Source: Vicugna vicugna (lineage: Eukaryota). Taken from it: a DNA stretch of 64,000 bases. The stretch spans positions 7,765,779 to 7,829,778 of the forward strand of contig MU058198.1 in NCBI GenBank assembly GCA_013265495.1, given 5' to 3'. Under the pieces are notes generated by a model. The model ran no database searches. It saw only the letters and a list, made by a program, of their open reading frames with translations, and was not told the DNA's origin. Positions 1 through 64,000 of the stretch are shown piece by piece. How positions within the stretch are numbered: the stretch's first letter is position 1; every line of letters starts with the position of its first letter. The position numbers and the translations under genes are program-made.

Positions 1-921
1 TAAAACCTTAGATTTGATGTTAAAGCATTTGTCAAATCTGGTAAATATGATTTGAAGGACCCTACTCTGTCTCCCTTGAGAAGGGGAGGAATGTCAGTGT
101 GCTACTCTTTTTTGGGAAAAAGTAGGATTTTTTAAGCGAATTTGTATATGGTAAGTATTCAGAGGTGGGTGGGGGCAGTCTCAAAAACCGTACAAAACTG
201 AGGAAAACTCTGTTGTGTGCGTGTGTTTAATGCAAAACTTTAAAAAGAAAAACAACTGTTATGTGACTGTTAACTTGCTCTGCATTTTATGTGCCACAGG
301 TATGAAAGGTGACATTGCAAAATACTCCGCTCTTCTCGCAGTGTAGAAGGGGTGACCCCGGGGGTGGGGAGAGATCAAAAACAGCTCAGTAGTTAGGGTA
401 GGGCTTAGCTAGGTTTGTCTCGCTTTAAGGGGAAATTGCCTTTGGTTTTGACTTTTTATGGAATAGGGTTGGGTCTGCTTGCTGCTTTCAAAGCAAAAAC
501 CACAAAAATGTGTTCAGGGCTACCCCAGTCTGGTGTGAAATGTCTTCTGGGTAAATCCGGGGGTGTAGGGTTTTTAAACCAACTACTGGGTTGTCAACCA
601 CTCGCGACAAGAGGAAAAAACATCTGCTACATCGGAAGAACGACCAAGGAAAATGGGTCTTTTTTTTCCAGAGGAAATAGGCATATAACCTTTTAAAGCA
701 AGAATTCTTAAAAATTGTGTCTGAGAAATTGCACACGTGTGTGTGACATGCTCAAAGGTCAGACAAGGGGTGGTCAGGAAGGGGAATGTATTTTAGTAGC
801 CACTTTGTATCATTTTCCCAAAACACCTACCCTTGTTTGGGGAATGTTGAACAAAATCAAAAAACGCCCTTTTGTAGCCGTTGGAAGCTTCATGTCCTTT
901 CTTCTAACTTGTCTTCTCCAG

Positions 922-956
922 CGGAAGTGACCGAGGTGGCTTCAATAAATTTGGTG
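922..956 (+). CDS. FUS: FUS exon 7 (35 nt; ..GSDRGGFNKFG)
   Basis: ttctccag|CGGAAGTGACCGAGGTGGCTTCAATAAATTTGGTG|gtaagt; matches FUS exon 7 in length and peptide. Confidence 0.95.
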
Positions 957-2439
957 GTAAGTGAACAGAGTTTCCAAAATTCCCAACTCCCAGCAATGCT
1001 TTGTCTGATTGTTCATTTGCAGATGTCTTAGCGTGTTTTAAGTGTCAAAGGTTTGGAAGTGTCCAGAACACCTCTAGAAAGGTGTGGGGTAGAATGCCAC
1101 CTGCTGCCAAATGTGTGCTAGCCTGGAGGCAGGCAGGGGTAAGACTCAGCAGTCATCTGGTACCAAATTGGTTTGACCCAGGTTAATAAGAGGCGTTTAG
1201 TAGGCCTCTGACAGGAGTGTTGCCACACCTGGCACTTAGTGATCACCGTTACGAGAAACTGGAGAGAGTGTGCTGGAACACGTGGTGCCAACTTGGCTTT
1301 AGGATCCTTTTGATCAGTGTGTCCAAGGCTAGTGTGTGTGTGTAACAACCTCCAAATGTTTTAATTCTGGACGAGGGATGTGAAATATTGCCCTGCCCTG
1401 AGGATGGTGATGTTGGTATATATTTATACGTTAAATACTGAATGGTGTCAATGCAATTCTACATACATGTATTGAAACTCAACTCAGATGGGCAAATAGA
1501 AACTAGCTCTGGGAAGGAAGGTGTGCACTATTTCCAAGAAAGGTTGGGAGCATGTGTGGCTCACGGGAAATAACCAGGTCTTATAACAGCACAAACTTGA
1601 ATTCATGGAAAAATGGCAAATTTGAGAAGTCTCCCAGTAAGCTGGAACTTTTCTGGTTTGGTTAACTAACAAAAGGTTTCTTGATTTGTCTCAACATTTA
1701 AAGCCAAAGGCTTGGGTTCCTGATTTAGGTGTCATTGAGTGTGGGTACAACTTACATATGGTGAATTCAGATAAACTTTGGTCAAAGATGGTCTCTGGAA
1801 AAAAAAAATAGAGGCTGCATTATGGAAATAAGATTTCTGGTCTGTTCCCTGGGACATGCTTAAAAATACAATAGCTATTATGTATGATTCTTATTTTCAT
1901 GTGGTTTTGGGGGAAACAACACGGTTTTAAGAATGGTTTCTAAAGATGAAATTAAAAATTGTTCCATGAGAGATAAGTGTCTTTGGTGTTAAAAGTTTGG
2001 AGAAACTGGACGCATATCACATTGCTGGTGGTGAGCCCATTTCTCTCGGGTGAGAGAACAGGGCCAAGCTATGAGTTGGTTTGTTAACTTCAATGGATCT
2101 CCCTCCTGGCCCTCCCAATCTGTGCTGAGGACATTTCCCAGCCTGAGCTGGGGGAGGCAGCATTTTCTGAAGTGTGGAGTTGTCCCTGTGGGGACTCAAG
2201 TTACATACAGATCTTAAGAAAAGGGGCCTGTGTCTTCCCCAGACCTGCCTAGGATTTTCTCTGGGCGGGCAGCCCAGGACAGGGTTTGGAGTGAGGCTGT
2301 GAGCACTTACCCGATACTTTGCAAAAGTTTGGATTTGATGTTATCTTTTTTCTTGAGGTCTCTACCTGTTGACTGACAGCTCCTCTTTCCTTGTTTTTTG
2401 TTTTTTGTTTTTTGTTTTTTTGTTTTCATGTCACTTAAG

Positions 2440-2472
2440 GCCCTCGGGACCAAGGATCACGTCACGACTCTG
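2440..2472 (+). CDS. FUS: FUS exon 8 (33 nt; GPRDQGSRHDS)
   Basis: Long T-rich tract, taag|GCCCTCGGGACC...GACTCTG|gtaagt; in frame with exons 7 and 9. Confidence 0.95.
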
Positions 2473-2620
2473 GTAAGTCCACAGGTGGCATGAAAGAATG
2501 GCTAAGCTGGTAGCAGGACTTTGACTGGATGTTTTTTGAAACTTAAAAAAAGGAATCTGAAAAAGCAGGAGTAGAGAAGAAGGGAAATGTGGGGAAGGGA
2601 GTTTAGGTGTAGTTGTACTT

Positions 2621-2778
2621 AGCAGTGGTTTATAAATGAGCATGTATCAGAAATAACTGATAGGGCGATTTTCTTACCCAGCAGTTTAGTAGGCCTGGGA
2701 GGAGCTGAGAATTTGCATTTTTAACGTCTCAGGAGATGCCAGTGCATCTGTGTGTGGACCGTAATCCTGAACTGCTGG
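2621..2778. mobile_element. MER5-like (hAT-Charlie) DNA transposon remnant in FUS intron 8
   Basis: cagtggtt...atcagaa...gagaatttgcatttttaac...ctgctg resembles MER5 as recalled; boundaries approximate. Confidence 0.5.
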
Positions 2779-3194
2779 TATAATTAATGCTTTTGTGAAT
2801 GTGGATCATGACCAAATTAGTGAGCGAAAAAGACATAAAGGGAAACATTTAGTGTATTTTTTGTTTTAATAATGTTTGTATACTGGATTTTAGTGTAAGA
2901 TAAGTTTCTTAACTTGGATCTTCAACTGAAAGTTGACAAACTGGTGTACTTTGTGGTCTTGAGCAGGTAGCTCCTGAGCCCTGTTTTTTTTTAATGAGCA
3001 ACATGTTTCAAAGGGTAGTTGTAAAACTAAGCTTTAATTTGTGAAGTGACTAGCATACAGGCACTCAGATAATGGAACATGAGGAATGGGGCTTTCTTTC
3101 ATTTGTCTGACTTAAACCAAAATATATTGCTTGCTTTCAGAAATTTTTTCTTTGAAAGCTTAGTGTCAAGTATTCCTTAAAGTTAGGTTATTAA

Positions 3195-3428
<234 letters not shown>

Positions 3429-3759
3429 TAGTAAGAATGAAAGTCTTAAGGGCTGCCTGCTTAATTTGTTGAGGAAAGAACATTAACTGTTGCCATTTTT
3501 TAAAAGACATCACCTTTTAACCCAAAAAGGCATAATTGACCCAATTGATAAAAAGGGAATGTCTAAAACTTGAATTTGTAGTCTATAACCTTTAGTCTTA
3601 TCTTTTAATATTGAAGTGAGAAACAATTATAGTTGATAGCTTTAATTTAAGTTACAGGTGAGATACGGAAGTATGGTTATAGACCTCGGGTTGTGGAGGT
3701 GGAAGGTGGGTAGTACTATATCCTGTAAGACTGATGTTATCTCATGTTGCTTTCTTCAG

Positions 3760-3889
3760 ACAAATAAGAAAACGGGACAGCCCATGATTAATCTGTACAC
3801 AGACAGGGAAACAGGCAAGCTGAAGGGCGAGGCAACGGTATCATTTGATGACCCACCTTCCGCTAAAGCAGCTATTGACTGGTTTGATG
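3760..3889 (+). CDS. FUS: FUS exon 10 ([46 protein letters not shown])
   Basis: ttcag|ACAAAT...TTTGATG|gtatgt; 130 nt; peptide visible in ORF 3658..4008. Confidence 0.97.
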
Positions 3890-4137
3890 GTATGTGTTGT
3901 GAGGAGGCTGGTGGTGGCGGTGGGGGATCGGGCAACCAGCGTTGGGAAGCAGGCTACATTTTGAGGGTTTCTTTAAGTTGTCTAACACTTTCTACTACTT
4001 TGGTGTAGTCTTATTTTTGTTTGTCTCATGAGAGTATGAACTTAAAGGAGGTCCACTTGAAGGCAGGGTCTTCCCTTGATTGTACCGTGTGCTTTTGGAA
4101 CCACAGGTCTTAATATATACCTCCTTTATTTCTTTAG

Positions 4138-4239
4138 GTAAAGAATTCTCTGGGAATCCCATCAAGGTCTCATTTGCTACTCGACGAGCAGACTTTAATC
4201 GGGGTGGTGGCAATGGTCGTGGAGGCCGAGGGCGAGGAG
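4138..4239 (+). CDS. FUS: FUS exon 11 ([34 protein letters not shown])
   Basis: ttttag|GTAAAG...GGAG|gtgaga; 102 nt. Confidence 0.97.
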
Positions 4240-4332
4240 GTGAGAAGCTATTTCTGCTGCTTGTATGGATAGGTGATGGGGAGAGAGGGGGGAGGCAGGG
4301 TGGGTGTTAAGGGCTTGCGTGGAAAAGATTAG

Positions 4333-4506
<174 letters not shown>

Positions 4507-4825
4507 TGAGTGAAATTTCTTTTTCTCTCAGCCCTCTAACCTGTGTGCTCTTTGATATTATGGTAGAATTTGTTTTCCAGCTAATAAATGTCGAGGCTAT
4601 GCTGATGGGGACAGGCTTACCTAGGTAAGGTAGCTATAGTGGGAGAGGCATTGAACTAGGTTCAGTAATCCACAGTTCTTGTCTGGCTCTGCTTCTGAGA
4701 AACAAGTCTTTTTGCCTTTCTGAGGCCTCAGTTTTCCTTGTGTGTCCTTAAAGTCCCTGCAGTCTTCCTAATTCTAGGTCTTGGCTACTCCCCCGCCCCC
4801 AAACTAATTGTCTTATTTTCTTCAG

Positions 4826-4926
4826 TACGTGTGAGAACATGAACTTCTCTTGGAGGAATGAATGCAACCAGTGTAAGGCCCCTAAACCAGATGGCCCAGG
4901 AGGGGGACCAGGAGGCTCTCACATGG
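4826..4926 (+). CDS. FUS: FUS exon 13 (zinc finger: [21 protein letters not shown])
   Basis: ttcag|TACGTGTGAG...CACATGG|gtaagg; 101 nt. Confidence 0.97.
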
Positions 4927-5017
4927 GTAAGGAAGAGGCAGAGCTGGTAAGAAGAGTTGGGATCAAATAGACCTTAGCAAGGAGGCTAGAGGGAAGGTAG
5001 GGATTTGGGGGGTATGA

Positions 5018-5203
<186 letters not shown>

Positions 5204-5501
5204 TAAGTCAGACTCTAAATTGAAGTGAAAGTAGAGCAACTGAACAGAAGTCATGGGATTGCAAGGTTTTTAGAAGGTGGTTTGGTTTTGAGGGCTAGGT
5301 TGGAAAGCTGAGACTGTAATCACGTTGGGTGGGGGAGGAGGGAAGGAACATTGGGGAACTAATCTGTAGACCCCCATTCACTCGCTATAACGTACAGAGA
5401 TGGGGTTTCTTGGGGTTAGGTAGCAGGGACAGATAGGATTTTGGGGGTGGGGTGGGTGGAGAAGTTGGTGACTCAGACCTAATGGATGCTCTTTCTTGCA
5501 G

Positions 5502-5541
5502 GGGTGAGCACAGACAGGATCGCAGGGAGAGGCCGTATTAG
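5502..5541 (+). CDS. FUS: FUS exon 15 coding part (PY-NLS: RGEHRQDRRERPY*)
   Basis: ttgcag|GGGTGAGCAC...CCGTATTAG; canonical FUS C-terminal PY-NLS; stop TAG at 5539-5541. Confidence 0.97.
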
Positions 5542-5582
5542 CCTGGCTCCTGACGTTATGGAGCAGCTTTTCTTCCTGTACC

Positions 5583-5590
5583 CAGTGTTA
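5583..5590 (+). promoter_or_regulatory. miR-141/200a 8mer seed match (CAGTGTTA) in FUS 3'UTR
   Basis: Exact complement of seed AACACUG followed by A, about 42 nt after the stop. Confidence 0.75.
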
Positions 5591-5678
5591 CCCTCATTGT
5601 TTTGTAACCTTCCAACTCCTGATCACCCACGGGTTTTTTGTGTCGGACTATGTAATTGTAACCATACCTCTGGTTCCC

Positions 5679-5684
5679 ATTAAA
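5679..5684 (+). terminator. Proximal FUS polyadenylation signal ATTAAA (further AATAAA at 5806-5811 and 6884-6889)
   Basis: Hexamer 138 nt after the stop, followed by a T-rich downstream segment. Confidence 0.7.
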
Positions 5685-8600
5685 AACCATCATTTTAGTT
5701 AAATTTTCTTTCTCTTACCCCTCTTCACTCTGCTGGAGGTTTGATGTCCAGGTCAAGAATGTGGGGAGTTTTCCTCTGCAGGTCAACCTGCCTAGCAGGA
5801 ACTGGAATAAAGTGTTCGATACTTGGTCCAGGGGAGAAGAGATCAAGTGGTAGCCTTGAAAGTAGAGATCAGACTTTGCTATCATGGCAAAAAAATGGAT
5901 GAATGAAAGGGGTAAATGAAAAAATACATGATGTATTGCCCCAGATTTGTCCAACTATATGGAGGTTTTCCTTTTACCGTGTTTATTCATACGCTGATTT
6001 TAGTGAATTTATTATTTGTAGTGGTTTGGTTTTTTGTAAGGACTCTTGGCTCTTGTGACACTTTCTTGAGGGTGGGGCTCAAACAAATTAGGGTTCCTTT
6101 GGGGCAGTATTCAAGCTTCACTATGACTGGAGCACGATGTTAGCCAGTGGGTTTTTTACAGGAAGGAGAGCACCTACTTAATGATAGGTGTTCTGTGGCT
6201 TTGCTCACTCTACTGGCAGAAAGCGAAGGGCATGGGTTATGTGACTCAATCAGAAAATGGTAGATGCTGGATTGAGTCTGTCTGCTGACTTCATTTTCAT
6301 TGGCATTTCATTCTGAAATCTTTGTTCTGAAGGGGACAGACTCCTGTCTCAAACATTGTTCGGTTAGGCCTTAAGGGGATGCCAGGTTTTAGGGAAAGAG
6401 GCTTGGGAATGAGAGGAGGTGAAAAGGGGGCAGGTTACCTGGGAAACAGGTAGAGGCAGTTCTTTCTGTTTAAAGGTGAATGGGCTCGCGCCCGCCCCCC
6501 CCCCCACCTGAAGGTGGGTCTTTGGTAGGTATCTGCTGTAGGGAGGCGGTGGTCTAGTTGGGTAACGTTCACATCCTGCCTATACCCAGAGGACTGTCAT
6601 TGGTATTTTGAGAAAGGAGAAGGGTGGAGCCGATGAAACCTCAGAATAGTGCCCCTCCACTTTGCATACTCCCGCTGACCCCGGCCGTCCCTTCCTTTTT
6701 TTCAGCTCAAACTGTGTTTAAAAAACTTGCCCATGCCTTCTGATCAGTTGTGCAGCATGAATTTTAGTTACATAGAACTGAAAATTGAACAGCCAGCAGC
6801 GGAAAAAAAGGCTCTAAGCTGTCGGAAGCACAGATTTTCAAGTACCTGGGAGCCCTGGTTGGGAAGGGCTTTTCTCTTTGTCTAATAAAATAGTCCAGTG
6901 TGCTCTTCAGAGGAGTTGATTTCATCCTCAAATCTCTGTTGACTTGAGATGGAAGCTGCGGCTTTGTCAAAAGGAATAGCTGCTTTCCCCTCCCTGCTGA
7001 GTAGGGGTGCTTTACCAAGAGTAGGTGGAGAATGGCTGGCGTTCTCCAGGCAGTCCTTGATGAGGTGCAGTGAGCTTGGTACACGTGAGAAGCCAAGGAC
7101 GTGGCGGTGGTTCTTTCCCTGGCGTGGTCATGCTGCCTCTGCTGTTTTGTTGATGTGCTGCTGCTTACAACGATGTTTTGTTTGAATGGTTTGGTCCATG
7201 TCTCTTGAAAAGTTTTTTATGTGTTCACCTTGTAGGGGTTAGGCTTTGGTTGTGGTTCCTTCATCCCTGCTGCTAGTAGTGAAGGGGGTTGAAACTCTGG
7301 GTGAGACCTGAGTACTGACTGGGACTGTTAGTACTTAGTTCTTATGTCCTTTAAAGGGCTTCAGTGATTGGCCTGATGCTTAAGTGAAAGAAAACAGGGC
7401 CCCAGGTACCTAGTGGGTCGATCCAGCTTGGGGGGCTTTTCCAGGAGAATGGATGAAGACAACAGAACTTTGGTTTGAGGTGTTGATTCTGGTGCCAGCT
7501 CATCACTGGTGAGAAAGTAGGGGTCTGACCCCCCAGGGCTTGGATTTTGGGCCCTCTGCTCTGCTGCATTCCCTTGTAAGCACTAGGCCAGGAAAAAACC
7601 ACTCATGTTTCTCTGATGAGGATCCTAGGCTAATCTCTTGAGTTCTAAAGAATATATTATTCTTACTGAATTATTGAAAATGGTCTTCAGTCTTGAAGCA
7701 TTAGGTACCTGGCTTATTTGAGACAGGCTAACTAGTAGGAAGAAGTGAGGGTGGGATGTGAGTGGGGAGAAGTGTGCTGCAGATCTCTGCCTCCTGATTT
7801 AGTTCTCCAGTCTTTCACCTTTTCAGTAACTTGGATATAGGGCTGAGGTTGTCATGGATGGGTCCGGTGCATATGATTCAGTACATCTTTATCTAGGCGT
7901 GCTGCTTCCCACTTCCAGTCTCCAGTCAGTCATCCACCAGGGGTTTTGAAACCACGTCCCACTCCCTGGACTAGTCTGCCAGAGGCTCAACTCAGTGTGA
8001 CGTGTGGGATCCCACCTGCAGCCATTCCTCTCTAGTCTGCAGAACTCAGACTCCCTTTTGTACTTTTGGGCCTTCAATACTTAGCCTCTTTTCTTTCATC
8101 TTTAACTTTTTATTTTGAAATGACTCAGACTTGGAAGATTTCCACAGAAATCACCTTGTTTACCTCCCCATGCAGACAGTGATCTTTGTGGTGCTGGTGT
8201 GTGAGAGCTGAGGAAGTAGTGTCAGATGAATCTTGCCAGGAGATTTGATTTTAGGGCTGGTAGGAATTGGCCCTCAGTCCTGTGGTGGTAGCAGTTAAGG
8301 ACTTTCGAAGACCTTTGAATCTAAGATACCCAACATTCTTCAGGTGGGAGCAGACAAGTACGCATCACTGAAGGGAGAAGGAGCCGGGCTTTCCAGGCAG
8401 CGCCCTGCACGTGCACCGCAGGGTGGCAGTGTTGCACAGCCCTGTTGATTCCCTGTAGCTGTTCTGTGCAGGATTCTTAGGGCTTGGCTGCAGGGTGGGG
8501 GCCTGTCTGTCAGATCTGTCCCAGTGGGCTATTTTCTTTGTTTTGCTTTTTTCAGAAGTTGAGGGAAAGCCAGCCCATCCTGTGTACTGTCTTCCTGAGT

Positions 8601-11595
8601 GAAAAGCAAGGCAGGTCCCTCTGTGGGAAGACCTCTGCAGACTTGCCACAGTCTGAGGTGGCAGAGCTAAATCCTCCCTGTAGCAGTGTGTCTTAAGTTG
8701 AGTACATACGTGAATCTCTTGGCGGTTTGGTTAGCACATGGATTCTGATTTGGTGTGTGGGTCCAGGTGGGGGGCAAGCTCTCTGGCGGTGTTGACACTT
8801 GCTGTTTCAGCAGCACACTTTTATTAGAGTCTTGCTCTGAAGTTCTGCAAAGACTCCGGTTCTGTGTCCCCTCCACCTTCCCTGTGAAAGGGAACTTGAT
8901 TCTGTATGTGGACAGTTTGAGCTGGGAGCTAAGAGGAAGGTCACTCAACAGAAGGCTGGCTCCTTTGGGTTTTCTAATTCTCACAGGCCCAGTGAACACT
9001 GACTATTGTTTGTTGTCTTGTGATGCTTGGAGATTTTGGGCAAAAAATGTCAATTGTTTTGAGGTGTTACTCTAGGAACACAAACATCCTGGAGACCGTT
9101 GTTGACACTAAATGTGTACTTGCTGCAGGCCAGTTGCTGTTAGGTGGTGAGCGGTCCAGTTGTTCTTACTTCATAGAAGGGTATGCTGAGATACAAACTA
9201 GCCTTAGTCTCGTAACTGGTGAGTGGGATAGAGTAGGGATTTGAATCTGTCCTTTGGCTGTGGAAGTTGTGTCCTTAACCACCATGCAGTGGCTGATAGA
9301 ACTCTTAAAGCTCCCCCCCCCGCCCCACCATGAGAAGGAAAAATAAAGCCCCCAAGAAGCCTTTGAACTTAGGGGAGCTGTCCTTCCAACGGTTTCTTTT
9401 GCCTCAGGTCTGCACTGGTTTTTGCAGCTGCTCTACTTGAGAATCAGTGCAAGGAAGTGTAGCTCCATCCCATGAGAAGTATTAGGTTCCTGTGGTTTTA
9501 AAAGAAATCCTGTTAGACACTAGAGATACACAGTGACTTATTTTTTACATCCAAGGCACCGTACAGAGGTTGAAAAGACATGTTTATGGGGCGCACTCTA
9601 ACGGAAGAGTCCTGTGTGAAAACAGACATGACAGTTCGGTTCGCTCTACCACAGACCCTGTGGGAAGTGCCACTGGAGCGCAGAGGAGGGCCGCCTTGGT
9701 GTGCTGGGACGGCTGGATTTCAGGGTGTCTGGAGTTACAGGACCAGCATGTGCTAGGGCGTGGGGCGTGAGCAAGTGTTGGGATCTTGGGGTAAGTGAAG
9801 AGGCAGATGAGAGAGGTTCAATGGGATCCTTAAGGGCCAGGCTGGAAAGGGGAGCTTCAGTGTCCTAATGTTAGATGTGAGACAGTCTTATTTCCGTGAT
9901 CAGTTTTGATCACTCAGGCCCTTGAAGGTGGTTGACTAGAAGCAGGGAAAGTCAAGAGATGTGTTGTAGGTAAAAGACACGAAGGCATAAGACAGGTGGG
10001 AGCTGTGAAGTTGAGGAAGAAGGCAGTTGGACATGGGAGAGCTGGCATCAGCAAGATGAACTAAATCTGGGCTTTATGGAACATGTCAGGGTTTCTTGTC
10101 TTCTGGTTAGGCCGCTGCTGTTGCCATATGTCAGGATACAGGGATGGTGAGAGGAAGACAACTTCAGTTTGGGAAATGGTAGGTCCTTGCAGAATGTTCA
10201 TCTCAGGGATTGAGTAAGTCTTAGATTGTAAGACTCAAGAAGATTTGGTAGAAAAGGGACGGAATGGGGAGCATCAGCATTTATTTTGTGGGGTGGCTGG
10301 CTAAAGAAGATGCCCCCACAGGATCCTGCGTGTTAGGGATTGTTCCCACTTTTCGGGAAGCTCAGCTTTCCTCCTGGAGTCCTGAACAGCATCAGGAGCA
10401 GTCCCATGTGACTGTGTAGCTTTGACAGTGGCCATGTTCTTAGCTCCTAGATAGCTTCCTTCTATCACTGTTTTTTCCTGTTGCTCTGGTGATCCAGTAA
10501 CCAGAATAGGGAAATGTTACACAGACTGTGTGGTGCTGGTTGGGGGTGGGATGTACATAAACACTGCATTTGCTAATTGTGGCATCTAGGGAGCGAGGGT
10601 GTCCCAGGTGGTGTCTTCAGACAGCTTTGTTCATCCTGGGCCAGTGTGTCGTCGTGGATGGCACACCTTGTACCCTCAAACGTGGATTCCTGTGTTTGTT
10701 GATCGGACTGCTTAGGATAGGCTGGCTTTCTTGGGGGCTTCCCTTTGCTTTGCATCCTTCTCCGCTGCTGCCCAGGCTAGGTGCCTATTTTACACAGGGT
10801 ATTGTCCTAGGGTCCTGGTTCCCTGAAGGGCTCTGGAAAGACCCTGGGGAGTGCTGTTTTCTGGAGAGGAATACTATGTTCCTTTGTTGGCAAAAAATCC
10901 AAAAATCTATCAAGAGAAGAAAAACTACTAGAACTCATTTCCTAAAATTTTGCTTTTATGATTGGCATGTTTTCTGAGCAAAATAAACCCCTTTCAGCAA
11001 GTGGGAGGGAGCAGAGGGAGCAGTGAAGCCTGCTAGTGTCCGTGCTGGAAGAGGCCATACAGAGTGACACTTGGTGGCCTGTGCTCTTTTGTCCTGTGTA
11101 TACATGATACTCTTGTCTCTTCCCCTGAAAGTTGCTCTAATTTTACAATTGTTTTTTCCCTTGGAAAATGAAAGAGAAGCAATGTAGCTGAGTCTGTTTC
11201 TAAATGCATTTGAGAAACCTGGCCCTCCACAGTCCCAGATCCTTTGTACATACCTTTGTTTTAAACTTTAGACCTTGACCACAGGGCTAACTATTGTCTC
11301 AAGGGCAGACCCTTGGGGGTAGCATTTGGAGGAGCCATTGTATGGTGACTGGGGCAGGAAGGATGAAGTGTGGAGCCTGCTGCACCAGGAGAACGGGCAG
11401 TGAAGTAGAGGGTCACCTGAGCCCTGGTGGCATCTAGATATGTAGCTTAGCTCTGCGTGTGCTTTCAGGCTGGAAGTAGGAAAACACAAGTACGAGCTGA
11501 TTTTTTATATATTGTAGATATAAAAAAAATAGATTCCAGGTAAGTTGGATGGAACAGTGAAGGGTCATATGTAGGGCTGCTGCTGGGGAAGATGC

Positions 11596-11852
11596 TCAGC
11601 TCCGCTCCAGGTCATCCACCAGGTAGGGCTGGGTGTCCCTTAGGCTCTGAAGGAGTAGATCCTTGCAGGTCGTGTTCCAGGCTGGAGCAAAGCTGAAGAG
11701 CTTCCTCATCTTGGTTGGGTTGGTGTGCTCTGCCCGCACTGCCTGGTACTGATCTTCTGTCAGGACCTTCCCATACAGGGAATCCAGCACCCCATCCACG
11801 TCTGTGACCCGTGCGATGAGGGCCGCCCGATGCTGGTCCACAAAGTGCGGTG
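11596..11852 (-). CDS. PYCARD: PYCARD/ASC exon 3 ([89 protein letters not shown])
   Basis: Minus-strand acceptor cccccag; 257 nt to TGA; typical ASC CARD. Confidence 0.97.
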
Positions 11853-12164
11853 CTGGGGGCAGGAGGGAGGAGAGCAGGTGAGCTGGCACCCGGCGTGGGT
11901 GCTGGGGCCTATCCCTGTTGAACACTGCTTTCTTCAGAAGTTGCCTTGAATGCACCCCTAAAGGACAGGGCTCAAGGTGGGCAGTCCCCAGGGCTCTGGG
12001 TATAGTGGGAAGTATGTAACTTTGTCTCCCTTTCTCCCAGCCAGGCTCAGCCTCAGGAGGTGTGTGAGTGGGTTGGTGGGAAGGGTTGGCCTGCTTCATG
12101 CTCCCTGGGTGTTCTGGGCCTTGTGACAACAGGTAGACTGCACAGGAGTGTGGTGGGGCCTCAC

Positions 12165-12221
12165 CTGGCTTGGCTGCTGCCTGGGGAGGGGCCTTGATCC
12201 CAGCTGGCTTTGCTTCGGGGG
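12165..12221 (-). CDS. PYCARD: PYCARD exon 2 (57 nt linker, [19 protein letters not shown])
   Basis: ttcttacag|...|gtgagg on minus strand; 274+57+257=588 nt gives 195 aa plus stop. Confidence 0.93.
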
Positions 12222-12354
12222 CTGTAAGAAAATCAAATGATGTCTACAATCTCTGGGGTAAGGGGCCCCTTGGTCCGGAAGCCAAAGTCACTACCAAATG
12301 GGGGAAGCCTCCTTTCCCAGCAAGAAGAGCTTGTATTAAGGGGTAGGAGGAACA

Positions 12355-12364
12355 GGAAGTGAAA
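12355..12364 (+). promoter_or_regulatory. ETS-IRF composite element GGAAGTGAAA in PYCARD intron 1
   Basis: Exact GGAAnnGAAA match in the context aacaGGAAGTGAAAg. Confidence 0.55.
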
Positions 12365-12429
12365 GAACCTGAGTGGGTTGGGAGGAGGGTGTAGGCAGGA
12401 TACTAGAGAAGCCCTGGGGGTCTGGACCT

Positions 12430-12940
12430 CTGCGGAACGTGGGGGTGGGGGTGGGGCACGCTCACCCTTGCGCATGGTCTCCTGCAGCTGCTCTGCCACC
12501 TCCTGCATGCCCATGTCACGGAGCACGAGCGCCGTGAGCTCGGCGCCATATGGCTCCAGATAGTAGCTGACCAGCTTGTCGGTGAGGTCCATGGCATCCA
12601 TGGGCAGAAGTGTTCCCCGCGGGATGCGCCCATAGCCGTCGCGCAGCGGCACCGAGAGCAGCTTCATCTTGAACTTCTTGAGCTCGTCGGCGGTCAGGCT
12701 CTCCAGCGCGTCTAGGATGGCATCGCGCGTGCACCCCATGGCTCTGGGATCCCCGCTGCTGCCTCTCTCCCGGGTGTCTGCCGAGCGGGAAGTCTGCTCC
12801 AGGGCGGGACCTGCAACTCCCCGCCTTCTCTGAACTCTCAACTTTGTCCCAGCCCATTGCCCTGGGGTGTACCCCCTTCGTTTCCATCCACTCCTGGCCA
12901 TCGGGGGGCGCCCAGATCACTTTCTTCGGCGGGTCCGGGA
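12430..12940. promoter_or_regulatory. CpG-rich PYCARD promoter/exon 1 region with GC box (gggcggg ~12801) and ETS-like cgggaagt
   Basis: Visibly high CpG density; boundaries estimated by eye. Confidence 0.7.
12466..12739 (-). CDS. PYCARD: PYCARD exon 1 ([45 protein letters not shown]...)
   Basis: Strong Kozak gccATGG, 274 nt, donor gtgagc; classic ASC pyrin domain. Confidence 0.97.
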
Positions 12941-13539
12941 GGTGGGACCCAAGAGACCAGGTGGAAAAGGGCTTGTGGGTGGTGCCTGCCTCTCCAGGCT
13001 TGCACTGCTTAGGACAGACCAGGAACCTAATTTATTGGAGCGCCAAGGCTTAGAATCTTTGAATTCTAGAACGCTGAAATCTCCATATTTTCCCAAAGCT
13101 TAGCATCCTCTCTCACATGTCCTAGAATCAGAACCATAGAATCCTAAGAGCCAGAACCATGTAGCTTCCCAAATTTCACATGGGAGAAATGAAGTGTGAA
13201 AAAGAGGGTAGGGATTAAGTGTATGTGCTCTCTCTCTGAGCCTGTTTCCTTATCTATAAAATGGGGATAATAACACTTCACTGAGCCACTTAGTAAATAC
13301 ACCAGCATAACATGGGCTACCTGATGGTGCCTGAAACCTTCCTGGGAGAGCCAGGATTTGGTTCCTGAGGAGCTGAAGTCCTTGGAAAGTGATGACAAGA
13401 AACATTTGCAATGGTTGAGAAAATTGTCTATTGGAGGGAAAGTCATGGGTGGAGAGCTACTCTGGGGCTAGGGGGCTTGGCCCAGAAGAGCATTTGGAAG
13501 TTGGCATGGGTTGGCATTGGAAGCCAGACTGTGTCCAGA

Positions 13540-14030
13540 ATCCTTAACTTGCTCTTAACATGGCTCTGAAGGCCCTGCTAGTCTGCTCCTCTGGACCTCA
13601 CCCAGCCTTGCCTTGCACCACACCCTGCCCCGCCTCCATCTCTGAGTTCAACCACACTGGCCTCTCAGTTCCTCAAACGCTCCAGGCTCCTTTGCTTCTC
13701 CAAGTCTTTAAACATGCTGTTCCCTCAGCCTGGAGCTCTTTTCCCTCACTCTTTGCCTGACAAACTCTGGAGGCTTTAGGTCTTAAGTTAAATGCTGCTT
13801 CCTCCGGGAGACCAGGTTTAGAATCCCTCCAGTTCAAAACACCTACTTACTTGTAGCTCTCATAGCAATTGTGACTAAATTGTAACTAACTTTGTGAATT
13901 TGTTTAGCATCGGTCTTCCCTGACAGTCTGTAAATGTGCATGTCCAGATCATCGTTATATCTGTGGCATCCAGAAGAGTGCTGGGCCTGTAGCAGGTGCT
14001 CACTAAATCTTCATGGGATCAATAATGGAT
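13540..14030. mobile_element. Ancient L2 LINE fragment(s)
   Basis: L2-typical text (aggccctg...ctggcctctcagttcctcaaac...ttaaatgctgcttcctccgggag...caggtgctcactaaat); approximate. Confidence 0.55.
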
Positions 14031-17019
14031 GAATGGGCCTTGTGGCTCAATGGGGATACCAGGAACTGAAGGTGTGCCTTCCATATAAGGAAGAGGCAGC
14101 TTCCAGAAGCAGAAAGACTGGACTGAAGCCATACAGTCTCAACTGAATCCCGAATCTCCTTCCTTGGTGGGTATTGGGAAGCCTTCCTTTTCCCCTCTCA
14201 GCTGGGTTGTAACAATCACCTTTCCTTCTAGGGATGTGATCCTGACATTTCAGACATTCATTTCTTCACTGGGCATTCATCTCCCCACCACAAGATCCCC
14301 AGCATCAAGAGAGTGCCCGGGACATAGGAGGTGCTCAGTGAAGAACTGTTAAATGTAGGAATAACTGAGGCTGTGCTACCTGTAACATGTTTTCAAGGGC
14401 CCTGCTCCCCATCCTTGCGCATTTGCCCCATCCCGTCTGGGTCGTACTGTGTGTCAACATCCTTGGTCCCACAGCCAGTGTTCCCTGGCACATGGCTCTT
14501 TATTATTGTGCCTCGTCACTGGTCCTCATCCTTTCAGAATCTCCATTGTGTGTACTGTGGCCAGAAGGCTACATCTTCTTAGCCCACACATTGATCCTGT
14601 CCCTCCTCTGCTTAGAAAACTGTGACCCCTCAGGGCCCGCAGAATTAAGTCCAAGTGCCTTGGCTTGACCTTCAAGGCCCTTGCCAACTTTCTTGGCAGC
14701 ACCTTCTACCCTGTTGGCCTCTGGACCTCTGCATATGTGGCACCTGCCTCTCTGCTTGGTCCCTTTTCCCTCCTGATCTGCTTGGGGATTTCCTGCCTGT
14801 TCTCCAACATGCATCAGGAGTCACATTTTTAAAGAAATAATAAAAATGTGAGCCCCTATTTATACAGGCTGTGATCCTTGACATGCATTTTTTCTAAGCC
14901 TTACAACAATCCCTTTGGTTTAGGAAATAGTAGCCCTATTTTACAAGGAACAAGGTTGAGGCTCAGAGAGGTTGAAGGATTTGCCCAAGGTCACAGAGTT
15001 GAGGGATCATACAGCTTGTCTGGCGAGCTCCTGAGTCTGTCCTCTGGATACTCTTTGCTGTTGAGATTTCTAGCCTCTCTGCAAAATGAATTATTCCTTG
15101 GTCATGTCTGCCGGATATCCCTATGATGCCACAGTGTTTACCACCCCGTGAGTATGTCTCTTCACTCTGCTTTTCCCACCAGACTGAGGACTCCTTGAGA
15201 AACCTTTCAGGTCCACAGCACCCACACAGGGCTTGGCACAGATCCAACTTTGAGAAGCCTTTATGGAATAACAAAAGTATCCTAGAATCTAGAATCATAG
15301 AAACCTGCTCCTTTCACATGTGTTACAATCTTAGAAGCTTTGGGTGTTTGATCCCAATTTAAAAAACAATTGCCTGATTCAACGCCACAATGAGCAGGGA
15401 TCCCCTTGGCCATATATATGGCCACCATTTGACTGCATCTCTTGAATGCTTGTTCAGATGGGGTGGCCTTGGCCTTGAGTGAAACCGAAGTCACACGTTT
15501 CCATGGAAATCTTGGGGCTGTAGGAAATTGCACTTGGGAGACTGTCTCATGACTCAGAGGAGGAGATGGGCTTCCTGGAGGAGAGGGAGCTGAGTACGTG
15601 TGTCATGCTGTGACGCAGTGCCCCTTTCCTTGTTCCTGTGAATCACCACCCAGGACCCTTCCTCTTGGGGGCCCAGCTTTCCCCTGGCATCTGACCCCAG
15701 TCACATTCCTGCTCACACACGTTCAGACTGAGACAAGATCTTGGCTGTGATTTTTCACCTGATGTCACTTCAGAGCAAGCACCAGCACTTCAGTGTGATG
15801 TCACAGGGAGGGAAGGGACAAGGAGCTGACAGTGCAGGCGCGTCCGCTCATAGAAGTGGAAGCCTCAATCCTGCAGAGGTTTCGGGCCAGAAGTCAGTGA
15901 GGACAAGTGACATATTTTTGGCAGGTGAACGTGCTCCAAGAGCACACTGGAGCCTCTGAACTCAGAAAGGAACAACGTTTTTGAAGAATCTATTTTATTT
16001 TAAAAAGATGCCCAATCTCATGGTAAGTGCCACGGGAGGCTAATAAGAGTAACCACAGTTTCTGGCTTTCGAATGTACTAGATTCCAGGCACTATGCTAA
16101 GCACTCAACGTGCACAGTCTCATTTAATTCTGCCAACAACCCTGTGGGGTATGTGTGTTATTCCACCTTACAGAGGAGAAAGCTGTAGTTTTCAGAAATT
16201 ACTCTGGAAGCCCGCACTGGCAGTAAATGAGGAAATTCAGATCGAAGCATCTGACTCTGGGTCCCAAATTCCAACCTATGTCCTAGAAACCCACTCTCTG
16301 TCTTCAAGAACGGACAAATGGCTCGGAGAGGTAATGTATACGGAAATGTGTGCCTCCTCCAGGCTGTCCGCACACACCCTTAGGAGGGCAGATGTTGCAA
16401 TAATAGCAACAATAGTATTAACTTCCTCCTCTTTGCAGAATGCTCTAGAACTCACAATATAGAAGATTGTGGAATAGTGGGGAGTGCAGGAGATGAGGGG
16501 TATCACACCCACTCAGATTCTACTCCCAGACCCTCTACCTCCTAGCTTGTGACTTGGGGAGGTCACAGCCCTTCTCTGGGGACTGCATCCTGTGTCAATA
16601 ATGCACTCACATCACCAGCCACAGGGAATTGGTGCCCTGAGAAGGGCAGCAACTTGTCCAGGGTACCCCAGGGAGGTAAGCTCAGAGCCAGCTCATTCCT
16701 GGAGACCGCAGTGCAGCTTCACCCCTGGAGAAGAGGGGAATAGGAACCTTGGGCAGCTCTCCGGGAAGCCATGGTAATCCCTTCTACTTTGACCCTCTTT
16801 TCTGGGGGTAGTACTCAGAGTTCTGAGCTTTGATCCCTGGCAGGAAAGAACTTCCAAGTCTCACCTCAGGCCCACCTTTGGTCCCTGGACTAGACCAGAG
16901 TGGTTGGTGGTAAGATGCTTCCCGGGTGTGACCTACCACCGTCCACCCTCCCCAAAATAACTCTGCTGGAGACAGATTGCACTTCCCAGGGCCAGAAGGA
17001 CCATAGACTGCCAGGACTT

Positions 17020-17690
17020 TGGGCAAGTCACTTAATCTCTTTGTGCCTCATGGCTTCCTGATAAGATAGGAACAATGATGGGGGTTATTAAGAGGTTCTG
17101 AGGTTATAAATGGATTAAGAATTATGAAGTGCTTGAAACAGACCTGGCAGCATCTGGTAGGTGCTTTTGTTATTGTTAAAGTTTCTTAGCCTCAGTTTCC
17201 CAGTCTGTGAAATGCGGATGATGTTATTGAATTTACAGGGCTGTAGGGAAGATTCATTGGAACAATTGGTAGTAATAATATCACTATCAACATTTATTGA
17301 ACATTTTCTATGAGCCTGGCATTGTGCTAAAAGCTTTATAGGGATTATCTTATTGAATCTTCATAACAATCCAATAATCTTGAGAATAATCCTGACATCA
17401 TCCCCACTTTACAGATGAGAAAATCAGGTTAAGTGACTTGCCCAAGGTCACACAACGAGGAAAGAGCAGAGGCAAGATTTGAACCTAGTGGTGGCAGTCA
17501 CCACTTCCAAAGCCCTTGGGTGCCAGCACACTGTCCCTGGTGTTGATTTAGTATATTATCTAGTTTCATCCTCATAACAGCCCTACAGGGATGGCATCAT
17601 TATGTCTACCTATCCTTATATTGTAGTTGAAGATGCTGAAGCCCAGAAAAACAAGTGGTCTTCCTGGGGGCACCAGTAGGAGCTTGTGGC
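17020..17690. mobile_element. Cluster of MIR SINE fragments
   Basis: MIR core motifs gggcaagtcacttaatctct, cctcagtttcc, tttacagatgagaaa, acttgcccaaggtcacac. Confidence 0.65.
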
Positions 17691-20486
17691 ACCAGCATTC
17701 AGGACCTGCCTCTGCAGTGGCCCTGACTGGGGGGTTTCTGGCTTCTATTTGCATTTACCCAGTAGGAGGAGTTCTCACCTCCCACGCACTTATCACCCCA
17801 GCTGTTAGGAAGCTCTCCTTAGGAGAAGCTGAAATCTGCTCCCTCTGAGCTCCAGGCCCGAGGGACCTCACAGATCTCTGTCTTAGGGTCAGCAACACTA
17901 GTCCTCACCCCTTCTCCCCTGGGCATGGTTTCAGGCCCCTTCTCGTCCTCCAACCTGCTGTAGATGATCAGTGTCCCTTCTTGGGTCGGAGGTCAGACCT
18001 GGCTCATCTACAATAAGGGATTGAGTTGACTGTCACCTCCCTGTCCTGGGCACCCACTCCTAGTGACCAAAACCTTCAGCCCTAGCCTGGCAGAGGTGGA
18101 AACTTCAGGTGAGATCTACATTTGGATGCTGACTTTTTGAGCTGAAGTGAAGTGGCTTGTGGTTTCAGAGACCAAATCCAGATGTGCTCTCATCCCCAAC
18201 CCTCTCCTGTTTGGGACAATCGACCTCTGGATTTCTCAGGGTTCCGATAAAAAGCCCTACCTTCCTGAGACTCTTCACATAGCCAGGATAGTTAATTGCT
18301 CTAATCCCAAAGAATAATAAAACTTCTCTTATCTCTTCCTGAGAGGCCCAAGTGATTACAGCCTGAACAAAGTTTCTAGGTTAAGCCCCCGAGGTGCCAG
18401 GAAGCATGGAACAGCTTCCTAAGAGAATCAGCATGCAGTACGGAAAACTTCAAGCATTTAAGAAGGAATGAGCCCCAGAGCTTGGAAACAAGTTGTAGAA
18501 GTAGAGACTTGCTAGGAGCTACCTGGCTGGCTTTTGGGGAGAGTCATTTACCAAAAAGTTGGAGTAAGGAGACCTTTGTCGGGTGGGGTGCGGATCCTAC
18601 AGGATGTCAGGTGGGGCCAGGTCTTGGTGCCAATGACCCAAGCAAGATGTTAGCCTCCAGGACGGAGGGTTCACACAGACGAATACTTCCTGATGCCACT
18701 GCGTGTATGTCCCTAGGGTGAGCCATGGCAATCCACCACCTCCCCAGGAGATCCTCCCAGACCAGCAGGTGATAAATTGCAATTTATATTCACTAATATT
18801 GAGCGTAAGCATCCTGAGAGCCCATTTACATTTTCCCTGTGCCTAAATGCAGCCAGGGACCGTGAAGTGTGAGACAGTGCTCCTCATCTTTAATGCCCAG
18901 CAGAATTTCAAGAAAATGTTAGGAAGACCAACAATTTTTTGCCTTTTCTTGCCAATGTTCAGAAAGCTTTTGCTGCCATGGTTTTTAATTAATGTGTAAA
19001 TAATATATAAAAACCATTATACCCTATTGTGTATCTCTTTTAAAAAAAGATCTCATTATTCATTATTTGTCTATAATCTGTATTTTTGTAACATTTTGTG
19101 TGCTGTATTTCTTTAAATTATTTTAATTAAAATTTTAGGAAAGAAAAAAAATGAGGGGAGGGGGACAGCTGCCTCCTTCTCTTTTATAAGCAGGGAAAAT
19201 AACTTTTCCTCATTTCTCACCTGTGGGATGCAGGCTACTCTTATAGGACAATTGACCCGGCTCTCTTGGAATCATCCTAGTATACGGGGAGGGGGGCAAA
19301 ATATTTACTATTTACTGTGAGGTATTAAATAAGAATCCTGTCTCTGATCCAGAACACCTCGTGTGCACATTTGGAATAAAATTAATAAAAATGATCATAA
19401 GAAACCCAAGAGAGAGGCAAAGAGAGGGTCCAAAGGGCAATTTAAGAGACTGAAACAGAAACAAAAACTCAAACTAAGAGAGGCAGAGAGTGGTGGAGGG
19501 AGAAATGAACAAATCCAGGAAAAGGCTGAGGGATTGTGACTGAGAGGCAGAAGAGAAGCACCAAGTGAGTTTGTGTGTTTACTCATTCATCGAGCATTTA
19601 TTGAGCACCTGCTGTGTGCCACACACTTTATTTGAAGTTGGAGACAAACAGTGAACAAGATTTATGTTCCGGTAGGAGGAGACAGACAAGAAACCAACAA
19701 GTAAAATATCTCATGTGTCAGATAGTGATAAATGTTATGAAAAAAAAAATAAAGCAGGGCAGGGAGATGTGAGATTTAAAATCAGGGAGTTAGGAAAAGC
19801 CTCAGTGAGAAAGTGACACAGGGTAGAAAGATCTGAGGGAGGTGAGGGAGGGAGGCATGCAATACTGGGTCTGAGATGGTGTTCCAGGCAGAGGGAGTGG
19901 GAGTGCAAAGGCCAAGGTTGGAGTGAACAGGGGGAGGGGTGAGTGATGATGGCCTGTGAGGACTTTGGTTTTTATGCTGAATGAGATTTAAATTGAGATG
20001 TAAGGGGTAAGCATGCAGGAAGGCTTGAGGCTTCCAGGGCGATACTGGACTGCAGGCTTTGGATTCAGTTCATTTATTTGTTCAACTTTCCCTCTGTCAT
20101 TCATTTTCCAAGGACTTAGGGAGGCCCACTTTGTCCCAGGGCTTATGCTGAGCACCCGATAGACCAACAGGAAAAAGACTCTCCCCTCAACCCTGCAGGA
20201 AGAAAAGCTTTCAGGGTTGGGGAAGTCCTGTTCTCTTGCAGTTGGAGATAATACTGCCAGTGTGAACTTGGAGAGCCTTAAGCTTGGGGAAAAAGTGGGT
20301 GACAAGCTAGGGAGGGGGCTATGGGCAGGGAAGGAGGGGCTGGAGAATGCGGAACTGGGGGACAAAGGGAAACTCCCTCCAATCATGCTTCTGTCTTTTC
20401 CATGGTATGAGAGGCCCTGTCTCTCTGCTGGATCTGAGCTCTGGCTCCAGGCTGGGCAGGGGAGAGGACAGTGGGATGGGCCAGGA

Positions 20487-20591
20487 CAGGTGGCCTTGAC
20501 ATGTGATGCTTCTCCGCTGACCACTCAGTCCTCACTTTTAGAACGGTTTCCAGAAATGATGGGAGGGGATGGGCAGGGCAGCTAAATATAG
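20487..20591 (+). promoter_or_regulatory. TRIM72 muscle promoter: E-boxes CAGGTG (20487-20492), CATGTG (20500-20505) and MEF2 site CTAAATATAG (20582-20591)
   Basis: Perfect YTAWWWWTAR match in TATA-like position; TRIM72 is known to be driven by MyoD/myogenin plus MEF2. Confidence 0.7.
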
Positions 20592-20614
20592 TGCTGAGGC
20601 CAGGGCTCAGTCTG

Positions 20615-20794
20615 GGAGGGTCTGTCTGCTATTCACTGGGCACCCATCACCCGTGGTGTCCCCTGTCCTTGCTCTGAGCTTGCTGTTTGCCTCTTGCCTG
20701 TCTTCAGGCACAGCTCTGATCCCTCTTCGGTTAGGCCTGACCTTGACTGGGCCTCTTGGGAGTCTCTTTTTGCTTAAGATCTCCAATCAGACCT
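20615..20794 (+). other. TRIM72: Probable non-coding exon 1 of TRIM72 (start approximate)
   Basis: Strong donor cct|GTAAGT at 20795; next exon acceptor (ccctccag at 21235) lies 7 nt before the ATG. Confidence 0.6.
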
Positions 20795-21242
20795 GTAAGT
20801 CCCGTGGGTCCTGTGGGCCTGGGGGTATGGGGGAGGGGAGGGCTGTGGGTACTGCAGCGGTGAGAGGAAGGTAGGGGGCAGGTGTTCTGGTGAATTTGGG
20901 GTTAGGGCTGAGGCCCGGGGCAAAGTCACGAGAAGGACAGTGGATAAGACCTGTTTGCAACCCAGCCTTGTGCTTAGGAACCAGGATTGAGACCAGGCCC
21001 CTGACAGGGGCTATTTTGGGGGCTGGGGCTGAAAACTGCAGTTGAGGCTCCTTTGGGACTGAGAGGGAGTCTGCTCTTCCTCCTTGGCCAGAACCAGAGT
21101 CCTTTTCTGTATGAGATGAGAGGCCTTTATAGGAAGGGGCAACTCCCTTCGGGACTGCAGACCCGGACTGGGGCTGAGGCTGGGCCCGGACTGTGGCCCT
21201 GCTGAGCTTCTCCGACTGACCCCTCCTCCCTCCAGGCCTGCC

Positions 21243-21632
21243 ATGTCGGCTGCGCCCGGCCTCCTGCACCAGGAGCTGTCCTGTCCGCTGTGCCTGCAGC
21301 TGTTCGACGCGCCTGTGACGGCTGAGTGCGGCCACAGCTTCTGTCGCGCCTGCCTGAACCGCGTGGCAGGGGAGCCCGCGGCGGACGGCACGGTGCTCTG
21401 CCCGAGCTGTCAGGCACCCACGCGGCCGCAGGCGCTCAGCACCAACCAGCAGCTGGCGCGTCTGGTGGAGGGGCTGGCGCAGGTGCCGCAGGGCCACTGC
21501 GAGGAGCACCTAGACCCGCTCAGCATCTACTGCGAGCAGGACCGCGCGCTCGTGTGCGGCGTGTGCGCGTCGCTCGGTTCTCACCGCGGCCACCGCCTGC
21601 TGCCCGCCGCCGAAGCCCATGCACGCCTCAAG
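21243..21632 (+). CDS. TRIM72: TRIM72/MG53 first coding exon (RING + B-box)
   Basis: gcc[41 protein letters not shown]...[32 protein letters not shown]; 390 nt; donor gtgcgg. Confidence 0.97.
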
Positions 21633-23154
21633 GTGCGGGCCCTGGGGTGCCTCCTGCGGGGGCGGGGTTGGATGGGATTTTTGGACGGGTCGCGGCCGGC
21701 CCCATCCGGGGCCTGGCCAATCCGGAGGTTGCTGCCTTGACTTTGCATCCGAGCTTCAGGGACCAGGATGCCTGGAGTTGCAGGGGACGCGGGTGGGGCC
21801 CGGCGGCTAGGGAACTGGGGGCTGATGAGCTGAAGACAGAGACTGGTGGAGACCCGAGACTTGAAGAGGTGCGCAGGGACGGGCCCTGGAGGCATGGGCG
21901 CAGCCGCTGGAGTGTGCCTGGAGATGCGGAGGGCGCAGCTACAGAGCTGAGTCTGCGGATCTGGGGGCCGAGCCGAAGACTGAGTCGGTGCCCGCGGCCC
22001 AGGGGCTCAGGCTCCGCTGCTGGGCGTAGGTCAGGGTAAGGGGCTGGGCTGGCCGAGGCTGCTCAGCTGCTGGGCGGTAGCCCTCGCGCCCCTGGAGCCA
22101 CGGAGCATTGTGTGGGCGTGATGTTACCATATGGGGCCTAACCCGGGAGGCCAGGGCACGCACCTCTGTGCGCAGGCCCAGGTTGGCACCAAGACCCAAG
22201 TTCAGGCTGTTTTTCTAGTTGGAGCCGGAAGTTCCGAACACTTCCAGTGCCCGCACACACCTGTGCGTGCCCCGAGGTTTGCGATCCCCATGGGTGCCCA
22301 CCAGACACCCAGACACTGGCAAATGGAGACGCAGGTACCCAGGCTCGGCCTTGTCATGTGTGGCAAATCACACGCATGTAGCTACGGGAGGGCATGTGTC
22401 TACACAGGCCCAAGGAGATCTGTCATGAAGCATTTATAGGAAGAGTAAACGACAGGTGCAGGGGCGGGAGGAGGAGGAGTCTGGAGGCATGGAGCAGTTC
22501 TCAGTTCCTGCGGTGGAGAAGCTGCCATCATCTTCTCCCAATTGCTGCTGTGCTTCAGGAGTGGGGATGGGGCAGGGAGGGGACTTCTGTGAGTTACCTT
22601 TGCCCACAAACTGCATTGCACTGCACTTCTCATTGGCCCCCAGATTCTTGTCCTTAGGCTGGCATTTGAGGCCCTCAGACTCCCCCCAGGGACCCAGCCT
22701 CACGGTCCCTCTGACTCCAGCCTTGCCAGTCTAGCCGGGTGCTGGCTGGTGGTCTCCTAGCCCAGCGCAGGCACCTCCTCCTCCCAGGAGCCCTGCCTGC
22801 CCAGGCTCACCTCTGCTGATAACCCCAGAACTCCCAACCTTGTCCATTTTTAATCTGCTAAGAGACAGCAGAGTCCGTGAAATGGGATGGGGCACCAAGT
22901 GGGCCAGGAGCCTTGCGGGGGCAGGTGGGTGGGATAGAGTCTGTCAGGGTCTGCATCAGCCCAGCTCTAAGCCTCAGGAAGGGGCTAGCTGGAGGTCTGA
23001 AGCGGGGATCTCTGAAAGGAGACTAAAGGAGGAGGGGGCAGGAAAGCTGGGGCAGGACTGGATGCCAAGGTCCTTGGTGAGGAAGAAGGGCTGGCTCCAG
23101 AGACCTCGTGCCAAGACTTGAGTGGTTGAATGGGATCTGCTGGCACATGGGGCT

Positions 23155-23371
23155 CGCGGCCCCCTGAAGCCGTGCTGTCTCCTCCTGTGTGCCTGTGTCT
23201 TGAGCAAGACTGCCATGAGCTCAGTACCTGCACTGTAGTCCTCGCACCCCACCCCTGCCTGCCCTCCATGGGATGTTCCAAAAGCCTTTGCCTAGCCACA
23301 AACTTTTTGAGCTCATCTGTGGTCTTGGGGTTCTCCCGGGCCTCCAGGATGGCATCGTGCTTGGTCCCCAT
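23155..23371 (-). pseudogene. PYDC1: Degenerate PYD-only gene, PYDC1/POP1-like, nested antisense in TRIM72 intron 2
   Basis: Three frames give MGTKHDAILEARENPKTTDELKKF (from 23371), EDYSAGTELMAVLLK (from 23243) and QEETARLQGAA (23187-23155). These are collinear with human POP1 as recalled (MGTKREAILKVLENLTPEELKKF...EDYAAELVVAVLRD...EEAARLQRAA). Same nested position as human PYDC1. Confidence 0.85.
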
Positions 23372-24357
23372 GGCTCAGCCCTGTCACCCATGAACCTCGG
23401 ATGGCTGAGAGCCACCGGGCCCACCCTGTCCTGCAGCAGATGGGGCTGTCGCCCTGGAGGATGTCTCCTTGGGGAGGAGACTGACCTGGCTTCTGGCCAT
23501 GGGAGCCCTTCGTCCAATTCTGTGGCTCCCACGGAGGCAGGTGAAGGGACTCATCAGCAAACAGCGCTTAGAGGGTCTTCTAGTTTCACTAAGTGGGAGC
23601 AGGGAGGGAGCAGCCAATTTGTCAGAACCACAGGTGATGTGGAGATGACTGTTCCCATTTTGCAGAAGAGGAAACTGAGGTTGGAAGCCATGGAGGCAGG
23701 ACTGGAAACATCTGATTCCAGGGCCGTGCACCTCCCAGCAGAGTGACTTTAGCTGGAGGTATTTGGAACTCCCCTACACCTGCCTTTTGAGAGTCAAACT
23801 GACAGACCTAGGGTAGGAGCTGGCCCAGATATGTTTGGTTTGTCCATGCAGAAGATATTTTTATTAAATTGCCTACCCCCAGAGACTACCGGTGTGCAGG
23901 GAACATTTTGCTAAGGGTCTGCTTTTAGGTATAGGGTGAAACCCAGGAATAGGGGGAGGCTGCATTTTTTCTTTACACATCCTATGCTAACCCCAGAAGC
24001 CTACTGTGTGCCAAGCCCTTACCCCTCTGGTGGAGGGGACCAGGCTGCATTTGTGTTTGTCATCTTCACAAAGACCTGTTCTGGAGGGCTGCTTGCTGAA
24101 GCGATGGAATCAGGGAAGGCAAAGCGAGGGAGGACTTACCTACGTAGACAATGGGAGATGAGGCATTTGAGCCATCAGGATCAGTACTGACAAGGGCTTC
24201 TGACCAGTGAGTGTATCTGGGGAGTGGTAGGATGTCAGCCTGGCTGGAAGAGGAGCAGGCGTGGAGGCTGAGCCCGAGGGAGCAGGTTAATGTGGGAGGT
24301 ATGGGTTAAGGTGGGGGAGGTGGTAGCAAGGTCACTTCTTTATGTCTTGCCCCCCAG

Positions 24358-24453
24358 ACACAGCTCCCACAGCAGAAGCTGCAGCTGCAGGAGGCATGCA
24401 TGAGAAAGGAGAAGAGTGTGGCCGTGCTGGAGCATCAGCTGGCGGAGGTGGAG
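24358..24453 (+). CDS. TRIM72: TRIM72 coding exon 2 (coiled coil, [32 protein letters not shown])
   Basis: cccccag|ACA...GAG|gtgagg; 96 nt. Confidence 0.95.
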
Positions 24454-24541
24454 GTGAGGGGCTTAGCATGGAAGAGCCTGGGAACTGGGAGTCCAGGCTG
24501 GGGGTCCCCAGCTAAATGCTTTTGCCTATGTGCCCCCACAG

Positions 24542-24772
24542 GAGACAGTACGTCAGTTCCGGGGGGCAGTGGGGGAGCAGCTGGGCAAGATGCGGTTGTT
24601 CCTGGCTGCACTGGAGGGCTCCTTGGACCGCGAAGCAGAGCGTGTGCGGGGTGAGGCAGGGGTCGCCTTGCGCCGGGAGCTGGGGAGCCTGAACTCTTAC
24701 CTGGAGCAGCTGCGGCAGATGGAGAAGGTGCTGGAGGAGGTGGCAGACAAGCCACAGACTGAGTTCCTCATG
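24542..24772 (+). CDS. TRIM72: TRIM72 coding exon 3 (coiled coil)
   Basis: cacag|GAGACA...CTCATG|gtgagc; 231 nt, typical TRIM exon size. Confidence 0.96.
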
Positions 24773-25266
24773 GTGAGCACTGGACGGCTTCCCTTTCTGC
24801 CCCTCAGCCAGGGTTCAGGCTTCAGAGACCTCATTCCATTGTCAGACAAGGACCTGAGGTCCAGAGAGGGGCAGGGGTGAGCCAGGATCACACCCGGAGG
24901 AGGGGTGTGCCCCAAGATGGCCGTTAACGGTTCTTTAGGTTGGGCACTGCACAAAGACACTATAAGTGAGCACCATTCATACCACAGATGTTGTAGGTTT
25001 GCCTATTTCTTAGGACAATTTTTTACCAGATTGAATTAGTTTCTTGAGGAAGAGGGTGCCTTTTTTTTTTTTCCTCTTCTAATTCACACAGAGGTAAAGG
25101 TAGAGGGTAGCTTTGAATTCTGGGTTTCTTTTGTCTTTTCTGATTTTTTCTGACCCTATCCTCAGCCTTTCTGGTGGTCTGCCCCATCCTCAGAAGTCCC
25201 TAGTGTCCCACCTCCTCCACCTTGCCCCACCTATATCATCTCCATTCTCTTTTTTTGTCTTTCCAG

Positions 25267-25289
25267 AAATACTGCCTGGTGACCAGCAG
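25267..25289 (+). CDS. TRIM72: TRIM72 23-nt coding exon 4 (KYCLVTS; contains Cys242)
   Basis: ttccag|AAATACTGCCTGGTGACCAGCAG|gtgaga; Cys is codon 242 by cumulative count. Confidence 0.94.
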
Positions 25290-25734
25290 GTGAGATCAAC
25301 CTGGCCCTGCCCCCTTTCTCACTTGCCCTTGTCTTCCCGGGACACTGGCTGGCTCACCCTCTACTCCCATTCAGTCCACTGTGATTCCCCTGCATTTCGT
25401 GTGCAACACAGAAACCTGATTTGTCCTTCTCCTCAGGGACCTCCCAGACTGGTGTTGGAGACAGACGTGGGCAGGGACACAGGCATCACTGTGTGCTCAG
25501 TACTGCCGTGGGGGAAAGAGGGTGGCCAGGGCAGGCTTCCCAGAGGTGTACACCTTAGAGTTGGATGATGAAGAAATGAACGGGAGATAGCTAGGTAAAT
25601 AGCTGGTGGAAGAGCATTGCAGGCAGAGGGAATAGCAAGTGCAAAGACTGATAAGAGTGAAGGAAGATGAAGCTGGTGTGGCAGGAGGGGCCAGACTGTG
25701 AAAGGTTGGAGGAGCTGGACCTTAACCCAACAGA

Positions 25735-25915
25735 TTTTTTTTAAAAATGTGATAAAATATACATAACATAAAATTGACCATCTTAGTTACTTTATAGTAA
25801 CTAAATGTACTTTTTAGTACATTTTAAGTTCAGCAGCACTAAGTACATTCACATTGTTGTGCAACCATCACCACCATCCATCTCCACAACTTTTTCATCT
25901 TTCCAAACTGAAACA
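25735..25915 (-). mobile_element. 5'-truncated L1 3' end with 8-bp TSD (ccaacaga at 25727-25734 and 25916-25923)
   Basis: T-tail followed by L1 3'UTR-like text (cattcacattgttgtgcaaccatcaccaccatccatctcc). Confidence 0.7.
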
Positions 25916-26080
25916 CCAACAGAAGAGTTTTAAGCCAGGGTGTAATGGAGGAGATTCTGGAACTCCACCCCAGCCCCGTCCCCCTCTCTTCTGGGGACTG
26001 CCTCTTGCCCTGGCCCCACTGGTGCCTCCTCCTCCAGGAAGTCCCTTTGCAGACATCTCCCCCTACCTCCTCACCTCCAG

Positions 26081-26199
26081 GCTGCAGAAGATCCTGGCAG
26101 AGTCACCACCCCCTGCCCGTTTGGACATCCAGCTGCCTGTCATCTCAGATGACTTCAAATTCCAGGTGTGGAGGAAGATGTTCCGAGCCCTGATGCCAG
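26081..26199 (+). CDS. TRIM72: TRIM72 coding exon 5 ([39 protein letters not shown])
   Basis: ctccag|GCTG...CCAG|gtatgg; 119 nt. Confidence 0.96.
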
Positions 26200-27082
26200 G
26201 TATGGGGAGGGGCTCACCTGGGGGTTTTGTGTTTGTAACTGTATGGTTGATGGGAGGCCCCAGCTACATACAGAGAGGTCTCCCAATCCCAACTTTCCCC
26301 CTGGCGTTTCCCTGCATCCTTGTAACTTGTGCTTGGAGAAGGGCCTTGGAGGACATGGGGTCTCCAGGTGGGTGACCGGCGTGGAGAGGACACCGCTTAC
26401 TGAAAGAGTGCTGCTGCTGACGGCAGCAGGGGAAGCTGGGACCTGGGTTGGAGCCCTGCGTGAGCCGTGGCCAGTCCCTGCTCCTGCTGGATTGTGGAGA
26501 TGATAATCTCTGCTAATGGGGGTGCTGAGGACCTGCAGAGCTGGAACCCTGGGGTCAGGGACTGACTTGTGGCTGCGGCTGTGGAGGCCCAAGGGTTCAG
26601 CCTCCTTTCCCCAAGAGCTAGAGCTCACTGGGGCGCTACAGGTTACAGAGCACCGGGACATGCACACATGGCTGGTGCAGCCCTCACTGGTGGGAATGGA
26701 GGGATCTCTGTTTTATCCAAAAGAAGACTAAGGCCCAGAGACTGGATCAAGACTGATGGAGGTCACACAGCGGAGTGAGGTAGGGACTGACCTAGGACAG
26801 GTTTCTCGCTTGTCTCTTGCTCTGGGGCTTTAGATGGCGAATTACACGCCTTGTATCAACTTAATCCTTTCTCCCCACAACACTGGAAGGAGGCAGTTAT
26901 GGCCTGGATTTACAGCTGAAGCCCAGGGAGGTGTGGTCTTAGGCCCAAGCCAGTAAGCAGAGAGGGGCTCACTTCCCAGGGGTGCTGGGAGGATTGGAGG
27001 AGAACAGCCTGGCCCGCAGGTGGGTTGGGAGCAGGCTTGGGGGAGCCAAAGACGCAGTGGCCTGACCCTTCTCCCTCGGCAG

Positions 27083-27660
27083 CGCTGCAGGAGCTGACCT
27101 TCGACCCGAGCACGGCCCACCCGAGCCTGGTGCTGTCCGCCTCCGGCCGCCGCGTGGAGTGCTCGGAGCAGAAGCCGCCGCCGGCTGGAGACGACCCGTG
27201 CCAGTTCGACAAGGCGGTGGCGGTGGTGACGCACCAGCTGCTCTCCGAGGGCGAGCACTACTGGGAGGTGGAGGTGGGCGACAAGCCGCGCTGGGCCCTG
27301 GGCGTGATCTCTGCGCAGGCCGGTCGCCGCGGCCGGCTGCACGCCGTGCCTTCGCAGGGCTTCTGGCTGCTCGGGCTGCGCGACGCCAAGATCCTGGAGG
27401 CTCACGTGGAAGCCAAGGAGCCGCGCGCGCTGCGCACCCCGGAGAGGCGGCCGACGCGCATCGGGATCTACCTAAGCTTCGGCGACGGCGTCCTCTCCTT
27501 CTACGACGCCAGCGACGCCGACGCGCTCGAGCTGCTCTTTGCCTTCCACGAGCGCCTGCCCGGGCCCGTGTACCCCTTCTTCGACGTGTGCTGGCACGAC
27601 AAGGGCAAGAACGCTCAGCCGCTGCTGCTCGTGGGGCCTGACAGCGGCGGGGAGGCCTGA
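27083..27660 (+). CDS. TRIM72: TRIM72 last exon (PRY-SPRY/B30.2), CpG-rich
   Basis: cggcag|CGCTGCAGGAGCTGACCTTCGAC...[16 protein letters not shown]...HYWEVEVG...; total CDS 1437 nt = 478 aa. Confidence 0.97.
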
Positions 27661-28079
27661 GCCGCCTGTCGGGTTGGGGAGGGGTGCGGGGTCCTGCCCG
27701 CCTGGCAGGAGACGGGGTCAGGGGGGCCAGCGTGGAAGGCAGGGCCAAGGGGGTTGGGGACGGGGGACTCCAAGCGTTCTGAGAAGTTGGGGGTTGGCAT
27801 GAACAGGGACTGCCAGCAAGGGGTTGGGGTGGTGGCAGGGAAAGGGGGATCTGATGTCAGGTCAGTGGGGGACTTGGGTTTGGGAACCAGGGGGCCAGGG
27901 GTTCCAGGAAGAAGGAGGTGGGGTGGGGGAAGGGAAAGAGGCGCGGGTCTGGGGAGGACTGAGGGGAGGAGCAGGAGAACTCAGTACAGTAAGGAGACCC
28001 TGCAGCCTCCCACTCCCCTCTGCCGTGGGGGCCTCAGGTGGGGTCCAGACTCACCATACAGAAAGGCCTTCCGCTGGGT

Positions 28080-28270
28080 GATGATCCTCCAACTTGATCG
28101 TGCATCAGAATTGCCTCTTCAAAGCACCTAGCAGTGACCTGTTAAAGCACGGATTGCTGAGTTCCTGATTCCATAGGTCAGGTGCAGGCCCCAAATTCGC
28201 CAACAAGTTCCCGGGTGCTGCTCATGTTGTAGGTCACAAGCAGGCTCCCACCTGAGAAACTGCTGACCTA
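28080..28270. mobile_element. MER5A-like DNA transposon remnant downstream of TRIM72 stop
   Basis: gcatcagaat...gttaaagcacggattgctg...aacaagttcccgggtgctgct...tgagaaactgctg. Confidence 0.55.
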
Positions 28271-29010
28271 GCCATCATCTGTTCAGTCAGATCTCGGTGG
28301 TACAGAGTCAGTTATCACAGAGCCACCAGGCACAGAAAACCCAAAATATAGTCCTTCATTCAACAGCCATTTAAAAACTGCCAGAGCCTGTGCTGGGTGA
28401 ATAAACTGACCCCCAACTGATTGCCCTTGGCCTCTGGAATATGTTCACTGAGTGTCTCGGACTTGGAGGAAATCCTCCTAGTTCCCAACCAAGAGAAAGA
28501 CTCTGATGCCAGCCCCACCCTGGGCCTGCTGCTTGTGGAGGATGGAGGGCTCCCTGCCTCATTGACATGCTCCTCCCCCGGTTGGCTCATCGCGGCTTAC
28601 TTGCTGGTTCACACCTTTGGTTTTAGCTCAATGGCCCATTTCTTGGGCTCTTGAGTAACCATTGAGGCCAGGAGCAAGAGTCCCTCTTCCCTGGAGGGAG
28701 AGGCTTTTGGGGATTCAGGCTGGTGGGATGGAGGTTGCTGCCCCTCCCATTCTAAGGGAGGGTGAAGGCCTGGGGCCATTTGCCATCACCAGCGGGGATG
28801 CTGATGTGTGAAAAGGTCTGGTGCCAACGTGGGAGTTTTCCTGTGCGGATGGGGTGGAGAGAAAGAAGGATTATGGGCAGGGTAGAAAGACCTCAAGGTC
28901 TGGCTGGGGGTGCACTCCTGGCTGTGTCTCCCAGGGGAGGTCCTGTGGCACCCTGGCTCTTCTGAGACACAGAAGAGAGGTTTAATTTGAGAAGCTCTTT
29001 CATGCTAGGA

Positions 29011-29099
29011 AATAAAACCGTAAAGGAAAAGGGTTATTTGGTTGTAAAATCCAGCAGCATTAATAAAAGCGATTATATTCTGACCCCTTCCTCATTAAA
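29011..29099 (+). terminator. Candidate TRIM72 poly(A) signals (AATAAA 29011-29016 and 29062-29067; ATTAAA 29094-29099; another AATAAA at 28400)
   Basis: Clustered hexamers about 1.4 kb after the stop; actual site unknown. Confidence 0.4.
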
Positions 29100-32000
29100 T
29101 CTGTATGAGGAGACAAAGGACCTGTTGCTAAGCAGTGACCTCTCATTGTCTGCCCAGCCTTTGGTCTTGACCTGTCAAACCTTTCTGAAAACCCAAGTGT
29201 GGTCGTGGGATTCAGTTGCTCAGAACTTTTCAACAATTCCTGGCTGCTGGCAGGAGGAAGCCCGAGCCTTCGGGCACCCTGCTACCCTCCGGCCTCATCT
29301 GTGCCTTATGCACACATACGTCTACACTCTGGCCCTACAGAACTCTTGGGGTCCTTGCACCCCCCATCACACAACTCTCTGCTAGGAATGCCTTTTCCCT
29401 CCCACTCGTCCTACAAGATCCTCCTGAAACCTCACACTTCTTATCCTCTTTGGAGCCCAGCACCTCCTTCCAGCCACTGCACTGAATCCTCATCATGGGT
29501 GTCTGGGGGAGGGGTGGTGGTGCCCAAAGGCCCCCGGCCCCTTTTTGAGGAAATGGTACTCTGAAAAGCAGATGCCAAGACAGGATTAAATGTGCAAGGA
29601 TTTTTTTGAGGGGAAGACACACCTGTGTGAGAACATGGGGCTGTCAGATTGTGAGGTCCATTCGATCCCGAGTGGAGGCGAGAGGGAGGGAAGGTTGCGT
29701 GGATGTGTCCTCGACTGTTGTGGGCACTCCTCCAGAGAGCTGCCCTCTGTGAGGAGCCCTGCGTGTCCCTGGACCGGGCCTGCCTTTGGGTCTTTGCCAG
29801 GCTCGGCCATTGGCCAGGAGCAGCCTGCCAGAGCTGGGCTCAGCACAGATACAGGGACGGGTTTCACATCTCTTCAGCTGCTGCTTCATGTGTTGGAGTT
29901 ATATGGGGAAACTTTCTTTTACTGGAGTTACAGCAGGAAATTTCCTTTTCATAGCCTCCACAGATTCTTTCTGCGTGGCTTGAGCTTTGTGCATTGAGGG
30001 GAATGACACGGTGACCTTGCCCCTGGCTGACTGAGTGAGAGACAGCATCCCTGAGCCAAAGGCAGTCATGTGGCAAGTTTATGGGAACCTCTGCCTGATC
30101 AGGATGTTCCTTGCTAGATGCGGGCCGCCTGGTCCAGCCATAACTTTCCTGGCGGTGTAGGAAGGTGAGATGGGAACAGAGATGTGGATCCCTCCAGCAA
30201 AGAATCAAAATCTCCTCCTTTAGTACTTGCCCCTCGTGGAGACTATGGGAACCCAGCGCAACTGGCTGCAGAGAGGTTTCCTGTGCTTCCTGACTTCCCC
30301 ATGTGCACGAACAAACTGTCACCTGCCAGGGCCAGGCTGAACCACAAGCAAAACCACTTACCGAGAGCTTGTTATATGTCAGGGACTTTATATTCCATAT
30401 CTCACTTCTCTCTCTTATCCTCACAACCCTTGGCCTGATGCTAGGCTCGCTTGCCGTGAAGGATGGACCATGGGTGCACAGTACATCCTGGAGCAGCATC
30501 TTTAGACCAAGATTCTTCTTGATAATGAAGGCAGTGGTGGGAAAGTTGTATAAGTCAACCAATAAGTTGATTAAAAATATCATGTTCATATCAAAAGAAA
30601 CAAATTATGGGGTCCAGAATTTACATGAATCTTTGGGATTAAACAGATGTCCAGAAAGTTTTGCACTGGTGATGGCTGTTTGGAATCTAGACTTTCAGAT
30701 CCTTAGGGATATGAGTTCTTAAAATTATTTTAAAAATTTGAAAAATAGTGCATGAATATACTTAATATTTTACAAGGGGCAAGTTCTCTGACCAGGCTCC
30801 CAAATCCTAATTTCTTCTCTTCTTCTCTCATCAGAAATAATCCCTGTTGTCTGTATGGGGGGTAGTTTTCCAGTACTTTCTGTACAGATATGTGTCCCAC
30901 AGAAAATATATTATACTGTTTTTCTTTCTGTATAAATGATGCCATACTCTGTATGAATATGACATTATTCTATATATTCTGCAACATGCTTTTTTCATTC
31001 AGTCATACAGTCAGGAGATCTGTCCATGTTACTTTACAGAGTGTACCTTCTTTTTAACTAAGATATTTCTAACTGGAGTTTGAACCTTGGACCCTAGCTT
31101 GTTTAGAACCTCTAGGGTTCAATGAAAGCACACCTTACACAGGTCGTGCTTCAGGATGGTACAGAGTGCTTTCAAATCATCTGTGCTGATACTCCTGGAG
31201 GACTGGGGGGAAATTGGACTTTTGTCTCCATCTTACTAGAGAAAACTGATAGATGGTGCCAGACTTGGAGCCCAAGTCTGTTTCTCTCCAAATCCTGGCC
31301 TTTCTTCATCTGGTCCCCCACACAGTCATTATTTAACCCTCATCTTAAAAGAAATCTGAAGAAGTTTCGGAGGGAGGGATGTGACAGGGACTTTGAAGTC
31401 CTTAGAAAGAATACTGTGCTTATGGAATTGAAGGTAATCATAGCCAACCTAAGCTGTTGCTACTGGTTTAGGGGCTTTTTCCTGAGAATAGAGTCTGAGC
31501 AGAGAATAGAAGAAGGCTGGGTGGAGCCGGGAGTTTCAGGAAAGGACTCAAGAGCCAGGAAATACCCCTTGTTCAGTTGCCCAAGGCCTGGATGAATGTA
31601 TAGAAACAATTTCCTCTGTGTAGATGTATTTTCTTTTCCTTCAAACCATCATGAGACTTTGTGAACCAAATAGTATGAGATATAATGTCAAAGAGTTTTT
31701 AGTGAAATGGGACATACTCATGATATAAGTGAGAGATAACAAAAAAAATGTTATCTCAAATGATGTACCCACCATAGTTACAGTTGTGAGAAAAAATTTC
31801 TCTGGAAAAAAGAAAAGACAAAGAAATGGCAAAACATGTCGCCAATGGAATTCCTGGTGATTTAACTTTTTTTCTTCCTATTTATTTATTTAAAATTTTT
31901 CTTCTTTATCTGCTGTCTCCCCATTTTTGGTGGTGAGCAGGTGCCACCTGAATGTCCACAAAGTGGAGGAAGGAGGGCTCAGAGAGAGATATCCCATGGG

Positions 32001-33402
32001 ACCACACTCGAGCGCGCTTTTAGGCGGGGACCATCAAAGCTTGTTTTCTTCCCAGACCAGTGAGGTTACTGACACTCAGAGATGGTAACACAAGCAGGAA
32101 GTGGTAAAGCTGATTCTGTTTAACTCAGAGGTGGTTTACAGCTCAAGGCCATGAAGTAAATTCTGTTTCTGGAAGGGATGTTCTCCAACGATAACTTGAT
32201 GGTTTTACTGGGACAGCCTTGGCATTCATCAGTGACTCACCCATGAAAATGTTAGTCTCTGTTTGGTATGCCCACAGTCCTGCTGACTCAGTCCAGGAGA
32301 AGGTCTTTAGGTCCTGCTCTTGGAGACCTGAGGGACTCGTAGGTCCTTAGCATCTCTTGGACGCTTACTCATTTTCATAATGGAGAATGAGTTCATCTCA
32401 GGCTTAAGAAGAGTCTTCCAGGAATTTAATTTTATTTTGTCTTCATTTTATTTATTTTTACCATGACCTTCTATTCAAAACCAAATGACATTGGTTTTTA
32501 TTTATGGTTTTGATGTAATATTAACTTTAAAAATACACTGTTTTGGGGAGAAAGCACTCGCCTCCTCCCCCCTGAGGGTGAAGGATGTGGGCACTGGACA
32601 CTGAATCTTGTCAGCCACTGGTGGAGGGTGGCTCCAAGGGGTTTCATCCCCCTGAGCTTCTAATGCTTTCACAAGGGCAAGGTCACCTTCCGAGGCTTCA
32701 CAGAAAGCCCTCAGGCAGAGAGAAGCAGCAATAGTGTTGGGAAGTCCCCAAGCACACCGAGATGTGAGGCCCAAGGGACCAGTGGATGTCAGTCACACCC
32801 TCCAACTCCAACTGGCTTAGAGCCTCTGAGCCTCACAGGGCTTCCTGAAGTTAAAGTGGCTGCTAGGGGAGGTCTTCTAGAGGATTCTCAGTTCTTGGAT
32901 GTGGGCAAGAGAGAAGTGGAGAGGCAAGGGGACATTTTGGACTTACCTGGGAGGGACATAGCAGCAAAGCAGGCTCCCTGGGCGTTCCCTGTGGCTGAGC
33001 CAACCCTGCTGTGAGGACCGAGTTACCTCTCTGGCCCTGCTTGCACCTATGTCCTGGAGTGACACTGCGGGCCTGGAGAAGGGAGTGTGTAGGTGGCTTC
33101 ATGCACCACCAGGCCTTTCCCTGGATCTTCAGGTCCTGAAGGCAAAATGGATTTCCCAAGAATGATTAGGGGCTAGGCCAGGACGTCTGGGTTTCTCGGA
33201 GGGGAAGGGAGACTGAGGGGCAGACGTTGAGTCTGGGGACCTGGTAGATGGGCTCAGCACTGCTTATACAGAAGTGAGGAAGCAGGTCGATGTTCTGGCT
33301 TTACATTATGATGACTATTATAAATGCTATTCATGGCTGAGCTATGTAATGTATTTTGATTTTGTTTTCTTTCTTGCATAACGTTAAAAAATATATATAT
33401 AT

Positions 33403-33465
33403 AGGTACGGGAGATTGAACCCAGGACCTTGTGCGTGCTAAGGTCCCTGAGCTATTTCCCTCTCC
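33403..33465 (-). mobile_element. tRNA-derived SINE (Vic-1-like), internally deleted
   Basis: gattgaacccaggacct...gtgctaag...ctgagctat, i.e. reverse of the A/B boxes. Confidence 0.65.
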
Positions 33466-36278
33466 GTCATTTGTTTTTTTCAATGGATAACTTTCTGTTT
33501 TCTCTCTGGTGAGTGATTGTCTTTTTTTTTTTTCTCCTTAGTTCTCTCAGTGGCTTTCACTAATTCAGTCACCAGCCTCCCTGCCAGTTGTCTGAATCTC
33601 CTCGAGGTACATCCAGACACATCGGGGGTTCCAGCCAGTGTGGTATCTGTCGAGCTCATCTTCTATCTCCCTGTCTTCTAGGCCACAACCCCCAAGGTCA
33701 TCACCCACCCTTGTCCTGGTACAGAGACCACAGCTTTTTTTTTTTTTTTTTTTAGCTTATTCTTCAAGCCACAGCAGTCTGGTTTCCACATGCCATGCCT
33801 CTGCAACCGCATTTTGGTGTTTGTGTTGCTAAACTCAGTGGACATGCTTCTGTTTTCATCCTTATGTCTCAGCGTGTTTTACACGGCAGACAGCTGACAT
33901 CCTTGAGGCAGTTTCTTCACTCTTGCTTTTCATCTGTCTCTGCCTTGGTTTTCATTCTCCCAGCAACAGATCCTGAGACAAGGACTCAGGTCTAAGGAGG
34001 GAGGTGCAGGGATCCCTGGCTGAGGGGTGGGGAGGGAAGGCAGCCTATAAAGGGTGCACTTTCAAGTTTTATTTAATTTTAATTTTTATTTATTTTATTT
34101 TTTAAATTGAGGTACAGTTGATTTATAATATTAAATTAGTTTTAGATGTACAACAGTTATTCAAAATTCTTATAGATTATACATCATGTATAGTCTTTAT
34201 AAAATATTGGCTGTATTTCCTGTGCTGTACAATAGATCCTTGTTGCTTATTTGTTTTATACATAGAGTTTATATCTCTTAATCTTCTTCCCCTCTTGTAC
34301 CCCTTCCCTCCTCTCTCTCCCCAGTGGTAACCACCACATTGCTCTCTATACCTGTGAGTCTATTATTTCCTTTTCGTTACATTCACTACTTTGTTTTATT
34401 TTTTAAATTCCAGAAAGAGTGCAGTTTTTCTCATCCCCAACCCCCCCCAGTTTTATTGAGTATAACTGATAAATAAAAACTGTATATGTTTACAGTGTAT
34501 AGTAATGTTTTGATAAATGTATACATTGTGAAATGATTAACCATAGGCAAGCTCATTAATATAGCCATCATCTCACATAGCCATCTTTTTATTTCTTTGT
34601 GGTGAGAACATTTAAGATCTCTCTCAGCAAATTTTAAGTATTACAGATAGTATATTAACTGTAGCTACCAAGCTATATATTAAATCTCCAAAAGTTATTC
34701 ATCCTGCATAATTGAAACTTTGAACAAAAGATGCATTATTAAGTCAGTCACCTCAGTGAGTCATGGACCTCAATCCAGAGGGAAAATTCTGGGAAATAAT
34801 AAAAAACACATACCTCAGAAATATCCCTTCTAAGATGTGAGGGAGCTAGGTTATTGATATACCAACTTCTGAAATTAATTGGTTGAAAGCCACTTTGGGG
34901 AGGAGGTGGGTGTTGATTTCTTTGCATTTCTAACTTAATGGGTTGTGGGCCTAGCAGCCATCTGGAATTGACCTGCAGGGTCTGCGGGTGTTAAGATCTG
35001 AAGGATTTGAGGGCAGGGTGCTGACAGTGTCTGCTACACTCCCAAAATAGAATGTAAAGTCTGTGAGGGCAGGGACTTTGCGTTTTTTGCTCATTTCTAG
35101 ATCCTCAATGCCTGGCACATAATAGTTGCTTAATATGTAGTATTTGATGAATAAATTGATGAGTCAATAATTCATGAATTCAATTGTAAGGGTCCAGCAA
35201 GAGATTAAGCAAACTACAGTAGTAGATACTGTGGAAGCTAAACACTTCAGGTTAATAAACCTCACTTTTATATGGAAAAGGGAAAGCAAGCAGTACCTTT
35301 ATAGTAGTAAAGAGAAACTTAGGAACAATTCAGTTTTGCAAAATCACGGAACTCGAATGAAATCTCTGAGTCCTTAATAGTGCCACTGAGCTGCTGGCTA
35401 CCCAGCTCTGGAGACCACTTCTGGTTTTTTGTTCTGTGATCTGCTATATTGGCTATTGTTTGAATTGGGATCTCTATTAATTTGCAGCCCAAAGCATCCC
35501 AACAGATATAAGCTCTGTTGTAAAAACTTGGTATATAATTACACAACTTTTATGGGCTTCAGTTTCTTCACCTGCAAAATGGGGATAATAATATCTTCTT
35601 CGTAGGATTTCTATGAAGATTAGATGAGATAACACAAGGAAAGCACTTAGAATTGTGCCTGGCACAGAATGAATTCTCAGTCAATGTCAGTTGTTGTTAG
35701 TGTTTTATTATTATTATTTAAAATTAAAATTATAAAAATATAATTATTTAAAATACAATTATTTAAAATTATAATACACATTTAAAATTATAATTATACA
35801 CACAATTTTACAACATTCTACTATGTGTTAACTATTTGTTCTAAGTTCTTACAATATTTAATTTTCAAAATTAGACATTTTTAGTTGCATTTTTGATATT
35901 TTCTAATTTTTAGCCTTAACGTATAGTGATCAGAGAATATGGCATGTATCATTTCTGCCATTATGTGGCATGAAATTGGAATGGTTTTTGTAAAATGTGC
36001 TTTAGTGCATAAAAAACTGTATGTCTAAGAGTTAATCTTCCACATACATCTATTAATGCTACCTCATTAATTGTCTTGTTCAGATCAATCACTTAAATCC
36101 CATATCTAGAACTGAACTTGAACTTGTTCTCCATTTCTACTTTCTAAATGTTTCCAAGATCCACCTCTCCCTCCTATGTTCTAACTGAACATGATCCTAA
36201 CATTTTCTCAAATTCCAGTTTGTTTCTAGACTCAGTACTTTATCTCTGAGACCCTCCTATTCTCTACCACCAAATAAC

Positions 36279-36364
36279 TTTTTTTTTTAATGAAGATACT
36301 GGGGATTGAATCCAGGACCTCGTGCATACTAAGCATGTGCTCTACCACTGAGCTATACCCTCCC
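36279..36364 (-). mobile_element. tRNA-derived SINE (Vic-1-like)
   Basis: Reverse complement reads GGTATAGCTCAGTGGTAGAGCACATGCTTAGTATGCACGAGGTCCTGGATTCAATCCCCAGT followed by an A-tail. Confidence 0.8.
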
Positions 36365-36985
36365 TGCTCCCCCCAGTAATTTTCTTTATCAAGATTCTGG
36401 GGGAAAAAAACCCTCCAGCCCATGGCTTTTCTATCACCAGTGGTGGCCCCCCTTTTAAACCAAACTTCCTCTTGCTGTGTCTGTGAGCAGGAAGTGTCTA
36501 AAACCAGATGTTCCTCTTTTCTAGATGCCGTCAACATCCAGCCTCCTCCCCTCCCCTGACCATCGCCCTGACACTCAGCTTTTAACCACATGATTGCTCC
36601 AGTTTGCTGTTGCAATGGTTCTTACACTTTTCTTACTGCAGAGCAATTTTTTTAGAGTAAAAACCTCTATGAAACCATCCACTATATCTTACCTAGGCTT
36701 TGTTGGCATATTTATGACCAGAGAAAGGAGTTTTCAATGTGAACTAAAGAGGTAGGGGCTAGACCAGTCCTGCAATAGGATCTTCGATCCTTCTTGCTAT
36801 TATTTCCTTCTTTCTACCCCTTCTTTGCTCCCCAGACAAGTGGAAGGTGTTCTTTGTCTTGTCCAAGGCTGAAGTTTCAGTTACTTATTTATTCCATCAA
36901 CATTTGCTAAGCTCCTTTTAATGTGGCATGTACCATGCTCAGTCTTGGGAATGTACATTTAGATAATTTAAAATTATTGCCTTCA

Positions 36986-37178
36986 CAGACTCACAGATAG
37001 AGAACTAGTGGTCACCAGGGAGGGCAGGGAGGGACAATACAGGGGTGGGGAAGAGAGAAGTACAATCTATTGGGTGTGAGATTGGCTACAAGGACGTATT
37101 GTACAACACAGGGAATATAGCCAATATTTTGTAATAACTGTAAATGGAGTGTAACCTTAAAAAATCGTATCAAAAATG
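36986..37178 (+). mobile_element. L1 3'-end fragment flanked by ttgccttca direct repeats
   Basis: gtacaacacagggaatatagccaatattttgtaataactgtaaatggagt; repeats at 36977-36985 and 37179-37187. Confidence 0.7.
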
Positions 37179-37474
37179 TTGCCTTCAATAAGCAAAATAG
37201 TAGGAGAAATAGTTTCTTAAACAATAAGATCACAGTGTGAGAACTGTTAACAGAGCTGTATGCAAGACAACCTGGGTCTGAGTAGGAAAATCAGGCAGGC
37301 TTCTCAGAAGAGGTGACAGCTTGAGTTTGTCCTTGGAGAGCAAGTAGGAGTTTCTGAGGATGACAAAAAGAAGAGAGGGAAGGCACTCTGGACATGTTCA
37401 ATGGTGGACTGTACTAGTTTTCTAAAGCTGCGTAACAAATGACCCCGGACTTAGTGGGTTAAAATAACAGTATC

Positions 37475-38030
37475 ATTGTTAGTGGAAATGCAAAATGGTA
37501 CAGTCACTTTGTGAGATAGTTTGGTGATTTCTTACAAAACTAAACATACTCTTATGGTGCAGTCCAGCAATGGTGCTCCTTGGTATTCACCCAAAGGAGT
37601 TGAAAACTTGTGTCCGCACAAAACCCTGCATGTGGATATTTATAGCAGTTTTATTCATAATTGCCAAAACTTGGAAGGAACCAAGATATTCTTCAGTAGG
37701 TGAATGGATAAATAAACTGTGGGGCATCCAGACAATGGAATATTACTCAGTGTTAAAAAGAAACAAGCTATCAAACCATGAAAAGACATGAAGAAATCTT
37801 ACATGCATATTACTAAGTGAAAGAAGCCGCTCTCAAAAGGCTACATACTGTATGATTCCAACTATATGACATTCTGGAAAAGGAAAAACTATGGAGACTG
37901 TAAAAGTATGACTGGTGGAGGATGTTGATTAAGGGGAAGCTGCGCATATGTGGGGGTAGGAGGTATGTGGGAACTCTTCATACCTTCCCCTCAATTTTGC
38001 GGTAAACTTGAACTGCTCCAAAAAGCAAAG
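37475..38030 (+). mobile_element. Older L1 (L1MB/MC-like) 3' region
   Basis: ggaaatgcaaaatggtacagtcactttg...gaatggataaataaactgtgg...aaaaggctacatactgtatgattcca. Confidence 0.75.
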
Positions 38031-38079
38031 ACTTTATTTTTTTAGAAAAAACTCCCAAACTCAACAATAATTATTTCTT

Positions 38080-38208
38080 TTTTTGGAGGGAGGGGTAATT
38101 AGGTTTATCTATTTATTTATTACTTTTAATGGAGGTACTGGGGGTTAAACCCGGGACCTCATGCATGCTCAGCATGCACTCTACCACTGAGCTATAACCT
38201 CCCCCCAG
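38080..38208 (-). mobile_element. tRNA-derived SINE (Vic-1-like) with 15-bp TSD
   Basis: caataattatttctt at 38065-38079 and 38209-38223; A/B boxes on minus strand. Confidence 0.85.
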
Positions 38209-38223
38209 CAATAATTATTTCTT

Positions 38224-38770
38224 ATCTCCTATGATTTCTGTGGGTCAGGAAATTGGGGATGGAGTGGGTAGTTCTAACCCAGTGTCTCTCATGGGGTTGT
38301 GGTCACATGTCACCCAGGGCTGCAGTCATTTGAATGCTTGACTGGGGTTGAAGGATCTGCTTCCAAAGTAGCTCACTCACATGGCGTGTGAGTTGGTACT
38401 GGCTATTGGTGGACAGTCTCAGTTCTTTTCCACCAAGGTCTCTGTACAGGATAGCTTGAGTGTTCTCCCAGCATGGTGGGTGGCTTCTTCCAGCCTCCAG
38501 AGAGAGAGGGAGGAAGGGAGAAAGAGAGGGAGGGAGGGAGAAAGAGAGGGAGGGAGGGAGAAAGAGAGAGAGAAAGGAGATAGAGAGAGAGAGCATAATC
38601 CAAGGGAGCAAGACCAAAGCTGAAAAGCCTTGGGAGTCACACACCTTCACTTCTGCTGCATTCTATTGGTCACACAGGTCAGCCATGCATCAGCTTGGAA
38701 GGGGATTACACAGGAGTATGAATATTAGGAGAAGAAGATTGTTAGAGGCCATCTTGGATGCTGGCTACGA
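38224..38770. mobile_element. MaLR (MLT1-like) LTR with internal GA-rich simple repeat (38499-38592)
   Basis: ttctgtgggtcaggaatt...gctgcagtcatttga...aggatctgcttccaa...cattctattggtcacac...ggccatcttgga. Confidence 0.65.
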
Positions 38771-40539
38771 TATACGGCATGCTAAGTGTAACTGATATAT
38801 TATGCTTGGGGTGTAAATGATTAGAAATGAGTCTGAAAGCTATTTGTGAACTAAATTGTCAAGATCTACTGAGTCTGGCTTTTAGCTGTTGGTGGTAGGG
38901 AAATATTGAAAGATTTTTAAGAAGGCACGTAGAGGGTTGAATTGTCCTTTTTCTATCTAAATTTGGCAACAAGAACTGTCCAATAGTCTAAATAAGCCCC
39001 CTGATATTCTCTGCTCTTTCTTTGGGTTGTTTGATACCTCATGTAGGTTTACACACATCCTGTTTTTCAATTTTGTGTTGGACTGCCTTTTGGAAACTGT
39101 CTGTGTCATGTATCTGCTTGGATAGTCTCCCACTAGATAAAATTTAAAATCTCTGTATCAATCTCTGTACTTTTGGTTACAAATGAAAAACTCAACTCAA
39201 AATGACTTAAGGAATAAAAAGAATTCATTGAGTCATGCAACTGGAAAGTCTAGTAGTGGAGAGGATTTCAGGTGTGGTTTGATCCAGTTTCACATTTTCA
39301 AGAAGATTCTGGCTCTATTTCTGTGATGTGTTGGTTCATCCTCAGGTGGACTTTCATTACAGTAGCAGAAAGGGCCACAGTCATTCCAAGTTTAATATTA
39401 CACTGGAAAGAGCAAAAGCAGCTTCTTTCTCAGATCCACTTTGACTGGTCTGTCTTAGGTCACCTGCCTATCCCTAAACCAATCACGGAAGTCGAGGATG
39501 TGGAATATACAAACTGGCTTGGTTTAGTTCACATGCTTCACTCTTGGAACTGGGGGTGAAGTCATTTTTTCCAAAACCACATAGTCCTCCAAATGGGAAT
39601 TGAAAGTTGCTGAGAAGAGGGAAACTGAACACTAAGGAGGCAAACACAAGTGTCCAACACAAAATCAAAACTGTGATGTGGTTCATCTAAACAACATGTA
39701 CTGAACCCCAAAGATAATATTGGGCCCTGGATAGAGCCAATATCCAAGTGAGGTAGAGTATATTATTCTCTGGGAACATAAACTCTCTGAGGGTAGGGAT
39801 TTCTTCCTGTCTTATTCACGTCTATATTCTCAGAGCCTGGAGCAGCACCTGGCACCTAGTAGGTATTTAGTAAATATTTGTTGAATGAATAGTCTGGGGG
39901 AAAGATAGATGTATGTGTAATTCACCATACCATATAAGATCTAGCTCTGGCTCTAGGGACTTTGGGAGGACAGGGCTGCGATCTACTCTTTCACTTCTCC
40001 TTCTCGTCTCCCTTCCTCCAGGTGAGAGACTGGGAGGAAAGAGTTGGAGAGATAGCAGAGAGTTCCTCATGAGCCGGGCTGCCTATCGCTGGTTGGAGGT
40101 GCCCCCAGTCTCACTTGTGTGCAGGCTGGGTCCATCTGCTCATGGTCCTCAGGATCCGAGGTTCAAGGTGTTCCTGGGGGTGATATTTAGCTTTACCACG
40201 GGCCCCTTCTTTGCTGAGGAGCCGCTTGGAGTGGATAATGCCTGCCTCTCCAGGCTGAGCCATTCTCTAACTCTTGTTCCTTCATTTGGAACCATGAAGT
40301 CTCCATTTCTCCCTGTTTCTTGGTCTTATTTAAGCCACACAAAACTTTTCTGGAGGAAACCTCTTTTACATGGAGCCTTTCTTCAAACCCCAAAGCCCTG
40401 AATGTGGAGGCCCTGAAGCTGAATGTGACAGTAACGCTACAGCATCGGGTCAAGGATCAGGTCAGGAACAAGGTTATTTGTCAAAGGGGACAAGATGTTT
40501 CATCCAGAAGATATTTAGTAAAATGGTAATGATAATGTG

Positions 40540-40990
40540 GCAGAGACAGCTAGTTGTCTCCTAGTAACTGTCTTCCTCTTCTTCCTTTAGTAATTCAACT
40601 CCAAATTTTAGCCAGGAATGTGGCTACTTAGAATAAAGACTATATTTCCCAGCTTTCTTTGCAGCGGTGTGTGGTCACGCGACTAAGTTCTGGACAAAGA
40701 GATGAGAAGGAACATGATATGTGTAACTTTTGGGTCACACCCTTAAAGGAAAGAGTCACACCCACCATATTCTCTATTTTTCCTGCCAACTGAAGGGTGG
40801 ACATGGTGGTGGGCCATCTCTGATGGGGTGCATGAGGACAGTACCTTGGGAGCAACTTGCTAGAAGTTGCACTTGTAGCACACTGTGGCTCCTCTCTACC
40901 TCCCTGGACTGTCAACAGGACAGTCTGGCTTTAGCTTCTGAGATTTTGGGTCTTATTACAGTAGTTGAATCTCACCCTCAACTAATACAG
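40540..40990. mobile_element. MaLR (MLT-like) LTR
   Basis: tgtggcag...tatatttcccagctttctttgcagc...gtggtcacgcgactaagttctgg...ctaataca. Confidence 0.55.
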
Positions 40991-41315
40991 TGACCACTGG
41001 TCGGGCACATCCTACATGCCAGGCACTGTGCTAAGCTTTTCACAGACATTATTTAATTTAATCCTTACAATTTTGTTGTTGTTATGTAGTGCATCAGTTA
41101 GAGCCTTTGGGGCAAAAATAACAGAAACAGACTAACAAGAAAAAAATGGAAGGAAATAGGGTGGCTTAAAGAATGGAAGAGAGGGTTAAAAGACACAGAC
41201 TCAGAGAGGACAGAAACCATGGCTTTGGAGGTCCTACCAGGAGAGGAATACACCAAATGTTATTTTCTACCGTTGCATCACTGTGCTCAAAATTCAAATT
41301 AAAACTAGACAGTCT

Positions 41316-41426
41316 GGCGGGGGTGGATGGAGAAATAGCTCAGTAGAGTGCATACTTAGCATGCATGAGATCCTGGGTTCAATCCCCAGCAACTCCACTG
41401 AAAGACAAGATTTGTTTAAAAAAAAA
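41316..41426 (+). mobile_element. tRNA-derived SINE (Vic-1-like)
   Basis: ATAGCTCAGTAGAGTGCATACTTAGCATGCATGAGATCCTGGGTTCAATCCCCAGC followed by an A-rich tail; B-box at 41376-41385. Confidence 0.8.
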
Positions 41427-42925
41427 GAGAGAGTCTGCTTGGCTGAGCTTTGGTCAAGAGGCTATCCATTTAGTTAAGGAATTATGAGGCACCTTAACTT
41501 ACCTTGACTTGCTGTCTCACTACGACTGTATACAATGGTGGAGAGGTAATTGGCCAACATGAAATTGGGTGTTACTAGTTAAAGAAAGAAGGAATAGATA
41601 TTGAGTAGCCTAAAAACAACAAATGTTCACTATTGGTAAGTAATATAATTTCTAATTGTATTGTAAGGATAATGAGGCTCAGAGAGGTGAGCCACACAGC
41701 TAGTAGAAAGCAAAGCTAGTGAATGAACCAGAGTCAACTGCCATGTTCCTAGCCGTGATGCCTTGTGGCTTTCAGCTGACTCTGACCAGGTATATATGTG
41801 TTTCACTCTCCACAGAGAAGTTCTGTGCCCAGTTGGCTTTCCACTGACTGATGGTGCTTGGAAGAGGGTATAAACGTGGATCTAATGGAGTCCTTTTCCC
41901 TGTTGATTCTTGGCCTCATTTGGCCACACACTTGGGGCACGCTTTAACAACAGAACAAAATACCTGAAGTGGGGATTGTTGAATCACGGACATGTGGTGG
42001 TCATTCCTACAGGCTGCTTTATCTTAAACACCGCCTGGAAGGATACACGTGGTCCAGACAGCGATCAATGGGCTCCCGGGGTATGAACACGTTCCTCTTC
42101 TCTGGCGCTTGGCAAAGAACAAAACCTGTTAACTGCCGGGATCCTTTGAATCCACCAACATGGAATATTAATTGTGAGAACAGCTGCAATTCCTGCAGGC
42201 TTGATTGTCTGCCAAGAATAGAGACCTGTCCGAATTTCTACAGGAAGATGGGGGCTTGGTGTGAAGATAGCTGGGGCTCAGGTGTGAGGATGTGTGGGGG
42301 ATGGACTAATAACTGAAAAGCACCCCCAGAACCGGGCTGTTCTTCACCTCTTTCTCAGAGGCTGTGCTCCCTCACAGCATCTCTACTCTTCTCTGTGAAC
42401 AGGCTCCGTGCCCTTCCTGTTACTTCTGCCCCTTTGTAACTCAGTTTGCCGCAGGCAGTGCTCCGTATTGTAGGCGGGGCATTCACGGAGGGAGGCGTCA
42501 GGCGCTCTGTCCATCAAAGCCATCCTTACCTCTCATTGGTCAGAACGGGGTCGCACGGCCCCTTGCTGCGGGGCGGGCTGGGAAAGCCGGTAGACAGCTG
42601 TTCCGGCCTCCATTGGAGAGAAACACAGGAACGCGGGATGGAGTTGACGTGCTATAAAGCACCTTGCTCGGGAGGTGGAAATCCAACCAACCTTCCCCGG
42701 GTGGTTGGGACAAAATTTATAAAATGGCTCAAAACTATAAAACTCTGCAAACATTGGCTTCAAAATAGAACGCATGTGGTACAATCCATTTGGGGAGTCG
42801 TTTGGCAGTGAGTATGAACCATCCCGAAGTGTGCATCTAACTGGCCCCAGCCATTTCATCTTAAAAATTATACCTGAAGAAAAGAATTCTAAAGATGTAG
42901 GAAGATCTATATCTGTATCTATGTC

Positions 42926-42957
42926 TATATCTGTATCTAGATCTAGATATAGATATA
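42926..42957. repeat. 32-bp near-perfect palindrome in a (TATCTA)-type simple repeat
   Basis: TATATCTGTATCTAGA|TCTAGATATAGATATA; 15 of 16 pairs match. Confidence 0.8.
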
Positions 42958-43038
42958 TAAAAGCTGTATGTAGAAAGTTGTTTAATGAAGCATTGCCCTA
43001 AAATAGCCAGATCCTAAAGTTTCTCAACTTAATGGAAT

Positions 43039-43232
43039 TTTGTTTTTTTGGTTTTTTTTAGATTTTAAAAAAATTGGAGTGTAGTTAATTTACAGTTTTT
43101 CAGGTGTACAGGAAAGTGATTCAGTTATATATATATATATTTTTTCAGATTCTTTTCCATTGTATGTTTTTATAAGAAATTAAATATAGTTTTCTGTGCT
43201 ATAAAGTAGGTCTTTGTTGTTTATATATTTTA
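43039..43232 (-). mobile_element. 5'-truncated L1 3' end with 10-bp TSD (ttaatggaat)
   Basis: TSD at 43029-43038 and 43233-43242; caggtgtacag...gtgattcagttatat...aatatagttttctgtgctata. Confidence 0.7.
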
Positions 43233-44699
43233 TTAATGGAATCTTTTATACCCATTAAAATGACAAGTGCTGTAAAACTACGTGAAATATTTGTGCTAAA
43301 ATATTAAGTGACAAAATTGATCCAGAATCAAACCTACCCTATAATGACACGTTTGTAAATAATATCTGTGCTGAAAAGCTGATATATTTTGGTGGTGGGA
43401 CTGTGTGTGTGTTTTTGTTTTTTTTTTGTTGTTGTTGTTGTTGTTTTCTTTAATATTGCCATAATACTGTTTGTATAGTTAATACACTTAGAAGAAAAAA
43501 ATAATTACAGTGTCTTCCTAGGCCTGCCCCAGCCTCTTAGAGGTTGAACAGAGTCAGCTCCTAGGACATATATGACACACACTCTGGAAATAACCTTTCT
43601 TGCAGGGTTGGGGAGTTGTGGTTGCTCTTTGACATTTGCATCTATCCCTCTCACTTCCAGGAGCAAAAGAATCTGCATAAAAGAGCTTCTTGTTCTTCTC
43701 TTCCTGAGTAGGAAGTACAACTTCCTGTTCTAGTCCGAGATTAGTAGTTTTCACCTCTGTTCTGCCCAGGTCAGGTCCTGAGTTACTTCTGCTTTCAAGA
43801 ATAGGAAGCAGCAGAAAGTATTTCACAGGTGATGGGAATGAACGCTTGTCCCTGCCTTGCAAGTGACCTCTGGCCAACTATGCTCTTTCTGTGATTTTGG
43901 TGGAAACACGGAAGACTCCCACGCAACTTATGGTAGGGCCTTTTCTTTGACCTGCCTGACATTTGACTGCTCCCCCCCTCAACTTGGATAACTGAAGGAG
44001 CAGGTGGAAAAGTCTAGAATGCTTCCAACTGAGCAACAGGCAACTTTGAGGCCAATATACCCTTTATGTGTCATTGAGGCCATGCCAACCATGTGGTCAA
44101 TCCAAGACACTGTGGGTAGAATAATATAGCTAATGTTGACTGAATAATCCCCACAGGTACTTTGACACCTATTATCTCATTTAATCATCACAACAGTCCC
44201 GAGCGGTGAGTACTGCTATTGCCATCATTTCCCAGACGGGGACAGTGAAGTCCAGAGAATGACTTGCTTAAGGTCACAAGCTTATAGAGCTGGGATTTTA
44301 ACCCCCCAAGTCTGGCCCCAAACATCAAAGGCGAAACAAGATTGTTGAGGATGACATTCAGATGGAACTTTTCTTGGCACTTCAGTGTAATGGAAAAACA
44401 ACATTCTGTTGTTGATACTTCCAGAACCTTCTCAGGAGGGTCGATCCTGTGTGGCCAGTTCCTTTGAAGGTGGTACGTCAGGCAAATCAGAGAGTTCAGA
44501 CAGAGGTAAATTGTCTGGGTAGGCGAGGGGAAAGAGATTTGAAGAGACTGGTCTGAGAGATTGTGTTGTGAAGGGAGGAGCCATAATCCTGTGGGACAAG
44601 GGGAGATGGAGACCCTGCTGCCTTCGTTCTCTTGAGGGCAAAGCCAGAAAAGTTTGGGAGAAGAAACATGGCACAACAAAGCTGCTTGCTGGAAGGAGA

Positions 44700-45990
44700 T
44701 GAGGGAATAGTCCAATCAGAGGGAACAGCCAGGTGCTGGCCTTAAGATGGAAGTGTGTCTGGCGGGCTTGAAGAACAGCTTGGAGGCCGGTGTGGCTGGA
44801 TGAGAGATCACGTAGGGCCTGCAAGATTATGGAAAGGACCAGCTTGGACTCCTAGCGAGGTGCCGTGCCTTTGTAAGCTTCTGAAAAGAGGAATAATATA
44901 CACCTTGTGTTTTGAAAGGATCCTTCTGGCTACTGTGTTGAAAACTGACTTTCAGGTGTTGTGGGGAAGTAGAGAAGCAGGGGGCACAGACAAGGCCTGC
45001 TGGCACAGTCCGGGGCAGATGTTGGTGGCTTCCACAATTTTGGTTAGAAGGGGTCATATTTTTGGCCATATTTGAAGGTAGAGCCGTAGGATTTCCTTAT
45101 GACTTTTGGTGGGAGCAGCTGGGAGGATGCTGCGGCCATTGATTGAATGTGAGGGAATAGTTCCATGGTGGTGCCCTGGCTACCTGGCATTGTCACGTGG
45201 GCTTTTTTTTTTTTTTTGAGAGGAAGAGATGGTACTGTCCTTTTTGATGTGTGGGACAAGAACCATGGGGAAATGTGGTTCTGCTGTCTATGGAAGTAAT
45301 AAACTGTGTGAATCTACAAGTGGCTCGTTGTATCTTTACAGTCAGGTCCTGGCCTGGCCTTGTCTTGTCTGCTTGCGGCTGAGATGGGCCAGGTGAGGGG
45401 AGCAGGATGGGGAGTGAGCAGGAGTTCAGTTCTACACATACTTGGCCTGAGAAGCTTGTTAGACGTGGGACGGGCAGTTGGCTATCTGATTCTGGAGCTC
45501 AGGAGAGAGGTCTGGGATGGAGAGAGAAACCTAGGATCACAGCACATAAATGATGTTTACAGTCCTGGGGCCACCTACAGACAGAGAGTAGGTGAAAAAG
45601 ATGCCCAAGGACTTAGCTCTGGGATCCCCTTACGAGGTGGAGGAGAAAAGGAGGGATTGGCCAAAGAATCTGGGAGGAGGGACAGAGGTGAAGAAGAATC
45701 GTAAGAGCAGGGGTCCCGAAGGCCAATGTACAATTTACTTCCAGGAAGGAGTGGGCAGATGTCAAAAGCTGCTGCGGAATACCTTAAGATGAAGATCAAA
45801 AATCGACTTAACCACGTAACCTTGGTGACCTGGACGGAAACAATTTTGGTGAAGTGGAGGCTGGAGTGGGGCAAACGCTTGATTGGAGTGGATTCAAGAG
45901 CAAGTGGGAGGAGCAGAACTGGGCACAGCAAATACAGACAACTTTTCTGGAACCTGTTTTGCAAAAGGGAAGCAAAATGGGGCAGTGATT
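44700..45990. mobile_element. L2 LINE fragments
   Basis: gagatcacgtagggcct...tgaaaggatccttctggct...ggagctcaggagagaggtctggga...cttggtgacct...agacaacttttc; approximate. Confidence 0.55.
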
Positions 45991-48964
45991 GGTGGGAGAA
46001 GTAGGATCGGAGAAATTTTGTTTGCTTTTTCATTAAGAGAAATATATTAGTTCTGATGCGAATCTCAGATTCCACTATTTACACCTAGTATTCATTCTGT
46101 TGGTCCTAAGTATTTATTCCAGAACCAACATCATACTTTCGCTTACTCAGCCTTTAGGGTGTTGCTATGATATGAGTGTCTGCCTTTGGAATGGAGTTAT
46201 GTAATAAGATATGCTTCATAGTTTTCTAGGCTGTCCTTCTGTGTTTCCTCTTCCAAGTGAAGTTGAGAATCAGTCTGTTAAGTTTGATACTAATCCTGTT
46301 GGGTGAAGTTACATTGAATTACTGAGTAATGTGATGGAGAATTGACATCTTTGTAATGTTAAGCCTTGTCATTCATGAATATGGTGTATCTCTCTATTCC
46401 TTTGTGTCCTTCAGGAAAGCCTAACAGTTAAAAAAACATGGTTCTTCCATATTTCATGTTAGATTTATGCCTAGGTGTTTTATAGCTTTTTGGTATTATG
46501 AATGGTGTTTTTCCTATTGTATTCTCTAATTAGAAAATTAGACTTAGCTGGAGAAGAAATGGATTAGATTTTTATCTGTTGATCTTGCTGAATAAGATTA
46601 GTTCTAACAAGTTGTCAGTTAATGATCTTGGATTTTCATCTTTTGCAGATGATGACTTTTTTGTCCATTGAACCTGCCTGCCGGTAGGAAATAGAGTTAT
46701 GATTGGATGTTACTACTACCCACCATTTGTGCTCTTGGGGAGGCAACAAAAGTTTCTTCGCTTTGAAGTGGTTTCCACAGAGTTGGGCTGTGGGTTCTGG
46801 ATACCCAGATTTACTCAGACTTAAAGAGAAAATAATTGCACAGAGGTGATATGTAATCCTCAAATCTTACATTATATTGACTTGGGTAGAAAACAGACAG
46901 GCAGTAAAGAAAATATTTGACAATATAGGGAAGTGAAAGCAAAATTTCTTTCTAAAGCTTATTTTAAAATCTTCTCAATAAATGGAACAGGAGAATTATT
47001 TGTTCATATGGACAAAAATGAAATTGGATTCCCTATATCACACCAAACACCAAACATTCAACTCTACACAAAGTAAGAAATTAAAGAGCAAGTAAAACAA
47101 ATATTTGAGAAGAATATATTGGTGATAAAAGTTTTTCTAACTTTGAAGATTTCTTAAAGTCCTGGAAAAGGCTAATAGTAAATTTGGCCACATCAAACAG
47201 GAGAATTTCTGTCCAAGAGAAATGGCAATTATAATTAATAATAGCATCGAATTCATAGCTTGAGTGTGACTACCAGAAGAGATTCTGTCTGTGAAAGTGA
47301 CTTGCAAATTGCCAGGCAAGTAGTGGTTGCTTTTACCTTTGAATACTCCAGCGAGGTGCCTTATATTCTATTTAGATCAATTTGATGTTAGGAATACTGG
47401 TTCACTCAAATTTTTTCAAGTTTTAAAGATTTTGTAGTTAGAGTTCCATGATAAGCCTCAAGAACAGATTGGTTCCTTAATGCCCACACTGGCTCCTGCA
47501 ATTTGGGTGTAAGCTGCTCAGGGAAAAGTTTGCTATGGGGCTGTACGGAGCGGAGCGAGGGGTTGGTAGCTGCTACCTTGCTAAGAGCTGAAATACACTG
47601 AAACTAATCACAGATCTTTGAATAGACTCCAGAGCTCCTAACTAGTTAACATCAGACAGATTCTGCCAGTACAATTGCTGTCTAGGTGGGGAGGAAGGAT
47701 TCTTGATGCTTCTTACTCTGCCGTCTCCCTGGAATTCTCTCTCTGATTCAGTTAATATCCAGGGGGAATGTCCATTATGAACCAGGCACTGTTCTTGGCA
47801 TTGGAAATAGAGTGATGAGCGAGACAGGAATCTCTGCTCTCCCAGAGCTTATGTACTCTATTTGGAGAGTCAGACAATAGATAAACTAAATGAATATATA
47901 ATTTCATGTAATGATAAGTGCTATGAAAAAATACTTGCATATCTGTAGCAGACACTGCCATTCATGTTCCATTGGCTTTTATCATTCTCATGCAAGCTGG
48001 CTAGATTTCTAGCAGCCAGCACCTGCAGCTGCCTACCTGTGGGCTCTTTCTGTCTCCTGAAGCCTCCTCGGCTGGGTGCAGGGCAGGTTGGAGGCACCAG
48101 AGAAGTGAGGCTTCCCTGGAGAGCAGCCTTCAGCTAATAGCTAATAGCTGATGTGAGTTGTAAATAAGAATCTAGCCCCCTTGCTTCTCAGGTGGACAGC
48201 TCTGAGGCATGTTCTCCCCTGGCTTCAAGAGTTCCTTAGTGTGTTGAGCTCTGATCGTCCACAGTGGTAACTAACTTGATTCATCACACATCTTTTATGG
48301 GCTCCTTCCTGCCCCATTTCTCCACTAGTGTTTCCTGGATCACCTCCCAAGTAAATTACTTCCACTTGAATCGTGTCTAAGGGTCCATTTATAGGGGAAC
48401 CTAAGCTAAGATTTTATCAAGAGTAGGAATAGGGGATGCACGGGTTGGCTGAAAGCCTACATCTAGGTACCCACTTGTGGTCACCAGGTCGGTGAGATTT
48501 TGCCTATGCCTTTAAACATAGTGGGCTCTTGACCACTGTTCAGGGCGAGGAGGGGCCCTGATGGCCGAGCTATAGCAACTTCCTGTGGTGGTCAGTGTGG
48601 GAAAGCTTTTTATCAAAAGCAAACCCAGCTTATACTTCTATCAAAATTCATCAAATTGTACATCCGCAACATGTGTAGTTTACTGTACAGGAACCACACA
48701 ATAAAGGGGTTAAAAAAGATCCCCTCCCGAAAAAACCCCAAACCCAAGTTATTTATTAAACTGCTCCCCACACCCTGGTACCTATTCATTCTGGACGGAT
48801 GGCCTTATTGGTTTGTGCTCAGCCCCTTTTCCTGCTAACAAGTATAGGCACTTTGTTGTTTAAGTTATTTATTGGTGTTTTTATTTTCTTTCTGATTATA
48901 AAAGTCTTTTTTTGTCTAAAAGTTTTAAGTACAGAAGAAATATAGAAGAAAATTAAAATCATCC

Positions 48965-49455
48965 TGTGGCAGATTAAAGCTGACCACATTTCTCTGACAC
49001 ACCTCCTACTGAGAAGTGTGATCTATGTCCCCTCTCTTTGAATGTGGCCAAGCTCTGTGACTGTGTGGCCAGTAGAGTCAGGTGAACTTGACTCTGTGAC
49101 AGTTTCCAGATCAAAACCTTAAGAGATCGGAAGCTTACAAATGCTTGCTGGAATACTTGCTCTTGAAATCTAACCACTCTGCCGTGAGTAGCTCAAGCCA
49201 CACAGAGAGGCCACAAGTAGGTCATCCAGCTGACTGTCCCAGCCGAGCTCCTGGCCTGCAGCTGGCACCAACTTCCAGCCATGGGAGTGATCTATTTTAA
49301 AAGTCAGAAAGGCCCAGCTGAGCCTTCAAGAACTCCAGCCCCAGTCATGATCTGACTGCAGCCATATGAGATTCCATAGTGAGAGTTAATGAGGCTGGAC
49401 AATCCACAGGACCACGAAACAGTAAGAATTTGCTGTTTGAAATCACTAGGATTTG
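48965..49455. mobile_element. MaLR (MLT1-like) LTR
   Basis: tgtggcaga...ccagccgagctcc...atctgactgcagccatatgaga...ttgctgtttgaaatcactaggatttgg. Confidence 0.6.
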
Positions 49456-49564
49456 GAGAGGTCTGCTGTGCTGCGGTAGAGTGGAGCACACCTGTAGTCC
49501 CGCCTACCAGACACAACCGCTGTCAACATTTTGGTTTCCTATACACACACATATATATTTTAGT

Positions 49565-49699
49565 GCTAGAGGTTATTAGTTAATTAATTAATTTTATTTA
49601 TTATTATTATTATTATTTTAACAGAGGTATTGGGGATTGAACCCAGGACCTTATGCATGCTAAGCATGTACTGTACCACTGAATTGTAGCCTCCGCCCC
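49565..49699 (-). mobile_element. tRNA-derived SINE (Vic-1-like) about 0.9 kb upstream of ITGAM ATG
   Basis: ggggattgaacccaggaccttatgcatgctaagcatgtactgtaccactgaattgtagcc with (TTA)n tail. Confidence 0.8.
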
Positions 49700-50459
49700 A
49701 TAAACACATATTTTTAAACCAGTAATTTAAAAACAAAATGTACAGAATTTTAACTTTTTTCAGAGAGCACACATTTCTTTGCTCTGGTTATTAAGCAAGT
49801 AGAACCAGGGGCAAGAGAAAATGTGTTAGAGACTGAAAAATGGTTGGCTTGGGAATGACATTGGCAGACACATACAAGGTACGGTTTGGTGTTATATATA
49901 TTTCATGAAAATATACTCCTGTGTCTTTGAAAACAGGTTCAGAAATAACTAGACACTACGGAATATAAAGCCATCTCTGTTATTGGATATTTAGGCTGTT
50001 CTAGTTTTTCACTATTAAAAACAGTGCTGCAGTGAACAAGTCTGTACAGACATCTTTGAATGTACTTCTCAGCTATTTCTTAGGATAAATTCTCAGAAGT
50101 GAAATTCCTGGGTAAAAGGGTTCGAGACTTTTGTTATGTTAAATAATATTCAAAAAGCACCGGATTTCCCTGAACCTGAGTTGTCCTCATTGATGGTTAC
50201 ATGGTACTCCTGTTTCCTTGGGCAGGGAGGGACATTTGGCAAAGAGTGCTTCCAGGGCGTCACATAGTGTCATCCCCCTCCCTTGCTTGGTCTGTGTTGA
50301 TGTTTAGAACACATGTTCCAGAAGGCAAGTCCTAAGTCTGTTCCTTGCTTTTCATAGTGTTTTGGCCAACTCGAGAAGCAGGTGAGCAAACAAAGACACC
50401 TTTGGGATAGTGACTGGGTGGGGAGGCAGCCCAGGCTGTGAGTAGCCAGGGAGGACAGT

Positions 50460-50618
50460 CCAGCCAGGCCATGCGCTCGCTGAGCCTCCGCCTTCTTCCT
50501 TTGAGTCTCTGACAACATCTGCCTCTTACTTCTTTTTTTCTGTCCTTTCTGGCTTTGCTGGCTTTCTTGAAGTGGTTCAGTGGTGCCTGCAGCCTCACCA
50601 TTCCTTCTCTCTGCAGCG
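50460..50618 (+). promoter_or_regulatory. ITGAM TATA-less proximal promoter / 5'UTR
   Basis: tgagcctccgccttcttcctttga...ctgcctcttacttctttt resembles the human CD11b Sp1/PU.1 promoter as recalled; immediately precedes exon 1 ATG. Confidence 0.7.
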
Positions 50619-50646
50619 ATGACTCACAGAGTCCTTCTGTTAACAG
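50619..50646 (+). CDS. ITGAM: ITGAM exon 1 (signal peptide MTHRVLLLT)
   Basis: gcgATGACTCACAGAGTCCTTCTGTTAACAG|gtgcgc; 28 nt. Confidence 0.92.
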
Positions 50647-51223
50647 GTGCGCCAGAAGCTGGGGGGGTCTTCTGGGTGAGAAGAAGGTGGGGAGTTTTTG
50701 AGTTTGGGAGTGGAAAGAAAAGGTACAGAGTATTTAGAAGTCAGACTGGGGAGAGACAAAGGGGATTTGGGGAAGATTAAGGGATTCAAGCAGCAGAGTA
50801 GAGCTGGGATGGCCAGAAAAGCTTGGGTGAGTGAGTCAGTTCATAGACTCTATGAGGGGACTTGGCTGGCCCCTTCACTCTGCAGATGAGGAAACCGAGG
50901 CCCAGAGAGGTGATGTGACATGCCCAAGGCTGCACAGTAGGTCTTGGATTCTCTTCTCAGAGAATTTCCTCTTGGCTCCTGCCTCACCCCCTCCTATTTG
51001 CCTCCTATTTTCCAAGGACCCAGCTGTAAATGTTTGTTGAATGGCTGATGGTTCAAATTTGTTTCCTTTTTTGTCTGTTTTGTGGAGTATGAACCAAAGA
51101 AGGGAAAGAAATGCTCGAGCATTGCATAGGAAGGAAATTGCCTGAGTCATTAGGAACTTTATTGTTGGGCAAATCATTGGGGTGGGAACACAGGTTGCAG
51201 TTCAGAGATGGGCTGAACACACC

Positions 51224-51722
51224 TGTTGATGGAAATAATCAATAAACAATCTATAATAAGAATAGAAAATATTAGCCAAACTGAGGGCTATAGCCCAGAA
51301 GGTAGCCTCTCAGATAACTCTGAGGAATTGCTCTGGTGAAGCATGATTTTCAGCATAGTTTCATATCTTGTCAGAGCAAAGAGCATCAAACAAGTCAGGG
51401 ATACGTTCCTCCAAGGTTTAAAAAAAATCCAACAGATCAGCACATACACAGCGAGTCAGGATGGCCTTGGCACCTGGGAAGGGTGTCATCATCAAAGGAG
51501 GACCAGCACTGGGGTCCCAGCAAGGGAGGCATTTAACCTTTATTTTTAACATGGACATTCTTTACTTGTGGCCAGTGTACCCTTTCCTTTAACAATGAAA
51601 GCAGATGTACAATGCATGTTTGGCTACAAACAGGCTATTTTAGTTAGCATAAAATTCAAGTTAAGTTATGTGTAAGCCAGAATGACTTCCCCATACAAAG
51701 TGTGAAAACGTTTTCCGTGACA
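51224..51722. mobile_element. Probable solo ERV LTR in ITGAM intron 1
   Basis: About 500 bp bounded by TG...CA with imperfect inverted ends (TGTTGATGGAAA / TTTCCGTGACA); no clear TSD. Confidence 0.45.
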
Positions 51723-52265
51723 CTCTACTTTGAGCCGTAGCCCAGGAATCAGCAAAATGTGTGTCTGTGGGCAAAAGGCAAGGATTCCACTGTGGGTTTT
51801 TGTACAACTTGAGAATCATAGGTCCCAGATGAACATTTATAATCGATTCTTGACAGGGAACACTAACTTTGAATTCCAGTCAAGGGATATGTTATCTCCC
51901 GCGAAGAATCCATTTGTCTCATCAGTAAATTTATATTACCCCCAAATTGTACTTAATTATTATGCTTCGAATTTCCTTAATGAAAAATTTGTGGAAATGC
52001 ACTTTCTCTTTTGTTATATAAGTACCTGTGTAATATATCCTATTTGCCTCTTTGCCCACAGAACCTAAAATATTTACTATCTGGCCCTTTATAGAAAACT
52101 GTGGCCATCTCTGCTCCAGGCTGTCAGAGCTGGACCTGGGAGGCACTCATCTCCTTGCTGGGTTAGGTGAATCCCAGCAGGAAGATACTTGGGGCAGAAA
52201 GGCAAGTTCTTTCTTAACGATCTCCTTATCTCCTCCTGACCACAGCCTTGTTGTTCTCCTTTCAG

Positions 52266-52371
52266 CCTTGGCCTTAAGTCGTGGGTTCAATCTGGACACT
52301 AAAAACGCAGTGATCTTCCAAAACAATGCAAAGGGCTTCGGGCAGAGTGTGGTCCAGCTTGAAGGATCCCG
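52266..52371 (+). CDS. ITGAM: ITGAM exon 2 (ALALSRG|FNLDTKNAVIFQNNAKGFGQSVVQLEGS)
   Basis: ttcag|CCTTGG...TCCCG|gtaagg; 106 nt; FNLD mature N-terminus. Confidence 0.96.
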
Positions 52372-53767
52372 GTAAGGGCTGCGGGGAGAACCCCCGTCTC
52401 ACAGGCTTTCTTTCCCAGACTTAACATACCTGAAGAAAAAATTCACAATTTCCTTGATTTTTGTTTTTCTTGATTTGTCAACGTTCTAATTTCAAAAGAT
52501 ACAGAAGAATGTGATAGTAAAAAGTTTCCTCTTCATGGTCTCCCCAACTTTTGTCCCCAGCAGAGCCCCTGGTGAACGGTTTCTTGAGTGTTCTTTCACA
52601 GAGAGTCTGCGCTGCACAGACCTCCGCGTTTTCCTAACCCCCATCCTGCACGCAGCTTGTAGCACGTTATCCTCAAACTACAGCCTGCTGCCTGTTTTTG
52701 TAAATACATTTTATTGACAACCGCCCCACCTAACTTTTCATTTATCATTTATGGCAGCTTTGGAACTACAGCAACAGAATGACTACAGCAGAGGCTGAGA
52801 CAGAGAATCTATGGCCTGTAAACCATAAAATATTTACTTTTGCAGAAATAATATTTATGGAAATAATGTTGCCTTTCTAGAAAAAATTTGCTGGCCTCTG
52901 CTCTATACTGTCCTTTGCATTTAAAAAAGTTTAATACAGCTTGGTGATTTTACCAGATAAATGCAGAAAGAGCGTCCTCATTCTTTTTTGTGCTTACATC
53001 ATATTCTGTTATTTGTTGGTACTGTAATTTACATTTGTATTACATTTAAATCTCTTCTTAATAGACATTAGATTGTTTCCAGATTTTTACTATAAGAACA
53101 ATGCTGGCATTTTGTAAGTGTGCAAGTACATTTGGAAGTAAATTCTTAGAACTAGGATGGCTGGATCCAAGGATATATGTGCATACGTAATTTTAATACA
53201 GTTTTCTCGATTAACCCCAGCAGAGGTTGCAACAGTGTACACTCACACTAGTAATTTATGCAAACATCTACTTCCTCACCCGTTTGCCAGCAGGTTGTCA
53301 GTGTTATCAAACTTACAATCTTTGTAAACTGAATAGGTGAGAAATGTTATCTCACTTTAATCTTAAATTGTATTTCTTTTTAAAGAGAAACTTCTTCCCT
53401 TTTCTGTGAACACTGTTTATCATCTGTTGCCCATTTTTCATTTCTTTCTTTTTTTTTCCTTATTGTTTTGTGGGAGCTCTGACTATACTGAGGAAAGTAG
53501 TCTGGGGTATGAGTCGCTAACCTCCCTCTCCACAGTTTCTCTTTTGTCTTTTGACTTGAGTTTAGTTGATCACATACAGAAATTTATTTAAAGTGATCGT
53601 GTGGTTGAATGTATTCATTTTTAAGTGACCTCTGGATATTATGTCATCTTTAGAGAGGCCCTTCCCCCTCCAAGATTAAAAATTTCCCATTTTTGGATTG
53701 TACATGGATTAACTCATTTAATTCTGATAATAACCTTGAAGTGGATACTGTTATTATCCATATTTTA

Positions 53768-53934
53768 ATTAATTAATTAAAAATTGAAGTGTAAGTGATT
53801 TACAATGTTAGTTTCAGGTGTACAGCAAAGTGGTTCAGTTAAATGTAAACATATATACATACATGTATATTTTTCAGTTTATTTTCCATTATGGCTCATT
53901 ACAAAAAAATTGAATATAGTTCCCTCGGCTATGC
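53768..53934 (-). mobile_element. Young 5'-truncated L1 3' end inserted in a MIR, 16-bp perfect TSD
   Basis: tattatccatatttta at 53752-53767 and 53935-53950. Confidence 0.8.
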
Positions 53935-54443
53935 TATTATCCATATTTTAGAGATGAGAAAATTGAAGCATAATAAGGTAATGAACTGACTTGCCCAAGG
54001 TCACACCAAAGTGACAACGGGACTAGATTTTAATCCCAGGCAGCAAAACGCCAAGGCCTGTGTTCCTGTCCACTCTGCAGTACTGCATTCCTGCATGACG
54101 CAGGAGTGGGGAAGCAATTTCAAGTTAGGCGTGTAGACTGTTTGTCTTCATGGTTTGGCCTTCAGGATTTAGAAATTCTTGAATTTAGTGAAATAATCTC
54201 TGGGACCATAAATGCAAATGACTGGATTACAAGAATATTTACAGTAAACAATCGATGGTTAAAAAAAAGTTCCCCTTTTTTCCTTTGTTGAATCTTTCTC
54301 CTATTTCTGGGAGCTGGGGCATCCCTGTGAGGGTGGCACCCCAGCTTTTACTCTGGATGGTGGAACTTCCATGCTCTCCTCCTCTTCTCACAAGTCAGTT
54401 TTCTCTTGTGTCTGTGGTGATCTGTTCCCTCATCTCCCCTCAG

Positions 54444-54547
54444 GCTGGTGGTTGGAGCCCCCCAGGAGATAAAGGCTGCTAACCAAACAGGTGGCCTCTA
54501 CCAGTGTGACTACAGCATGGGCACGTGTGAGCCCATCCTCCTGCAGG
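54444..54547 (+). CDS. ITGAM: ITGAM exon 3 ([34 protein letters not shown])
   Basis: cctcag|G...CAGG|gtgagt; 104 nt; FG-GAP repeat. Confidence 0.96.
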
Positions 54548-54745
54548 GTGAGTCCCTGCCCTTCGTGGGGACCCAAGGCTAAAGTTCCACCTGTGCACAC
54601 ACCTGGACTTTCCAGGCATTGCCTTTGTCCTGGTGGAGGGATCTGTGGTTGGGGGCCCAGGGGCCCAGCTCCTGGCCTCCTATCCAGCTCTTACACAGCC
54701 CCTTGCATCCCTCTGAGGGTGACCATGTATATATCTTTCCCCCAG

Positions 54746-54816
54746 TCCCCCAAGAGGCTGTGAACATGTCCCTAGGCCTGTCTCTGGCATTTGCCACCAA
54801 ACCTTTCCGGCTGCTG
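54746..54816 (+). CDS. ITGAM: ITGAM exon 4 (VPQEAVNMSLGLSLAFATKPFRLL)
   Basis: cccag|TCC...CTG|gtgagt; 71 nt. Confidence 0.96.
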
Positions 54817-54962
54817 GTGAGTTGCCTTGGGTCATGGGAGTGCCCCAAGGGAAGGAGATGGGGGCCCAAGACTGCTGGGCCTGGGGTCTTGGAGGGCGGA
54901 GGTGCCAGGGTGAAAGGATAGGAAGCAGTGACAGCCCCTCTCACCCATTCCCTGACCCCTAG

Positions 54963-55080
54963 GCTTGTGGCCCCACTGTGCACCAAACTTGCAAGGAGAA
55001 CACTTATGTGAATGGCATGTGCTTCCTGTTTGGATCCAACCTACTGCAGCAGCCCCGGAGGTTCCCAGAGAACTTCAGAG
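54963..55080 (+). CDS. ITGAM: ITGAM exon 5 (ACGPTVHQTCKENTYVNGMCFLFGSNLLQQPRRFPENFR)
   Basis: cctag|GCTTGT...AGAG|gtgggt; 118 nt. Confidence 0.96.
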
Positions 55081-55284
55081 GTGGGTTGCCTTTAGCAGAG
55101 AGTATAGACAAGCAGTGTGAGACCAGAGGGCACAGGCAGGACTGGGCTGGAGGCTCGATTTAGAGGTCTTGATGCAGAAGGGTGAGGGAACTGGGTTCCA
55201 GTGGAGAGAGAGTCAATGGAGAGGTTGGAGTGTTTCTGCACTTTGAGAAAAGTTCTGATGTAGCCATTCATCTTTCTGAGACAA

Positions 55285-55342
55285 TGTCTCAACCATTGCC
55301 CTCAACCAATGTCTCAACCATTGTCCTCAATCATTGTCTCAA
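55285..55342. repeat. Short degenerate tandem repeat (~12-13 bp unit, tgtctcaaccat)
   Basis: tgtctcaaccat tgccctcaaccaa tgtctcaaccat tgtcctcaatcat tgtctcaa. Confidence 0.7.
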
Positions 55343-55784
55343 GTGGAACTCAACCTGACCATAGCCTTTGAGGCTCTAGCTGGTATGGCTCCCGTCCACC
55401 TCTCCAACTTCTCTCCCATCCTTTCTACTTGAGTCATTGTGCTCCAGTCACTCTGGGTGCCTTTCTTCTCCAAGAACCACACTAAGCTGTCTCTGCCTCA
55501 GGGCCTTTGCACTTACCATTCCTTTAGCCTGTCAGGCTCTTCCCTCAGATCTTAGCTGACAACCCATTATTGTCATCTCAGCTCAAATGTTACCTCTTCA
55601 AAGAGGCCTTCCCTGAGTGGCTCTTCTAATCATTTCCACCATTGCTCTGTGCCACATTGCCCTACTTTACCATCTTCATATCTATATATCCATACTTTGC
55701 TTGTTTTTCATATGTCCTTTCTTCTGGGATGTAGGCTCCATGATAGCAGGGATATTGCTTCGCTGGTGCACTGCTCCATGCTCT

Positions 55785-56340
55785 TGTATCTATTGCTGCT
55801 TAATAAATTGGCCCTGAACCTAGTAGACAAAACCAACAAGCATTAGTTATCTTACAGTTTCTATGAATCGGGAATCTGGACATGGCCTATTTGGGTGCTT
55901 CTGTCTCATGGTTTCTCATGCGCTTGATGTTAAGTTGTCAAACCAGAGGTGTGGTCTCATCTGAAGGCTTGATTTGGGGGAAGGTCCAGTTCCAAGCTCA
56001 CTTACAAGGTTGTTGGCCTGAGGGCCTCAGCCCTCCCTGGCTGTTGGCTGAAGTCTTTCCTCACTTGCTTAGCCCATGGGCCCCGCCGTAGAGTAGCTCA
56101 CAGCATGGCAGCTGGCTTCCTTCAGAGTGAGTGGACAAGGGAGTGAGAGTAAACACTGAAGACAGAAGTCACAGTCTTTTCATAATCGAATCTCAGAAGT
56201 AAACAGCTCATTACTCCTGCCGTATTTCTTTGAACTGAGCTAAAAAGTCCAGCTCACAATCAAGAGGAAGGGACTGTGCAAGGGTCTTATTACTAGGAGG
56301 CAGGAATCTTGGGGACCATCTTGGTGGCTGCTTGCCACAC
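55785..56340. mobile_element. MaLR (MLT1-like) LTR
   Basis: atctattgctgc...ttatcttacagtttctatgaatcgggaatctgg...cagcatggcagctggcttcc...aatctcagaagt...gggaccatcttgg. Confidence 0.65.
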
Positions 56341-58163
56341 TCTTGTTCCTCAAACATTTATTGATTGAAAAAGAGTGAGTAAATCTTTTCTTCCAGCTGC
56401 TTTCTGACAGTGATTTCTTTAACGGCTTGGCCACCTTTTTGCTTATCTCCAAGTTGGTTCTGGAACCAAAGGCAGATATGTCTTTTTTTGGTATATATAT
56501 TTTTATTAAATTATCGTGTTTACAATGTTGTGTCAATTTCTGGTGTAGATATGTCTTCTTGTCACAGTTTTTTTTTTTAATTTTCTCAAGCTCTACTCCT
56601 TTGTCCTTCACTCTCAATGGAGAACCTTCCTCCTTAAGAGAATAAACCAAGGCTGCCTCTACACTCCTCCCTTCTCCTTGTCCAGACTTCCTCGGTGGCA
56701 TCACTTTCGGCAGTGTCTCAGTGGGTAGAGGAAGACCTGTTTCTGTCTTTCCATGAGTAACTCTTCCATCTGGGCTTTTAAGGCTTTCTCATATCACCAA
56801 CTCCTGAGGCCACCCACGCCTTTAATCACTCATTCTCTGCAGAAGCATAAATTGTGTCCCCCTCCTGTGAATGTAGACATGTTCATGCTACCCATATCTT
56901 AAGAACGATCAACCACCAAAACTGATAGCAATGAAAATAACCTTCCCTCTCTATTCTCCTCTCCGGCTTCTGCCATCTCTGCTTCCCTTCACCACCAACC
57001 TCTTGGAAGAATTCTCTCTTTGTCTCCATTGCCCCCAGGCCATGATTCTTTATCCTCTGACCTCTGGCTTCTGACCACCCATCATATAGACCTTGCACTT
57101 GCAAATGGCATCTGTGACCCTCTAAATGCCAAATCTCTTTTCTGTCCTCACGTTCAGTGACTTTTCCAACGTGACCTGCAGATCACCTCTTCTTTCCCCA
57201 AACAGCTTGACGTCAGACATCTCTCTTCTTCTTCCCTCGCCTCACTTCCTCTCTTCTCTTGCCTCTTCCCCTATTGAGGGCTTCTGCAGAGCTTCAGCTC
57301 CAAGCTGCCTTCCTCTGCTTTCTCTGCCCACCTAAGGGCACTGAGTTACAGCTTCCGTTTCTGCCCACGTGTTCCTCGTGCCTGACTGCAACCCACTCTG
57401 TGGCTTCAGCTCCCACTCCCACATTTCCCTCTTCAGTCCTCTCCCTTGGGCGTTCCAGACTCTTCTTTTTAAAAACATTTTCATTTCTTTAAAAATGGAT
57501 TATACATGCACTTGGCTCAAAATTCAAAAAGCACTAAAGGATAGACTGTAAAAATCTCTCCCTCTTGGGTCCCCCAGCCTCCTGTTTCCTTCTTGGGAGA
57601 CAACGGCCACTGTTACCAGTTTCTCATGGATTCCTCTGGGGGTGCTCCATGGATTTGCTGACACATGCACCCGAATACTTCACTTAGGACCATAAATGGT
57701 AGTGTGCTGCACACACTGTATTGAGATTCTTTTCACTTAGCACATCTTTGAGATTTTCAGAAAATTTCTAGCTAATCTTCTCTGTTTATTTTCCATATAA
57801 ATGTTTGAATCTGCTTATCTATTTTTAAAAAAGCCAATACTTTTTCTGGGTAATTTTATCCTATTTTTTTCACTGATAATAAAGTCAAGTTGACCTTTCT
57901 TTCTTGTAGTATACAGTTTCACTAATTTTAAGATATGCTTATATCTTCCCCCCACAGAAAAAAAGTACATCTAAAATTTTTTTTAAAAACTGCCTCCAAA
58001 ATCTATAAAGTAAATTAGTGGTAGCCTAGGGATGGGGTTGGGGGGCAGGGAAAAAAAAACGAAACAAAAAAGGTATGCTTAGATTTGTGTAAACACCAAC
58101 ACGAACAAGATACAAAAGAATTCTTTTACCCCCTAGAAAAATCCTTCATGCTGTCCCTTTCTA

Positions 58164-58399
58164 CACTGGACTTTTAAACAATGGCTTGCATGAACCATGT
58201 GGGTCCACCTATATACGGATTTTTTTTTCTTTACTAAATTCATGCTACAGTACTAGGAGATCTGAAGTTGGTTGAATCCACGGATGCAAAATTGTGGATA
58301 CAGAACCACGGATATGGAGGCCAGACTGTAAATTTATAGGCTTTTCAGCTGCACAGAGGATGGGGGCGTCTAACCCTTGTGTTGTTCAAGGGTCAACTG
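58164..58399. mobile_element. Tigger-family (TcMar) MITE
   Basis: Right TIR ttgttcaagggtcaactg; degenerate left TIR cactggacttttaaacaa after TA; internal gggtccacctatatacggattttt. Confidence 0.7.
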
Positions 58400-59135
58400 G
58401 ATTTAGAAAGGGACTAATTATAAAGAGGTGACAGAATCTAAAGGAACTAAAAGGGACAGCCCAGGGACCCAGGATGAACAGCAGCGGAGCTGTTGCCACG
58501 CTAGGCTGAGGAGCCAGGGAGAGAAAGAAGTTCCCAGAATCTGGAAGGAGAGTGTGTCATGGGAAGCCCGTGTCATTGAGAGGAGCACTGACCTGTTAAG
58601 GAGCACGGCTGGCCCAAAGCAGCCTAGCTGGGCGGGCGCCGAGGGGAAAGCACTCGGATCTCACTCTCCTCCCTCCCTCCAGTCTCCTGCTGAGGCTCCC
58701 AGTTAGGCAAACACAGCTAGAAGCCAGACGGTGAAGGAGACCTGCTGACGTGGTCCATGTGGGCTGAGCTCCAGAGAGGGGGAAAGTAGAAAGTGGATTT
58801 GGGGCTGGGAGCAGAGGAGGGGAGGACATCCAGCATACCTTTATACGTGCTATTCCTTTCTTCCCCTGTAATTTATTTCTCCCTTTGTATTTCTGGCAAA
58901 TTCTCTCTCATGTTTCACGAGGTAGCTGTGATAAAACCGCTTTCTGCGACAGCCTTGAGCAGAATGAACTCAGTTTCTCCATCCCGCTTTGTCCCATGGT
59001 TTTACTTAACTAGGAGCATGGCTTGCGTCTTGTTTTCCTTTCATTCTCGTTGCTCACCAGAGGGCTGATGTGCAAAAAACGAACCCCGCGTCTCTAGTAC
59101 TTAATCAATTTCATGTTCTTTTCCCTTTTCCCCAG

Positions 59136-59266
59136 GGTGCCCTCAGCAGGACAGTGACATCGCCTTTTTGATTGATGGCTCTGGTAGTATCAACCCAAGA
59201 GACTTTCAGCGGATGAAGGACTTTGTCTCAACTGTGATGAGTCAATTCCAAAAGTCCAAAACCTTG
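59136..59266 (+). CDS. ITGAM: ITGAM exon 6 (I-domain start; MIDAS DGSGS at 59174-59188)
   Basis: cccag|GGTGC...ACCTTG|gtgagg; 131 nt; [43 protein letters not shown]. Confidence 0.97.
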
Positions 59267-59708
59267 GTGAGGGCCAATGGGTAGGTTAGGGAACAGCCTG
59301 TACAAGGCTGGCAAATATATGGCAACCAGGCTGCCACATGTTCCCTTCCTGTTGGCAGGTGATGCCAAATTGCCAATTGATCATCATTTTCTTTCATGAT
59401 TTGCTTTCCTGCTCTGTCTGGATGCAGACTCAGCATTCTTCCAGCCCTCTGTCAAGCAGGCAGACTCACTGATAGGGGTTGGCGTGGGAGATGAAAACCA
59501 CATGTCATCTCTGGCTGAGTTCTAGTGCTGAGAAGTGGGAGCTGATAGTCAGTCTCTGTCCTGATGAGGCAGAAGGTTTGGGGGCAGTGTGGAATTTGGA
59601 GGAATTTGGAGGCTGGAGTGTTTCAAGGTTTATGGAGGGCTTGCCGGGGGCTGTTTAAGGGGGAGGAGGGGCACCTTCTCCAGTGTAATACGAGGTGCCT
59701 GTTCCCAG

Positions 59709-59854
59709 TTCTCTTTGATGCAGTATTCTGAAGAGTTCCAGATTCACTTCACCTTCAACGATTTCAAGAGAAACCCTTACCCAGAACTGCTGGTGAGACC
59801 AATAATACAGCTGCTTGGGAGGACACACACTGCCACAGGAATCCTCAAAGTGGT
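59709..59854 (+). CDS. ITGAM: ITGAM exon 7 ([16 protein letters not shown]...[12 protein letters not shown])
   Basis: cccag|TTC...GTGGT|gtaagc; 146 nt. Confidence 0.96.
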
Positions 59855-60311
59855 GTAAGCTCCTCCCGCTTTGCTTAGGGTGGAAGGAGGAGGTTTTGTT
59901 TTGAGCTGAGCTCTGCAGGATGAGGCGAGCTGTTCAGACAGGGCTGGGGTGGAGGAGGGATGGTGTCTGGCGTGTTCATGAAATGCAAGTTGTGAGGAAA
60001 GGTGGGAGTAAAGCGGGAAAGTGAGGGAAAGGCTGGAGGGAGGCTAGAAAGATCAGCTGAGGCCAGGTCACCAAGGCAACTGAAAAGCCAGCGGATCCAT
60101 TGAAGATTTTAAGCAGTGGGGTGACGTCACCACATCTTGTTTTGGAAGGTTCATTTTGTTCTGTGTGTGTGTGTGGAGGCAAGAGTGGGGACTGGAACAA
60201 AAGTGCAGGAAGAAGAGCTAAACAGCCATTGTGTCAAATCAGGAGAGGTTTAATGAGGGCACAATTAAACTTATTAATTTTTTTAAATTTAAAAGGAATA
60301 ATACTCTGTTC

Positions 60312-60345
60312 AAACAAACAAACAAACAAACAAACAAACAAACAA
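60312..60345. repeat. (CAAA)n microsatellite
   Basis: About 8 tandem caaa units. Confidence 0.9.
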
Positions 60346-60564
60346 CTAAGGCCAAAGAATCTGAAAGCAATGAGGCCTTCCCCTCTCTCCATGCTCTCCT
60401 GTTCTCCTGCTGCCCTTCCAGGTCCTGGCGCAGCTGCGTCTCAGTGGGAGCCCAGGCCCCAAACTAGAGAGGGCCCAGTTGCATCTGTAACTGCTGATGT
60501 TCCTTCTCTAGCATCAAGTGCATCTCTGCTCGAATTTAGCTTTTCCCTCTTCTTCCCTGGACAG

Positions 60565-60718
60565 AAGAGAACTGTTTCACAGCAGCAGAGGAGCCAGAGA
60601 GAATGCCCTTAAGATCCTAGTTGTCATCACAGATGGAGAAAAGTTTGGTGATCCTTTGGAGTACAAGGATGTCATCCCTGAAGCAGATAGACGTGGAGTC
60701 ATTCGCTATGTCATTGGG
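60565..60718 (+). CDS. ITGAM: ITGAM exon 8 ([51 protein letters not shown])
   Basis: gacag|AAG...ATTGGG|gtagga; 154 nt; TDGE MIDAS loop. Confidence 0.96.
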
Positions 60719-61744
60719 GTAGGAAATGTGGCTCCCTGGCCTGATGTTTCCGTGGAGGGTTTCTCCTTGGATAGACCCTCCTTTCAGTTTGCAAACATCA
60801 GTCACATCAGAGTGGCACAAGGGCCATAACTGCTAGCGCATATGCCCCTGTCTCCGTGAACTATTGTCATAATGACCCTATGTAACCAACTATCCCTAAA
60901 TTCAGTGGTTTACAACGGTAAGTGAATCTGTGGGTCAACTAGGCAGTTTTTCTGGTCCCAGCTGGACTCATGCATCTGTAATCAGCAGCAGCTTGGTTGG
61001 CAGCCCCGCTGATCTTGGCTGGGCTCTCTCCATTTCCGAGGGTCACCAGCCACGTCAGTCTGCTGGGCTGGAACAACAACCTGGGGAACTTGGCTCTTCT
61101 GCTCCCTGTGTCTCATCCTCCAGTGGGCTAGCCTGGCCGTGTCCTCGAGGTGAAGGCAGAGGAACAAAAAGAGCAAGTGGAAATACCACAAGCAGTTTTT
61201 CAAGCCTCTGTTTGTAACGCATGTGATAACATACATGGGCTAAAGCAGTACACGTGACTGAGCTCAGAGATGATGAGCGGGAATGGAAACCCTGCCAGGA
61301 GGAGGAGGGCACAGCACAGCTTTGGGGAAGGCGCTTGGATACAGGGATGCGTAGAGGGTTGGGAACATCAGTATAATCAAACTACTGCTGTATCTTGTAT
61401 GACATAGATACAGGAATCATCAAGGGGGCCTGGTCTGGCCAGTAGCAAACACCTTCATACAAAGGAAGAATCTCCCCTCCTTCTGAGAGAGGTCAGTCCC
61501 ACACCGGGAGGCCTGGCACAGCAAATGGACCAAAGGCTGGATTTCAGCTCCAATTTCTCCCTTGACACAATGTAGAGTGTACAACCTGCCCTACCATACC
61601 TGGCAGCCCTGTCCCGGGGGCTTTCTGGTGCATTCCTTCCTTGGACAAACATTGTTTTGGTTCTTTTCCTGTAGAATTGTCTTTGCTGGAGGAGAGTGGT
61701 TCCCCTAGAAAGTGTCTGATTCGGCCTCTGTTTGTTGGTAACAG

Positions 61745-61895
61745 GTGGGTGATGCCTTTAACAGTAAGAAATCTCGCAAAGAGCTTAATACCATCGCATC
61801 CCAGCCGTCTCGTGATCACGTATTCCAGGTGGATAACTTTGAAGCTCTGAAGACCATTCAGAACCAGCTTCAGGAAAAGATCTTTGCGATTGAGG
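61745..61895 (+). CDS. ITGAM: ITGAM exon 9 ([50 protein letters not shown])
   Basis: aacag|GTG...GAGG|gtgagc; 151 nt. Confidence 0.97.
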
Positions 61896-62373
61896 GTGAG
61901 CTAAGGTTTTGTAGTTCCCGGAGCAGCTCTAAAGGCAGCCCCTCACCCCCCAACATATATTCCCCTCTAGAAACTAGAACCTCCTTGCCCTTGTTATCCT
62001 GACCCTCGGCATCAACTCTCTTCTCGCTCCAGTTCCCAGCAACTCTGGTCTCACTTGCTCAATTCCTTTGAAATGGAAGGATCTAGACTTTTACCTCTAA
62101 TTTTCCAAGTCTTGGCTGTAAGCTGAGGATTGGAGGGTAGGGAAACCAAATCCCACACAGTGTTTTCCCCCAAATTTGGATGTGTTGGCAACATTTGTCT
62201 GTTTGGTTCAATGCTGTATCCCCAGTGCCTAGAATAATGCCTGGTACATAGAGAGGGCTCAATAAATGCCTGTTGAATAAAAGAATTTAAAACAGGGGGA
62301 AGTTCATATACAGTCTGGATTTGTGCTTCTCTTGAAAATTTGGAAGATTAGACACCTTGAGGACCACATTCTT

Positions 62374-62707
62374 TTTGAAAAAATTATTATTTAAAAAAAT
62401 TTTTAATTGAAGTACAGTTAATTGCAATGTGTCAGTTTCTGGTGTACAGCACAATGTCCCAGTCATGCAAATACATACACATATTCATTTTCGTATTTTT
62501 TCATTAAAGGTTATTACAAGATATTGAACATAGTTCCCTGTGCTATACAGAAGGAACTTAAAAAAATCTATTTTTATATATAATGGCCAATATTTGTAAA
62601 TCTCAAACTCCCAAATTTATCCCTTCCCATCCCCTTTCCCTGGTAACAATAAGATTTGTTTATTATGTCTGTGGGTCTGTTTCTGTTTTGTAGATGAGTT
62701 CATAGTG
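62374..62707 (-). mobile_element. Young 5'-truncated L1 3' end with 15-bp perfect TSD
   Basis: gaggaccacattctt at 62359-62373 and 62708-62722. Confidence 0.82.
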
Positions 62708-62777
62708 GAGGACCACATTCTTACCTGGCGAAAATTAGCTGAGCCAAATAGCCACCATCCCTTTAAAAGGGGTATAG

Positions 62778-62948
62778 GCTAGATAGGTAACAAGGATATA
62801 CTGTCCAGCACAGGGAATTACAGCCATTATACTAGTAACAACCTGTAATGGAGTATAATCTGCAAAAATTACTGAATCACTATGCTGTGCACCTGAAACT
62901 AACCTAATATTGTAAATTAACTATACATCAATGAAGAAAAAAAGAAAG
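62778..62948 (+). mobile_element. L1 3' end fragment with A-rich tail
   Basis: aacaaggatatactgtccagcacagggaat...tgaatcactatgctgtgcacctgaaactaac...aaaaaaagaaa. Confidence 0.7.
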
Positions 62949-63107
62949 AGATGCATAACAGAGGAAATGTGAAAAAAAAAACAAAAACGTGGGGGCCTAT
63001 GGCTCCCATCTGAGTCTCCCATAGTCTGGCCGCCATAGTATTTGAGTTTCTTATTCCTGTTCTAGGCTCTTCTACCTTCTGTAATGTAGAACGTTCTTCC
63101 CTCACAG

Positions 63108-63181
63108 GTACGCAGTCAGGAAGTACCAGCTCCTTTGAGTATGAGATGTCTCAGGAAGGCTTCAGTGCTGTCATCACCTCT
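63108..63181 (+). CDS. ITGAM: ITGAM exon 10 (GTQSGSTSSFEYEMSQEGFSAVITS); gene continues beyond window
   Basis: cacag|GTACG...ACCTCT|gtaagt; 74 nt. Confidence 0.95.
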
Positions 63182-63334
63182 GTAAGTGGTCTTTTGTTTA
63201 ATTGGTGTTGGGGGGTGCTAGATGAGGGGGAAGAAGAGGTGCAAGGATCTGGGGTCTCTTCTCTGACGGGTACTTGCTGGGAGGCACCTCTTTGATGGAC
63301 AGTGGTGGCCCCTTCTCTCTTCCTTGTCAATCCT

Positions 63335-64000
63335 GTTTTTTTTTTTTAATTGAGATGTAATGGACATATGAAATGATAGTATCTTCAGGGGTACAACATA
63401 ATGATTTGATGTACGTATGCAGCATTACAAAATGATCACCACAGTAAGTCCAGGTAGCATCCGTCACCACACATATTTACAAAAATGTTTTTTTCTTGTG
63501 GTGAGAACTTTTAAATTTTATTCTTGTAGCAACTTTCAAATATACAATACACTATTATTAACTACAGTCACCATGCTGTACCTTCAGGATTTATTTACCT
63601 TATAACTGGAAGTTTGTACTTTTTGACCACCTTCACCCATTTTTGCATCCACCCCTGCCTTTGGCAACCACCAGTCTGTTCTCTGTGTATGAGTTTGTTA
63701 TTTTAATTTAATTTTATCATTTTAATTCTACATATAAGTAAGATCACACAGTGTTTGTTTTTCTCTGTTTGACTTATTTCAGTTAGCATAATCCTCCAAG
63801 TCCATCTATGTTGTCACAGATGGTAGGATTTCCTTCTTCTTAATGGCTGAATGATATTCCATTGTATACATATATACCACATTTTCTTTATCCATTTATC
63901 CTTTGGTGAGTACTTAGGTTGCTCCCATGTTTCAGCTATTGTAAATAATGCTGTAATGATCATGGTTGCAAATATATTTTCAAGTTTGTATTTTCATTTC
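63335..64000 (-). mobile_element. L1 (L1MA/MB-like) 3' region running off the window end
   Basis: T-tail then ggtacaacataatgatttga...ggcaaccaccagtctgttctctgt...tccatctatgttgtcacagatggtaggatttccttc. Confidence 0.8.

What the first reader, a model, noticed from the sequence alone, without database searches (positions are those of the whole stretch)
23155..23371. Fossil PYD-only inflammasome regulator (PYDC1/POP1) nested in TRIM72 in a non-primate mammal
Seen: on the minus strand of TRIM72 intron 2, three different frames give MGTKHDAILEARENPKTTDELKKF, EDYSAGTELMAVLLK and QEETARLQGAA. They are in PYD order and resemble the PYCARD exon 1 about 10.6 kb away ([23 protein letters not shown]...[14 protein letters not shown]...QEVAEQLQ). 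The segments for KMKL.. and ..DLTDKLV are deleted or scrambled, and the stop after ..RLQxAA is gone. Known: human PYDC1 sits at this same nested position, and POPs are commonly described as primate-type, absent from mouse and rat. Inference: the ASC-PYD duplication predates the primate/laurasiatherian split and was lost independently in this lineage, so this animal lacks a POP1 brake on ASC.
Basis: partly seen in the sequence, partly recalled or inferred. Interest (0 to 1): 0.78.

Follow-up and report, generated by a model that had tools for sequence, protein, structure and literature searches.

The report
Dead inflammation-brake gene in camelid genome
This is the broken remnant of PYDC1 (POP1/ASC2), a gene whose intact form dampens inflammation in bats and humans, lying inside TRIM72 as it does in humans, in what is likely a camel-family genome; its ancient origin and its loss in cattle and whales are already published, so the remnant itself is ordinary.

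Summary
They are broken by net -20, -38 and -1 nt deletions and +3 and +6 nt insertions. The relic carries PYDC1-type residues and groups with placental PYDC1 (100/99). Grouping with camelid ASC is rejected (AU p 0.036 and 0.012), and its 3' flank matches pangolin PYDC1 read-through. It is therefore the orthologous PYDC1 pseudogene, not a fresh PYCARD copy. The window's ASC matches camelid ASC, and no intact PYDC1 was found in the assembly. The evolutionary story is published: Lachner 2017 shows armadillo PYDC1 and infers loss in the cattle-cetacean ancestor, and reviews describe bat ASC2. Intact copies turned up in xenarthrans, sirenians, shrews, mole, bats, pangolins, squirrels, beaver, treeshrew and colugo. 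Whether the camelid loss is the same event as in cattle and whales is untested. One side result is more interesting. The four residues called a bat ASC2 'gain of function' occur together in 8 of 26 non-bat, non-simian placentals and in only 5 of 14 bats, and three survive in this relic. They look ancestral, which would make the catarrhine (human) form the derived one.

The parts
23300..23371 (-). PYDC1 relic fragment 1: ATG in GAGCCATGG context, PYD positions 1-23, with a 3-nt insertion near position 15
23287..23299 (-). 13 nt standing in for codons 24-34 (net -20 nt, frameshift; KxKL lost)
23269..23286 (-).
23247..23268 (-). 22 nt standing in for codons 41-60 (net -38 nt, frameshift; DLTDKL lost)
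23202..23246 (-). Fragment 3, CEDY..GTELMAVLL (positions 61-73) with a 6-nt insertion after Y64
23155..23201 (-). 1-nt deletion at codon 74, then fragment 4, DTGTQEETARLQGAA (positions 75-89); no stop follows
22959..23154 (-). 3' flank orthologous to the read-through tails of pangolin-cluster PYDC1 (P0060) and unnamed P0075
   Evidence: E 5e-8 and 1.5e-9
20099..20235 (-). Stretch matching the predicted downstream exon of pangolin PYDC1 isoform X1 (P0059 tail), a synteny marker beyond TRIM72's first coding exon
   Evidence: E 5.7e-7
21243..21632 (+). TRIM72 first coding exon (RING and B-box), upstream boundary of the host intron
24358..24453 (+). TRIM72 next coding exon (96 nt), downstream boundary of the host intron
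12467..12739 (-). PYCARD (ASC) exon 1, intact PYD; the parent paralogue

Best explanation
The stretch is the frameshifted, partly deleted remnant of PYDC1 (POP1/ASC2) at its antisense position inside TRIM72, in what is likely a camelid, and it likely makes no working protein. Shown: fragments, lesions, PYDC1-type residues, tree position, 3' flank orthology with pangolin PYDC1, and no intact copy found in the assembly. From the literature: intact PYDC1 is a PYD-only decoy that binds the ASC pyrin domain and disturbs ASC speck assembly (PMC7555848, PMC13702347). Inferred: the gene arose by local duplication of PYCARD exon 1 before placental mammals diversified, and it died tens of millions of years ago, most simply once on the cetartiodactyl stem. 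Since then it has decayed neutrally by CpG loss and indels, so this animal would lack the ASC2 brake.
For: A frameshift-aware profile alignment scores 217.9 against PYDC1 (38 of 43 chosen rows kept) and 132.3 against ASC (47 of 51 kept); 30 shuffles gave mean 33, max 51. At 20 positions where the two consensuses differ, the relic residue is commoner in PYDC1 at 17, absent from both at 3, and commoner in ASC at none. In a tree of 34 rows the relic lies on the PYDC1 side, 100/99; relic plus camelid ASC is rejected, p-AU 0.036. On 44 indel-free columns support is 98/98 and p-AU 0.012, with identity 34/44 to manatee PYDC1 against 25/44 to own ASC. PYDC1 read-through tails map to the relic's flank, ASC read-through tails to PYCARD intron 1. 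PYCARD flanks and relic flanks share nothing (best E 0.45). CpG O/E is 0.32 in the relic, 0.19 upstream and 0.88 in PYCARD exon 1. The 128-aa frame from the relic ATG has no PYRIN match. Human PYDC1 lies antisense in TRIM72 intron 2. Searching the genome with bat PYDC1 finds PYCARD (67%) and two distant PYDs (39%, 37%), 3 matches of 4 candidates; the relic DNA occurs once. ASC matches Vicugna/Camelus ASC.
Against: The full-length relic row was aligned with a PYDC1 profile, which biases it; the 44-column control reduces but does not remove this. Holding the relic with all ASC rows (that is, at the base of PYDC1) is not rejected, p-AU 0.34. No human or other mammalian DNA of the locus could be aligned; flank orthology rests on translated tails from pangolins, rhino (weak, E 0.08) and one unnamed ORF. 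The genome search scores few candidates and the assembly has 12,405 contigs, so a missed intact copy is not excluded. Timing and sharing with cattle and whales are untested. Transcription is untested.
Confidence: 0.93

Rival explanations
1. An independent duplication of this lineage's own PYCARD exon 1 landed in TRIM72 and then decayed.
For: Local proximity (10.6 kb) and 72-78% DNA identity to own PYCARD exon 1.
Against: Relic plus camelid ASC is rejected; K4, F36, N38, C61, D63 and E81 are PYDC1-type; no flank similarity to PYCARD; the flank matches pangolin PYDC1.
Confidence: 0.02
2. The relic still works, either as a short POP4-like peptide from the intact ATG (23 PYD residues, then out of frame, 128 aa) or as a muscle enhancer for TRIM72, a role proposed for the human PYDC1 region.
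For: The ATG context is intact and the frame is open for 128 codons. Human POP4 acts with only 45 residues. The human region overlaps enhancer chromatin in muscle.
Against: No PYRIN match. Among 1.84 billion representatives only 3 hits were found, long proteins with 6-8 matched stretches and none over the PYD part. Open frames of 70 aa or more are common here, 145 in 28 kb. CpG is depleted. Even fragment 1 carries L12R, L15P and an insertion.
Confidence: 0.05
3. On timing only: the camelid loss is a separate event from the cattle/whale loss.
For: PYDC1 was lost repeatedly in mammals (PMC5727156; PMC11898699). Camelids branch first among cetartiodactyls (recalled), and 'camel', 'alpaca' and 'pig' do not occur in the main text of PMC5727156. 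Unnamed P0075, a near-complete PYD with a frameshifted end, is the relic's unstarred sister (97/74), and its organism is unknown.
Against: No cetartiodactyl-named PYDC1 appears among the 77 proteins or the 120 listed (of 345). Five indels and heavy CpG decay suggest an old loss. One loss is more parsimonious.
Confidence: 0.35

Closest known systems
PYDC1 / POP1 / ASC2 (human NP_690865, PDB 2HM2 and 4QOB; Pteropus alecto ASC2)
   Same: Antisense inside the TRIM72 intron after the first coding exon, near PYCARD; single PYD without CARD; PYDC1-type residues and tree position.
   Different: Three frameshifts, two large deletions removing about a third of the domain, CpG island decayed; no intact product.
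PYDC1 loss in cattle and cetaceans (Lachner et al. 2017, PMC5727156; passages and supplement passages read)
   Same: Same gene, same order (Cetartiodactyla), same conclusion of placental origin and later loss.
   Different: That paper's main text names no camelid or pig and does not use the word pseudogene; in the passages seen it gives no lesion sequence for PYDC1.
PYCARD / ASC exon 1
   Same: Parent paralogue; 72-78% DNA identity in the surviving blocks.
   Different: ASC is intact, has a CARD and keeps its CpGs; the relic is not derived from the camelid copy.

Membership tests
PYDC1 (POP1/ASC2) orthologue | Antisense in TRIM72 intron 2, next to PYCARD | tested here: met
   for the window; for the human position. 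TRIM72's non-coding exon 1 was not located.
PYDC1 (POP1/ASC2) orthologue | Groups with placental PYDC1, not ASC | tested here: met
   (100/99, 98/98; AU 0.036, 0.012). A basal position is not rejected (0.34).
PYDC1 (POP1/ASC2) orthologue | Flanks orthologous to other PYDC1 loci | tested here: met
   by translated tails of pangolin-cluster proteins and P0075; human DNA not compared.
PYDC1 (POP1/ASC2) orthologue | PYD without a linked CARD | tested here: inconclusive
   The relic's open frame has no CARD match and its flank matches PYDC1 tails; the intron was not searched with a CARD query.
Functional PYD-only protein | Intact ~89-aa open frame with a full PYD | tested here: not met
   frameshifts, deletions, no PYRIN match.
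Functional PYD-only protein | Binds ASC PYD and blocks speck formation | not testable with these tools
   Needs an assay; no intact product is predicted.
Unitary pseudogene | Disabled at the orthologous locus with no functional copy elsewhere in the genome | tested here: met
   limited by assembly completeness and 4 candidates scored.
Unitary pseudogene | Not expressed as protein | not tested
   Read-laying gave no data.
Cetartiodactyl-wide PYDC1 loss | Lesions shared with pig, cattle, hippo and whales | not testable with these tools
   No such DNA obtained.

The most novel reading that the evidence does not exclude
The relic is a fossil witness that the potent 'bat-type' ASC2 is the ancestral boreoeutherian state. 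It keeps E10, C61 and G77, and has W37 one CpG step from R37. All four residues occur together in 8 of 26 named non-bat, non-simian placentals (rhino, squirrel, beaver, blind mole rat, colugo, tarsier, two lemurs) and in only 5 of 14 bats. All 8 catarrhines carry K10, E37 and a changed position 61, and apes add R77. The reported 'gain of function in bats' would then be a stepwise loss of potency in the catarrhine/ape line, and camelids discarded a strong inflammasome brake.
Probability: 0.55. Interest if true: 0.55.

Novelty: new member of a known kind. Interest (0 to 1): 0.3.

Why it matters
The relic alone adds camelids to a published loss and gives exact lesions that can date it: one cetartiodactyl loss or several. 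It also corrects the still-repeated claim that POP1 is primate-specific. The residue survey matters more. If bat-type ASC2 is ancestral, then bat tolerance depends on keeping and expressing the gene rather than on new residues, human POP1 is the weakened form, and tarsier, squirrel or rhino PYDC1 become direct test proteins. Camelids carry MERS coronavirus with mild disease (recalled, not from a call); lacking ASC2, they would show that this brake is not required for such tolerance.

Tried and rejected
Laying contigs of four DNA runs on the relic laid nothing (the tool says this can be false). A second laying, of four RNA-type runs with small shares, returned no result. So lesion sharing between species and transcription remain open, and the six runs with shares of 0.07-0.14 are no evidence. 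Two metagenome scans for mammalian TRIM72 or PYDC1 contigs confirmed no locus (598 and 597 raw matches); the first query wrongly began with intron-derived residues, spoiling two of its six patterns. A search of 1.84 billion representatives with the relic's 128-aa frame found no orthologous read-through. A first tree of 87 rows timed out and was rerun with 34 rows chosen by taxon. Ahn et al. 2023 (Cell) is not held, so its text and supplements, which may already discuss residue ancestry or mammal-wide loss, were not seen. Earlier scan findings held nothing on this locus; two shark PYD notes are unrelated. PMC11258412 mentions ASC2 only in its references.

Full report
Observation. The three peptides are in the sequence as described, on the minus strand at 23371, 23243 and 23187, with the PYCARD ATG at 12739. 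Against own PYCARD exon 1 the stretch gives 59/76 nt (E 5e-13) and 44/61 nt (E 3e-4). Its local score of 140 compares with a maximum of 76 in 500 shuffles, and it is the only non-PYCARD signal among 796 window tiles. Profile searches add a fourth fragment, GFWNIP, and a Cys before EDY.

Anatomy. A frameshift-aware alignment and base counts give +3 nt near codon 15, net -20 nt over codons 24-34, net -38 nt over codons 41-60, +6 nt after Y64 and -1 nt at codon 74. That makes 267 - 50 = 217 nt, the observed span 23155-23371. The frame from the ATG runs 128 aa and has no PYRIN match. CpG O/E is 0.32 in the relic and 0.19 in the 500 nt upstream, against 0.88 and 0.38 for PYCARD. The relic lies antisense in the intron 21633-24357 after TRIM72's RING/B-box exon. 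Human PYDC1 lies antisense in TRIM72 intron 2 (PMC10885033, passages). FUS-like exons upstream and integrin-alpha exons downstream are visible; those names are recalled.

Identity. The relic scores 217.9 against a PYDC1 profile and 132.3 against an ASC profile. These were built from 38 of 43 and 47 of 51 chosen rows, and rows not aligning without gaps were dropped. At 20 discriminating positions 17 favour PYDC1, 3 fit neither and none favours ASC; two of the 17 lie in uncertain gap regions. A 34-row tree puts it with 15 PYDC1 rows at 100/99. Joining it to camelid ASC is rejected (p-AU 0.036), while placing it at the base of PYDC1 is not (0.34). On 44 indel-free columns support is 98/98 (bootstrap not fully settled) and p-AU 0.012. 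Read-through tails of pangolin-cluster PYDC1 and of unnamed P0075 map to 23162-22959 (E 5e-8, 1.5e-9). A predicted pangolin downstream exon maps to 20235-20099 (E 5.7e-7), and ASC read-through tails map to PYCARD intron 1 instead. PYCARD and relic flanks share nothing.

Organism and copy number. The ASC CARD is 100% identical over 93% of the query to Vicugna ASC, whose cluster also holds Camelus, and the PYD rows are identical. The genome is therefore most likely a camelid, a cetartiodactyl. Bat PYDC1 finds only PYCARD and two distant PYDs in G000 (3 matches of 4 candidates), and the relic DNA occurs once. Leaving out the possible source run, 13 of 24 listed runs, from six studies and six organism codes, hold 0.80-0.94 of 105 sampled words of 22800-23800. 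About 25% of word starts overlap the relic, so those organisms probably share most of the decayed sequence.

Distribution and prior knowledge. Named PYDC1 proteins came from sloth, armadillo, tamandua, manatee, dugong, mole, shrews, bats, pangolins, rhino (a hypothetical model with an altered end), squirrels, beaver, Nannospalax, treeshrew, colugos and primates. None was named from cetartiodactyls, carnivores, horses, lagomorphs, murids or marsupials among the 77 rows and the 120 of 345 listed. That is weak absence, since many rows are unnamed. PMC5727156 (passages, and supplement passages) shows armadillo PYDC1, infers inheritance from the placental ancestor and loss in a cattle-cetacean ancestor, and says mouse, 'like cetartiodactyls', lacks it. 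PMC8192740 (one passage) repeats the cetacean loss. Reviews state that ASC2 is in 13 of 13 bats examined (PMC13702347, passages) and that most mammals lost it (PMC11898699, passages); PMC11876839 and PMC11376593 were read in passages. PMC7555848 (passages) carries the older primate-only claim and the decoy mechanism. A supplement row of PMC13754592 places PYDC1 in missense decile 10 across 462 mammals, so mammal-wide orthologue tables for it exist, though I saw no camelid status. Searches returned no paper describing a camelid relic; only listings were seen for most of these hits.

Mechanism. Intact PYDC1 binds the ASC pyrin domain and disturbs speck assembly (literature). The relic lacks about a third of the domain and has no frame that restores it (shown), so it likely makes no brake (inferred). 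The simplest history is duplication of PYCARD exon 1 before the placental radiation, then one old loss on the cetartiodactyl stem. Separate camelid and cattle/whale losses remain possible (about 0.35). A residual role as a short peptide or as a TRIM72 enhancer is not excluded but has no support here.

Side result. PMC11898699 reports E10, R37, C61 and G77 as the residues behind a gain of function of bat ASC2. Among 51 named PYDC1 proteins, all four occur in 5 of 14 bats, 8 of 26 non-bat non-simian placentals, 0 of 3 New World monkeys and 0 of 8 catarrhines. At least three occur in 22 of those 26. All 8 catarrhines have K10 and E37, the call counts Y at 61 for all 8 (the printed Nomascus row is ambiguous there), and the 4 apes add R77. 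Position 61 alternates between C and R (all 5 atlantogenatans have R), so C61 is the least certain ancestral call. The relic reads E, W (TGG), C, G. This points to ancestral potency and a catarrhine decline, but it is a sequence inference, no activity was measured, and Ahn et al. 2023 could not be read. The one search on these residues found two reviews, and the passages read from them do not say this.

Verdict. The feature is real and correctly named, and its main evolutionary message is already published. It is a new member of a known loss. Interest 0.3; the residue-polarity reading would deserve about 0.55 if confirmed.

Noticed in passing
proteins P0249, P0277, P0239, P0259: The four Old World monkey PYDC1 models have Ile where other PYDC1 have the start Met, which may mean a lost start codon and a further PYDC1 loss in cercopithecoids.
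   Followed up: no
proteins P0056, P0059, P0060, P0198-P0201, P0075; window 23155-22959: Rhino and pangolin PYDC1 models, unnamed P0075 and the relic all lack the stop after codon 89 that bats, primates and atlantogenatans have; the 3' end may have changed early in this part of Laurasiatheria.
   Followed up: partly
P0075 (unnamed Logan ORF, 151 aa): A near-complete PYDC1 with a frameshifted end, sharing H5 with the relic and placed as its unstarred sister (97/74); it looks like a younger PYDC1 pseudogene of an unknown mammal.
   Followed up: partly
L002:1501-1749 and L003 (G000 C808, C1192): Two other PYD exons at 39% and 37% identity to bat PYDC1, likely NLRP or pyrin genes; L002 has a PYRIN match.
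   Followed up: partly
window 3200-5600 (+) and 52200-63300 (+): Exons resembling the 3' half of FUS and an integrin alpha with an I-domain (ITGAM-like), matching the recalled human order FUS-PYCARD-TRIM72-ITGAM.
   Followed up: partly
P0230: Blind mole rat (a muroid, recalled) keeps PYDC1 with all four bat-type residues, so the mouse/rat loss postdates the spalacid split.
   Followed up: no
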